DNA of 64,000 nucleotides from Candidatus Thorarchaeota archaeon. GTDB lineage: Archaea; Asgardarchaeota; Thorarchaeia; Thorarchaeales; Thorarchaeaceae. The stretch lies in the NCBI GenBank assembly GCA_046482545.1, contig JAWOEX010000032.1, positions 1 through 64,000 on the forward strand, read 5' to 3'. The notes below the pieces were generated by a model. That model saw only the letters and a program-made list of their open reading frames with translations, was not told the origin of the DNA and searched no databases. Position numbers and translations under genes: made by a program. Below are positions 1 to 64,000 of the stretch, piece after piece (position 1 is the first letter of the stretch; each line of letters opens with the position of its first letter).

Positions 1-142
1 ATTGCTTTGAATCAGACATTATGGCAGACCAAGCGAAGAATGTTAATATGGTCAGTTGACTCGTATCAAGTCAGGTCCGGTGTGTATTTGTATATACTGA
101 ACACAGGGGACTTTGAAATCAAAACAGCAGGAGAACCAACAC

Positions 143-280
143 ATGGAATGTCCCGAATACAACGAAGAAAATAATACCTGCAATGTCGACGGCTTCAAAT
201 TCTATCGCGGTATGCAAAAGCCATGCGACACGCCCGGTATGAACAAGGACAAATGCCCCAGATTGGCAATGAAAGGGTGA
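143..280 (+). CDS. Small 45-aa Cys-rich protein (MECPEYNEENNTCNVDGFKFYRGMQKPCDTPGMNKDKCPRLAMKG), possible metal-binding microprotein
   Basis: Hand-translated ATG143-TGA280; AGGAGA RBS ~8 nt upstream; TATA-like TGTATATAC near 89-97; four Cys; below the ORF-track length cutoff. Confidence 0.65.
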   Translation: MECPEYNEENNTCNVDGFKFYRGMQKPCDTPGMNKDKCPRLAMKG

Positions 281-432
281 ACAATAGTACCACGTGCAGT
301 TCTCAGGGTGCGTCTCTGAGAGCTGTCACCCTCATACATTCACGGGCCATAAACGAATCACTGGTTTTGAAAGCAGTAACAGTTATGTATGCATGAAGCA
401 AGACTTCTCAATGCACAAGGTGGTACATATCA

Positions 433-699
433 ATGGTGAAGGCGTATATTCTGATAAAGACGGCTGCTGGGATGGAAAATGAAGTTCTCCGAATACTCGG
501 GTCCTTTTCGGCGACAGAGGAAGCTCATGATGTCTTTGGGCTCTACGATATAGTGGCGGAAGTACGAGCGCGAGATATGGAGAATATCGTGGATGTAGTC
601 ATGGACAGAATACGACCCATAAACGGAATCGTCGATACACAGACTCTCCTTGTCACAGACTTCGACCTCGATATGAATTCTACTGGAATAGCCAAGTGA
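433..699 (+). CDS. Lrp/AsnC ligand-binding (RAM) domain protein, stand-alone
   Basis: KAYILIK...VFGLYDIVAEV...GIVDTQTL pattern; AGGTGG RBS; no HTH. Confidence 0.85.
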   Translation: MVKAYILIKTAAGMENEVLRILGSFSATEEAHDVFGLYDIVAEVRARDMENIVDVVMDRIRPINGIVDTQTLLVTDFDLDMNSTGIAK

Positions 700-813
700 T
701 CGGATTCATCGTCGAATCTGTTAAAAGGGTATACTAGAACTATCGGCATAGTAAACATATTTGAGGAGGTTTGTAAAGTTTCTCCAGTTAAGACACTCTC
801 AAGAACTCCCTTC

Positions 814-1629
814 GTGTTAATGTTGAAAGATGAGTCTGGTGAGATAACGCCGGTCAAACTCAATCCGGTTCATGTGAATTCCGATAACGCCCTTATCGTG
901 TTGGACGAGTATAGTGATGTCTGCTGGGTATGGATCGGTCGGGATGTTAGCATGCCTACCAGAATGCACACTCTGCGAATGGGCAGGTCAATCAAGAGAT
1001 CAGGCTACAAGATAGGATCAACCACCATTGGCTTGGCTGTTTCCGACTTTATCGAGATGCGCGAAAAGAACGATAATAATCCGGAGGTAGCTGCTAATAT
1101 TGAGGATTTCAAGAACACTATTTCAGGAAGCTGGTCATATGAAGACAAATTCCTAGCATACAAAGAAGATTATCAAGTTGGTTCTTCTGATGATGCTGCT
1201 ACTCAAGAGCCAGCTGTACCAGAACCCCCATCCGCCGTGGAGCCTGAAGAAGTCCCTATTCCTTCGGAACCAGAAAAGAAACTCCTTCCCCCAGAGCCGA
1301 CAACTCCATCACCAGTAGCGAGTCCTTCTCCCACAGTTGAGCCCTCTCCTGAAGAGGAAGAAGATTTCGAGAGGGAAGAGGAACAAGTGACTAAGCTTTC
1401 TGGGGAACAGAAGGCTGCATATCTGTTGTATAGTGTGGTAAAGCATTCTGAACTTGTATATGCTGAGCGGATGGATAACCGTGACAAAAATGGCTTGAAG
1501 GTGGAGTCTCCTGGTGAGCTTGTTTTGACGATATGGATTGAGGATGATGAGATTCAAATCGAGCCTTCGGATTTCGGGGACTCTGACATTTCCGAAGCTG
1601 TCAAAGAGGAATACGAGAACTGGGTATAG
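814..1629 (+). CDS. Single gelsolin-like domain protein with Pro/Glu-rich linker and C-terminal domain (Asgard 1DGelX-like)
   Basis: VNSDNALIVLDEYSDVCWVWIGRDVS matches gelsolin-repeat core LNSxDxFILD...IxVWIGxxS; Pro-rich linker ~1204-1350; start uncertain. Confidence 0.65.
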   Translation: MLMLKDESGEITPVKLNPVHVNSDNALIVLDEYSDVCWVWIGRDVSMPTRMHTLRMGRSIKRSGYKIGSTTIGLAVSDFIEMREKNDNNPEVAANIEDFKNTISGSWSYEDKFLAYKEDYQVGSSDDAATQEPAVPEPPSAVEPEEVPIPSEPEKKLLPPEPTTPSPVASPSPTVEPSPEEEEDFEREEEQVTKLSGEQKAAYLLYSVVKHSELVYAERMDNRDKNGLKVESPGELVLTIWIEDDEIQIEPSDFGDSDISEAVKEEYENWV

Positions 1630-1751
1630 ACGTCATCATCGAATCATCGTGTCAGTATTCCCTAGAGTTCACACCGGTTCAGCGGAATCTTAGCGTTGCT
1701 CGTCAATTTAATGATCTACTAATCCGTTCCAAGACATGGATGTTATAATCT

Positions 1752-2690
1752 ATGAGCCGATTGCGTTGGAATCCGTTACTGGGTGAATGGGTTATTACAA
1801 CTCCCAGTAGAGCCGATCGCCCATTTCAGGCAAGAGAGCGTGAATGCCCCTTCTGCCCCGGCCAAAGAGAAACAGCTGGGTCATGGAAGGTCTTGACTCT
1901 TGACAACAAATTTTCTGCTTTGGATCCAGCAGTAGGGCCGCTGCCCCTCGATGGCAGCATTGTAATGGATGCTCCTGCCTACGGGGTGTGCAAAGTCATC
2001 ATTCTATCCCGAAATCATGATGAACAAATAGAGAATATGGATGATAATCAGCTTCTCTTGGTGTTTAGAGAGTATATGAAGGTCTTTGGGAATCTCGATG
2101 AGATGAACGGCATTTCTTATATCATGCAGTTCGAAAACAGAGGAAAATCAATTGGTGTCAGTCTCAACCATCCGCATGCACAGGTCTATGCATTGCCATT
2201 CATTCCCCCTCGGATACGGCGTGAGATAGAGCAATGCAAGAAGAAGTGGGACGATGAGCATTCCTGTCTTGTCTGTGAGATAGTTCAAAATGAACTGAAT
2301 CAAGGAACTCGTGTTGTGAAGGAGACCGAAACATTTGTGTCATGCGTACCCTTTTTCGCAAGACTGCCTTATGAAGTACACATCTATCCAAAAGAGCACG
2401 TTGGAAGTCTGAACGAGCTTGACGATAATCTGTTAGGGCTCGGTAAGATGGTTCAAGATACTGTGAAAAGATACAGTAATGTCTTCGATGAGACTGCCTA
2501 TGTTATGTCATTTCACACCCGCCCCTCTGGGGGCAAGTATCCGTTTTGGCATTTTCATATTGAATTCTATCCTCCTTGGCGAGACAAAAACCGACGCAAG
2601 TATCTGGCTGGCATTGAACTTGGTGCTGGAACTTACACGAATGATTCTCTTCCCGAGCAACGTGCGGAAGAACTTCGGGAGGCTCTTTAG
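1752..2690 (+). CDS. galT: Galactose-1-phosphate uridylyltransferase
   Basis: RWNPLLGEWV..PSRADRP, CPFCPG, FENRG..GVSLNHPHAQ (HPHxQ active site), WHFHIEFYP. Confidence 0.95.
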   Translation: MSRLRWNPLLGEWVITTPSRADRPFQARERECPFCPGQRETAGSWKVLTLDNKFSALDPAVGPLPLDGSIVMDAPAYGVCKVIILSRNHDEQIENMDDNQLLLVFREYMKVFGNLDEMNGISYIMQFENRGKSIGVSLNHPHAQVYALPFIPPRIRREIEQCKKKWDDEHSCLVCEIVQNELNQGTRVVKETETFVSCVPFFARLPYEVHIYPKEHVGSLNELDDNLLGLGKMVQDTVKRYSNVFDETAYVMSFHTRPSGGKYPFWHFHIEFYPPWRDKNRRKYLAGIELGAGTYTNDSLPEQRAEELREAL

Positions 2691-3856
2691 TGGATTATTC
2701 ACATAATCAAATGAAAACAGCTCTTGCCGATTTGATAGATACCGGTTTTCATTACCCGGTACTGTCGAGAGCACCTGGGCGTGTTGAGATTCTAGGCAAT
2801 CATACTGACTACAATGGAGGGCTCGTCTTATCCTCGACGATCGACAGGTATGTCTATTCGTTGGGCGTTGGAGCCGATGAAGTACGCCTGTTTTCTCTGG
2901 ATTTCGATGAGGAGATTGAATTCTTTCTAGGAGGGTTGTCACCAAGCGGAAGGACAGAATGGCATGATTATGTTCGTGGTGTCTATTGGGCAATGGCCCG
3001 CCGCGGTTACAATGTGAATGGTATAGCTGCTGTTGTAACCGGTGACATTCCAATAGGCGCGGGCCTGAGTTCTTCAGCGGCTTTGGAAGTATCTTTCGTC
3101 AATTTGATAGCAGAACTAAACGACTTGCATCTGGAACCCAAGATAAAAGCTATGATTGCCTTTGAGGCCGAACGTATCTACTGTGCAGTAGCTTGTGGCA
3201 TAATGGATCAATTTACCAGCCAGCTCGGTAAGGAGAATTCTGTTCTTCACATCAACTGTTCGTCTCTTCAAACAAGAAGCATCCCTCTTCCTTCTGATTT
3301 GAGTTTGGTAGTGACAGATAGCAAGGTGTCTCGACCGGCAGGTGAAGCGCTGAATGAACGCAAATCGGAATGTCAAGAAGCGTTGAACTTGCTAAAGAAG
3401 AACGATTGGGAAATAGCGAATCTTAGCTCAGTAACACCGAATCAGCTGTCCGAAGCTTCGGAGATTCTTGATGAGACTTTGATGAAACGTGTTCGTCATG
3501 TAGTCGAAGAGAATCAACGAGTAAAAGACGGATTCCGAGTACTCGAGCGTGGTAATTTGACCCGATTTGGAGAACTCATGTACGCCTCTCATTCCAGCTC
3601 AAAATCTCTATATGAGGTCAGTCACCCAAAACTAGACCTCCTTGTTGATATTGCACGCAAGGCAGAAGGTGTAATTGGTAGCCGCTTGACGGGAGCGGGA
3701 TTCGGTGGTTCAACTATTTCTATTGTCAAATCCTCAATGGTTGACTCTTTTGCAGACAGAATCAAACAAGAATACTTGAATGAGACTGGTATCGAATCGC
3801 AGGTTATGAAATGTGAAATTCCTGAAGGGGCTACTCTTAGAAGGATTGACGTTTAG
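2690..3856 (+). CDS. galK: Galactokinase
   Basis: APGRVEILGNHTDYN, PIGAGLSSSAA (GHMP), CGIMDQF, GSRLTGAGFGG; overlaps galT stop. Confidence 0.95.
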   Translation: MDYSHNQMKTALADLIDTGFHYPVLSRAPGRVEILGNHTDYNGGLVLSSTIDRYVYSLGVGADEVRLFSLDFDEEIEFFLGGLSPSGRTEWHDYVRGVYWAMARRGYNVNGIAAVVTGDIPIGAGLSSSAALEVSFVNLIAELNDLHLEPKIKAMIAFEAERIYCAVACGIMDQFTSQLGKENSVLHINCSSLQTRSIPLPSDLSLVVTDSKVSRPAGEALNERKSECQEALNLLKKNDWEIANLSSVTPNQLSEASEILDETLMKRVRHVVEENQRVKDGFRVLERGNLTRFGELMYASHSSSKSLYEVSHPKLDLLVDIARKAEGVIGSRLTGAGFGGSTISIVKSSMVDSFADRIKQEYLNETGIESQVMKCEIPEGATLRRIDV

Positions 3857-3928
3857 CTTTATGGCTCGAACGATTGATTTTTCTTGTGTGCTCAATCTCT
3901 ATTCTCCCTGTCTCCAAGGTGGATATTG

Positions 3929-6865
3929 TTGCGCGAAGATGATTTGGAAGCTATAATAATCAGCGAAACACACTGGGATCGAGCTTGGTATCAAACATTT
4001 CAAGAATTCAGGCTCAAGCTTGTGGATTTGGTGGACAAGCTCCTGAATATCTTGGACACGGATCCTGATTTTGAACATTTTACATTTGATGGTCAAACCG
4101 TTGTACTTGAAGACTATCTGGCAGTTAAGCCAGACCAAGAAAGCAGGCTTCGTTCCTTCATTCAGAATGATCGGATTTCAATTGGTCCATGGTATATACT
4201 GCCTGACGAGTATTTAGTATCTGGCGAGGCGCTAATCCGGAATCTGCTAACTGGTAAACGTATAGCCAATGAATATGGAACTCCCATGGACGTTGGCTAC
4301 ACCCCTGATCCATTTGGTCATGTGAGCCAGCTACCTCAGATTCTTGCTGGATTTGGATATGACTCTGCTATTTTTGCAAGGGGCGCTGGTGACGAAGTTG
4401 ATGACTTAGGCTCTGAGTTTATCTGGAATGCCCCTGAAGGGACTTCCGTCTATACGCACTGGCTTCCATTGTCATACGGAAATATCGCCAATTTGCCTGA
4501 AGACATTGATGATGCAGTTTCGATGATTGCGGAGATCATCCATGAACTCAAGGATTGGTCGAATATCGATACTGTACTGCTTATGAATGGTTCAGACCAT
4601 TTGGAGCCGCAGGCTCACCTTCCTGAGGTTGTTGCTCGGTATAATGAAAGCCATGAGGGAAACGTGAAAATTGGCACACTGCCGGAGTTCATGGCTCTTG
4701 TCAAAAAACATGCAGACGAGTTTCAATCCGTTAGCGGAGAATTCAGACGATCGAAATATCAGAATCTGCTATCTGGTGTCTATTCTACGCGAATCTATCT
4801 AAAGCAGGAAAATGAGCGATTGCAGCGAAAGATGGAACGACTTGTAGAACCGATGGCCTCTTTGACCTACCTGCTTGGCAAAAAGTATCCTGCTGAGAAG
4901 ATTCAATTGGCTTGGAAATATCTGTTAAAGTGCCATCCGCATGATGACATCTGCGGTTGCAGCATCGATGAAGTCCATGAAGATATGATGCAGAGATTCC
5001 GGTGGACCAATGAGATAGCTGATAGCCTTATTGCTGACTCTTGGGAGAGAATCAAAGAGTGGCATGCTGATTCATCACATAGTTTGGTGCTCTTCAATCC
5101 GGTTCCTTACGCTCGAAGAGAGGTAGTGACCTGTAGTATTCCCCTTTCAAATCTTCGATTTGCAGAACTTGGTGATATTCAACTGTATAATCCGGGCCTT
5201 CAACCTGAATCCCCTCTGGAGGCGGCTAAGAATGAGGTACATATCGCGTTTGTGCGTCAGCAGGGATTCGACATGAATCCCACCTCGACCAGAGAGATAT
5301 CCTTGAACGGGGATACTGTTACCGAATTTGAATTCGATTTTTCCAATCTTATAGCATTCTTCCCGGGAATGGAGCACATCGTGGAGGAAATCCCGACAAT
5401 CTATAGAATTCGAGTGAATTCTGAGAACAAAATCGTTGAAGTTTGGGGAAGAAAACCTACTGCTGAATCATCGATGGAAGGCGGAATCAAATTATCTGAC
5501 GAGATAGGCAATTCGATTCCCCTCCAATCTTTAGGCACTCATCTAGAACCAAATACTGATTCAACTCTCGTTCAGGATGAACATGAGGTTATCCGGGTAG
5601 CGGCCTTAATTGACACGGGGGGTTTGGGCACACGTAAGCTCAAACTTGGTCTAGAGGACGAGGATGCTAGCTACAAGATAGATGGAGAAGTCCAAGCAGG
5701 TGAGAATTGGCTTGAGAACAACGTTCTTAGAATTGTAGTGGCTGAAAATGGCACTATATCATTGCTTGACAAGAGAACCAATGAGGTCTATGATGGCCTT
5801 CTGGAGTTCGAAGATTCAGAAGATATCGGAGATGAGTACGACTATTGTCCGGCCCCGAGTCACAAAAGCATCCGCTCTAACCATACTCTACAATCTGTTG
5901 AAGTTATTCATGAAGGACCTATCCTTGGCCAACTGCGCATAACAGGTGAATTCAACCTTCCGTCTTCTGCTGATCCAAAACGGAGAGGTCGAGTCGAATC
6001 TACAGTTGTATGTCCATATACGATTGAACTTACTATGAAAGCATATTCTCCCCGAATTGAGACAAGGGTTCTATTCGAGAACAATGCTGAGGATCATCGA
6101 CTACGGGTTCTCTTTCCGACAGGAACTGAAGCCGAGACATGTCACGCCGATTCTGCATTCGATGTTATCAAACGTCCAACCCAACACGAAGCTCATGAGG
6201 GCTGGTATCAACCAATGCCTCCCACATATCCTCTTCGAAGCTTCGTAAGTATGAATTCTGGGAAGCGGGGCTTGACAGTAGCCACCAAGGGCCTTCTTGA
6301 ATTCGAGATTCTAAAAGAACAAGGTGGAACTGTTGCGTTGACTCTGCTTCGATGTGTAGGATGGTTATCTCGAATCGGAATGAAGACTAGGAGTGATACT
6401 GCAGGCCCCGTTATGAGAACTCCTGGTGCACAGTGTCCCGGGTTGCATGAATTTGAATTCTCAATAATCCCCCACGAGGGTGATTGGTTAGAAGCAAATG
6501 TACAAACTGAGGTTGAGAACTATCTCTTACCGGTTGTGGCCGAATATGGTGCTCCCGTTGATACGGCACAGAATGAAGAAAGGCCCAGTTTTGTCAAAGT
6601 ACATCCTGAACCGGTCAAGATTTCGGCCATAAAGAAAGCTGAAGATGATGATGGTTTGATTGTACGAGTCTGGAACTGCGGAAGTGAAAAGCGTTCATCC
6701 ACTCTTGAGTTCGGATTTCCGATAATCGAGGCCAAGACTGTGAATCTTGCTGAAGAGATGAATGGCGGAAGAATAGAAGTTGAGAATGGGACTGTGTTTC
6801 ATTTTGATATTCCCGCCAAGCGAATCAGGACGTTCCTCGTGCGTTTCGACGAAGGGTCCTTTTGA
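3929..6865 (+). CDS. Glycoside hydrolase family 38 alpha-mannosidase
   Basis: ETHWDRAWY, FDGQ, GPWYILPDEYLVSGE, PDPFGH, NGSDH, HPHDDICGCSID, ALTLLRCVGWLSR; TTG start after AGGTGG preferred over 3884. Confidence 0.92.
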   Translation: MREDDLEAIIISETHWDRAWYQTFQEFRLKLVDLVDKLLNILDTDPDFEHFTFDGQTVVLEDYLAVKPDQESRLRSFIQNDRISIGPWYILPDEYLVSGEALIRNLLTGKRIANEYGTPMDVGYTPDPFGHVSQLPQILAGFGYDSAIFARGAGDEVDDLGSEFIWNAPEGTSVYTHWLPLSYGNIANLPEDIDDAVSMIAEIIHELKDWSNIDTVLLMNGSDHLEPQAHLPEVVARYNESHEGNVKIGTLPEFMALVKKHADEFQSVSGEFRRSKYQNLLSGVYSTRIYLKQENERLQRKMERLVEPMASLTYLLGKKYPAEKIQLAWKYLLKCHPHDDICGCSIDEVHEDMMQRFRWTNEIADSLIADSWERIKEWHADSSHSLVLFNPVPYARREVVTCSIPLSNLRFAELGDIQLYNPGLQPESPLEAAKNEVHIAFVRQQGFDMNPTSTREISLNGDTVTEFEFDFSNLIAFFPGMEHIVEEIPTIYRIRVNSENKIVEVWGRKPTAESSMEGGIKLSDEIGNSIPLQSLGTHLEPNTDSTLVQDEHEVIRVAALIDTGGLGTRKLKLGLEDEDASYKIDGEVQAGENWLENNVLRIVVAENGTISLLDKRTNEVYDGLLEFEDSEDIGDEYDYCPAPSHKSIRSNHTLQSVEVIHEGPILGQLRITGEFNLPSSADPKRRGRVESTVVCPYTIELTMKAYSPRIETRVLFENNAEDHRLRVLFPTGTEAETCHADSAFDVIKRPTQHEAHEGWYQPMPPTYPLRSFVSMNSGKRGLTVATKGLLEFEILKEQGGTVALTLLRCVGWLSRIGMKTRSDTAGPVMRTPGAQCPGLHEFEFSIIPHEGDWLEANVQTEVENYLLPVVAEYGAPVDTAQNEERPSFVKVHPEPVKISAIKKAEDDDGLIVRVWNCGSEKRSSTLEFGFPIIEAKTVNLAEEMNGGRIEVENGTVFHFDIPAKRIRTFLVRFDEGSF

Positions 6866-6880
6866 TTATGGGTGAGGCAT

Positions 6881-7450
6881 TCACTTCCTGCTTATCCATT
6901 CGTTTTGCTTTTCATAAAACCGAAGCGGCAATTCGGATCCTTCTGACAATCCAATTCTAGTTGTCTGTTCAATCTCTCCAACATGCCGAGCAGAATCTAA
7001 TACTTTGATCGTTTCTCCGATTCTCTCACCATTGTGAGAACGGTCTATTCCCAATGCTTGAGTTAATCTACCTGGCCCGTTTGTTAGGTTCTCATTTCCA
7101 CCACGATTCTCGCGCATCTTCTTGATGCCCTGCAATGGTTCGAGAGCTCTAATTAGGACAGCTCCAGGTGTACCACTTTCTTCACACACAAAATTAAGCA
7201 TGTTATACATTCCATAGCAGATATACACGTAGACTCTTCCAGGTGGACCAAACATGACTTCGTTTCCTGGAGTCTTCCCTCTATATGCGTGGGAACCAGG
7301 TTCGGCCATATATGCTTCTGTCTCCACTATCCTGCCCTGCATTTTGCCTTTCTTAATCCGTTTCCCGATTAAATCGATAGCTACTTGATCCGTTTTTCGC
7401 GCGAAGAATGACGGAGATATCTGTTGCATACGCTGGTGAACAACGCTCAT
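6881..7450 (-). CDS. mpg: DNA-3-methyladenine glycosylase (MPG/AAG family)
   Basis: GRIVETEAY, MFGPPGRVYVYICYGM, AVLIRALEP, NGPGRLTQALGI, RIG. Confidence 0.93.
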   Translation of the reverse strand: MSVVHQRMQQISPSFFARKTDQVAIDLIGKRIKKGKMQGRIVETEAYMAEPGSHAYRGKTPGNEVMFGPPGRVYVYICYGMYNMLNFVCEESGTPGAVLIRALEPLQGIKKMRENRGGNENLTNGPGRLTQALGIDRSHNGERIGETIKVLDSARHVGEIEQTTRIGLSEGSELPLRFYEKQNEWISRK

Positions 7451-7685
7451 CCTAAAATGATAACGGTAATCTGGTCAATTTCAGAAACCATCCCTCAAAC
7501 TATATCACTAGATGACGTCCCGACTGCATTTGCATCCTTGTTCGGTGATAATCCTTATCGCCCCGCATATTGCTGCAGGTCTACTGGTCACAAATGCTCG
7601 GAAAAGCCATATTGAGTGGCCAGATACTATCGCATTCAGTAACCCTCTGATAGAAATGGGTGGCAAGCTCAAGGAATGAAAAATT

Positions 7686-10600
7686 ATGTCTGAGGAACTC
7701 GATGTTCAAATTGTTAGATACAAGCCCGAAATGGCTGCGGAACTTGCTGAAATGTATAACTCGTGGGATGAACTGTGGATTAGCGGATACACTCAAGGTG
7801 TTCCCTATGATGCTCAGCGGGTACGAGACCGATATGACAAGATGAGTGCCATTGCCATACTTATAGCCGTGAAATCTGATGACGGCAAACCTGTTGGATC
7901 CTGTACCTTACACGAACACTGGCGAGACAAGGATGCCGCATACGTCGGCGTGTTGGGCGTTAGGCCTGAGGCTCTCGGGAAGAAAGTTGGCAAGAAGCTG
8001 CTTCTTAGATCTATCCAGATTGTCCGCAATGAGGGTTACAAGCGAGTAGACCTAAACACTTGGGCTGGCAATACGCGAGCCGTACCTCTTTACAAGAAAG
8101 TCGGTCTTATGTGGAACCCTGAAGCCTCTGGAGTTCAAATGGAGGATTATATTCCTGCAATTCTAGAACACCCATTTTCAAAGCCGTTCTTCAGAGGAAT
8201 GGAGGAGAACGAATGGTATGATTATCAGAAACGGGAACTAACCCAAAAGCCAGATGAAATGACCTACAAGGGGATGGATGTTTATGCCTACGATTTCGAG
8301 CGCGACCAAGACGATTTAACGGTCATAGTTGATCGCCATGCCAGGGCAATATCTTCCATAGATCGCACAGTAAACGGCCAGTGTATCACAATATCTGCCA
8401 GAGTTGACAGTCATAAGGTTCTTTGTGGAGTTACCGGGCAGTATATTCTTGAAGTGGTTAACGACAGTGATGAATCGCTCTCTTTCAAAGTGAATCTAGC
8501 TTCATTTCCAGCTCTTGAATTCAAGGATGAGGACTCGATTGAATTTCAAGTAGATTCTGGCGATACATATGAATGGGCAGTACCTTTTGCTGTCAGCTCT
8601 TCAGCCCCTATTCATAGAGAGAATATTCGATCTCCCACAATAGATTCCAATATACACATGAACGGGGTTGAGATGCATTTCCAGACTGGAATGGTCATCA
8701 AACCTATTGCAGACATCAAATCCCGGTGGCCTTATTCGCGAGTCCTCCCGGGTGGTTCTTCTACTCTGCCCCTTATCGTATTGAGCTCAATCGAGGACGA
8801 GTGCTCTGGAATTCTGAATCTAGACGCCAATCATTCGTCATTCAAAATAGAACCACGCGAGACTAGGATTGATATTTCACAAGAGAGGATCTCGGGGGTC
8901 AATGCTCTTGTTTCCGCTGATTATGAAACAGAACCTGGAGAATACTCAATAATAGCGAAAATCAAAACGGATGAGAAAACAGGTGAGAATGGAAAGGCCA
9001 TCGAAACGAGAGATTTCAAGATTCCTCTCTTCTGTGGTGAATCAGGAATTGTTTCTACTTTCGAAGACAAAAGGAACAAAGATGTCATTATCAATGGAGT
9101 GAATTACCAAGCTACTATGAGTGTTGAGGGTGCAAGGCTGAGAGTAAGAGACATTCACAATAGGGCCGGCTCGCTCTTTCAGGTAAGATCACAAGTTGGG
9201 CCTCCCTTCGGAATGGATCCTTTTAGATATGCTGAACGAGATTTCTCAACGGAGAAGAGTGATGACGGTATTACTGTATCGATGGTGGGTAGTCACCCTG
9301 AAAGGCCTTTGAAAATTGAAGACCGAGTTTTCTTCCAGCATGAAAACGGTGTAATATCTCACGAAGTTTTGATAACCAACGAAGGTGAAAATAGGCAAAA
9401 GCTGCAATTGCGTGTGTACTGTGGAAGCCAAGGTATTGATTTGTCTCCTGGAACTGTGACTGTTCCACTCAAGGATGGCATTGTCAAACAAGGTCTTATT
9501 CACGATCTTTTTACACACCCTTCTGTACCTAGTTCTCCAGACGCATTCTCTGAGGGTTGGATTGCATCGAATAAGCGCGGGCTAACTAAAGGTCAACTCT
9601 TCGATTTGGAGGCAATTGATGAAATTCACATGGGCAACGATCAAACTGCATACCTCCAATATCCCCTTAGAACCTTGGAGCCAGGAGAAACGGCAAGAAT
9701 TTCCAAAATATGGTTTGTCACCAAAGCAAGTGATTGGCAGGATGTTAGGAGAACATGGAAGGAAAAAATCTTGCGTAAATCTTCCATTGAATTTGGACAA
9801 CAGGAATCGCTGGAAATGCATTCCATTGTAGATATCTCAGTGAATCCCTGTACTATTGATGAGCCATGCGATTGCGAAATCCACGCCCAGATACATAAGC
9901 GAATTGTTGCCCCCCTAACTGTTGAAGCTTCTGTTCAGGCTCCAAATGGATGGTCGGCAGAGGTAATTCCCCCTAGTGAAGATGAACACGCTGAGCAAAT
10001 TGAGATCAAAGACGTGACTTCACTCAGAATAAAACTAACTCCAAGGGAAACATTTCCTGATGGTTTTCATCTCCATGAGGGGACTATAGTAATCCAAGCT
10101 GCTACCACTTACAAGAAGGATTTTCGCATCATTCAACTGGGTGGATCGGATACTCGTGTTTCTGTTGATCAGTTGAAAGACAGCGGACTTTCGTCCTATG
10201 AAGTTTACAATGGTTTGATCAGGTTCAGGGTTTCTCCTGAATATGGCGGATGCGTTTACTCATTGAAAAATCCGAAGGGTACCGAGCTGCTGGTTTCAAC
10301 TTTCCCTGAGGGAGGACCTAAACCAGGTGCGATACTTGCAAATTATTATGGCGGAATACAACCGATAACTTGGGATGACGAACTGAACGAAAATCTATCT
10401 AGTGCTGAGACCAACAAAGAGGACATGTCTGCCAGCATATGCGAAAAGGAGTTGTGGCGTGGAGTTGAGATTTCTTGGACGGGAAACATCCAAGATTCAG
10501 TAAAGGGCGTTTCTTTCCGTGTTCAGTATTACACATTCCCGAACTCTCCTTTACTTGCAGCCAGATGGATTGTCAAGAATACTACCTCCGCCCCTGTTAA

Positions 10601-10982
10601 GATATCACCCACTTTTGTGGTAGATCCCGCATTCGACGGCGACGTATCCAATATCATGACACATATGAACTGGGAAGGGGAGGAACAGAATGTCAAGCTG
10701 GCTAGGTACCCTCTTGCCATAATGCCTTCGTCCAATTGTATTTGGATTGAAGACGAGGATCTTTCAGAAGAGGAACCCCTGGGTTTGGGTCTTACAGCGT
10801 CATTTGAAGACGCTGAACTGTTATACATAGGAGTTGGCGACTTGATTCTTACTGGTACTAGTAGTCTCAACCGTCAGCTTCTTCCCGGAAAGGAACTGGT
10901 TACAACTTCTTGGTTTATGGTGAACCCACAGTCTCTGCAGGAACTTGACCTGCTTAGGAAGGTCGCTGATGACCTGATATGA
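7686..10982 (+). CDS. Large (1098 aa) GNAT N-acetyltransferase with beta-rich C-terminal domains
   Basis: AYVGVLGVRPEALGKKVGKKLL, DLNTWAGNTRAVPLYKKVG; paralogue of 36686-40015. Confidence 0.85.
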   Translation: MSEELDVQIVRYKPEMAAELAEMYNSWDELWISGYTQGVPYDAQRVRDRYDKMSAIAILIAVKSDDGKPVGSCTLHEHWRDKDAAYVGVLGVRPEALGKKVGKKLLLRSIQIVRNEGYKRVDLNTWAGNTRAVPLYKKVGLMWNPEASGVQMEDYIPAILEHPFSKPFFRGMEENEWYDYQKRELTQKPDEMTYKGMDVYAYDFERDQDDLTVIVDRHARAISSIDRTVNGQCITISARVDSHKVLCGVTGQYILEVVNDSDESLSFKVNLASFPALEFKDEDSIEFQVDSGDTYEWAVPFAVSSSAPIHRENIRSPTIDSNIHMNGVEMHFQTGMVIKPIADIKSRWPYSRVLPGGSSTLPLIVLSSIEDECSGILNLDANHSSFKIEPRETRIDISQERISGVNALVSADYETEPGEYSIIAKIKTDEKTGENGKAIETRDFKIPLFCGESGIVSTFEDKRNKDVIINGVNYQATMSVEGARLRVRDIHNRAGSLFQVRSQVGPPFGMDPFRYAERDFSTEKSDDGITVSMVGSHPERPLKIEDRVFFQHENGVISHEVLITNEGENRQKLQLRVYCGSQGIDLSPGTVTVPLKDGIVKQGLIHDLFTHPSVPSSPDAFSEGWIASNKRGLTKGQLFDLEAIDEIHMGNDQTAYLQYPLRTLEPGETARISKIWFVTKASDWQDVRRTWKEKILRKSSIEFGQQESLEMHSIVDISVNPCTIDEPCDCEIHAQIHKRIVAPLTVEASVQAPNGWSAEVIPPSEDEHAEQIEIKDVTSLRIKLTPRETFPDGFHLHEGTIVIQAATTYKKDFRIIQLGGSDTRVSVDQLKDSGLSSYEVYNGLIRFRVSPEYGGCVYSLKNPKGTELLVSTFPEGGPKPGAILANYYGGIQPITWDDELNENLSSAETNKEDMSASICEKELWRGVEISWTGNIQDSVKGVSFRVQYYTFPNSPLLAARWIVKNTTSAPVKISPTFVVDPAFDGDVSNIMTHMNWEGEEQNVKLARYPLAIMPSSNCIWIEDEDLSEEEPLGLGLTASFEDAELLYIGVGDLILTGTSSLNRQLLPGKELVTTSWFMVNPQSLQELDLLRKVADDLI

Positions 10983-11043
10983 ACGAAACCCTTGCCTCAA
11001 TCCCGATAGTAACTAGATTAGGATACGATCTCATAAGGGGCCA

Positions 11044-11094
11044 TCAATGTACAAAAATATACGTCAATGTACAAATATGAGTAAAACTTAAATA
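11044..11094 (+). promoter_or_regulatory. trpB2 promoter: two TGTACA TRP-box-like sites within a 12-bp direct repeat, followed by a TATA box
   Basis: TCAATGTACAAA at 11044-11055 and 11064-11075 (20-bp period); CTTAAATA at 11087-11094; TGTACA is the archaeal TrpY operator consensus. Confidence 0.7.
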
Positions 11095-11137
11095 GGATAC
11101 CGAAAGGAACCGCCTAACCGCAACTGAGGTATTGAAC

Positions 11138-11241
11138 AGTGACGAGTGTGAGCGTGCAAAACCGCCAATGGTATTACGGGCCCCTAGGGCTCTCTCAACC
11201 ACATATCTAGCTAAGGCTTATACCCCTGTACACTCGTCACT
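11138..11241. repeat. Perfect 12-bp inverted repeat in the trpB2 leader
   Basis: AGTGACGAGTGT (11138-11149) / ACACTCGTCACT (11230-11241). Confidence 0.85.
11139..11210 (+). CDS. Putative trpB2 leader peptide, 23 aa (MTSVSVQNRQWYYGPLGLSQPHI)
   Basis: GTG start 8 nt after GAGGT RBS (11126-11130); contiguous Trp-Tyr-Tyr codons; lies between promoter and trpB2. Confidence 0.5.
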   Translation: MTSVSVQNRQWYYGPLGLSQPHI

Positions 11242-11367
11242 CCTGCTATTTCTGCTGAGTTTCTCCTGCAATGGAGACATATTCTCAACAAATCTAGTTG
11301 TCTCTAGACAGTTTTCTACATCCTCAGCATCAGCGGTAACAAATTTGAAAGAAGGAACTAACCAAGA

Positions 11368-12672
11368 ATGAATGCAATTAGTACCAAAATAACACTCGAT
11401 AAGGAAGATGTGCCGAAAGAGTATGTCAACATTCTGCCATATCTACAAAGTCCTTTACCACCTCCACTGGATCCGAAAACTGAGGAACCGGTTGGACCAG
11501 AGGCACTGATGGCTATATTCGCTGAGGAGTGCGTACGTCAAGAAATGTCGGAAAAGAAACGCATTCCAATACCCGAACCAGTTAGAGAGGCTTTGATTCA
11601 TTACAGCCGTCCTACTCCACTTCAGAGGGCTCGGAGACTTGAAAGAGCGTTGGATACGCCTGCAAAGATATACTTCAAACGGGAAGATGTAAGCCCGTCC
11701 GGCAGCCATAAGCTGAATACTGCATTAGCTCAGGCATACTACGCCAAGAAGGAAGGCGTAGAGCGGCTGGCAACTGAAACTGGCGCAGGGCAATGGGGGT
11801 CCGCTGTATCTCTTGCCTGTGAGTATTTTGATTTGGAAGCAATGGTCTACATGGTTAGAGTCAGCTATGACCAGAAGGAACACCGTGGGACACTCATGCG
11901 AGTCTATGGAGGACAAGTTATTCCTAGTCCTTCTGACAAGACCGAATTCGGGAACCAGATACTTGCTGACAATCCCAATCATCCTGGTACCCTCGGTATC
12001 GCAATCAGTGAAGCATTGGAAGATACCCTTGCCGACGAATCCACCAAGTATACATTAGGATCAGTTCTCAACCACGTTCTTTTGCAACAGACTGTCATTG
12101 GCCAAGAGACCATTGCTCAGCTTGAATTACTCGATGAGAAACCTGACGCGCTGGTGGGCTGTGTTGGAGGTGGAAGCAATTTCGCCGGTATGATATACCC
12201 GTTTATCGCTGATGGCCGCTTTGAGAATGCAGATTTGATAGCGGTTGAACCTGTTGCCTGCCCCACTCTCACGAAAGGTGAATACCGTTACGATTTTGGT
12301 GATACCGCCGGGATTACACCGAAACTGAAAATGTATACACTTGGCAAAGATTTCACTCCTCCAGGCATTCACGCTGGCGGATTACGGTATCACGGCTGTG
12401 CACCATCTCTGAGCGCTCTCCGAAATGAAGAAAGAATCAAACCAGTAGCTTATGAACAGATACCTGTTCTGGAATCAGGAGTCTTCTTTGCAAAGCAAGA
12501 AGGTATCATTCCCGCACCGGAGTCAGCTCACGCAGTCAAAGCAGCAATAGATCTTGCAAGAGAGGCGAAGGCCAACGATGAAGAGAAGACTATCGTGTTC
12601 AACCTATCGGGGCATGGACAGTTCGATATGGGGGCCTATCGTGCTCTGATGATAGGTGAACTCGAAGAATAG
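11368..12672 (+). CDS. trpB2: Tryptophan synthase beta chain type 2 (TrpB2), stand-alone
   Basis: [23 protein letters not shown] (PLP Lys), [45 protein letters not shown]. Confidence 0.95.
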
Positions 12673-12692
12673 ATACTCCTGTCTTAGTCTTG

Positions 12693-12754
12693 GAGGAGTT
12701 CCCGGGTCATGTTCGTTTTGAGAGCATGAACCCGACTCTCCTCACCTTTCTTTT
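12693..12754 (+). terminator. Stem-loop plus T-tract downstream of trpB2
   Basis: GAGGAG..CGGGTCATGTTC / GAGCATGAACCCG..CTCCTC followed by TTTCTTTT; lies between convergent genes. Confidence 0.6.
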
Positions 12755-12804
12755 GCGTAAGGATACCTGGATAGCATCCTTTGAGTGAACGGTACGCAAT
12801 CTAT

Positions 12805-13467
12805 CTAATTTTTTACTATTCTTGGTACGCCTTTCACTGCCATAACCGATTGTACGACTATGATGCACGCCTGCAGGCCAAGACCAACGAAGATTTCTCC
12901 TGTTAGGAGTATGCCCAGAAGCAACCCGAGTATAGGAAGTGACCCCACTCCTAAAGATACAAGAAGAGCAATTAACGTAGCCCTCTGATTGTTCACCGGA
13001 TTAACCGCAACCATTCTACCTTCTCCAACGATTCTAAATAACACCCCGCCCACAACAAGGGCGAGACCGTATCCAAGAGGTATCTGTATTATTGGAATCA
13101 AAAGGGCAAACAAAGAAAATGGATTTCCAATCAATAGAATGACAGTAACGATTGCCATGAAGAAGATGTATGGTCCAGTGAATAGAATCGCTTTCGCTTT
13201 GAGATTCATCATGGAGCTGAGCGGCAGACCTTCGTAGATTGATGCTCCTTGCGTATCGACGCCCAAGAGACCAGTGATGCTTATCCCAGCGAAACTCTGA
13301 ATTATAATCAGCATCATCACCAATGTGGGAAGTTGAACTCCCCCTTCTGCCATCATGGCAAGTGACGGTGCCCAAGCTATCAGCATCATGAGGGGAAGAA
13401 TCAGAACCGCTAGTGAACCTAGATCCCTCGTGGCAAGCCGAAGGTCTTTCTTGATTATTGCACTTGA
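12805..13467 (-). pseudogene. C-terminal half of an ABC-2-type permease-like membrane protein, probably 5'-truncated (first ATG at 13389)
   Basis: Frame is open from 13467 and reads AIIKKDLRLATRDLGSLAVL before the first ATG; several TM helices; same type as 63445-64000. Confidence 0.55.
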
Positions 13468-15035
13468 CTATATCCCTTCTTGAGCAGAGTATCTACTTGT
13501 TCATCTGCTTTATTTGGATAGTCCTTATTGTAGTGCGTTCCTCTGCTTTCTTTCCGAAGTCTAGCACAGGAAACTATCACATCAGCAACATCAGCTATAT
13601 TCCTGAGCTCAAGCAGGTCCTTTGTAATGATAAAGTCCCAGTAGTATTGGCTGATTTCATCTTGCAGAAGTTGCATTCTGTGCTTGGCCCGCTCAAGCCG
13701 TTTATTGGATCTAACAACACCAACGTAGTGGAACATTGTCCTGCGGATTTCGTCCCACATATGCGATACTATGATGCGTTCATCCGGATCAGTTGCCTCA
13801 CCTGGGTCCCAAGCAGGAATGTCAGTATTTAGTTTGAGTCTGTCAATGGTATCTGATGCGGTTTCTGCTGCCCGCTTGGCTAGGACGAGTCCTTCGAGCA
13901 AGGAATTAGATGCCATTCGGTTGGCACCATGAAAACCGGTTGCAGCCGTTTCGCCGATAACAAAAAGCCCGTTGATGTCTGTTCGCCCTTGCATGTCGAC
14001 TCTAACACCTCCGCACATATAGTGGGCCGCCGGTACAACTGGAATCGGTTGTTCCGTGATGTCTATACCCACCTCCTTGCAGTTGCCGTAGATGAGCGGG
14101 AATCTATTCTTGATAAACGAAGCATCACGAAATGAGATGTCTAGCCACGCATGGTCAGCTCCTGTTCGCTTGAGTTCATTGTCGATAGCTCTGGAAACTG
14201 TATCTCTCGGTGCCAGCTCGGCGTCGGGATGATAGTCCTCCATGAACCGTTCACCGTCGGGCCCAAGCAGTTTGGCACCTTCCCCCCTAAGCGTCTCGGA
14301 GATTAGGAAGGAGCGCTTTTCCCGATGGAAGAGCAGAGTAGGATGAAATTGAACAAATTCGCAGTTCATCATGGTAGCTCCAGCTCTGTATGCCATAGCT
14401 ATACCGTCGCCCGTTGCCACATCTGGATTGCTTGTGTAGAGGAATGCTCTACCTGCTCCGCCTGTTGCGAGCACCGTGATTTTGGATGCAAAAGTTTCTA
14501 CCTCACCCATGTTCCCGTCTAGTACATAGGCGCCAAGCACCCTATTATTGCTGGTACAGAGATTTACAGAGGTATGATTTTCGAAAATATGAATGTTGGA
14601 TTCTTCTCTGGCTCTTGCAGCAAGAACCTGTTCGACATCCCGGCCAGTGTGATCTTTCACGTGAAGAACCCGGCGTTCACTATGTCCGCCTTCTAGCCCT
14701 AAATCATAAGCATCACGATTATCTGCTTTACAGAAATCAACACCCATCTCAACAAGTTCTTCAATCCTTGCGGGTGCTTCTTTGACGAACTTTGACACGA
14801 CCTCAGGATGACAGAGCCCCTCTCCAACTCGCATTGTGTCTCTGATGTGCTTTTCGAAGGAATCCTCAGGCGAAACGACAGCAGCGATTCCTCCCTGTGC
14901 ACGAAGGGTAGCAGAATCTGTAAGTGATTCCTTCGTGATTAGGTTTACTGATCCATGTTTAGCCGCTTTCAGGGAAAAAAGAAGCCCTGAGATGCCAGAG
15001 CCAATTACCAAGAAATCTGATGTGGTGACAGACAT
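13455..15035 (-). CDS. nadB: L-aspartate oxidase
   Basis: VIGSGISG, AQGGIA, LEGGHSERR, EFVQFHPT, LISETLRGEG, PVVPAAHYMCGG, HGANRMASNSLLE, ESRGTH. Confidence 0.95.
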   Translation of the reverse strand: MSVTTSDFLVIGSGISGLLFSLKAAKHGSVNLITKESLTDSATLRAQGGIAAVVSPEDSFEKHIRDTMRVGEGLCHPEVVSKFVKEAPARIEELVEMGVDFCKADNRDAYDLGLEGGHSERRVLHVKDHTGRDVEQVLAARAREESNIHIFENHTSVNLCTSNNRVLGAYVLDGNMGEVETFASKITVLATGGAGRAFLYTSNPDVATGDGIAMAYRAGATMMNCEFVQFHPTLLFHREKRSFLISETLRGEGAKLLGPDGERFMEDYHPDAELAPRDTVSRAIDNELKRTGADHAWLDISFRDASFIKNRFPLIYGNCKEVGIDITEQPIPVVPAAHYMCGGVRVDMQGRTDINGLFVIGETAATGFHGANRMASNSLLEGLVLAKRAAETASDTIDRLKLNTDIPAWDPGEATDPDERIIVSHMWDEIRRTMFHYVGVVRSNKRLERAKHRMQLLQDEISQYYWDFIITKDLLELRNIADVADVIVSCARLRKESRGTHYNKDYPNKADEQVDTLLKKGYSQVQ

Positions 15036-15270
15036 TTTGTCCTAAGACTCCTTTCGAGTGCCTAGTAGTTGGTGATAGGCATCTTGTTCTAAGACTTTTG
15101 GTGCAGTTAAAATGCTCGTATGCCTATACATCTACAGGTTCAAATACCAACTGAATTTCCCGGTAGTCGACCGTGTGTGATACTATGATTAGTACTAGTA
15201 GCCAATGTCTTCTTAAGCAATGCATAGAATTATGCGGTCGCACGGTCACCAAAAGGGGATACACATAGAT

Positions 15271-16116
15271 ATGCAAATAGAAGGCGTGATTGTCTTCAAT
15301 GCTGATTCGGGAGTACCACTTTACTTTCGGCTCAAGAGCAATATCGACCCTTCACTATTTTCCAGCTTCGTAAGTGCCGCAAGACACTTCTCCAATGAAC
15401 TGGAGCTTGGAGGTCTAGCTTCTTTCAGCACTGACGAGAAGGTTATCTTCCTGGCTGAGCGAGAGGAGACAATAACTGCGCTTATTGCGCCCAAAACACC
15501 TGACTTTGAAGAGACTCTCGAGGTTGCTTCTGTGTTAGGAGAGCATTTCGAGCGGAATTATGAAATTACAGAAATGCCCCAAAACGGGGCATATAGTGCC
15601 TTTTCCATTTTTGTTGACGAACTACTTAAAGAAGTAGAACACCCGTTTCTTGATCGTGTGGCCCGCTTTGTACATGATGAATACGGCGGCGAGATTTCCA
15701 TTAAGCCACGACTGATAAAACGAAACGGGGAAGAGGGTGTTGTTGATGCTATGCTGAGTCAGGCAAACAAAAGCAAGTACGCTGATACGGATAAGTCCGA
15801 GAGCAGAATAAACATGTTCTGCGATAGTATCAGTTTTGTGCGAGCCATAGATGGAATAGCTAACAAAATTGATTTGATGGAGTTCGCTGATCAAACCGAT
15901 AAGTTCGGAATCAGAGTAATGAATGGCGATGAGATGGAATTCAAACCCTATTTCCCTTCGCGCGCGATTGTTGTGGCACAGGAATACGACCCATCAGTCT
16001 TCGAATACCTGCAAGAGTTACCAGATAAAGACGGTAGGAAATGTATCGACGGTCAAGATACAGTTGTTGAGATGTGGAAATGGAAAGAGCAGGGCCAACC
16101 TGAAAAGCTGAGCTAG
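15271..16116 (+). CDS. Longin-like domain protein with uncharacterised C-terminal domain
   Basis: N-terminus VIVFNADSGVPLY...IDPSLFSSFVSAARHFSNEL...VLGEHFERNY is typical of Asgard longin-like proteins; ATG15271 after AGGGG preferred over 15220. Confidence 0.65.
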   Translation: MQIEGVIVFNADSGVPLYFRLKSNIDPSLFSSFVSAARHFSNELELGGLASFSTDEKVIFLAEREETITALIAPKTPDFEETLEVASVLGEHFERNYEITEMPQNGAYSAFSIFVDELLKEVEHPFLDRVARFVHDEYGGEISIKPRLIKRNGEEGVVDAMLSQANKSKYADTDKSESRINMFCDSISFVRAIDGIANKIDLMEFADQTDKFGIRVMNGDEMEFKPYFPSRAIVVAQEYDPSVFEYLQELPDKDGRKCIDGQDTVVEMWKWKEQGQPEKLS

Positions 16117-16130
16117 CCCGTACTATTCTC

Positions 16131-17762
16131 TTAGGGTTCGGACATGTGCTCGTACACGAAAAACTTCGCTGGCACAAAGCTCTCTTTAATCGAGCGTGGT
16201 GACACCCACCGCATGAGGTTTATCCTGCTTCCAGCCTTGTCATTCGTTCCAGATGCTCTAGCTCCTCCAAAGGGTTGGCGGCCAACAACAGCAGCCGTTG
16301 GTTTGTTGTTTATGTAGAAGTTGCCTGCAGCATGCCTTAGTACGTCAGTAGCTAGAACGATTGCATCCCGGTTCTGGGCGAATATGGAACCAGTCAGGCC
16401 ATACGGTGAGGTCTGATCACAGAGATGAAGGGTCTCTTCGTATTCTTCTTCTGGATAGATGTAGAGCGTTAGAACTGGCCCGAATATTTCCTCTCTCATG
16501 AGCTTGTCCTTCGGATTTTCTGTTACAACAACAGTTGGATCGATGAAGTAACCTTCTTCGTCGTCATACTCCCCACCAGCAATAATCTCGCTCTCATCTG
16601 ATTCTTTAGCATATTCAATGTAGCTTACAATGTTATCAAAGGCCGACTGGTCAATTACTGCATTCATAAAATTCCTGAAGTTCTCAGGATCTCCAACTCG
16701 TACGAGTTCTAGGTCCTCAAGCAGCTTCTTCTTTGTCTGCGGCCAGAGCGAGTCTGGGATGTATGCCCTAGATGCCGCAGAGCACTTTTGCCCTTGATAC
16801 TGGAATGCGCCTCTGATGAGTGCTGTCACTAGGGCACTAACATCGGCACTTGAATGGGCAAAGACGAAATCTTTTCCGCCGGTTTCCCCGACAAGACGCG
16901 GAAACGTCTTGTACTCGGCTATCCTTTCTCCTACTTTTTGCCACATCATTCTGAAGGTGCTGGTGCTACCGGTGAAGTGAACACCTGCTAGGTCAGGATG
17001 TTTCAGAACTGGATCTCCTACCTCTGCACCTCGACCAGGTACGAAATTGATAACGCCTGGTGGAAGTCCGGCTTCCATGAGAATCTTCATTACTTGGTAG
17101 CTTGGGTACACCGCAGATGATGCTGGTTTCCATACCACCACATTTCCCATCAGGGCAGGAGCAGTAGGAAGATTGCCAATTATGCTAAGAAAGTTGAAAG
17201 GGCTAACAGCGAAGACAAAACCCTCCAACGGTCGATATTCCATTCGATTCCACTCTTGCGGCCCTGATGTTACCTGCGTTTTGTAGATTTCCTGCATGTA
17301 GTAAGCATTGAATCTAAGAAAGTCCGGCAGCTCATTTGCGCCATCAATTTCTGCTTGATACACTGTTTTACTGAGTGCCAGCATGGCTGCCGCATTAATG
17401 GTTGATCTATACGGTCCTGCCAGCAGATCTGCAGCCTTCAGAAATATCGCTGCCCGATCGTACCATGGCGTCTCCCCCCACGACTTACTTGCTTCAAGTG
17501 CAGCATCGATGGCTTGCTGTACCTCTTCTTCTCTTGCGTTGTGGAACTCTGCCAGAACATGATTATGCTCATGGGGCATGACAGACTGTTTAGTGTCTCC
17601 TGTTCGTATTTCTTGTCCTCCAATAATGAGGGGAATCTCTATCTTCTCAGAACGCAGTTCTTCGAGTTTTGCCTTCAACTCAACTCTTTCCGTACTGCCT
17701 GGAAGATAACTCAGTGTGGGCTCATTCTTGGGATGTGGAATCTTGAACTTAGTACCGACCAT
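16131..17762 (-). CDS. pruA: L-glutamate gamma-semialdehyde (1-pyrroline-5-carboxylate) dehydrogenase
   Basis: NEPTLSYLPGS, EYRPLEGFVFAVSPFNF, FTGST, GETGGK, FQYQGQKCSAASR, EEIFGP, QPFGGARASGTNDK. Confidence 0.93.
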   Translation of the reverse strand: MVGTKFKIPHPKNEPTLSYLPGSTERVELKAKLEELRSEKIEIPLIIGGQEIRTGDTKQSVMPHEHNHVLAEFHNAREEEVQQAIDAALEASKSWGETPWYDRAAIFLKAADLLAGPYRSTINAAAMLALSKTVYQAEIDGANELPDFLRFNAYYMQEIYKTQVTSGPQEWNRMEYRPLEGFVFAVSPFNFLSIIGNLPTAPALMGNVVVWKPASSAVYPSYQVMKILMEAGLPPGVINFVPGRGAEVGDPVLKHPDLAGVHFTGSTSTFRMMWQKVGERIAEYKTFPRLVGETGGKDFVFAHSSADVSALVTALIRGAFQYQGQKCSAASRAYIPDSLWPQTKKKLLEDLELVRVGDPENFRNFMNAVIDQSAFDNIVSYIEYAKESDESEIIAGGEYDDEEGYFIDPTVVVTENPKDKLMREEIFGPVLTLYIYPEEEYEETLHLCDQTSPYGLTGSIFAQNRDAIVLATDVLRHAAGNFYINNKPTAAVVGRQPFGGARASGTNDKAGSRINLMRWVSPRSIKESFVPAKFFVYEHMSEP

Positions 17763-17875
17763 ATTGTACCACCTTTCACTTACACAATAACCTTTAACTA
17801 TCGTTAATACCCTCTTGGAAATTAATAAACTTTCAGTTATTGAAGATTTGGCTTTGAAATTCTTAGGTCATGAAT

Positions 17876-20155
17876 CTATTTTGGAAAGGCAAGCACAATT
17901 GAATCGCTTAGAGGAACTACTCTCAGGTATGGATTACTATCATCATCTACCCTTTCAATTATGGTGCCTCCGAATGACTTTGCCATCGAAATGGAAAAGC
18001 TGCGGGGAATGAAAATGAAAATTTCTTCGGGTAGGTGCCTGAGAGCAATCTCGAGTTGAAGCTGATTCGTTGAAGTTCCTACCTCAAGGGTTACGCGTCC
18101 ATAAGAAGATGGTATTTCTGAAACCAGTATAGTCTCTTCCGAGGCATACCAATCTTCTGCAATCGACGGAAAAACAAGCAAATTTCCGTTCTCCTCAGAA
18201 AACAGCATTGTCTGTAGAAGGAGTATAAGATCAGCGGCTGCAGAGATACTTCCATCTTCGGAAAGTGGATAATCCCCTCTTTGTTCTGCAACAGTGTTTG
18301 GAATCTGATGGAACGTGTTAATTTCGCCAATCACTTCCTCCAGAATACTAGTGACTCTTTCGTTCTTCCTTCTGTAAGCATAATACGATGCAATTCTGAG
18401 CAAGTGATTTCCAAATACTCCTTCCGCAGAATGCTGGCATTTTGGCATATCCAAAATCCCTTGGAGATGGTAATCCATGATATTGTCTACTACACCCAAA
18501 TCTAGGCCATTCGGTTTAACTAAGGCGATATCTGCAGCAGTTTTGGTTATCCAGTAGAGACCTATTTTGGCATGACTAGTACTGTTCTGTTGTTTTTCTT
18601 TGAGAATTGTTAATGCTTCTCTAAGATATCTTAACACAGTTTTTGTGCTCTCTTCAAGTGTCTGAGATTGTTCTGTGTCCATGCTATAGCGTGCCATTTC
18701 ATCAAGCACAGCCCAGCACCACAAGGCTTCATGAATGGTCTCAAAGGAAGTAGCGTCATTATGATTTAACTGTGGATTCTTTTCTTCTTCATGTTTGAAA
18801 CTTGATTTTTCCTCCTTTTCAGTATCTATCGAATCTGGAACTCCTTTATCATCAGTTTTAAACTGTAGAATGTTTTCTTCGAGCAATATTCTGTAGGCAT
18901 GACTGACTAGGTCTTCAAGATTATCCTCGGGATTAGAGGGGTGTTCATAGCTGGCTAGTTTGAGGATTGACCAGATGATAGAGGGGTCAATTGTACCCAT
19001 TGTTCGAATATCAGAAAGGGTTGAATCAACGATAGCCTTGAACACGTCTTCGATGAGAGCTCCCGAGTCCATCCGCGCTAAGGCAAGCATGACTCTGGCT
19101 TCCTCACTAGATACAAGGACCGACTCATCTTCTTCTTTCGAAGCTAGGGTGGAGTAGATTTGTATGGCGATTCTGGCTTTTGATTGATTAAGTGCGAGTG
19201 TGAGCTGATCATCTGGAAGGTTATCAATACTTATGGAGGATAGGAATTCGTACCATCGTTCCACTGTATCGGTTCTCACGGTTTCGTCCAAAATATATTG
19301 CCGATTTTCACTTGCTCCTGTTTCCTTCAGGGGTGACGCAAAATAGAATTTTCTTTGTTCTGCTGGACCGAGTTCCACGTCATACCGCATCAAAGCTGTA
19401 GCTAGGCCTGACTCGGCCATAATTACATTATCAACGCGATTATCTTGTTGATACAGATACCTATCTATTTCGGGACTATCGGCAGTGGAGAGCATCACAG
19501 AACTGGGTGGTTTGCTGCCCACCAAGGCTACATGGTCATTTGTCAACATTACCACGCTAGATTCATCAAATCTAATACTTTCTATGGGATCAAACCCTCT
19601 TGAAGAAATGGGTGCAAGAGATACATAGAATGTGAAGTGTTTTTTCTCAAGTGAATAGTTCCGCAGTTGAATCTCATTATAGATGGCTTCTTCTTCCCAT
19701 CCATAGAATACCAATCGTTGGAAGTTGACTGCTCCATACTTTTCCTCAAAATGATATATTTGGTCTGTAGTTGAAAGTAGTTCAAGCATAGGATTCTCGT
19801 CGATATTGAGGTGCAAGTTCCCTCGGTCTTCGGGCACGATAATGTTGATAGATCCCGCTCCGGGGAAAGTCGCTACCATTCCAAGAGTGTTGCACACACC
19901 CCAACATTTGCCTCCTACTCCCCCAACAACAGACCTGTCGATTTCGAAAAGACGCTTTTCAGTATCAGATGAAACGGCTTCAAAATATCTCCATTCGGGA
20001 AATGCCCACGATCCACACTTCTCAAGGATTACATTGTTCAGTAATTGTCGAATTTCGTCTGGGGCCATTTGTTCCCCTTTCTGGGAGCTAGCAATCTCAT
20101 ACTTTCTAGCTACTCTGAACAGCCGTCTGGTTTCTTCTCTATCTATCTTAGTCAA
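17876..20155 (-). CDS. Divergent six-hairpin glycosidase-like protein, possibly inactive
   Basis: N-terminal beta domain, helical core, C-terminal LLVFPSIAEDWY..IPSSYGRVTL as in GH65/GH95-like C-termini; TTG start after GGAGGAG. Confidence 0.5.
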   Translation of the reverse strand: MTKIDREETRRLFRVARKYEIASSQKGEQMAPDEIRQLLNNVILEKCGSWAFPEWRYFEAVSSDTEKRLFEIDRSVVGGVGGKCWGVCNTLGMVATFPGAGSINIIVPEDRGNLHLNIDENPMLELLSTTDQIYHFEEKYGAVNFQRLVFYGWEEEAIYNEIQLRNYSLEKKHFTFYVSLAPISSRGFDPIESIRFDESSVVMLTNDHVALVGSKPPSSVMLSTADSPEIDRYLYQQDNRVDNVIMAESGLATALMRYDVELGPAEQRKFYFASPLKETGASENRQYILDETVRTDTVERWYEFLSSISIDNLPDDQLTLALNQSKARIAIQIYSTLASKEEDESVLVSSEEARVMLALARMDSGALIEDVFKAIVDSTLSDIRTMGTIDPSIIWSILKLASYEHPSNPEDNLEDLVSHAYRILLEENILQFKTDDKGVPDSIDTEKEEKSSFKHEEEKNPQLNHNDATSFETIHEALWCWAVLDEMARYSMDTEQSQTLEESTKTVLRYLREALTILKEKQQNSTSHAKIGLYWITKTAADIALVKPNGLDLGVVDNIMDYHLQGILDMPKCQHSAEGVFGNHLLRIASYYAYRRKNERVTSILEEVIGEINTFHQIPNTVAEQRGDYPLSEDGSISAAADLILLLQTMLFSEENGNLLVFPSIAEDWYASEETILVSEIPSSYGRVTLEVGTSTNQLQLEIALRHLPEEIFIFIPRSFSISMAKSFGGTIIERVDDDSNPYLRVVPLSDSIVLAFPK

Positions 20156-20384
20156 ACCTACTCCTCCGCGCCTCGTATGACGTAAACTTGGCGCTGCAAT
20201 ATTATTCTCTGTCTGAGTAAGTACTTATTTCTACTTACTGCGAACGTCTCCCCTTCAAGGGATTTCTTGAATACATTGATAGTGCCGTATAAAACCTTAA
20301 TAGACCTCGCCAAGGGCACTTATGGCGTAAGAACACACTCAAACCATATACGAACACCTAATTTGATATATTGAGGTTTATTCC

Positions 20385-21563
20385 ATGGCCGAAGTCCTAA
20401 CCAAGCCAAGTCGTCGCATAACAAATATGGTAGCCAAAGAGCTTCGGCTTATTGTCAAAGATAAAGTGGCGCTCTTTCTGATTTTCCTTCTTCCTGCTGC
20501 TCTTATCGGAACGCTATACTTTGTAACTGAGGAAAGCGGGATGGGAGGAACGCAGATGGATGGTGGTGAATCCGGTGAATCGGACGGTGCGGCAAACGAG
20601 ACCATATATTCCGATGTCACGTTGGGGCTCATCGATTTTGATACAACCCGTACCTATGATGGCGAAGACCTCTCAAAGAATTTGACGGCGTTCTTGCGCA
20701 ATTTCACCGGAGAACTCATTGAATACAATACTTCAGATGCCGCTTTTGACGCACTATACGAGAAAGAGATTATTGGCTATGTCGTGATACCGGATGGATT
20801 TGAGGCTAATCTTACAATTAATGAACCGACCTATGTTGAGCTGCACACAGATGCAACAGAATTGGTGGACCAGTCCACAGTTCAGGGAATCGTTCAAGGT
20901 GCGATAATCTCCTTTCGCGCATCACATATGTGGATTCAATCAGAAGTCTTCCCTTCGATGACAATGGAATTCGTCCCCGATGCTGGCTATATTGAGAGTC
21001 AGTTTGGAGGTTTTATTGTGATATTCTCCAGCTATCTTGGGATAGCCATGACTGCCGCACAGTCGATTGTAGGTGATATCCCTCTTAGAAGGATGCTTCT
21101 CACTCCAACCAATAGACTTGAAGTAATACTAGCCAAGGTGGCTGGCTATGTTGTTATCGGTTTTTTCCAATCACTATTGCTAATCACATTGTGGATTGTG
21201 GTGTTTAATCTAAATCTCAACACCGGCTTTCTAACATTAGTGTTGATTATGAGCCTAGTGTCGCTCACCGGCTCGGCTACTGGAATCTTGATATCTGCTG
21301 TTGCATCATCGCGCCTTCAAGCCAATCAGATGTTCTTGTTTGTGCTTTTTGGCACTCTGATTCTTGCGGGATTCTTCATTGATGTGGGCGCGCTAGACGA
21401 AATCCTCCCTCTGAACCAAGGATTGGACCTACTTATAAGTACAGCATTCAAGGGATTGAATATATTCGAGGTGTGGCTCCCGATTATGAAGCTACTTGGC
21501 TTTTCCCTCCTTGCTATCCTAGCAGCGACGGTAATCTTCTCCAAAAAGCCAACTCTTGGTTAG
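20385..21563 (+). CDS. ABC-2 type transporter permease
   Basis: MVAKELRLIVKDK, extracellular loop GYVVIPDGF, RMLLTP..LEVILAK, several C-terminal TM helices; GAGGT RBS. Confidence 0.9.
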   Translation: MAEVLTKPSRRITNMVAKELRLIVKDKVALFLIFLLPAALIGTLYFVTEESGMGGTQMDGGESGESDGAANETIYSDVTLGLIDFDTTRTYDGEDLSKNLTAFLRNFTGELIEYNTSDAAFDALYEKEIIGYVVIPDGFEANLTINEPTYVELHTDATELVDQSTVQGIVQGAIISFRASHMWIQSEVFPSMTMEFVPDAGYIESQFGGFIVIFSSYLGIAMTAAQSIVGDIPLRRMLLTPTNRLEVILAKVAGYVVIGFFQSLLLITLWIVVFNLNLNTGFLTLVLIMSLVSLTGSATGILISAVASSRLQANQMFLFVLFGTLILAGFFIDVGALDEILPLNQGLDLLISTAFKGLNIFEVWLPIMKLLGFSLLAILAATVIFSKKPTLG

Positions 21564-21572
21564 GTGATTTAA

Positions 21573-23252
21573 GTGACAAGTAATACAACCCGAGATACAG
21601 AGTCAAGCGAGAAGCCGTCATTCATAGAGGAGGCCTTCTTTTCTGGAGCCAGAATGAACGAAGCCTTGGATTGGTGTCTTGCCCGTAAGGATCGTGAGCT
21701 CCATTGCGAAGTGCAAGGAAATCTCACTTCTACGGATGAAAATGTACGATTCCGTGGTAGAATTCTAGATATCAAAAAAGGGGTCATTAAACGACGCCTG
21801 GCGGTTCTTGTAGAGGAAAACTTGAGTAGAGAAAGCCGTGGAGAACTTGATCAAGTTGTAACTGTAGGAGGTCAAGGTTCATCCCATGAGGATATTGCAG
21901 CTACACAACTTACTCTTCAGAACTACTTGAAGCGTAACCTTTTCGACGATTTCTTCTACGAAGGTGGCGAACTCCAGCAGCTAGTAAAGGATCTAGAGAA
22001 AGTATTGGGTAGTCAGGAGGTGACTTGCACAGTCTGGGGCGAGAGGGTTTCTGATAAGCTGCCAATTATGATTAGGGGAAGCTTAGTGGGAGCTTCCACG
22101 CAACCCGCTCCCATTCTACCTGAGGGTTTTCTTGAGGTTCGGGTTGCACCAGAAACTTCGGTTGGTGACCCGCAGATATTCCTTGTCTCTCAACCACAGT
22201 TCCTGCTCGGCCCCCGTTCGGATCCAGACCTTACTATTCTGGCCGATAAGATTTACGTACAGCCGCTTGCTTGGAAACAGGCCCCTGCCTACCGAAATGT
22301 GCTTGAAGCTAGGAACCTCACCGTTACTGTCTCGAGTGGTATGAAAATTATTGAGAATGTATCCTTCTCGATTAATGAAAGTGAGATGCTTGCCATCATC
22401 GGCGAATCGGGGGCAGGCAAATCTACCTGTATCAAGGCGTTGATTGGAGATATTCCGAGTACTGGTGTAGCTCGGATAGCAGGGATTGATTCACGGCAAA
22501 CGCGCAAGGTCCGCCATTTCTTTGGCTACTGCCCACAGGACCTTAGCTACATGTATGAGACTTTCACACCTCTTGAGAACATTATCGCATTCGGGAAACA
22601 GTATGATATTCCCGAGTGGCAGCTCATTAAACGAGGCAAAACACTACTTCGGGACTTTGGTATACTGGAGAAGGGCAACGAGCCTGTCGCGGAACTCAGT
22701 GGTGGTCAACAGCGCAGAGTCTCCATAGCTATTGCTCTAGTCCATCGGCCGAAGGTCCTTCTCATGGATGAGCCCACAAGTGGATTAGACCCCGATAACC
22801 GTTCAGACCTCTGGCACTTCTTGGATTACGTTAATCAGGAGTACGGAACCTCTATTGTTGTCGTTACACATTACCCCTCTGAAGGAGAATTCTGCGACAA
22901 GGTTGCAGTTTTCATGCGGGGTAAGAGTCTGGTGGCATTTGGCAGTCCCGCGAAACTCAAGCAATCCATGCCTTCACGCGGTTTCGCTGTCGGAGTGGTA
23001 TTGGAAGATGTGGATCCACGAGCTCGTCCTACGCTTGAAGAAGTGGAGGGTGTTAGTTTTGTTCTCCAGAGAGGAGAATTTCTTAAAGTGTTTACCGAAG
23101 ACCCATTACAAGACATTGCCGAACGGTGTGTACGCGGCCTGGAAGAGAATGATATAGCCGTAAAAATTGTCAAGACAAAATCTGTAGCCGATATGGTAGA
23201 TTATTACATCGCCATAACACGCGGACTGATTGCAGGTACAATTGAGAAGTGA
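21573..23252 (+). CDS. ABC transporter ATP-binding protein with ~240-aa N-terminal extension
   Basis: GESGAGKST, LSGGQQRR, LLMDEPTSGLD, VVTH; AGGTGA RBS. Confidence 0.9.
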   Translation: MTSNTTRDTESSEKPSFIEEAFFSGARMNEALDWCLARKDRELHCEVQGNLTSTDENVRFRGRILDIKKGVIKRRLAVLVEENLSRESRGELDQVVTVGGQGSSHEDIAATQLTLQNYLKRNLFDDFFYEGGELQQLVKDLEKVLGSQEVTCTVWGERVSDKLPIMIRGSLVGASTQPAPILPEGFLEVRVAPETSVGDPQIFLVSQPQFLLGPRSDPDLTILADKIYVQPLAWKQAPAYRNVLEARNLTVTVSSGMKIIENVSFSINESEMLAIIGESGAGKSTCIKALIGDIPSTGVARIAGIDSRQTRKVRHFFGYCPQDLSYMYETFTPLENIIAFGKQYDIPEWQLIKRGKTLLRDFGILEKGNEPVAELSGGQQRRVSIAIALVHRPKVLLMDEPTSGLDPDNRSDLWHFLDYVNQEYGTSIVVVTHYPSEGEFCDKVAVFMRGKSLVAFGSPAKLKQSMPSRGFAVGVVLEDVDPRARPTLEEVEGVSFVLQRGEFLKVFTEDPLQDIAERCVRGLEENDIAVKIVKTKSVADMVDYYIAITRGLIAGTIEK

Positions 23253-23256
23253 TGAG

Positions 23257-26200
23257 ATGGTTCAGTATAGCAACAAGATTTCAAGCATGTCCAGAATCTT
23301 GGCCCTTTTCATGCTGGCCTTTTTGATATTCTCAGCTCTTACTACCGCTGTTAACATACCCGCTCCAAGCAGTGAACCAATCGATGAATCAGTCAAGATT
23401 CAAGGGGATTTGCTGAATCAAACTGATAGCGAGGACCGACTGGATGTTCTCGTACAGTATGATACCGATGCAAGTAAGTACAAGGCTGCTCAAGCGATTA
23501 AGCTGGTTGATTCACAAGCTCAAATTGTGAGATCCTTCGAAGATTTGGGCCTTCTACGCGTGAGACTGATTGGAAGTGCCATTAAGCAATTATCGAAAAA
23601 TGACATAATAACGAAGATTTGGTCCAATGAACCACAGGAGTTGACGGATAACTCTAGTTTCAGCAGTACCCCATCTAGTTCTGAATACATGTCGCCTGTT
23701 AACGTAACTCATGCCGGAGAGATGTGGGAAGAAGGGTACAATGGTTCTGGAGTTGTCATTGCTGTACTGGATACAGGAGTCAATTTTATGCATCCTGACC
23801 TTGATGATTTTGACGATAACGATACAACCCAAGACAGCAAAGTAACCGCATATGCTTCATTCGTTGAAGGGGACTCACTACCCATTGACCTGATTGGCCA
23901 TGGGACCTACGCGGCTTCGGTCGCAGCGGGTACCGGGAACGCCTCCGACGGACTGTATGCAGGTATTGCGCCAGGTGCCACTCTGATTTCTGCAAAAGTG
24001 ACTCTTGGTGGTCTTCTGGCATCACCCAGCTGGATTGTTTCCGGTGTTGAATGGGCAGTCAGCAGAGGTGCGGATATCATTCTGATGCCTTTCAACACCC
24101 TTGGCTCTCCTGGTGATGCAGTCGATTTGGCCCTTCAAAAGGCGGCAGATATGGGCCTCCTTGTTGTTGCTGCAGCAGGTGACGATGGCCCGGATTATCT
24201 CACCGTTATGTCGCCAGGTGGATCACAGGCGGCACTTACTGTAGGAGCCTACGATACCAAGAAGCAAGAAATTCCCGATTTTTCAGGTAGAGGCCCTTCT
24301 TTTGGAATGTTTACAAAACCAGATTTAGTAGCACTTGGCATGGGTGTTGTTGGTGCAAGAGCTGATGCTGCTGCGAGCGCGGCAGGATTTGAGTCACTTA
24401 GTACTGCTGAACTTGGAGGCGTATCTTCACTGCTTGGTGGAGACTTTGGGGAAGAGGTCGATGAAAATTATATTAGAGCTGACTCAACCGCAGCCTCATC
24501 GGCTATAGTTGCAGGAGCGGCTGCAATCCTCCTCCAAGCCTTTGACCGAGCTACTCCAATAGCTATGGCAAATGTACTCAGAGACACAGCTACCGAGCTG
24601 GATTGTGGTGTAAATGATGGTGGTGCTGGTGTACTCAATCTACCGGCTGCCTTTGATTATTTGAGCAGAAAACAGCAACCGGGTCAGGCTCAGAACCGCA
24701 CAACGGGCTCACCTTTGCTTGCCACCGGGTTACTCACCGCAGCAGCGGAGGACGTGTCAACCACTCTGCTAATGAGTAGCTTTGGTACTTCTATGGTTGC
24801 CGTTGACGATAGGGGTGAGTCAAGCTCTAGTATCCACCAGCTAATGGGGATGCTCTGGTTAAGATGGAATGATAATGACCCAATGCGTCTAATGCAATTC
24901 CAAGTGAAGAGAGAGATGCACCAAGTTGCCACAGAATCCGATCAGAGTAATTACAATCGATGGATTGGAATCCTTTCTTATGACGATACTCTCTATATGG
25001 CTCTGATGGTTGAGTCTTACAATTTTACTGAGACAACCTCAGATCCAATCATTGGTTTCAGACTTACTCCACATATTATCAATCTCGGCCATGAACCAAT
25101 TGAGAATGTGAGTCTATTCATGTCTTACTCGCTCGATTTGTTTTCCGACGGTCTTGATGATCACGGGAAGTACGACTTGTTGCGAGACCAGATATTTGCC
25201 TACGGTATCTCCGAAAATCACAAAGACTACTATTTTGGACTTAATGCAAGTAAGAAGCTTTCCGCATTTGAAGTAGGCAACTCCTCAGATATTGATTCGC
25301 ACATCTCAGACGACAATTTGACGGGTTCCACTCAATTTGATGGCTCGGTTGGGCTCGGAATGAAATGGGCTTTCGGTAATCTTTCATTCAATAGCCCTAA
25401 GAATGTCACTATAGCAATGGGATTTGCTGAGAACCGCACTTTCCTAGATGACTCTATTGACAGAATGTGGACTGCTGAACCACCAGCGCTTCAATCTGGT
25501 CAGGGCGATTTGATAGTTGTTGAGGCCAGCATTCCGCGGACCACCCAGGGGGGTTTAACGTACGAGTCGAGCGCAGTCGTCATGAATATAGGTCTTGAGC
25601 CTTCTGAGATGGTAGCGGCAATGGTAATCCTAGAAGGCGGAGGCGAAACTGGGACCGTCTTCAGCAAGTACTTCAGCTACGATGAAATCGATCCATTCAC
25701 TGCAAAATCTCTGTCTGCTCAATGGAATCCGGAGAAGGAGGGAATGAGATCTGCGGCATGGGTAGTTTCAGTTGGGCTTGAGTATGCTCTTGCATTAGTG
25801 ACAGACCCCTCCGGCCAGATTTCAAGCACTGGGGTAAGTCTTCTTGATGATTTCTTGATTAGAGACATATTCGTTGAGGCACCGATTCAGTCCACGTCGG
25901 TGTTTCCCAAACGTCTTCCTTCTTCGCCTTTCGATATTCGATTTCCAGCTGATTTCAGTCTTTGTACAGTTTCTCTGACCAGTACAGTACCTCTTGGCAA
26001 TGTGTCTGTGACAGGCTATGGAAATGCCAGTGATTGGGGGGACGCAAGCTTACCGGAAAGCAAGAACGTTGAGGGTTACTACAACTTCTCTCTCTTTCTC
26101 CTTGCTCCTGCCATAATGATGGATGGTTATCATAGGTGTGACTATGTTGTGGAGGCTGAGACAGGTTGGTCACAGAATACGACAATGGAGACCATAATTC

Positions 26201-27639
26201 AATATCCCAAAGCGATGATGCTCTTTGACACTTCCCATGGCGGAGGATTTTCTTTGGGCGGGGGACTAGGAGGAGGCCTAGGAGGGTCTACTGACATGAA
26301 CATGGGAAACGGTATGAGTTTCCCCTTGGCGCAGGAATCGAATAACGATGGAGAGGGGGCTACTGGCATCAGTATTGGCGGCCTAGGTGGTCTTGGCGAT
26401 ATTGACGAACTAATGGCAGAAATTCGAATGACCACCTTTTCAGGATTCTCGAGCATGGATGAACAGATGGCCCAGCAGGGTCTCGACTTGGTTGAAACTC
26501 CCGGTATGGAACTTGATGCTGACCTACTCACACAGTTTGCTGCTTTAGTAGTCGTTGCTCCCTCTGAAGGCTTCAATTCTACCGAAATCTCTCTTCTACG
26601 GAATTTCACAGCTGACGGAGGTAAACTCCTCATCTTCGGGGATCATGAAGACCGTAACAACATGACCGGTCTCAATTCACTTCTTGAACCATACGGATAT
26701 TCCTTGGCCGGGAAGCATACCAGCGAAAACACAACTGAGATAATCTCTCGTTCTCCTTTATCCACTAATGTTGAGAGCATATATCTCGGGGAGGGTGCAT
26801 TCATTGAGAACAATCATTCACTGGCGGCAGCAACAGTTGGTGGTCGTCCAGTTATTCTCCTTGATAGTTCTCCACCTGAGCTTGCTCTTTTCGGGTCTTC
26901 TCGAATTTTCATGAATAAGAATCTGAAAAAGAACAACAACACACTTCTTCTTGGCAATCTTAACGAGTATCTACTGAAGGATACTCTAACGGGAGTTGCG
27001 AGCTTATCTGAGAATCGTACATCGTATCCAACTGGCAAGAGCGTTTACTTGAATCTCCACCTAACTAACCATGAAGGCGAACCCGTAAATGATTTGACAG
27101 TAGCTGTAGCATTTGAACTACCGAATGGATCCTTTGCATATTTCATTGCGGGTTTTGTCGGTGATGGACTATACTCTTCGCAGTTCACGCCCAACTACTG
27201 GCATTCTGATGGAAGAATCAACGCCATTTTCATTATTCTAGGTGATGAATATGCGACAACATATGCCAGTACGAGCTTTACTCTCTATGAGGAAACCGGG
27301 ACCCCACCAGCAAATGGAGGAGAAGACCTGTTGACTCTGCCCCAGTTTGCTCTGCTCGTATCTACTGGCATTTTCGGTAGTTTATTAGTATTTCTTGGGA
27401 CCAACAGGATGCGCAGAAGAAAGCGTATGAGAATACCCGAAGTCGATCCCGAACTGACCCGTCGTGTTGATACAGCTCTGAACACGCTTTTAGCTGTCTT
27501 CAGACAGATGGAAGATATAATCCAACGTGAAGACTTGGATCGAATAGAGAAAATTGAATCCTTACGTGGTTTGAAGGATAGCCTTGAAGAAGCAGAAGAA
27601 CTTTTCGAAGAAGTTAGCGATAGGATTGGGGGTGTGTGA
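23257..27639 (+). CDS. Membrane-anchored S8 subtilase-like protein (catalytic Ser replaced by Ala) with GIFT/GldG-like domain, TM helix and cytoplasmic coiled-coil tail
   Basis: Signal peptide, I9-like prodomain, VLDTG, GHGTYAAS, FSGRGP, KPDLVA, DSTAASSAIVAG; LFDTSH..VVAPSEGFNSTEISLLRNFTADGGKLLIFGD; TM then RMRRRKRMR. Confidence 0.85.
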   Translation: MVQYSNKISSMSRILALFMLAFLIFSALTTAVNIPAPSSEPIDESVKIQGDLLNQTDSEDRLDVLVQYDTDASKYKAAQAIKLVDSQAQIVRSFEDLGLLRVRLIGSAIKQLSKNDIITKIWSNEPQELTDNSSFSSTPSSSEYMSPVNVTHAGEMWEEGYNGSGVVIAVLDTGVNFMHPDLDDFDDNDTTQDSKVTAYASFVEGDSLPIDLIGHGTYAASVAAGTGNASDGLYAGIAPGATLISAKVTLGGLLASPSWIVSGVEWAVSRGADIILMPFNTLGSPGDAVDLALQKAADMGLLVVAAAGDDGPDYLTVMSPGGSQAALTVGAYDTKKQEIPDFSGRGPSFGMFTKPDLVALGMGVVGARADAAASAAGFESLSTAELGGVSSLLGGDFGEEVDENYIRADSTAASSAIVAGAAAILLQAFDRATPIAMANVLRDTATELDCGVNDGGAGVLNLPAAFDYLSRKQQPGQAQNRTTGSPLLATGLLTAAAEDVSTTLLMSSFGTSMVAVDDRGESSSSIHQLMGMLWLRWNDNDPMRLMQFQVKREMHQVATESDQSNYNRWIGILSYDDTLYMALMVESYNFTETTSDPIIGFRLTPHIINLGHEPIENVSLFMSYSLDLFSDGLDDHGKYDLLRDQIFAYGISENHKDYYFGLNASKKLSAFEVGNSSDIDSHISDDNLTGSTQFDGSVGLGMKWAFGNLSFNSPKNVTIAMGFAENRTFLDDSIDRMWTAEPPALQSGQGDLIVVEASIPRTTQGGLTYESSAVVMNIGLEPSEMVAAMVILEGGGETGTVFSKYFSYDEIDPFTAKSLSAQWNPEKEGMRSAAWVVSVGLEYALALVTDPSGQISSTGVSLLDDFLIRDIFVEAPIQSTSVFPKRLPSSPFDIRFPADFSLCTVSLTSTVPLGNVSVTGYGNASDWGDASLPESKNVEGYYNFSLFLLAPAIMMDGYHRCDYVVEAETGWSQNTTMETIIQYPKAMMLFDTSHGGGFSLGGGLGGGLGGSTDMNMGNGMSFPLAQESNNDGEGATGISIGGLGGLGDIDELMAEIRMTTFSGFSSMDEQMAQQGLDLVETPGMELDADLLTQFAALVVVAPSEGFNSTEISLLRNFTADGGKLLIFGDHEDRNNMTGLNSLLEPYGYSLAGKHTSENTTEIISRSPLSTNVESIYLGEGAFIENNHSLAAATVGGRPVILLDSSPPELALFGSSRIFMNKNLKKNNNTLLLGNLNEYLLKDTLTGVASLSENRTSYPTGKSVYLNLHLTNHEGEPVNDLTVAVAFELPNGSFAYFIAGFVGDGLYSSQFTPNYWHSDGRINAIFIILGDEYATTYASTSFTLYEETGTPPANGGEDLLTLPQFALLVSTGIFGSLLVFLGTNRMRRRKRMRIPEVDPELTRRVDTALNTLLAVFRQMEDIIQREDLDRIEKIESLRGLKDSLEEAEELFEEVSDRIGGV

Positions 27640-27640
27640 A

Positions 27641-28615
27641 TTGACCTCAGATGAGAAAGAAATAGTAGTTGAAAATCTGAAAGTTGCATTTGGGGATTTC
27701 TACGCCCTCAAAGGTGTTTCATTTTTCGCTAACAAAGCTGAATTTCTGGGCATTATTGGTGCATCAGGGGCAGGCAAAACCACCGTCTTGAGAGTGCTAA
27801 CTGGGCAGCTGGAACCAACCGGCGGCAAAGCCTTTCTAGGGGGTTATGATGTTACTGAGAGAATTGAACTGATTAGTCTCTTAGTGGGATATGTACCTCA
27901 AATAGAACACCTGAGTTTGTACTACGATTTCACGCCTTTAGAAAATGCTCAGTTCTTCGGTCGATGTTTTGGGATGAAACCAGCAGAGATCGAAGATAAG
28001 GCCCGTAAGATTCTACGCATTCTGGGATTTGATGAGGAGCTCATAACCAAGCGGGTAAAGCATCTATCAGGTGGAGAACGCAAGCGGGTTTCGATTTGTC
28101 TTGGTATGATTCATGAGCCCCCGGTGTTATTACTCGACGAACCGACCACAGGTCTTGATGCACACTTGCGGCATGAGACTCTAAACTATCTGAAGGAACT
28201 CAATTTCGAACTAGGTACCACGATGGCTATCATCAGTCATGATTTGGAAATTGTTGATTATTGTACTCGGGTATGCCTCTTGGAAGATGGGTATGTAAGT
28301 CGTTTTGGTACTCCAGATGAACTGATTTCTAGCTTACCGGGGGAGGGTGAAAGCCTTCAAGTCGTCTTCCCCTCGATGTCTTCAGCAATCAGAGACCGTG
28401 CTAAATCCATTGAGGGTGTCCAGTATATAGCCCGGACAGGTCGAAATACGCTGAAGCTATTCATAGATGAACCTAAGACTCACATGCTAGATGTTGTCCA
28501 TAGCTTGAATGAAATGGACGTGCCCTTCGAAGAAGTTTCTGTGGTCGAAGCAGACTTTTTTGATTTCTTTAACGTGAAGCCTTGGAAAGAAACCGAGGCA
28601 GGAGGAAGTGTTTGA
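27641..28615 (+). CDS. ABC transporter ATP-binding protein
   Basis: [33 protein letters not shown]; TTG27641 after GGGGTG preferred over 27584. Confidence 0.92.
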
Positions 28616-31600
28616 TGCGAACCAGATATTTTGTTGGTGGAGCTGTTGTAGCTGTTGCAGCGCTGTTGTTTCTTTCAGCTCCCATTGGTGATGGCATTTC
28701 GCCCATGACTGGATTTCCAGTACAAGACAGGTCTACTGCGCCCGCCGACTTGGGACCGATTGAGACAGCTCTTGTATGGTCGAATACAACAGATGATTCA
28801 ATTCTTGATATGACGGTAAGCAATTTCGATGGCGATTCAAACGACGAAGTTGCGGTTCTCACTGAAAATCGCCTCTCTCTCTTTCAGGAAAATGGATCTG
28901 AGCAATGGAGTTTGAGTATTAGCTCAACACCATACGCGCTAACCCAGCTCCAATCAGATACTCATGTTGCGCAAGAAATCGTCGTTGGAACCAACAATGG
29001 ATTCATTGTTGTGGCGGGAAACAAGACAGTTTTAGCAAATGTCACACTCCCGGATGATACAAGAGCCGTCCTAGGAGCTGATCTTGATGGCAATAATCTG
29101 GATTCGATTATTGCTGGCTGTGATGATGGCTTGGTCTATGCTTATGACATCAATGGAACTCAGCTATGGAATTACACAAGCACCAGCTCGATTCGATTGC
29201 TGACGGCAAAGGATATTGAACCGGATGGCCGCGAGGAGCTTCTTGGTTCAAACTTAGGCAATGAATTGTTCCTATTACATGAGAATGGAACTCCCATTTT
29301 CTCAAAGACTGCGAGTCAAGCGATTACCACGGTGGAGCTAACCGATTTGGCCGGAAACGGCAGCCTTGAAGTGATATATGGTGACAGTGGCGGCAAGCTC
29401 AGGGGCTGTTGGAACAATGGAAGCGCATTGGTGAATAGGACCTTCACTGACTCAATAGAATCGATGCACACTGGTGATTTAGATAATGATGGCTTGACAG
29501 AAGTTACAATCGGCACTGCTGGTAACGAACTGTATACACTCAATTCAACGCTAGATACTATTTGGAACAAGACGCTGAGTAACGCGGTAGTTTCATTACT
29601 TTTGGCGAACATTGATGGCTCAACAACTGAAGAGGTAGTGGCGGGCGTCGATGGCGGCTCAATTGTGATTTACAATGGCACGGGATACGAGATTTCAGCC
29701 ACAGACTTTGCCGCATTCTCGGGGGTATTGGATGCCGGAGATTTGGATGGCAATTCGAAGTATGAATTTGCAGTTGGGAGCGATGCTGGCGAGCTGAGTG
29801 TTTATGGTGTTGACTCCGATGGTGATGGATTGGCGGATGCTCGTGAGAATCTTATTGAAGGTACCGACCCAAATGACCCTGACACAGATGATGACAAGCT
29901 CAATGATGGAGAAGAGGTTCTTGAGTATGGAACTGATCCAAATGACCCCGATACAGATGGGGATGGATTATCTGACTTCCAAGAAGTCGTGACGTATGAA
30001 ACTGACCCTAACGATGTCGATTCAGATTCAGATGGGCTTACTGACTGGCAGGAGATTTACCTTGGTACAGACCCGAATCAAGCGGACACAGATGGTGATG
30101 GGCTTACCGATTATGAAGAGAACAATGTGACAAATACTGATCCAACGCTTTCAGATACAGATGGTGATGGAATCAACGATGCCGAAGATGACAACGATGG
30201 TGATGGTCTAACCAATATCCAAGAGGTGCGCCAGACTGAGACTGACCCAAATGATGTTGATAGCGACAATGACGGTATATCGGATTATTATGATGATGAA
30301 GACGGCGATGGATTGACAAACTGGAAAGAACTACAGGTTGGTTCGGATCCCCTTGATGAAGATACGGATGGTGATGGTCTTCTGGATGGTCCCGAAGTCA
30401 AACAATGGAAAACTTCACCTACTAACCCGGATACAGATGATGATGGTCTGAGTGACTGGGAAGAGGTTATGGTTGTGGGATCAAATCCAAGAGAGGCCGA
30501 TACAGATGGTGATGGTTTGAATGACTACGATGAATACTATACCTACGGCACAAATGCATCCGCAGCTGATACTGATTCGGATGGACTGGACGATTACGAA
30601 GAAATCCATGTGTATAATACCAATGCCACCAATCCCGATAGTGATGGCGATACCCTCACAGATGGTGAAGAAGTGAATACTTGGGGGACTGATCCAAACA
30701 GCAACGACACTGATTTGGATGGTCTCAACGACTACGACGAAATTTATGTTTATGGCACCGATCCCACACTAACGGATACCGATGGAGATTCCTTAGATGA
30801 CGGACTTGAAGTTCTCACCTACGGTACCGATGCCACGCTACAGGATACAGACGGCGATGGTCTACTAGACCCAGATGAGATTGAGTATTGGAATGCTAGC
30901 GTTGCAAAAAATCCCAACTTCTTCGATGCGGAAACAAACGACTATGAGTTTGACTACGATGGCGATGGTCTTTGGAACGGTCATGAAATATACCTAACCC
31001 GTACTGATCCCACTCGGGTTGACTCGGATGATGATGGAATTGATGATGGGGATGAAGACTCAGATCTTGACGGTCTCAGCAACTATTACGAATTGTATGA
31101 ATCGGCCACCGATCCTCGCGACCCTGATACTGATGATGATGGTGTAAAAGATGGTGATGAAATATGGTATCTCGGAACCGATCCGAACGATCCTGATAGT
31201 GATGACGATTCAGTATCCGATTACGATGAAGATTTAGATGGTGATGGACTAAGTAACGGTATTGAACTCTATGTGACACATACCCTTCCGAACGACACAG
31301 ACAGCAATGGTAACGGGATTTCCGATTATAACGATGATGAGGATTCCGACAATCTCCCCAATTGGTTTGAAGTCGAAATGACCGGCACCGATCCACTCTA
31401 CAACGACACGGATGATGATGGTATTCTCGACTGGGAAGAGGATCCTGATGGAGACGGGCTGACCAATCTAGAGGAATTCAATTGGAATACCGACCCCCTT
31501 TCTAATGATACTGATTCAGATGGGCTTACAGATGCAGAAGAAGTATATCTAGTCCTGACAGATCCAAATGATCCCGACACCGATGATGATGGTATTCTGG

Positions 31601-42086: not shown

Positions 42087-43088
42087 CTATTTGTAATCCC
42101 TGTCCAATGCACGCATGTAGAATTTGTTCCCTTCAAATTTTGCTTCAACAAGTTTCTCTTCATCTATCAATCTATGAATAGTATCCCAATTCTCTCCAGC
42201 TTTTGAGAGCAACGAATCGACCCCTTCTTCTCGCATTGGATGCACAGATGTAATATTGAGTATATCCTGTTCGAAGTTGCCTGTAAACGCGAATGCATTC
42301 CCCTCATAGCCAATCAGGTACTCGACGTGACTCAGCTTTTCACTGAATATCTGATACACTTCATTTATGGCTCGTTCAGTTGGAGGTCTGGCCCATGGCT
42401 CTGCGGGAGGTCTTGTGGGGATTGCAACGTAGGATTCCTCGGGTTCCACATCTGACAAGAATTCAGCAATCCTTAGAGCTTCATCGGTTTTGTCATTGAG
42501 ATCCGTAACTAGCATCGTTTCTGTTGCAAGTGCTCCATCATATTCATCTGCAAAAGTCATTATTCCTTCAAGAATATCATCATGATTCAGTTGCCTATGT
42601 GGCCTATTCACTTTACGCCACATAGACTCTGATGCTGCATCAACCTTTACGGAAACCCAGTCGGCAGCAAACAAGTCTTTCCTAACATCTTCATGGGAGA
42701 TTAGCGAGGAATTGGATATTACAGCAACCTTCTTTCCCAACCTCTTGACGTAATCTATCTCCTTTCCGAGGTTTGCATCAAGGGTTGGTTCCCCATCCGG
42801 CACGAATGTGAGATAGTCAATACGTTCATTCTTGTTCTGTGCTTTGTTGACTTGATCCTCTACCTTTCTATAGACTTCGTCTGGCGAATAGAACTTTTGA
42901 CGTTCTGACTGCATATGTATTGTTGGTCCGAGTTGGCAATATACACAGGAGTAGCTACAGATTTTGGGTGGGATGTTGTTTATTCCGATACTCTGTCCAA
43001 GTCTTCGAGACGGGACTGGCCCATAGGCTTCCATTGAATGCCCACGCATAATTAATTCATCATTATAATATTTGACGAGCTGCCACAT
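42087..43088 (-). CDS. Radical SAM protein
   Basis: YGPVPSRRLGQSIGINNIPPKICSYSCVYCQLG (CxxxCxxC), DGEPTL; true start probably further downstream (M13 or M18). Confidence 0.9.
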   Translation of the reverse strand: MWQLVKYYNDELIMRGHSMEAYGPVPSRRLGQSIGINNIPPKICSYSCVYCQLGPTIHMQSERQKFYSPDEVYRKVEDQVNKAQNKNERIDYLTFVPDGEPTLDANLGKEIDYVKRLGKKVAVISNSSLISHEDVRKDLFAADWVSVKVDAASESMWRKVNRPHRQLNHDDILEGIMTFADEYDGALATETMLVTDLNDKTDEALRIAEFLSDVEPEESYVAIPTRPPAEPWARPPTERAINEVYQIFSEKLSHVEYLIGYEGNAFAFTGNFEQDILNITSVHPMREEGVDSLLSKAGENWDTIHRLIDEEKLVEAKFEGNKFYMRALDRDYK

Positions 43089-43132
43089 AACTACTCTGAT
43101 AGCTCAAAATCCTTATTCCCCTCATGATTACT

Positions 43133-44125
43133 TCATGCGGTCAGTGCTTCTGAGTGTGCAAAGGTAGCTGGAAGGCCCCCAGTATGCCAGAAGAGAATTG
43201 ATCCATTCTTCTGGAGATCATCAACCATGGCCATTCTCATTAGTGCCAATCCGGCTTTGGCTGTATATACCGGGTCGAGAATAACTCCATCCATCTTGGC
43301 AAATGTTCCAATTGTGCTTCGTACTCCATCGGTTACTACACCATAACCCTCGTTGAGGAACGTATCATCTATTTGAATTGCTCTTCTGGTTTCGGGGATT
43401 GTATCGGGGTACTCATTGTGCATTTCCTTCAGAAGCGATGATATACGAGAGTGACAGCCATCGGTATCAAATAGCACACTAACGCCGACAATATCAATGT
43501 CCATTCCAGCTATTTCAGCTCCAGCCAACATACCTGCGAGAGTACCGCCAGTTCCGACGGGTACGATGATTTTGTCGATATCCAGTTCGTCTTCAATCAT
43601 CTGTTCTTTTAGTTCCAGCATTGCTTGAACATAGCCGAGGCATCCCGTTGCAGTAGCAGCACCGGCTGGAATAGCATAGGGGCTTAGGCCTAACTCGCAT
43701 AGTGTATCGACAACGTCATCGAGTCTTTCATGCAATTCTTCAAATCCCGCATCTTCATAATACTTGATTTCGGCTCCCAGCAAGCCATCTAGCAAATGAT
43801 TACCCTTAGGCACTTCAGGCTCTTTCCCTCCAAGCAACAATACACATCGCAGTCCCAAATTAGCCGCGAAAGCGGCCGTCTGTCTGCAGTGGTTGCTCTG
43901 TAGTCCCCCAACTGTAACGAGAGTATCCGCCCCTTGTTCAAGCGCTTTCCCAACAACGAATTCGAGCTTACGGGTCTTGTTACCGCCCGCGCCTATTCCT
44001 GTTAGGTCGTCTCTCTTTATGTAAAGACTGTTCACTTCTAATGAATCTGCTAGGTTGTGGAGTTCATGAATCGGAGTTGGAAGAAAAGCACGGTGCACCC
44101 GAGGGATGTGAGATAGCAATGACAT
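43133..44125 (-). CDS. D-cysteine desulfhydrase / ACC deaminase family PLP enzyme
   Basis: PTPI, KRDDLTG..GGNKTRKLE, QSNH, GTGGT, ILDPVYTAK, FWHTGG. Confidence 0.92.
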   Translation of the reverse strand: MSLLSHIPRVHRAFLPTPIHELHNLADSLEVNSLYIKRDDLTGIGAGGNKTRKLEFVVGKALEQGADTLVTVGGLQSNHCRQTAAFAANLGLRCVLLLGGKEPEVPKGNHLLDGLLGAEIKYYEDAGFEELHERLDDVVDTLCELGLSPYAIPAGAATATGCLGYVQAMLELKEQMIEDELDIDKIIVPVGTGGTLAGMLAGAEIAGMDIDIVGVSVLFDTDGCHSRISSLLKEMHNEYPDTIPETRRAIQIDDTFLNEGYGVVTDGVRSTIGTFAKMDGVILDPVYTAKAGLALMRMAMVDDLQKNGSILFWHTGGLPATFAHSEALTA

Positions 44126-44140
44126 TACCTGGTAACCCCT

Positions 44141-44345
44141 TTAGAGATATTGAAATTCACCCAGCACGTACAGCGTGAATGGTTCGTCCGACAGGAAATC
44201 AAATTCCTCTTCAAGGTAGTATCCTGCATTCTTCATCTGTTCTATGGTACGTATGTAACTGATGCATAAGTCTTCCGAGAGTTTCTTGGCTACCGGGTCA
44301 TGGCTATTGCGCTAAATCATGATGAACTCGTATCGTCTATTTCTA
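44141..44345 (-). pseudogene. Remnant resembling the C-terminus of a class I SAM methyltransferase
   Basis: Reads RRYEFIMI*RNSHDPVAKKLSEDLCISYIRTIEQMKNAGYYLEEEFDFLSDEPFTLYVLGEFQYL*, with internal TAG at 44312-44314 and no start. Confidence 0.3.
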
Positions 44346-44355
44346 TTACAGATTC

Positions 44356-45318
44356 CTACAGTGAGGCACCACAGTTCTTGCACTTGCTTAGTCCATGCCT
44401 ATTTTTGTGGCCACAATGCGGGCAAATCACAAGGTATGCTATACCGACCTCTGCTTCCTGTGAATTTTCTTGGGTAGAGCTAGTGGCTTTCTCCGGCCCA
44501 GATTGGGATTCGGTTAAGTAGGAAAAAAGCGGTTCGGATGAATTGGCCTCTCCATTCCCAATCACCGGCGATGATTCAATCCAGAGATATGCATCATCTT
44601 GCGTAACATCGAGCCTCCTGCCTTCCACCTTGCAAAGAGTCGCTAGCATGTCATAGTACACATATTCGATGCCCCAAGGCGCAAGCCTATTCTCGGACCC
44701 TCGGCTATCTACTTCGAGCACGCGAAACACTGTATTATTCTCTTTAAGATAGCTCAGTATGGGGCGGAGAGCCATCTCGATATAATGCCTGACTTCCTCA
44801 ATCGTATGATTGTGTTTAGAACGTTTTGTGATTACGAAGCCAAGATACTCGAGGTCCTTCCCGCGTTCTTGAATCATATAGCGGATTCCATCAATCAGCG
44901 GCTGTATCTGCCCCGATAATGCATCACCGAGAACACCGGAATCTGAGGGGTCGATAGTCACAAGGACAGCAGATACATTTTCAACCGCACGCTTAAATTT
45001 GGGTGTCGTTCGGGTATAGTCCTCTCCCCGCATATCTCCCACCCGAAGAGTCATCCCGCTGAACAACCAGCCTAGCTTTACTATTGAACCTTTGAACGAT
45101 ATTCTCTTCTTGAATTCTAAGGGATAGGCGTATTCTTTTACTGTCGGGGGAAGCGGCTTGCCTGATACCATCAAATCAATCCAAAGGCCATAGTCGTCTG
45201 GAAGCTTGTCGAGATTCGCCTCTATCCAGCCCATTTCTGAAAGTCGGTGAATGGAGGCCACCAAGAAGGTAGTTTTTCCCGTCCCCTTATTCCCCAGTAG
45301 TGCGATTGATTTGCCCAT
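44356..45318 (-). CDS. TRAFAC-like GTPase (double-GTPase 2-like) with C-terminal zinc ribbon
   Basis: G1 GNKGTGKTT, G2 LPPT, G3 DMRGE, G4-like VITKRS, EVDSRG; CPHC..CKNC; ATG45318 after GGTGT RBS preferred over 45396. Confidence 0.8.
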   Translation of the reverse strand: MGKSIALLGNKGTGKTTFLVASIHRLSEMGWIEANLDKLPDDYGLWIDLMVSGKPLPPTVKEYAYPLEFKKRISFKGSIVKLGWLFSGMTLRVGDMRGEDYTRTTPKFKRAVENVSAVLVTIDPSDSGVLGDALSGQIQPLIDGIRYMIQERGKDLEYLGFVITKRSKHNHTIEEVRHYIEMALRPILSYLKENNTVFRVLEVDSRGSENRLAPWGIEYVYYDMLATLCKVEGRRLDVTQDDAYLWIESSPVIGNGEANSSEPLFSYLTESQSGPEKATSSTQENSQEAEVGIAYLVICPHCGHKNRHGLSKCKNCGASL

Positions 45319-45529
45319 AAGCGGTACACCCGACTCTCTTTGGATATTAATCACGATTAGAATAATAAGGATTGTTTGTCTGAGGAATAAATTCAATCAT
45401 CTGTGAGAACGGAATAAGTTTATCTTTGAAATAGTTGATGCTTGAATAACTGGACATGGCAGAACGCAGTTGATTGCCTGTCGGTTCATGTTTGCATAGA
45501 ATGATTGAGAATCTCGAGGGCTTGTGTGT

Positions 45530-46288
45530 ATGTCAGTGTCTCTACCCGATGCAAAGAAGAAAGTAAGCGTTCTAGGTTGTCCTGGTGTTGGGAAGACGAC
45601 GTTCCTAGTGGCAGCAATTCATCAGCTTGACAAGGCTGGATGGGCCCGCGCAGATTTGGAGACACTACCAGCTGAATACGGCACGATAGTTGATAATCTC
45701 GTGGCTGGTAAACCGCTAGCTCCTACAGTAGGCCTTCATGGTTATGTATTTGATTTCAATGATTTCACATATCGGAACTCTGAGGTGAAGGCGGGCTGGT
45801 TTGGAAGTGTTAGCGTGCGCCTTACCGACCTAAGCGGAAAAGATTACCAACACAGTGCATCGCTTTTCAAGCAATCACTAAATGATGTGTATTCAGTGCT
45901 CATTTTGATTGATCCTGCACGGGAGCCCACACTCAAGCATTCTTTGGCTGGTCAAATGGGTCCGATAGTTGAAGCGATTAGGTATATCGCAGTATATGAG
46001 GACGATATCGAGCATATCGGGTTTGTCTTCACAAAGGCATTGTTGCACAATCACGAGTACGGGCGAATGGTTTTGATACTTGAAGAACAGCTTGCACCCG
46101 CTCTAAACAAAGCAAGGCGTGAGGGCATTGATATCAGCTTCATGGAAATTGACAGTAGAGGTCCTGATGAAACACTTGAACCGTTAGGTATCCGGCGCGT
46201 ATTCTATGATGTACTGAGTCGAGAATGCAAAGTCAAGAACGAGAGACTAGATGTAACTGGTCCACTTGAAAGGAGAATTGCAGCATGA
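45530..46288 (+). CDS. TRAFAC-like GTPase, paralogue of 44356-45318
   Basis: G1 GCPGVGKTT, G2 LAPT, G3 DLSGK, G4-like VFTKAL, EIDSRG. Confidence 0.8.
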   Translation: MSVSLPDAKKKVSVLGCPGVGKTTFLVAAIHQLDKAGWARADLETLPAEYGTIVDNLVAGKPLAPTVGLHGYVFDFNDFTYRNSEVKAGWFGSVSVRLTDLSGKDYQHSASLFKQSLNDVYSVLILIDPAREPTLKHSLAGQMGPIVEAIRYIAVYEDDIEHIGFVFTKALLHNHEYGRMVLILEEQLAPALNKARREGIDISFMEIDSRGPDETLEPLGIRRVFYDVLSRECKVKNERLDVTGPLERRIAA

Positions 46289-47226
46289 GAGCCTATATCC
46301 ACCTACCATTTCAACAGAAACCCGCAGTACTCGGAAAACCGGGTAGAGATGTTATGGAGTCCATACAGTCAAACACAGTACCTCGTAATCTGCCGGTTGA
46401 TTGGTTCAAGGATGCCAATCTGAAGATACTCAGTGCGTTTTGGGCGGGGGAATCCGAACTTGCGATAGCGGTAACGGTCCGTGGAGACAAAGATAGGGCC
46501 GGAAGGGAGAATCTCGTATCTCATGTGGTCGTGTCTGATCAGGAACACTTCCTAATGGATCCTTTGAGTTCACTCAATGTACTTGCTTCGATGTATTCTG
46601 ACTCCCAAATCGCTACGCCTGAAGGACTACTACGAGTTCTGGGTGCTTCGAACAGCATTGTCAAGGACGATGATGGCTGGAATTCCTGGATAAAGAGGAT
46701 ACGCGGCTTTGACCAGGTTTTCTTGAAGAATGCTTTGGGGACAGTTGCAAACAGGCCCTACACCTACTTAGCCTACTCCGAGGAAGACCGGCTTTTCGAC
46801 CTCCTCAGAGTCATCTTCATGATCATCCAGCCGTTTATGGGCAGGAAGTGCTCTTTTGTTTCACTTTTTGGCACATTTGATGAACCTGATAGCTTTGTGA
46901 TTCGTGCGTTTCGAAAAGAATCCAACAAGCTTGATTTGGCAACGGATGAGTTGGATTCCATCAAGGATCAGAATGCATCACTCATTGACCTTCAGGACGA
47001 AAAGATTCTCGAAAATCGGGAAAAGAAGAAGTTACCGGAAGTACTACTCAATGAGCTATACAATGACCCTTGGGTGCGGTTGGGTAGGTATGAACATCTT
47101 TCCATTCTTAGGTACATACTGCAGAAGAAAGCTGCTGGGAATGAAAAGGACCTTCATCCATATTCTGAACAGCTCTTGGAAACCCTCCGGCGACTCAAGC
47201 GAATTGATAAAGAAAGTATGCACTGA
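46285..47226 (+). CDS. GTPase-associated protein, GAP1-N2-like
   Basis: DKDRAGRENLVSHVVV resembles the GAP1-N2 D-x-x-GR-x-x-N-x-x-x-H motif; ATGA overlap with upstream GTPase. Confidence 0.55.
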   Translation: MRAYIHLPFQQKPAVLGKPGRDVMESIQSNTVPRNLPVDWFKDANLKILSAFWAGESELAIAVTVRGDKDRAGRENLVSHVVVSDQEHFLMDPLSSLNVLASMYSDSQIATPEGLLRVLGASNSIVKDDDGWNSWIKRIRGFDQVFLKNALGTVANRPYTYLAYSEEDRLFDLLRVIFMIIQPFMGRKCSFVSLFGTFDEPDSFVIRAFRKESNKLDLATDELDSIKDQNASLIDLQDEKILENREKKKLPEVLLNELYNDPWVRLGRYEHLSILRYILQKKAAGNEKDLHPYSEQLLETLRRLKRIDKESMH

Positions 47227-47243
47227 CTGTGAGGCATCTACTG

Positions 47244-47945
47244 ATGGCGAAAACCATAGTTCTGCTAGGCCCTCCCAAGAGTGGAAAGACATTCTTCAAG
47301 ACTGCTTTCAGTATTGCACTTGAAAAAGAAGGCTGGGGCCATTTAACCCGCATTCTTCCATCATTGGGTCATATCGTGGATTATGCGCTTGCTGAACAAA
47401 CCCCTCCCTACCAAGGCAACAAGGTCCCCGAATATCATGAACTCGAACTAAGAGATGGAACCTCAGTTGAACTAATCGAAGTAACAACCCCTATAGAGAT
47501 GAACAAGCGGGCTGTCAAGAGATTCAAGGATTTCATTGGGAAAGCTCATTGCTTGATTCTATTCTTTCGGTCTATTGAACGAGTGAATCGCGTTACAGCT
47601 GATGACGTAGGAGTTACGGAAGAGCGGAAATACATGGAGCACGAGGTAATGGACCAAGCCAAATTTATGCAGCCACTACTCCTGAACGAACTGAAACCAT
47701 GGTGGAAATTCTGGCGTCGGATGAACCGACTAATGGTTGTGACCACGCTTTGGAAGGGAGACGCCTTGGGTGCCTTACAGTTCGAACAGGATGTAGCGGA
47801 AGCGATGCCTCAGGCTATGCGTTATTTGGGCAAACGCGGCGTAACATATTCTTTTCACACGCTGGATTTTTTGCGCGATGACGGGGGTGTTGCAATTGAG
47901 GAGGTTGAACCTCTAATCCCGCAGATAGTGCGAGCGGTGGAATAG
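47244..47945 (+). CDS. Divergent P-loop GTPase-like protein (degenerate G2/G3)
   Basis: KTIVLLGPPKSGKTFF; IEVTTP in place of DxxG; PWWKFWRR; same strand order as its paralogues; alternative GTG start at 47229. Confidence 0.7.
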   Translation: MAKTIVLLGPPKSGKTFFKTAFSIALEKEGWGHLTRILPSLGHIVDYALAEQTPPYQGNKVPEYHELELRDGTSVELIEVTTPIEMNKRAVKRFKDFIGKAHCLILFFRSIERVNRVTADDVGVTEERKYMEHEVMDQAKFMQPLLLNELKPWWKFWRRMNRLMVVTTLWKGDALGALQFEQDVAEAMPQAMRYLGKRGVTYSFHTLDFLRDDGGVAIEEVEPLIPQIVRAVE

Positions 47946-48132
47946 CATGAATTGGCAAAACATGGATTCTGCGATAATGATATAGCGATACATCATGGCT
48001 AATGCGATGACAACAAGAGAGGTCTGAGAGCTACTTCTTTCTAATGTTACTACTCAAGCGTCTAACCTAGATTTACTCCAAGCATTGGTTAGAGAATGGA
48101 TTGAGAAGTATCTTGGCCAACTTTTCTATATG

Positions 48133-48231
48133 ATGTTTGTCAAACATTGATACGTTTGACATTTACCAAATTATTTATAAGGGAACGTGGCTTAGTTTGG
48201 CATACGTCAAACGATGCGAATACATCAAACG
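48133..48231 (+). promoter_or_regulatory. Promoter with multiple TCAAAC/GTTTGA operator half-sites flanking a TATA box
   Basis: TGTCAAAC-N8-GTTTGACA at 48138-48161; TTTATAA at 48174-48180; further half-sites at 48195, 48206 and 48224. Confidence 0.65.
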
Positions 48232-48259
48232 TTCAACAATCATCGTATGGTGAATAAAA

Positions 48260-49168
48260 ATGGAAGATAAACAAACCACGTTCTTAACAATCTATGAGGA
48301 CATGAAGACAAGCCTAGGGCTGGCTAAGAACAACATGCTCTCTTGTCTCCTAGCTAATCTCGGCATGGCTTTACTCCTCGGTGTAATCTTCGCTATAGTT
48401 TCGATTCCTATTATCGCCGCTGTTGTATTGACTGGTCCCTATGATTGGATGTTAATGGGTCAGATGATGGCGGTTTGGTCTCAAAACAATCCATGGGCCA
48501 TAGGAGGCATACGGCTCATTTTCTTAATACCTATTGCGTCCTTGTTCCTCATTGTTGTGGGCTCGATTTATGGCATCAGCAAGGAAGTTGTCGAGACTGG
48601 CGAGACCAAAGCCGAATCTGCTTTCTCTTGGTTCAGGCACAACTTCTTGACCTTTGCAGGGGCAGGCGTCATGCTTACGCTGATAATTATAGTCCCACAG
48701 CTGGTCGTTGGAGGAGCTATCTCGATAGCTATGAATTACCAAGTGCCGCTTGTCATTTCACAAATCCTCTCAGCAGCTAGCTTCGTGTATACCTTCATTA
48801 CAGTTGGTCTATGTGCCATGGTCCTCCCTGCTATTGTCAATGACCAAGGCGTTCAGGAAGCCTTCAAGGAATCATTCAGTTTGGCTATCGAACACTTTGA
48901 TAGGGTATTCGGTCTTATGACTGGCCTCTTGGTGTTCTTTGTCCTGCTTTTCTCTCCCACCATAGTTTGGGGTTTGATTGCTGGACCTCGTCCCATGATG
49001 GTCCTGAACCCTGCCTCAATTGCTGTAGGTGTCTACACCGTGATTACAGGAATCCTCACGATACTCCTGTTCCTGCCGATGGCGATTATCTCCCTCGTCA
49101 AGGTATATCACGAACTGACCGGAGGTAAAATTGTCAAAGAAACCGAGCCAGAGATACCAATGATATAG
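48260..49168 (+). CDS. Multi-pass membrane protein (~6 TM)
   Basis: Hydrophobic helices; EAFKESFSL..FDRVFG motif; GGTGA RBS. Confidence 0.8.
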   Translation: MEDKQTTFLTIYEDMKTSLGLAKNNMLSCLLANLGMALLLGVIFAIVSIPIIAAVVLTGPYDWMLMGQMMAVWSQNNPWAIGGIRLIFLIPIASLFLIVVGSIYGISKEVVETGETKAESAFSWFRHNFLTFAGAGVMLTLIIIVPQLVVGGAISIAMNYQVPLVISQILSAASFVYTFITVGLCAMVLPAIVNDQGVQEAFKESFSLAIEHFDRVFGLMTGLLVFFVLLFSPTIVWGLIAGPRPMMVLNPASIAVGVYTVITGILTILLFLPMAIISLVKVYHELTGGKIVKETEPEIPMI

Positions 49169-49237
49169 ATGAATAACACTGGCAGTCCCTCTCTGTTGCA
49201 GAGGGCACTTGCTTGCTATTTACGAGATGAAAAAACA

Positions 49238-50161
49238 ATGTCTATGAAAAACACGGATTTCAAAACGCTATTGAATGATCTCAAGATTAGTCTTCGATTT
49301 GCTGCAAAGAATGTAATTTCCTTCATTCTAGGCATGATTGGTGTGCTTATCGTTTCAGCCTTACTCCTCGGAGTAATTGTGGCTGTCACCTTCCCGGTAG
49401 TCATCCTATCAGCAGGAATGCACCGGATAATCGATTTCATCACAACTCTAAGAACAGTTCTCGGATATATGGAAGGAACAGCGATTATGGCAATAATCGC
49501 CATGATAGCGGTGTCAGCCCTCGCCCCCTTCTTGGTGGCCATAGGTGCCCTATTTGGCATGGGTCGAGAAATTGTTGAGAGTGCGGGAACATCGGCTGAA
49601 GGCGTATTCAAGTGGTACAAGAACAAGTTCTTTTCCCTAGCTGGGGCCGGTATGCTGCAGTTCCTCATACTTGTTTTGCCAGTTGCACTATTGGTGATGT
49701 TCCCTGCACAAGCACCCTTGCCCATTTCCAGTGCTGGCACCTTTGCAATTACATCAACGATTGGAACTGCATACTTTTTGATTGCCGGAAGTATACTCTC
49801 AATGACATTTCCAGCAGTGATCGATGGTCATGGACCAATTGAAGCTGTCAAGGTTTCAGTAGGGCTGTCGATAGACTATGTGGATCGAGTCTTCTCCACG
49901 TGGCTTTCATATCTGGCAATAACAGTACTGCTTTTTGCCCCGATAGTTGTTAGTATCAGAGGGGTTGTATGGTCAGATTCATTCTCCCCTGTAGTAGCCT
50001 TCATGGGCATCTATGGTGTTGTTGCTGTAATCCTGTTAATTTTCTTGGTAATTCCAGCAGCGGTCATCGGCCTGACCAGAATCTATCTAATTTTGAGTGG
50101 GGAAGAGCGACAAATTCCGGAAGATGAACATCCGGACATCAATTTGGTTGGAGATGTTTGA
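49238..50161 (+). CDS. Multi-pass membrane protein, tandem paralogue of 48260-49168
   Basis: GMGREIVESAGTSAEGVFKWY vs GISKEVVETGETKAESAFSWF; ATG49238 aligns with the paralogue start; hairpin in 49185-49210. Confidence 0.8.
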   Translation: MSMKNTDFKTLLNDLKISLRFAAKNVISFILGMIGVLIVSALLLGVIVAVTFPVVILSAGMHRIIDFITTLRTVLGYMEGTAIMAIIAMIAVSALAPFLVAIGALFGMGREIVESAGTSAEGVFKWYKNKFFSLAGAGMLQFLILVLPVALLVMFPAQAPLPISSAGTFAITSTIGTAYFLIAGSILSMTFPAVIDGHGPIEAVKVSVGLSIDYVDRVFSTWLSYLAITVLLFAPIVVSIRGVVWSDSFSPVVAFMGIYGVVAVILLIFLVIPAAVIGLTRIYLILSGEERQIPEDEHPDINLVGDV

Positions 50162-50163
50162 AA

Positions 50164-50811
50164 ATGGCGAAGAAAAGCAATGCACCACCAATGAAAGACT
50201 TGAAGGTCATCGAAGATGCAAAGACAATCAAGCTGCTCTTCGAACCAACTCGAGCAAATATTGTCTTCAAATACCTGACCAAGGGTACCATGACTGTCAA
50301 ACAACTGGCTGATGCACTTGATAAAAATCCTGGGACAATTCTACATCATATTGACAAACTCAAGGATGCGGGATTAGTTGTTCAGGATTATACGGAACCA
50401 ACAAACACCGGAATAGTTCAACGTTACTACCGTGCTACAGCTAGGGAGTATCGCCTTGGTATCAGCGGAATGATGCAAACTGATGGCGGAGTAGCTGAGT
50501 TTGCAAAAGAACGGCTCAGGTCCATGGTCAAAAGTCTCTCAGTGTATGGAATCGACATTCCGGAAGATGAGATTCCAAACGCAACCGAGGTACTAAGGCG
50601 CTTAATCGAGCGGGAGAATGCAGTGAGTTCGGCCTTGTCCATTGTGGACGAGACAGAATATGAGGATCTCTCACGATCCCTCCGCAACGATGCATCGCGA
50701 ATCATGCGTCGATTTGCTCTAGAAGAAGATTCGCAATACAGAGAACGCAGGAGAGTATGGCATGAGTTTTTGCGTAAACACAAGAAGAATGATGTGATTG
50801 ACAATGAGTAA
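50164..50811 (+). CDS. ArsR-family winged-helix transcriptional regulator
   Basis: LFEPTRANIV, MTVKQLADAL..NPGTILHHIDKLKDAGLV, GIVQRYYRATA. Confidence 0.9.
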   Translation: MAKKSNAPPMKDLKVIEDAKTIKLLFEPTRANIVFKYLTKGTMTVKQLADALDKNPGTILHHIDKLKDAGLVVQDYTEPTNTGIVQRYYRATAREYRLGISGMMQTDGGVAEFAKERLRSMVKSLSVYGIDIPEDEIPNATEVLRRLIERENAVSSALSIVDETEYEDLSRSLRNDASRIMRRFALEEDSQYRERRRVWHEFLRKHKKNDVIDNE

Positions 50812-51571
50812 TTACGAACGAAACAACGCGATGGTAGCTTGCATAATAGCCGTACTCATTATCGGAGCTGTAGGAGTAGGAGCTCTGGTATGGTTAGGCG
50901 GAACTAATTGGAGTGGCTTCGGAGGCCCGAATTGGAACACAACAACAGACTTCACTTTCGAAGAAATGGAATCAACCATGCCAGATTCAGTCTCTCTCGA
51001 TGTAGATTTGAATGCTGGTGAATTGAATATTGTCTTTGTTGACGATTCAGAGCTTCTATACCGTTTCGATTTGGAGGTACCCAACAGAACCATATCCCAA
51101 CATGGAAATCCATCAGTGAGCTATAGCTCGGATGTCATTGCGCTTGACTATGCGGCTGCCAAGGCTAACCTCACGCTTGGTAGTGGAACCAACTACACCA
51201 TGTCTTTCGATGTGCAAGCTGGAGGCGTTCAGCTGACAATCGGCGAGAATGCTCATGTTGGAGATTTGAATATCACAACTGAAGCAGGGGGCATTGACCT
51301 AACAGCAACCGATAGTGCCTTCTATAGTGGTGATGTTCAGTTCAATTTAGCTGCTTCAACAGGGGGCATAACGATGAATGTTGACCTGCCCTCTACCATT
51401 GGCGGCAGTTTCACTGGTACTACGTCTCTAGGTGGAGTGGATGTATCCACATCTACGTGGACCCAAACGTCAACAGGCAATTACGAAACTTCCAACTATG
51501 ATACGGCATCTCAAACGGTTACAATCACGGCCACGGCCACCCTAGGCGGAATTCAAGCTACCCTAGCTTAG
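50798..51571 (+). CDS. Membrane-anchored beta-solenoid protein (DUF4097/LiaF-LiaG-like)
   Basis: N-terminal TM helix, repeated xAGGIxL/xGGVxV rungs, Thr/Ser-rich. Confidence 0.7.
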   Translation: MTMSNYERNNAMVACIIAVLIIGAVGVGALVWLGGTNWSGFGGPNWNTTTDFTFEEMESTMPDSVSLDVDLNAGELNIVFVDDSELLYRFDLEVPNRTISQHGNPSVSYSSDVIALDYAAAKANLTLGSGTNYTMSFDVQAGGVQLTIGENAHVGDLNITTEAGGIDLTATDSAFYSGDVQFNLAASTGGITMNVDLPSTIGGSFTGTTSLGGVDVSTSTWTQTSTGNYETSNYDTASQTVTITATATLGGIQATLA

Positions 51572-51578
51572 TTAAACT

Positions 51579-51616
51579 GGGAGAGAGGCAAACCCTCTCC
51601 CTTCTGCTTTTCTTTT
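51579..51616 (+). terminator. Stem-loop plus T-tract terminator
   Basis: GGGAGAG-N9-CTCTCCC then TTCTGCTTTTCTTTT. Confidence 0.7.
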
Positions 51617-51717
51617 GACATGTTTGGGGCTTCAATTTGAAACAGGTTATCTTGTGAGTGTGACAGTTACTCACTTTTCTGCAGATAGACATCGGCCCAA
51701 GCTCCTCCCCACTTGAT

Positions 51718-51900
51718 TCACGAATTTCGATTCGCGTAGATAACTCTGTGATTTAAATCTTGGAGCAACATGTGAAAGGGTGTGCTGTCAAGGATTATTG
51801 CTTTCTTTCTTTCCGATTCTACTACCCTAAGATTAGCTCTCTTCTGTCTAGTCATATCTCATGGAATTATAGCCCCGGTTCCGTCACTTCTCGGGAAATC
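51718..51900 (-). pseudogene. PAS/PAC sensor-domain remnant
   Basis: Reads DGTGAIIP*DMTRQKRANLRVVESERKKAIILDSTPFHMLLQDLNHRVIYANRNS*, matching the RDITERKRAE..ESE..ILDS..D....I.YAN linker; internal TGA at 51859-51861. Confidence 0.55.
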
Positions 51901-52119
51901 CATTAGACCTGCTATTTATTCTAATGAGTTGTATAATAATTCGGAGGTCATAAGAAATTGTCTTGTGACGAACAATTTCGTGTTCAATATTTGGGTCTAC
52001 ATTTCAAAGCGGATACATAGCTCTTTCACAATGAGCATATGAATTCAGACCCGAAACATTCTCACCAATTATAGTTGCAATCCACGGAGTTATAATGCGG
52101 TGTAGACTGTAAAAAATCA

Positions 52120-52797
52120 ATGCCAAACCAGAAATATGACCTACATGTACACTCGAAGTACTCGGATGGGACGTGTTCCATTGCCGACATCATCAAGAAG
52201 GCAAAAGAGAGGCGGCTAGCAATTATAGCAATTACAGATCATTTTTGGCCTTCGCGTGGATCGCAAAGGGGCGGCCTAGGTCTCATTCGACAACGTAGAA
52301 GAGAGATTGAGGAGTATCAGTCTGTGAATCACAAAATGCGAATTCTTGACGGCGCAGAAGTCGATATTCTTTCTGATGGAGAATTGGCTGAGGTTTCTGG
52401 AGGTCGTGACCAATTTGATCTTCTCATTGGGTCTGTTCATTGGGCTAGTGACTCCACCACGTGGGCTTCAGCTGTTATTCGCGCCGCCTCGAGATACGAT
52501 TTCGACATATTAGGTCACTATGACGGTTATCTGACTTCATATCGCGAAGAGGATGGCAAGAAAGTCGCCCAAACACTCGCGGACAATGATATCACAGTGG
52601 AGATCAGTACTCGATATCCGCCGCGTTATGAAAGCTTTCTTGCGTATGCAAAACATGCAGGGTGCTCATTTGTGTTTGGCAGTGATGCCCATATGACGAA
52701 GGAGATTGGCCGAATGAAAGAAACTCAACGACTGGCTGCTGCTCTAGGGTTAGAGATACTTCCTTCAAATCAGGTTATGAAGAAGTTCTGCCAATAA
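52120..52797 (+). CDS. PHP domain phosphoesterase
   Basis: DLHVHSKYSDG, AITDH, GAEVD, GSVH, DILGH, FGSDAH. Confidence 0.9.
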   Translation: MPNQKYDLHVHSKYSDGTCSIADIIKKAKERRLAIIAITDHFWPSRGSQRGGLGLIRQRRREIEEYQSVNHKMRILDGAEVDILSDGELAEVSGGRDQFDLLIGSVHWASDSTTWASAVIRAASRYDFDILGHYDGYLTSYREEDGKKVAQTLADNDITVEISTRYPPRYESFLAYAKHAGCSFVFGSDAHMTKEIGRMKETQRLAAALGLEILPSNQVMKKFCQ

Positions 52798-53073
52798 CGT
52801 TCTTCCCGCAATTGGAAAAACAGGTTACAGTCGGTTGATGCTTGGTAGGCTCATAGGCGATGTTGATTTGGATACCGATGACTATGAAGCAAGAGTAGAG
52901 TTACCATCCGGCACTGTTGTCCACAAGAGAAATGAGGACAGGAACAGTAAGAGTTCGCTGCGCAAATTATTCTAAAGGCGATTTTGACGACCGCATGGCT
53001 AACTCACCAAACGAGTACGGTCCACCAACTTCTCCTCAACAGGTCTGCTCGATGCAGTCTCTATACGATCCTG

Positions 53074-53772
53074 TCATACTTGAATGAACAACATTGCAAA
53101 TAGAACCAGCCCATTCATCACGCCATAGAGTACGGCCAAGGAGACTAGAATCTCAACTATCTTCGTCTTGGAAGTAACACAGGGTAACAGGAAACCAACT
53201 TCATCTCTATACTCGCTCCATTTGCTTCCGTACGTCTCTGATAGATACATCTCTTCAATTGAAGCCAGAATGACATAGGCGACAAGCATCAGGAACCAAA
53301 CTAAGATTGCAGGTTGAATACCTATCCATCCGAGCTCGTCGTAGTTCATCAGAACCCATACTCTTCGATTTGTTAGTGCGGCAGTGAAAAGAACTAGTCC
53401 TAGATATTGAGGATGACGCACTAGCCGGTATGGTCCTTCTGAAACCATGCCATTGGTCTTGTTTCTGTGGAGAAAAACAACCGAGCATAGCACGAGTCCA
53501 CAGCCTATCAGAATGACCGCGATATCAAGCACAGAACTCACTAGAAACAAGTCCGTCAATACTACATGAATCTCCGGTTGAATCGTAAAAATCGTTATGA
53601 GATAGAGGAAAAACGGAAAAGTCATGGCCCCCATCCAAACTCCAGTAGATACTACTGGTGTGAACCAAGGGAGTAGGTATGCGACTGCGCGTACCCCTTT
53701 TATCTTAGCTCTTCCAACTACCCCCGATTCATCAACCTTTTGAGTTGTTTCTACATCACTCACCTTCCACAC
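53074..53772 (-). CDS. Isoprenylcysteine carboxyl methyltransferase / PEMT-family membrane protein
   Basis: GPYRLVRHPQYLG, ASIEEMYL..YG..WSEY. Confidence 0.85.
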   Translation of the reverse strand: MWKVSDVETTQKVDESGVVGRAKIKGVRAVAYLLPWFTPVVSTGVWMGAMTFPFFLYLITIFTIQPEIHVVLTDLFLVSSVLDIAVILIGCGLVLCSVVFLHRNKTNGMVSEGPYRLVRHPQYLGLVLFTAALTNRRVWVLMNYDELGWIGIQPAILVWFLMLVAYVILASIEEMYLSETYGSKWSEYRDEVGFLLPCVTSKTKIVEILVSLAVLYGVMNGLVLFAMLFIQV

Positions 53773-53898
53773 CGAAGTATACTACGAGCCTATGTTTATG
53801 TATGATTTGTTTTGCTTACCGCCTTCCGTTTTCATTCAGAATGCTTATCACCTCGAATCAAGTATAGATATGATTGGTATTCCCTATGGTGATGTGCA

Positions 53899-54318
53899 AT
53901 GAACGATGAGAAGTTTCTTTTTCCATCTCAAGAATGGATTGAAAGATATAAACAAATCCTGAACGAGAACGAAGCCTATCAAGACGCGGCAAGCGATTGG
54001 GAGGGTGATTTTATATTCGAGGTTGAGCCCGATGGTGACATCATAGAAGAACCAATCCGCTTCTATTTGGACCTGTGGCACGGGAAATGTCGAGGTGCGG
54101 AAATGGTCGAGGGTGAAAAATCGGCCGAATTCACCTATTCTGGATCGTACAAGAACTGGAAGCTACTTTTTGAGGGCGAAATCGGGCCCATTCGTGGTTT
54201 GATGTCTAGGAAATTCAAGCTTGAAGGCGAAATGTCCAAGATTATGCGGTATACGAAGGCTGCAAGCGAACTTGTAAGTACAGCAACTAAAGTGCCCACG
54301 AAGTATCTTGATGAATAG
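53899..54318 (+). CDS. SCP2 sterol/lipid-carrier domain protein
   Basis: FPSQEWI, W.GDF.F, LWHGKC, WKLLFEGEIGPIRGLMSRKFKLEG. Confidence 0.88.
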   Translation: MNDEKFLFPSQEWIERYKQILNENEAYQDAASDWEGDFIFEVEPDGDIIEEPIRFYLDLWHGKCRGAEMVEGEKSAEFTYSGSYKNWKLLFEGEIGPIRGLMSRKFKLEGEMSKIMRYTKAASELVSTATKVPTKYLDE

Positions 54319-54666
54319 TATTGCTAGGGGTCTGGATTCTGCTCATTATCCGCATCTTTGATGAAAGATAGAAGCTTCTCTGCTACTCCAACAACCTGTC
54401 GCGAATGAATCAATACTGTTCTCACTTGAATTCGATGTTATATTCACGATTTGCAACCATTCTCTGAACGAAAGAAGACCAAAATGATGGTCACCTTGTT
54501 CCAAATTTTGCATATTCGGTGACCAGACAACTATGCTTTGAGGACGGATAAATGAATTAAAGGGATTTGCAACGACATGGCTCAGAAACGACGAGAAGAT
54601 TATTAGTTCGGATTGAGCTACATATAATGTCTGCTGTAAAACGTTCTGTATTGGAGTGAAACAAGT

Positions 54667-56493
54667 ATGCAAACCCTCAAACAATTCAATAGAAAGAAAC
54701 AGCTATTCATTCTCTGTTTGATTCTGATTGGGTCTTCTGCATTGCTAGGCCATGGTATTCAACGGAATTTTGGTTCTATTGATGTGGAATACATTCGCAT
54801 AGTAGATGAGAACGGACTGGCTGTTGCTGGAAAACTATATCGTCCGGATACAGCGACCAAAGATGATCCAGCACCGGCAGTCTTACTACTTCATGGGATG
54901 AACAACGACAAAGATACTGAAGGCCCTGCCGCGCTTGAGCTTGCTAAACGAGGAATCGTTGCATTTGCCCTTGATGAGATAAGCCATGGCGATTCTGATC
55001 GAATCATAGATGTCCTAGGCTACCTGAGTGGAACGTCGTTGCAAACTCTCGGTGGAAATGCAGCTTATCACTGGCTGAAGACCCTTGGTTTCGTTGATGC
55101 CACACAGATAGGCCTTGTTGGGCATTCGATGGGTGCTAGTACAGCAAGTGCGATAGCTGAATTAAATCCAGATCACCGAGCAGTTGCGATTCAGGCAGAT
55201 GGACCCTACAATCTAACAGACCATGATTACATGACCAACTATCTTGCTGTCTGGTCATTCTACGAGGAGCTCTTCACAACGCAGGCCAGAGACGAATTTC
55301 TTGCTGATAGTCTTGAGATGATTGCACAGAATGAAGGCCTTTCGAATCCTGATGCTGCACAAGTTGACTATACCTATGGAGATTTTGAAAATGGTTCAGC
55401 CCATAGATACGCCAAATGTCCATGCACCCATCCAGGAGCAACCTGGAATCAAAAGGGCGTAGCAGAAATCACAGCATGGATGCTTCAAGCTCTGATGGGC
55501 TATTCAGAATCAGAAGCGTGGGCTGTTTCGGGAGTGAACACTCAGACATACATGATACGAGAAGGTGCAACACTCTTTGCTCTGATTGTTTCAGTTCTCT
55601 CGTTGATACCTCTGGCTGGTATTCTTTTAGAAGTACCATACTTCAGTAAGATTGCTAGGCCCCTTCCTGAACGAATACCAACGAAAGGGAAGGAGTGGTG
55701 GGCCTTTGCCTTGTTGAACGCAATAATAGCTGGTGTGACTTATCATATTTTACCAAACTTAGGGATGCAGATTGGGGTAGTTCTTGGTAGTATTGCGCCA
55801 ATCTTTCTTCTTGTCACAGGAAACGGTTTACTGCTATGGTTTCTAGTTAATGCCATAATAGCGTGGATCTTCTTCAAGTACTGGTTCAAAAAACAATCCG
55901 GTGGAGAAGATGGAATCACCTATGCCGATGTGGGCCGCTTTAAGTCAATAAGAGACCCTGAGAATCGAGGCATAATCTTCAGAACAATTCTGTTATCAGT
56001 TGTCTTGTTTGGATATCTGTATGTGCTTGTTTCGCTCTCCCAATTTTTCTTGGGTATTGAGTTCAGGTACATGTGGCCTGTTTTCAAGTCGTTTACACCT
56101 GAGAGATTTGGCCAATTCCTAGTCTATATTCTGCCTGTATTGCCTTTCTTCCTCCTCAACGGAGGGGTTTTTGCATTCGGCATGCTACGACAGTCCGAGT
56201 ATGGCTCATCGGTAAAGACCCAGCTGATTTGGTGGATCAAGATAGTATTGGCGATGGAATCTGTGCTTCTGATTATGATTCTCGTCAACTATCTGCCTAT
56301 GTTCCTGTTCGGAACAGGTCCAATTCTTCTAATGGGCCTTTATGGAATCTTTCTGATGGCATACCTACCCATTTTCGCGGGGATATTCTTCATAATGACT
56401 GCATTCTATCAGCAGACAGGCAGAATATACCTGGGTGCAATAACTGCAACACTGTTAGTAGCGTGGATAATGACAGCTGGAATGCTAATTTAA
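54667..56493 (+). CDS. Alpha/beta hydrolase fused to a multi-pass membrane domain
   Basis: PAVLLLHG, GHSMG nucleophile elbow, THP; ~8 C-terminal TM helices. Confidence 0.85.
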   Translation: MQTLKQFNRKKQLFILCLILIGSSALLGHGIQRNFGSIDVEYIRIVDENGLAVAGKLYRPDTATKDDPAPAVLLLHGMNNDKDTEGPAALELAKRGIVAFALDEISHGDSDRIIDVLGYLSGTSLQTLGGNAAYHWLKTLGFVDATQIGLVGHSMGASTASAIAELNPDHRAVAIQADGPYNLTDHDYMTNYLAVWSFYEELFTTQARDEFLADSLEMIAQNEGLSNPDAAQVDYTYGDFENGSAHRYAKCPCTHPGATWNQKGVAEITAWMLQALMGYSESEAWAVSGVNTQTYMIREGATLFALIVSVLSLIPLAGILLEVPYFSKIARPLPERIPTKGKEWWAFALLNAIIAGVTYHILPNLGMQIGVVLGSIAPIFLLVTGNGLLLWFLVNAIIAWIFFKYWFKKQSGGEDGITYADVGRFKSIRDPENRGIIFRTILLSVVLFGYLYVLVSLSQFFLGIEFRYMWPVFKSFTPERFGQFLVYILPVLPFFLLNGGVFAFGMLRQSEYGSSVKTQLIWWIKIVLAMESVLLIMILVNYLPMFLFGTGPILLMGLYGIFLMAYLPIFAGIFFIMTAFYQQTGRIYLGAITATLLVAWIMTAGMLI

Positions 56494-56504
56494 CACGTGA
56501 TGAT

Positions 56505-56538
56505 GAAGGGATTTCGGTCCCTTCTTCTTTCCTTTTTT
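56505..56538 (+). terminator. UUCG-loop hairpin plus T-tract terminator
   Basis: GAAGGGAT-TTCG-GTCCCTTC then TTCTTTCCTTTTTT. Confidence 0.75.
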
Positions 56539-56640
56539 GTAAATACACAGAAATGACTAGTTCATGGATTCATCTAGTGACAGTGAATACTTTGGGACAA
56601 TGAGGAATATGTCTAAAGGGCGGGAATCCTATTATAAGAT

Positions 56641-57729
56641 ATGCCCCGATTGAAGACATCTTTGAATGACATGCTGAATATCGAACATCCTATACTCCAA
56701 GGTGGGATGGGCCCTTACAAAACGGAGAACCTTGCAATCGCTGTTTCGAAAGCAGGTGCGTTAGGGGTAGTTAGCAGCATTGGAATGGCGGCCTCCCTTT
56801 TACCTGATGCTGCTCCCATAGACTCTGAGAAGATGTTCGGGCCTGACCCACCCAAAGTGCTTCTACAGAAGTCACTTGAGGCTGTTACAGACGCTCTCAA
56901 GGGTACAGATGCTGTCTTTGGAGTGAATGTCCCCGTTGCATCCGAATTTATTCTTGCTTCAAAGATGTTTGTGGAGCAGACCATTGAGGCCATTGAGAGC
57001 GATTCCGATATTGAGAAGCACTTACGAGTTCTAGTTACTTCTGCGGGAAATCCAGCCCCTTGGTCTGAAGTCAAGAAGCATGGACTAACGTGGATACACG
57101 TTGTCCCATCGGTATACCATGCAAAGAAAGCAGAGAAATCTGGAGCTGACATCATTGTCGCTTCAGGCCACGAGGGCGGTGCTCACATCTCTTGGGATCC
57201 AGTACACTCTATGGTTCTCGTGCCAGCCGTTGCCCGAGCAGTCGACACGCCGATCGTTGCTGCGGGTGGTTTCTGCGATGGTAATTCCATGGCTGCTGCT
57301 CTGTGTCTTGGTGCAGTTGGGATTCAGATGGGAACTCGTTTCATAGCAACAAAGGAAAGCGATTTCCAAGATATCTGGAAGGAACAAATCCTCCAAAAGG
57401 AAGAGCGTGAGACTCTAGCCGGCCGCGGTATTTTTGGCCCAATGCGTTTTCTCAGGAATCAAAGAGCCGAATCGATAGTGAAACAGACATTGAATGACCT
57501 TCCCAGTTTCTATCTTGGGAAGCCTGTTGAATCAAACGAGAAGATACTCCAATCCGAACGTGCCGGTTTCGAGGATTTACTAGAAAGAAAGGCTGACACC
57601 GCTCTTATGTTTGGAGGTGAAGTCATCGGAAGAATCGATACTCTTCTGAGTGTCGAACAACTCGTGAAGGAAATCATAGATGAAGCAACTTCCGTTCTTC
57701 ATAATCTACCAAGTCAGGTCATCGAATAG
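56641..57729 (+). CDS. Nitronate monooxygenase / FabK-like flavin oxidoreductase
   Basis: HPILQGGMG, ASGHEGGAH, PIVAAGGFCDG, GIQMGTRFIATKES. Confidence 0.88.
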   Translation: MPRLKTSLNDMLNIEHPILQGGMGPYKTENLAIAVSKAGALGVVSSIGMAASLLPDAAPIDSEKMFGPDPPKVLLQKSLEAVTDALKGTDAVFGVNVPVASEFILASKMFVEQTIEAIESDSDIEKHLRVLVTSAGNPAPWSEVKKHGLTWIHVVPSVYHAKKAEKSGADIIVASGHEGGAHISWDPVHSMVLVPAVARAVDTPIVAAGGFCDGNSMAAALCLGAVGIQMGTRFIATKESDFQDIWKEQILQKEERETLAGRGIFGPMRFLRNQRAESIVKQTLNDLPSFYLGKPVESNEKILQSERAGFEDLLERKADTALMFGGEVIGRIDTLLSVEQLVKEIIDEATSVLHNLPSQVIE

Positions 57730-57836
57730 AATTGCATCTATTCTCCTCAACACGTCAGACATATAGGGCCGCTTTGGTATGGTGAATTGGATAGTCCATG
57801 AGATGAAAGGAAAAAGGAAATGGAGCATGGTATGAA

Positions 57837-59012
57837 ATGCCTTGGTGGTTTATCGTTCCGAAGATTGCGTTCGGTGATGATGCACTTGACGAACTTACCG
57901 AATTGAAGGGGAAGAAGGCCTTCATTGTCACGGATCCAAATATCAACAAGATGGGGTTACCCGAGCAGATTTGTGACTTGTTGGTAGGCGGACAATGGGA
58001 AGCGGCGATTTGGGATCGAGCAGAACCCGACCCGCGAGTTTCAGTTGTGAAAGCAGCGGCAAAAGCCATGCGACACTTCGGACCCGATTGGATAGTGGCT
58101 GTTGGTGGAGGTAGTGTCATTGATACTGCAAAAGCCGCTTGGATTCTCTATGAGAATCCCGATGTAGACTTGGCAGCTGTTACCCCTCTTGAGCCCCTCG
58201 ATTTGAGAAACAAGAGTCATCTTCTATGCATACCGACTACAGCCGGCACAGGTTCTGAAGCAACAAAGGCGGTAGTCATCAGAGAGGACGAGACGGGCAG
58301 AAAATTTGCTACGAATAATAACGATCTGGTCCCTGATGTGGCTATTCTGGACCCAGCGCTTGTCAGTGACCTTCCCAAGGACCTCACCGCATACACTGGC
58401 TTAGATGCTCTGACTCATGCAATCGAGGCTTACACTTCAAGATGGAATAATGATTACTCAGATGCATGTGCAATCCAATCTGTCAGAATGGTGTTTGAGT
58501 GGTTGCCAAGGAGTGTGGCCAGCTTGGGAGATGAACAAGCTCGGGAGAAAATGCTTATTGCTGCAAACTTGGCTGGAATGGCTTTCAGCAATTCCCAAGT
58601 ATGTCTGGCTCATTCTCTGGGACACTGCATGGGTTCTGTTCTTGAAATTCATCACGGGATGGCCGTCGGTATAGCTCTTCCGTACACCATTGAATACAAT
58701 TCCTTTGAGAGCCCGGATACTGCTGAAATGTACGCCGAACTTGCCGGCTTTATTGGTGTCAGAGAGAAGGACAATAGAGCTAGTTCTCTTGCATTGGCTC
58801 GGGAAATCAGGGAATTGCAGGAACAAGTAGGAGCGCCCACCAACTTGAGGGAGGCTGGAGTGGACAGAGATATGTTAGAAGAAGGTTTAGACAAACTCGT
58901 TGAGTTTACCATGATGGATTCAAGTATCACAATGAATCCCCGTGACATTGACAGCAAGGGGATTCGACTGATGTATCGCTACATGCATGAGGGTAAATCA
59001 ATAGATTTCTGA
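57837..59012 (+). CDS. Iron-containing alcohol dehydrogenase
   Basis: AVGGGSVIDTAK, IPTTAGTGSE, DALTHAIEAY, LAHSLGH, HHG. Confidence 0.93.
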   Translation: MPWWFIVPKIAFGDDALDELTELKGKKAFIVTDPNINKMGLPEQICDLLVGGQWEAAIWDRAEPDPRVSVVKAAAKAMRHFGPDWIVAVGGGSVIDTAKAAWILYENPDVDLAAVTPLEPLDLRNKSHLLCIPTTAGTGSEATKAVVIREDETGRKFATNNNDLVPDVAILDPALVSDLPKDLTAYTGLDALTHAIEAYTSRWNNDYSDACAIQSVRMVFEWLPRSVASLGDEQAREKMLIAANLAGMAFSNSQVCLAHSLGHCMGSVLEIHHGMAVGIALPYTIEYNSFESPDTAEMYAELAGFIGVREKDNRASSLALAREIRELQEQVGAPTNLREAGVDRDMLEEGLDKLVEFTMMDSSITMNPRDIDSKGIRLMYRYMHEGKSIDF

Positions 59013-59022
59013 GGTTGTTCAT

Positions 59023-60843
59023 TTGGATGGCTATCGAGGGAAGATACTCCGGATAAATCTTTCATCTCAGAACATATCAGACTATCAATTGGATGAAGAT
59101 TTGACTAGAGACTTTCTCGGAGGCTGCGGCTTAGGTTCTCGGCTTCTATATGATTGCATCACCAAATCTACAGATCCTCTGGGCCCGGAAAATCCCCTTC
59201 TGTTCATAACTGGCCCTTTTTGTGGTACAAGAGTCCCGACTGGCAGCAAAGCGACAGTGTGCGCCAAATCTCCACAGACCCGGCTCTTGGGCTACAGTAC
59301 GTTTGGGGGGCATCTGGGTGCTGATATCAGATTTGCTGGATATGACGGGTTGATGATAGAAGGAGCTTCAAGGAGCCCGGTCTACCTGCTTGTTGAAGAC
59401 TCACACGTGGAAATAAGAGATGCTGCGCATCTTTGGGGAATGGATACACAAGAGGTCTGGGAATCACTGAAAGAAGAAACAGGCCACAAAAGGGCAGGAG
59501 TAGCAAGAATTGGCATTGCAGGAGAGAATCTTGTCAAGTTCGCTAATATCATGATAGACCACTACAGAGCAGCAGGGCGAACGGGTATGGGGGCGGTAAT
59601 GGGTTCAAAACAGCTTAAGGCTGTCATAGTTCACGGTACGCAACGAGATATTCCCGTGGCTAAGCCAAACGAATTATCGGAGTTTGTGACCGCCCTCAAT
59701 CAAGAGAACAGAAGTAATCCGACTCTCAATATGTATTCAGAAGTGGGAACTGCGGGCTTTGTTGATATGGCCACTATGATGTATGGTTCGCTTCCCGTGA
59801 AATACTACACGGAATCGGAATTTGATGCATATTCCATCAGTGGGAGTACGGTAAAGGAAACGATTCTGACCGGGAAGAAGGCATGTTATAGATGTCCTAT
59901 CGGGTGTGGAAGAGTAATCGAAATTGACGAGGGTGAGTTTGCCACCGGCGAGTTTGTAGGTCCTGAATTAGAGGTCACCGGTACTTTGGGCACGCTTATC
60001 ATGAATGACAACCTCCAAGCTCTATCACTTGCTAACAAGAGACTTGACCTTCTTGGGATGGACACTATATCAGCTGGGAATATCATCGCCTTTGCTTACT
60101 ACCTATTTGACCAAGGAATCGCATCAAAGGATGATCTTGATGGTATTGCCCCCGAGTGGGGTGATATCGACGCAGCCCTTGCCTTCATGGAAGATATTGC
60201 ATCACGAGATGGAATTGGAGATTTGATGGCCCAAGGCAGTGTTGAATTTGGCCGGCATTTCGGGGCGGAGGATCTTGCGGCCCAAGTCAATGGATTAGAG
60301 CTACCACAACATGACCCGAGAGCTTTTTCTGGGATGACAATCGCTTATACCACTTCACCAAGAGGGGCCTGTCACATGACCGCTGACATGTACAACGTTC
60401 AGATGGGGGTCTCATATCCTGAATTTGGAATCGAAAGCAAAGACCGATTCGCAAATGAAGCAAAGATTGCTGCGCGATTACAGAATTTCCGTTCAGTGAC
60501 CAATTCCGCGGTTATCTGCAATTTCTACCCTGTACAAGGCGAGCAACTTGGCAGACTTCTTGAACTCGTAACCGGCCGGGCCTTCACATTGGACGAACTC
60601 AATCTTATTGGTGAGAGAATTTTCACCCTGCAGCGCATGTTGAATCTCAATCTTGGATACAATCCATCAGCCGAGGAATTACCTCAGATAGTGATGAATC
60701 CACTCGATGGTCCCACGGAAGGATATGTTCCGGATGTCGAAGAACAGCTCGAACTCTGGTATGAGATTCGTGATTGGGATCGAAAGACAGGTCAACCCAG
60801 CAAAGACAAACTCAAAACCCTCGGACTGTCTAATTTGGTTTAG
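59023..60843 (+). CDS. aor: Aldehyde:ferredoxin oxidoreductase family (tungstopterin)
   Basis: DPLGPEN, KSPQT, IGIAGENLV, AAGRTGMGAVMGSKQLKA, CYRCPIGC, HDPR, RGACH; TTG after GAGGT. Confidence 0.92.
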   Translation: MDGYRGKILRINLSSQNISDYQLDEDLTRDFLGGCGLGSRLLYDCITKSTDPLGPENPLLFITGPFCGTRVPTGSKATVCAKSPQTRLLGYSTFGGHLGADIRFAGYDGLMIEGASRSPVYLLVEDSHVEIRDAAHLWGMDTQEVWESLKEETGHKRAGVARIGIAGENLVKFANIMIDHYRAAGRTGMGAVMGSKQLKAVIVHGTQRDIPVAKPNELSEFVTALNQENRSNPTLNMYSEVGTAGFVDMATMMYGSLPVKYYTESEFDAYSISGSTVKETILTGKKACYRCPIGCGRVIEIDEGEFATGEFVGPELEVTGTLGTLIMNDNLQALSLANKRLDLLGMDTISAGNIIAFAYYLFDQGIASKDDLDGIAPEWGDIDAALAFMEDIASRDGIGDLMAQGSVEFGRHFGAEDLAAQVNGLELPQHDPRAFSGMTIAYTTSPRGACHMTADMYNVQMGVSYPEFGIESKDRFANEAKIAARLQNFRSVTNSAVICNFYPVQGEQLGRLLELVTGRAFTLDELNLIGERIFTLQRMLNLNLGYNPSAEELPQIVMNPLDGPTEGYVPDVEEQLELWYEIRDWDRKTGQPSKDKLKTLGLSNLV

Positions 60844-60902
60844 TTGTCGTGTTCAGTTGAAGTCCTATTCCTTTGCTCGGAAGGCATAGACTAGGTCTTG
60901 CA

Positions 60903-62405
60903 CTATTGACCGGTTTCCGGCAGTTTTGTCACAATCGTTTGAAGCAGCTCATATATCTTGGCTACATCTTCAATTCGCACCCTCTCATCTGGAGTGTGGG
61001 GGTTTTCTATTGTTGGCCCGATAGATACCGTCTGCATTCCAGGGATTTTTGCTCCAATAAGACCACATTCAAGTCCTGCATGTACTGCTTCAATGACGAT
61101 CTCCTCACCGGTGGTTTCCGCATACTGCTTCTTTACAAACTTCAGGAACGGGCTCTTCGGTTTTGGTGTCCACCCGGGATATGCTTGCTGCAACTCGACT
61201 TCCCACTCACCAAGACGTCCGAGATCAGCCAACCTTCTTCTCAGAGCGTCAAGTTCAGAATCGATATTGCTTCGAGATGACAGATGGAACAGCAATTCTC
61301 TCTCGTCTGTACTGATAATCGCGAAATTATTAGATAATTCCACAAGACCTTCGATAGCAGGCGAAAACCGAATTGGGCCATGGGGTATTGCGTTAGCTGT
61401 TTCGATTATGACTTTCGACTCTTCAACATTGCTTAATGGCTCTGAGTCAGTTTCATCCCAAGATATCGAGATATTAGGTTCAAGTGGCTCATCTTCTTCG
61501 TGATAATATGACAATAACTGCTTCTTTTCTTCCTCAAGCACAAACGAAGCTTTATCCTTGTCATCAGCATTAACTGCGAATAGAACGACAGAATCACGTG
61601 CTATCGCGTTGTGTTTGCTTCCTCCATTCCATCGAGATAACCTGACTGGAATCTCTTCGGCGACAGCCGAGAGCATCCTGGCGACTAATTTGTTTGCGTT
61701 GGCTCGGGGCTGATGAATGTCAACCCCCGAATGCCCTCCAAGCAATCCTGAAACCTTCAGCTCCATATATTGCCCCTTCTTGTCGGTTTCTTCCAAATCC
61801 AGTTTGCGGGTGAGTTTAGTATTCCCTCCACCCGCGGCGCCGATAGTAATGTGATACATATCTTCTGTATCAATGTTGATCATCAGTTTGCTTGCGATTG
61901 GCAACTTGTCTACGTCAAGTCCGAAGGCTCCCGTTAGTCCTGTTTCTTCATCGACTGTTAGCAGAACCTCAATTGGACCGTGAGAGAGGTCTTCTTCAAT
62001 CAGCAGAGCCAAAGCAAGTGCTACTCCAATTCCGTTATCCGCACCCAGCGTAGTGCCCTCTGCATCAACCCACTCTCCATTTTCCTGTATTCTCACGGGG
62101 ATTGGTTCAGTATCAAAATCGAATCCATCGGGCCTGTCAGTTTCTGCAACTATGTCCATATGGCCCTGTAATAGCAATGGTGGTGCATGTTGCATATCAT
62201 CTGTAGCAGGCTTTTGGATTAGGATGTTGCCAACATCGTCTTCATAGATGCTTATCTCTAGATTCTTCGTCTCTGATTTTTCCTTTACCCATTTCTTGAT
62301 AGCTTTTCTGACTTTATCCTCCTTCTTGGACTCTCTTGGTGTTTGAGATAGAAGATTCTCGAAAATTTCCCAGACGACTGTTGGTTCAAGCTGCTCTAAG
62401 ACCAT
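60903..62405 (-). CDS. pepD: Aminoacyl-histidine dipeptidase (M20)
   Basis: LQGHMD, TTLGADNGIG, TVDEETGL, NIDTED, GGHSG, HAGLECG, HTPDE. Confidence 0.92.
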   Translation of the reverse strand: MVLEQLEPTVVWEIFENLLSQTPRESKKEDKVRKAIKKWVKEKSETKNLEISIYEDDVGNILIQKPATDDMQHAPPLLLQGHMDIVAETDRPDGFDFDTEPIPVRIQENGEWVDAEGTTLGADNGIGVALALALLIEEDLSHGPIEVLLTVDEETGLTGAFGLDVDKLPIASKLMINIDTEDMYHITIGAAGGGNTKLTRKLDLEETDKKGQYMELKVSGLLGGHSGVDIHQPRANANKLVARMLSAVAEEIPVRLSRWNGGSKHNAIARDSVVLFAVNADDKDKASFVLEEEKKQLLSYYHEEDEPLEPNISISWDETDSEPLSNVEESKVIIETANAIPHGPIRFSPAIEGLVELSNNFAIISTDERELLFHLSSRSNIDSELDALRRRLADLGRLGEWEVELQQAYPGWTPKPKSPFLKFVKKQYAETTGEEIVIEAVHAGLECGLIGAKIPGMQTVSIGPTIENPHTPDERVRIEDVAKIYELLQTIVTKLPETGQ

Positions 62406-62540
62406 AATTGGTGACCATCCGCCGCAAAGATAGGGCCAGCTCTACCACTTTAGGTTTTTGATAACATGAAGAATTCGATGAGATTCATCTAGACATACTT
62501 TTGAGGGAGTATACAATAACCCCTTGTTGGCGAAGATACC

Positions 62541-63416
62541 ATGTTGTTTGACCCAGGATTTACTGATTTGCTGCGGGATGCATTGCCATGGGCAGGCCCT
62601 TTCTTTCGCATCATCACCGAGCTAGGGTCGGAGACTTTCTACATTGCTTTCATTCTGATTGTATACTGGGTGTTCGACAAACGGTCTGCCCTCAGAACGG
62701 CATTTGTTCTCCTATCTAGTCTTCTGCTTAATTACTGGCTAAAGGCTATTATTCAGAATCCTAGGCCAGATCCAAGCAATTGGTACGGGGATTATGAGGC
62801 AAGCAATTACAGTACTCCGAGTGGCCATGCTCAGAATTCGGCGTCATTCTTTGGATGGATTGCGGCAGAAGCAAAGACCTATTGGGTGTATGTGCTTTCT
62901 TCTCTGCTGATATTCCTCATCGGAATTTCGCGAGTATATCTCGGCGTTCATTATCTGACGGATGTTGTGTTGGGCTGGTTTGTTGGTCTACTCCTCATTC
63001 TGGTGGTTGTCTTGTCAGAGGATTGGATTCAGAAACAGCTTTCCAAGCTCAGTAGATCACAGCTATATGGAGGGTTATTTGTTGTCGGACTTGTGGTCAC
63101 TCTCGTCAGTACGTATCTACTCCCTTCGGCCCCGGGAGATAACTTCGGTGCGCTAGGTGGTCTTGTGATGGGCATCGCGGTTGCCTTACCTCTGGAACAG
63201 AGGTATGTCGGCTTTGAAAGCAGTATCTCCAAGGATGCGAAATGGAAATCAATCCTCAGAATAATCATTGGGCTTGTTTTGGTAATTGCATCATTGATTG
63301 GCCTTGGTATTTTTCTACCATCCGAAATTGTATGGCTCAGAGCCCTCCGGTACGCAATCGTCGTATTTATCGGGGTATTTATCTGGCCTTATCTGTTTCA
63401 GAAGTCTGGCCTCTAG
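62541..63416 (+). CDS. PAP2 family membrane phosphatase
   Basis: K..IQNPRP, PSGHAQ, SRVYLGVHY..DV..G. Confidence 0.92.
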   Translation: MLFDPGFTDLLRDALPWAGPFFRIITELGSETFYIAFILIVYWVFDKRSALRTAFVLLSSLLLNYWLKAIIQNPRPDPSNWYGDYEASNYSTPSGHAQNSASFFGWIAAEAKTYWVYVLSSLLIFLIGISRVYLGVHYLTDVVLGWFVGLLLILVVVLSEDWIQKQLSKLSRSQLYGGLFVVGLVVTLVSTYLLPSAPGDNFGALGGLVMGIAVALPLEQRYVGFESSISKDAKWKSILRIIIGLVLVIASLIGLGIFLPSEIVWLRALRYAIVVFIGVFIWPYLFQKSGL

Positions 63417-63444
63417 TTGTCAAAGACCTCGAAAATCAATAGAT

Positions 63445-64000
63445 TCAGAGGTATTCAGTTGCTTCCACCTGTGCTATCTTGACACCCGCGCTGTGGGCAT
63501 ATTTCTGCAGTAACTGCCAACATACAGCAAGCAGAACCGGCAGAATGAGGTAGGAATAGATTGGTCCTGCTATGATTCCAGCTATTACTATGCCAAATAT
63601 TCCAACGTAACCTACCAGATACGGAATAAGCTGTGCTCGCAAGATGCTCCAGCCCCGTATTGGCATCTGCACACTCGAACCTCGTTGACGTGTAACCCGT
63701 CTTTCAGCTTTGAAATCCCCTCCCATAGCAGCGGCATTTGCAGCAATCGCTCCAGATGCTAGATTGACTCCGACACAGCCAACTATAACACCTGGTAGGT
63801 ATATCCACAACTGAGGTGCGATGAAGAGTATCAGAATGGAAACTATGATACTTGCGATAAAGGTGAAGGGTGTGGCGCTGTATATCTTCCCCTTGATGTA
63901 ATCCTCCATATTCGCCGCGGCGAGCTGCAGTGTCATCAGGTTTTCACCTTCATACACCAGCTCATATCCAGCGAAGTAAAGCCCGTATGATGTAGCAAAG
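63445..64000 (-). CDS. ABC-2-type permease-like membrane protein, C-terminal part (5' end lies outside the window)
   Basis: Frame is open to the window edge; YEGENLMTLQL..YIKGK motif, TM helices. Confidence 0.65.
   Translation of the reverse strand, partial: FATSYGLYFAGYELVYEGENLMTLQLAAANMEDYIKGKIYSATPFTFIASIIVSILILFIAPQLWIYLPGVIVGCVGVNLASGAIAANAAAMGGDFKAERRVTRQRGSSVQMPIRGWSILRAQLIPYLVGYVGIFGIVIAGIIAGPIYSYLILPVLLAVCWQLLQKYAHSAGVKIAQVEATEYL

Follow-up and report, generated by a model that had tools for sequence, protein, structure and literature searches.

This locus raises the question of how expression of a tryptophan gene is controlled in an archaeon when a long leader stands between the promoter and the start codon. 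In the window, by which we mean the whole stretch of 64,000 nucleotides analysed here from a Candidatus Thorarchaeota archaeon, the gene concerned is trpB2. For its leader a first-pass annotation had proposed ribosome-mediated sensing of aromatic amino acids, acting either by attenuation or by translational control. The features discussed below are collected in Table 1.

Table 1 Features of the trpB2 locus (positions in the window).
Feature	Position	Strand	Description
Two direct repeats	11044-11078	+	One TGTACA box each (11048-11053, 11068-11073); putative TRP-box-like operator adjoining the promoter
TATA-like box	11087-11094	+	CTTAAATA; kept within the genus, TATA-like word at equal distance from the CCAATGG motif family-wide
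Shine-Dalgarno-like GAGGT	11126-11130	+	GAGG at 11126-11129; 8 nt before the uORF-C start
Outer helix P1	11138-11241	+	Arms 11138-11149/11230-11241, 12/12 bp; encloses the switch; 5' arm covers the uORF-C start codon
uORF-C	11139-11210	+	Short leader ORF, 23 codons, GUG start at 11139; one Trp codon (11169-11171)
Heptamer CCAATGG	11165-11171	+	Invariant; CAA (11166-11168) and UGG (11169-11171) of uORF-C, overlapping -1-frame AUG (11168-11170)
ORF-B	11168-11371	+	-1-frame ORF, 67 codons; starts at the AUG within CCAATGG, ends at a TGA overlapping the trpB2 ATG (ATGA 11368-11371)
Helix P1b	11169-11201	+	UGGU 11169-11172 with ACCA 11198-11201 in the minimum-free-energy fold; sequesters AUG and UGG
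Hairpin P2	11178-11192	+	GC-rich (GGGCCC, loop CTA, GGGCTC); starts 6 nt after UGG here, 5 nt in most relatives
trpB2	11368-12672	+	TrpB-like PLP enzyme, 434 aa; NF009057 662 bits, TIGR01415 624 bits, PALP domain

The trpB2 locus and its promoter

The Trp-linked setting proposed for this leader was borne out, as profile matches identify the gene as trpB2 and TGTACA boxes adjoin its TATA-like box. It is the sole tryptophan-synthase-type gene detected in this Thorarchaeota genome and, since neither TrpA nor IGPS had a match in the genome (98.9% complete), TrpB2 is the only route to Trp that was found. The protein carries a single Trp in 434 residues, against 1.33% Trp across the long ORFs of the window. 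A repeat or mobile element as the source of the leader is ruled out by the intergenic DNA being single-copy in the genome. A tRNA search of the window with ARAGORN was negative, and a covariance-model scan of the leader against Rfam (cmscan, E up to 10) returned two chance SNORD94 matches and no Trp_leader, riboswitch or T-box family.

The two exact TGTACA boxes of this locus are spaced by 20 nt. Across the family, at least one exact box was present in 50 of 53 leaders, and at least two boxes with no more than one mismatch in 52 of the 53, phased approximately 110, 100 and 90 nt 5' of the CCAATGG motif; ahead of trpB2 in other archaea, such boxes lie 23-68 nt 5' of the start codon. We take TGTACA to be the TrpY consensus, which identifies the boxes as TRP-box-like. 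Transcription would start near 11117-11122, downstream of the TATA-like box. The arrangement resembles that of Methanothermobacter thermautotrophicus, in which repeated TGTACA words also lie by the TATA box of a stand-alone trpB2 and in which this gene is reportedly repressed through TrpY and its TRP boxes. In contrast to trpB2 of other archaea, however, about 250 nt of leader are inserted here between promoter and gene. TrpY binds TRP boxes, and it is only at the level of transcription factors that archaeal Trp control is known (PMC6737238).

The leader layout was found upstream of trpB2, once per genome, in 57 of the 86 genomes of the Thorarchaeota family and nowhere else in them; this and the other leader counts given here come from related sequences and thus overstate independence. 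BLASTN within the family detected the element in the genus only, and beyond it we used a trpB2-anchored alignment and a covariance model. All strong matches to the model with downstream sequence at hand precede trpB2, including both copies in one genome with two trpB2 genes, and the model found no element in genera lacking trpB2 or in the 125 genomes searched from 26 further Asgard families. A weak match in genome G042 (L172), which has neither the UGG nor the hairpin and falls in apparent coding sequence, was discarded as spurious. The region 3' of the element could not be aligned across the family.

Two overlapping frames and the helices around them

The first-pass annotation had described an ORF of 23 codons, preceded by a ribosome-binding site and containing Trp-Tyr-Tyr. 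This ORF, which we call uORF-C, is present, with a peptide that includes Q-W-Y-Y, and its start codon is preceded by GAGG- or GGAG-type words in relatives too. The expected conservation of the ORF and of its Trp codon was confirmed: the start codon (ATG in 50 and GTG in 5 of 56 leaders) lies 18, 21, 24 or 30 nt 5' of CAA-UGG, in frame with it in 55 of the 56, and in one genus the frame is preserved across a 2-nt change in spacing. The UGG is invariant, a second Trp codon occurs in some lineages only, and the stop follows 8-17 codons past the UGG (13 here, 8 in most relatives). The Tyr codons, on the other hand, are not kept across the family leaders, and general aromatic sensing is therefore not indicated.

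The CAA and UGG codons belong to a heptamer which, as [G/A]CCAATGG, is present in 55 of 56 leaders. The codon before CAA is always NNC, even though it encodes six different amino acids, and the two C's of the heptamer are paired in just 15 and 21 of 53 sequences, so that base pairing was rejected as the cause of their invariance. Read in the -1 frame, the Trp codon is overlapped by a start codon in every leader but one copy: AUG in 55, and UUG over the sole UGG in L162. Both leaders of genome G015 lack this AUG (having CUG or UUG) and have partly lost the CAA context, with ORF-B still open. Furthermore, a conserved GAGYGTG word is found 9-11 nt 5' of the ORF-B AUG, kept whichever frame reads it, and is predicted to pair with the anti-Shine-Dalgarno sequence at about -5 kcal/mol (calculated with a generic archaeal tail, the genome's own 16S 3' end not having been found by pattern in the assembly).

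From the motif to the trpB2 start, the frame of ORF-B contains 19 stops, all of them terminal, where the remaining two frames contain 187 and 184, and in most leaders it is open for 57-74 codons. It is also poor in Trp codons: 8 of its 2630 codons are TGG, compared with counts of 36 and 51 for the remaining frames. Its amino-acid sequence is not conserved and its substitutions are spread evenly over codon positions, for which reasons we rejected an independent small protein; an antisense gene was rejected because no antisense frame is open over ORF-B. Those indels whose length is no multiple of three either are offset by another a few nucleotides away or occur at the 3' end, and within the region where the frames overlap, length changes are limited to three-base steps in the hairpin loop. 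For 45 of the 52 leaders compared, the distance from the ORF-B stop to an in-frame trpB2 start is in the range -11 to +7 nt, being -4 (the commonest value, in 15 leaders), -8, -11 or -1 to +7 nt, and numerous ORF-B stops come 4-23 nt after the start of trpB2.

Both frames are embedded in a set of helices. The perfect 12-bp helix that had been noted over the uORF-C start, for which we estimate from the size of the window a chance expectation of about 0.002 in a 250-nt stretch, extends to the family: RNAalifold on the plain alignment recovered the hairpin P2 alone, and P1 was assessed by arm energies, which were -14.87 kcal/mol for cognate and -12.89 kcal/mol for non-cognate arms (permutation p about 8e-5). 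The uORF-C start codon falls inside the P1 arm in 20 of 28 leaders. For P1b, 79% of cells are paired across the family and one pair covaries (CG 18, AU 12, GU 4, UA 1). P2 has 90.6% of cells paired against at most 51% in slid controls, with compensatory changes in 4 of its 6 pairs; its spacer to the UGG is fixed at 5-6 nt and its loop varies in length by 3-6 nt. The structural signal resides in these specific conserved helices and not in overall stability, as the whole 281-nt leader folds barely better than shuffled sequences (z = -1.5). The shorter pairings proposed earlier (11253/11323, 11262/11273 and 11274/11299) do exist in the window, but they are not conserved, showing uncompensated changes in two genomes of the same genus and lying in sequence that cannot be aligned family-wide; short matches of 5-7 bp are common here, with 14 inverted repeats within 600 nt.

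Ahead of trpB2 itself, the window has only a poor Shine-Dalgarno sequence, AAGGA at a distance of 13 nt, and most trpB2 genes of the family have a GGAG of their own. The predicted pairing of the trpB2 Shine-Dalgarno sequence and start was 0.51 and 0.48, not higher than the 0.62 obtained elsewhere in the leader. A sequestered ribosome-binding site of trpB2 is therefore unsupported, and coupling to upstream translation is not obviously required.

Judging from the comparison of leaders, translation of two overlapping leader frames is under selection in Thorarchaeota, and the ribosome itself is probably the sensor of tryptophan shortage.

Proposed passage from the first frame to the second

As to the choice between attenuation and translational control, the conserved second long frame that reaches the trpB2 start points to translational control, whereas attenuation by a terminator did not hold up, the leader having no terminator hairpin. 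The reading that we favour, which may well be correct even if our confidence in it stops a little short of even, is that the leader acts as a tryptophan-responsive translational switch made of two overlapping frames, in which starvation would stall ribosomes at the UGG, these would enter the -1 frame, and TrpB2 would be produced by termination-reinitiation. The comparison of leaders shows that they have both frames, an invariant heptamer and the helices, that the ORF-B stop overlaps the trpB2 start and that the element accompanies trpB2 exclusively; the direction of regulation, the stall, the mode of frame change and the coupling are what we infer.

Under this mechanism, transcription would begin about 20 nt 5' of uORF-C, from a promoter flanked by the TGTACA sites, and ribosomes would load on uORF-C while RNA synthesis is still under way. 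When charged tRNA-Trp is plentiful, the single UGG would be read and the stop of uORF-C reached 13 codons on (8 in most relatives), after which P1, P1b and P2 would fold, burying both start codons and leaving about 160 nt before trpB2 untranslated. When tRNA-Trp is scarce, the ribosome would stall at the point where CAA occupies the P site and UGG the A site, placing the GC-rich hairpin at the mRNA entrance. The -1 frame could then be entered either by a one-base backward slip, from C-CAA-UGG to CCA-AUG-G, or by abortion of the peptide of 8-10 residues and restart in place on the AUG. Finally, the Trp-poor ORF-B would be translated as far as its stop on the trpB2 start, where termination-reinitiation would yield TrpB2.

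Several observations bear on this mechanism. The invariant, mostly unpaired wobble C before CAA fits re-pairing of the P-site tRNA. Coupling as measured in archaea and bacteria needs overlaps of the kind seen between ORF-B and trpB2, and is nearly lost at about 20 nt (PMC10666635), and for ermC, regulatory frameshifting in the leader is known to switch on the gene downstream in response to ketolides (PMC5009743). The leaders of G015, in which ORF-B is open without an AUG, count against the mechanism, as does a trpB2 start region that is not extra-paired.

If the frame change occurs by slipping, the leader could be a natural programmed -1 frameshift at a hungry Trp codon used as an amino-acid sensor, with the UGG as sensor, the hairpin and GAGYGTG as stimulators, and a throw-away -1 frame that delivers ribosomes to trpB2; we consider this rather unlikely, if far from implausible. 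The leaders have two of the features sought in a -1 frameshift signal: a stable structure 5-9 nt past the shift site, in the form of a 6-bp GC hairpin beginning 5-6 nt after the UGG, and an early stop in the zero frame with the -1 frame open. Against a slip, C_CAA_UGG is not a canonical X_XXY_YYZ site, and tRNA-Gln would re-pair at two of three positions, with a mismatch in the middle. According to a 2016 review of recoding, a slow A site is more important for +1 than for -1 shifts, and no productive use of hungry-codon frameshifting was known at that time (PMC5009743).

The start codon over the UGG, in all but one copy, could also be explained without any ribosome changing frame. A ribosome stalled at the UGG of uORF-C would hold open the 5' arms of P1, P1b and P2 until their 3' arms, once transcribed, were trapped in other pairings; after its departure the ORF-B AUG would stay exposed and new ribosomes would initiate there, with trpB2 coupled to ORF-B: the logic of an attenuator with a translational output, in which GAGYGTG is perhaps a weak Shine-Dalgarno sequence for ORF-B. 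Sequestration of the AUG by P1b, and of the uORF-C start and GAGYGTG by P1, favours such refolding, as does the conservation of GAGYGTG irrespective of frame and its predicted anti-Shine-Dalgarno pairing. However, nothing conserved was found with which the 3' arms could pair instead, in a downstream region that cannot be aligned and in which the helices proposed earlier are not conserved, and neither the invariant CC before AAUGG nor the fixed spacer of the hairpin would be explained; we regard refolding as unlikely. The same overlap of UGG and AUG means that a stall must occlude the AUG, so that ORF-B might instead be inhibitory, its translation under replete Trp overrunning the ribosome-binding site of trpB2 until a starvation stall on the UGG silences it and trpB2 is free to use a Shine-Dalgarno sequence of its own for initiation. 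The GGAG of most trpB2 genes, a start region not predicted to be sequestered and the numerous ORF-B stops beyond the start would agree with inhibition, but the commonest layout is a 4-nt stop-start overlap typical of positive coupling (PMC10666635), the avoidance of Trp codons would be unexplained if ORF-B were read solely when Trp is plentiful, and the Shine-Dalgarno sequence of trpB2 in this window is poor. We find this arrangement improbable.

Covarying conserved helices with invariant unpaired nucleotides are also what a riboswitch-like RNA would have, with a metabolite or a Trp-activated protein gating the ORF-B AUG and the short uORF being incidental. No Rfam family was matched, however, a uORF start that shifts in threes, and keeps its frame across a 2-nt indel, is difficult to account for unless the uORF is translated, and the fixed length of the overlap region, apart from the three-base loop steps, fits double coding; this possibility seems to us very improbable. 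The least probable of the explanations that we weighed is transcription attenuation of the bacterial type, in which alternative helices 3' of the uORF would form terminator and antiterminator, or an archaeal termination factor would act on the untranslated leader and translation of ORF-B would be merely protective. A Trp-codon leader peptide and overlapping helices are present, translation of ORF-B would also shield the nascent RNA, and polarity, which bears on the factor-dependent variant, is known in archaea. Nevertheless, the leader of the window has no terminator-like site, just 9 of 54 leaders have a run of at least five T, the position of which is not conserved, and the proposed competing helices are not conserved. 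Factor-dependent termination could operate jointly with the two-frame switch that we favour.

Relation to known regulatory leaders

Sensing of amino acids by ribosomes on leader peptides is a textbook mechanism of bacteria. We know of no case in archaea, and a search of the literature found none described. The Thorarchaeota leader shares with enterobacterial trpL and similar attenuators (Trp_leader, RF00513) a translated leader ORF with a Trp codon amid overlapping helices, on which the ribosome senses charged tRNA; unlike trpL, it is archaeal, has one Trp codon and not a tandem, lacks a terminator hairpin and U run, has no Rfam match, and differs in its conserved output, a second long ORF with which the gene is coupled. 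Short uORFs with Trp codons also precede trpB2 in other Asgard lineages, with four Trp codons in loci of the Odinarchaeia type; these Trp-rich leaders have several Trp codons and do not match the model of the element, whereas those of Thorarchaeota combine one invariant Trp codon with two frames.

Among recoding systems, the prfB (RF2) +1 cassette senses the speed of A-site decoding, as proposed here for the UGG, and the dnaX -1 cassette has a Shine-Dalgarno-like word before its shift site and a stem-loop a few nucleotides after it, comparable to GAGYGTG, CCAATGG and a hairpin after 5-6 nt. The dnaX stem-loop is confirmed in the literature, where its 5' Shine-Dalgarno stimulator is mentioned indirectly. 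In contrast to both cassettes, the shift site here is non-canonical, the sensed codon is an amino-acid sense codon and the product is a throw-away peptide. In the ermC leader ermCL (PMC5009743), ribosomes on a uORF likewise change frame, pass its stop towards the main gene and switch this gene on; there, however, a drug is the trigger and a hairpin over the ermC start is unfolded, whereas the Thorarchaeota leader would be triggered by a hungry Trp codon, and its new frame is open for about 65 codons, ending on the start codon. The 4-nt ATGA overlap or very short stop-start distance is shared with coupled pairs of overlapping genes (PMC6728339, PMC10666635), with the difference that the upstream partner here is a non-conserved leader frame and not a protein-coding gene.

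At about 250 nt the element is compact, and it makes sharp predictions that could be tested in tractable archaea or in vitro. Its design departs from that of bacterial attenuators in having no terminator and a long coupling frame. If slipping at the hungry codon proves true, it would be the first natural case of starvation-induced frameshifting used in regulation, and the two-frame leader, for which the evidence is comparative and drawn from 57 genomes, belongs to Thorarchaeota, close relatives of the eukaryotic lineage.

The trpB2 leader and its promoter

The 434-aa gene behind the leader encodes a TrpB2-type enzyme according to profile search (NF009057, 662 bits; TIGR01415, 624 bits). The first-pass annotation had proposed a ribosome-mediated attenuator here, resting on a short ORF with its own ribosome-binding site (uORF-C) and on a perfect 12-bp helix containing its start codon, and both are present. 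The leader DNA is single-copy within the genome; Rfam and tRNA searches of the site gave no match and no terminator was found at the leader. In the 1098-aa protein encoded upstream, the family match (GNAT acetyltransferase) is confined to the first 140 residues and the other ~950 have no assignment, while the 194-aa ORF past trpB2 has no Pfam match.

Coordinates of features in and around the trpB2 leader
Feature	Position	Strand	Remark
Gene for 1098-aa protein	7686-10982	+	GNAT domain
Leader spacer	10983-11367		385 nt, between the 1098-aa and 434-aa (trpB2) genes
TGTACA boxes	11048 and 11068
TATA-like word	11087-11094
Ribosome-binding site	11126-11129		GAGG
Outer helix P1	11138-11149/11230-11241		12 bp, perfect
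uORF-C	11139-11210		GUG 8 nt after GAGG; 23 codons, Q-W-Y-Y within
Core motif	11165-11171		CCAATGG
ORF-B	11168-11371	+	begins at AUG within CCAATGG
Helix P1b	11169-11172/11198-11201		UGGU/ACCA
Hairpin P2	11178-11192		GC-rich
194-aa ORF	12805-13389	-	directly past trpB2

Comparison with two same-genus genomes (TrpB2 identity 93% and 91%) showed that block 11044-11268 is far more conserved than its flanks, with 11108-11268 nearly invariant. BLASTN with the leader found no match beyond the genus; aligning 345 nt upstream of trpB2 revealed a common layout in other genera of the Thorarchaeota family. A covariance model built from the 80-nt core found one copy each in 57 of 86 family genomes, and all strong matches with available downstream sequence sit upstream of trpB2, including both paralogues of one genome. 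The same search found no core in the genus without trpB2, nor in 125 genomes from 26 other Asgard families; a single weak extra match, missing both the UGG and the hairpin, was rejected as spurious. The evidence is comparative throughout and, as the leaders are related sequences, they represent fewer independent cases than the raw counts suggest; about 28 of them differ by >40% in the variable part. In genome G017 (L173/L036), trpB2 has in-frame stops, the leader scores only 27 bits and ORF-B is broken, so that the two seem to be decaying jointly.

Odinarchaeia-type trpB2 loci (L025, L027, L056, L064) carry a different leader ORF, 157-230 nt upstream of trpB2, with a terminal motif of four Trp codons (..W-A-W-R-W-L-x-W-P-stop), and another locus, L029, has a leader ORF with three; none of these leaders matched the Thorarchaeota model.

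Upstream of the core, an exact TGTACA box occurs in 50/53 leaders and at least two boxes with at most one mismatch in 52/53, phased ~110, 100 and 90 nt before the core motif and immediately 5' of a TATA-like word. We take TGTACA to be the TRP-box consensus of TrpY, of which trpB2 is reportedly a target. TrpY is known to bind TRP boxes (PMC6737238). In Methanosarcina, Thermoplasmata, Methanobrevibacter and others, TGTACA precedes the start codon of trpB2 by 23-68 nt; from this spacing, Thorarchaeota seem to have kept the same promoter type and inserted a leader of ~250 nt. Elsewhere in the same genome, beyond the window (L123:3900-5336; contig C11, about 13400-14835), a 423-aa class-I/II aminotransferase-like gene, possibly for an aromatic aminotransferase, is preceded at 60-160 nt by three TGTACA boxes, of which two are 10 nt apart. 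The regulator that binds TGTACA at trpB2 may have its second target here.

Conserved helices and overlapping reading frames

Hairpin P2 is paired in 90.6% of cells across 53 distinct sequences, with compensatory changes in 4/6 pairs, and P1b (AUGG-N with N'-CCAU) in 79% of cells, with one pair clearly covarying. Shuffles fell short of the observed values on three measures, namely the percentage paired, the cells in which both sides had changed and the covariation score, and the figure for slid controls was at most 51%; the alignment was fitted to the covariance model, a bias in the model's favour, and an unfitted 20-sequence alignment gave the same picture. The 12-bp helix is the genus version of P1, whose position is too variable for alignment; its arms form stronger pairings with their own partners (-14.87 kcal/mol) than with those of other lineages (-12.89 kcal/mol; permutation p ~8e-5). 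The first-pass annotation's further pairings at 11253-11329 are unconserved in same-genus and family-wide upstream comparisons. The P1 5' arm spans the uORF start codon in 20/28 leaders; with P1 over that start and P1b over the AUG of ORF-B, the folded leader would bury both start codons.

The family comparison shows selection on two reading frames. uORF-C starts with ATG in 50/56 distinct leaders and GTG in 5/56, at 18, 21, 24 or 30 nt before CAA-UGG and hence always in frame with it; in one genus, where the GAGYGTG-CCAATGG spacing shrank from 8 to 6 nt, the ATG has shifted by 2 nt and kept the frame. The UGG is invariant among family leaders. The Tyr codons next to it in the window are not conserved, and general sensing of aromatic amino acids is hence not indicated.

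The -1-frame ORF-B contains 19 stops between motif and trpB2 in 56 leaders, all terminal, against 187 and 184 in the two other frames, with no open antisense frame opposite it. Its amino-acid sequence is unconserved past the overlap region, substitutions are even over the three codon positions (90, 102, 115), and indels whose length is not divisible by three either have a compensating partner within a few nt or fall at the extreme 3' end, which argues for selection on translation itself and not on what it yields. TGG codons number 8 in 2630 codons of this frame compared with 36 and 51 in the others, and Trp, which makes up 1.33% of residues in the window's long ORFs, occurs once among the 434 residues of TrpB2. 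ORF-B stops at -4, -8, -11 or -1 to +7 nt relative to an in-frame trpB2 start in 45/52 leaders, 15 of them at -4, including the ATGA of the window. Experiments in Haloferax and E. coli found that termination-reinitiation coupling requires such overlaps and is nearly gone at ~20 nt (PMC10666635).

A proposed frame change at CCAATGG

These features fit a leader in which the ribosome would gauge tRNA-Trp at the UGG of uORF-C and, when stalled, would move into the -1 frame and continue to trpB2. [G/A]CCAATGG occurs in 55/56 leaders. The base preceding CAA is always C, though the codon in which it takes the wobble position may specify Gly, Tyr, Cys, Arg, Ser or Leu, and this C and the next are paired in only 15/53 and 21/53 sequences; coding and pairing both fail to account for them. 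When CAA occupies the P site and UGG the A site, P2 begins 11-12 nt past the first P-site base, a distance that, judged by known frameshift signals, puts it at the mRNA entrance. The UGG-P2 spacer is constant in length, whereas the loop of the hairpin differs by 3-6 nt between leaders. On contig C6 of genome G015, 11 kb separate two trpB2 paralogues (L023, L162), each behind a leader; both leaders have CUG where the ORF-B AUG would be, yet ORF-B is open in both. Copy 1 has CUG over the first UGG; in copy 2 (L162) the first Trp codon is gone, and the only UGG is overlapped by UUG.

The change of frame could take three routes. A -1 slip at CCAATGG would explain why the C is invariant and why the layout resembles that of dnaX. 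Against it, the tRNA would re-pair at only 2/3 positions and hungry codons favour +1 over -1 shifts according to a recoding review, which also describes a ketolide-linked frameshift in ermC (PMC5009743). Abortion followed by restart on the overlapping AUG would instead account for the overlapping codon being a start codon. The main rival is stall-dependent refolding that would expose the AUG of ORF-B. Because folding predicts no sequestration of the trpB2 ribosome-binding site, coupling is less needed, and ORF-B might instead be inhibitory or protect against transcriptional polarity.

Tryptophan supply

Neither TrpA (PF00290) nor IGPS (PF00218) had a match in the 98.9% complete assembly of this genome, and TrpB2 is therefore the only Trp-forming enzyme found in it. 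The organism appears to lack de novo tryptophan synthesis and to have kept TrpB2 alone, presumably for indole salvage. Since no other Trp-forming enzyme was found, induction of trpB2 under tryptophan shortage, as the stall-driven passage into ORF-B would provide, is physiologically sensible.
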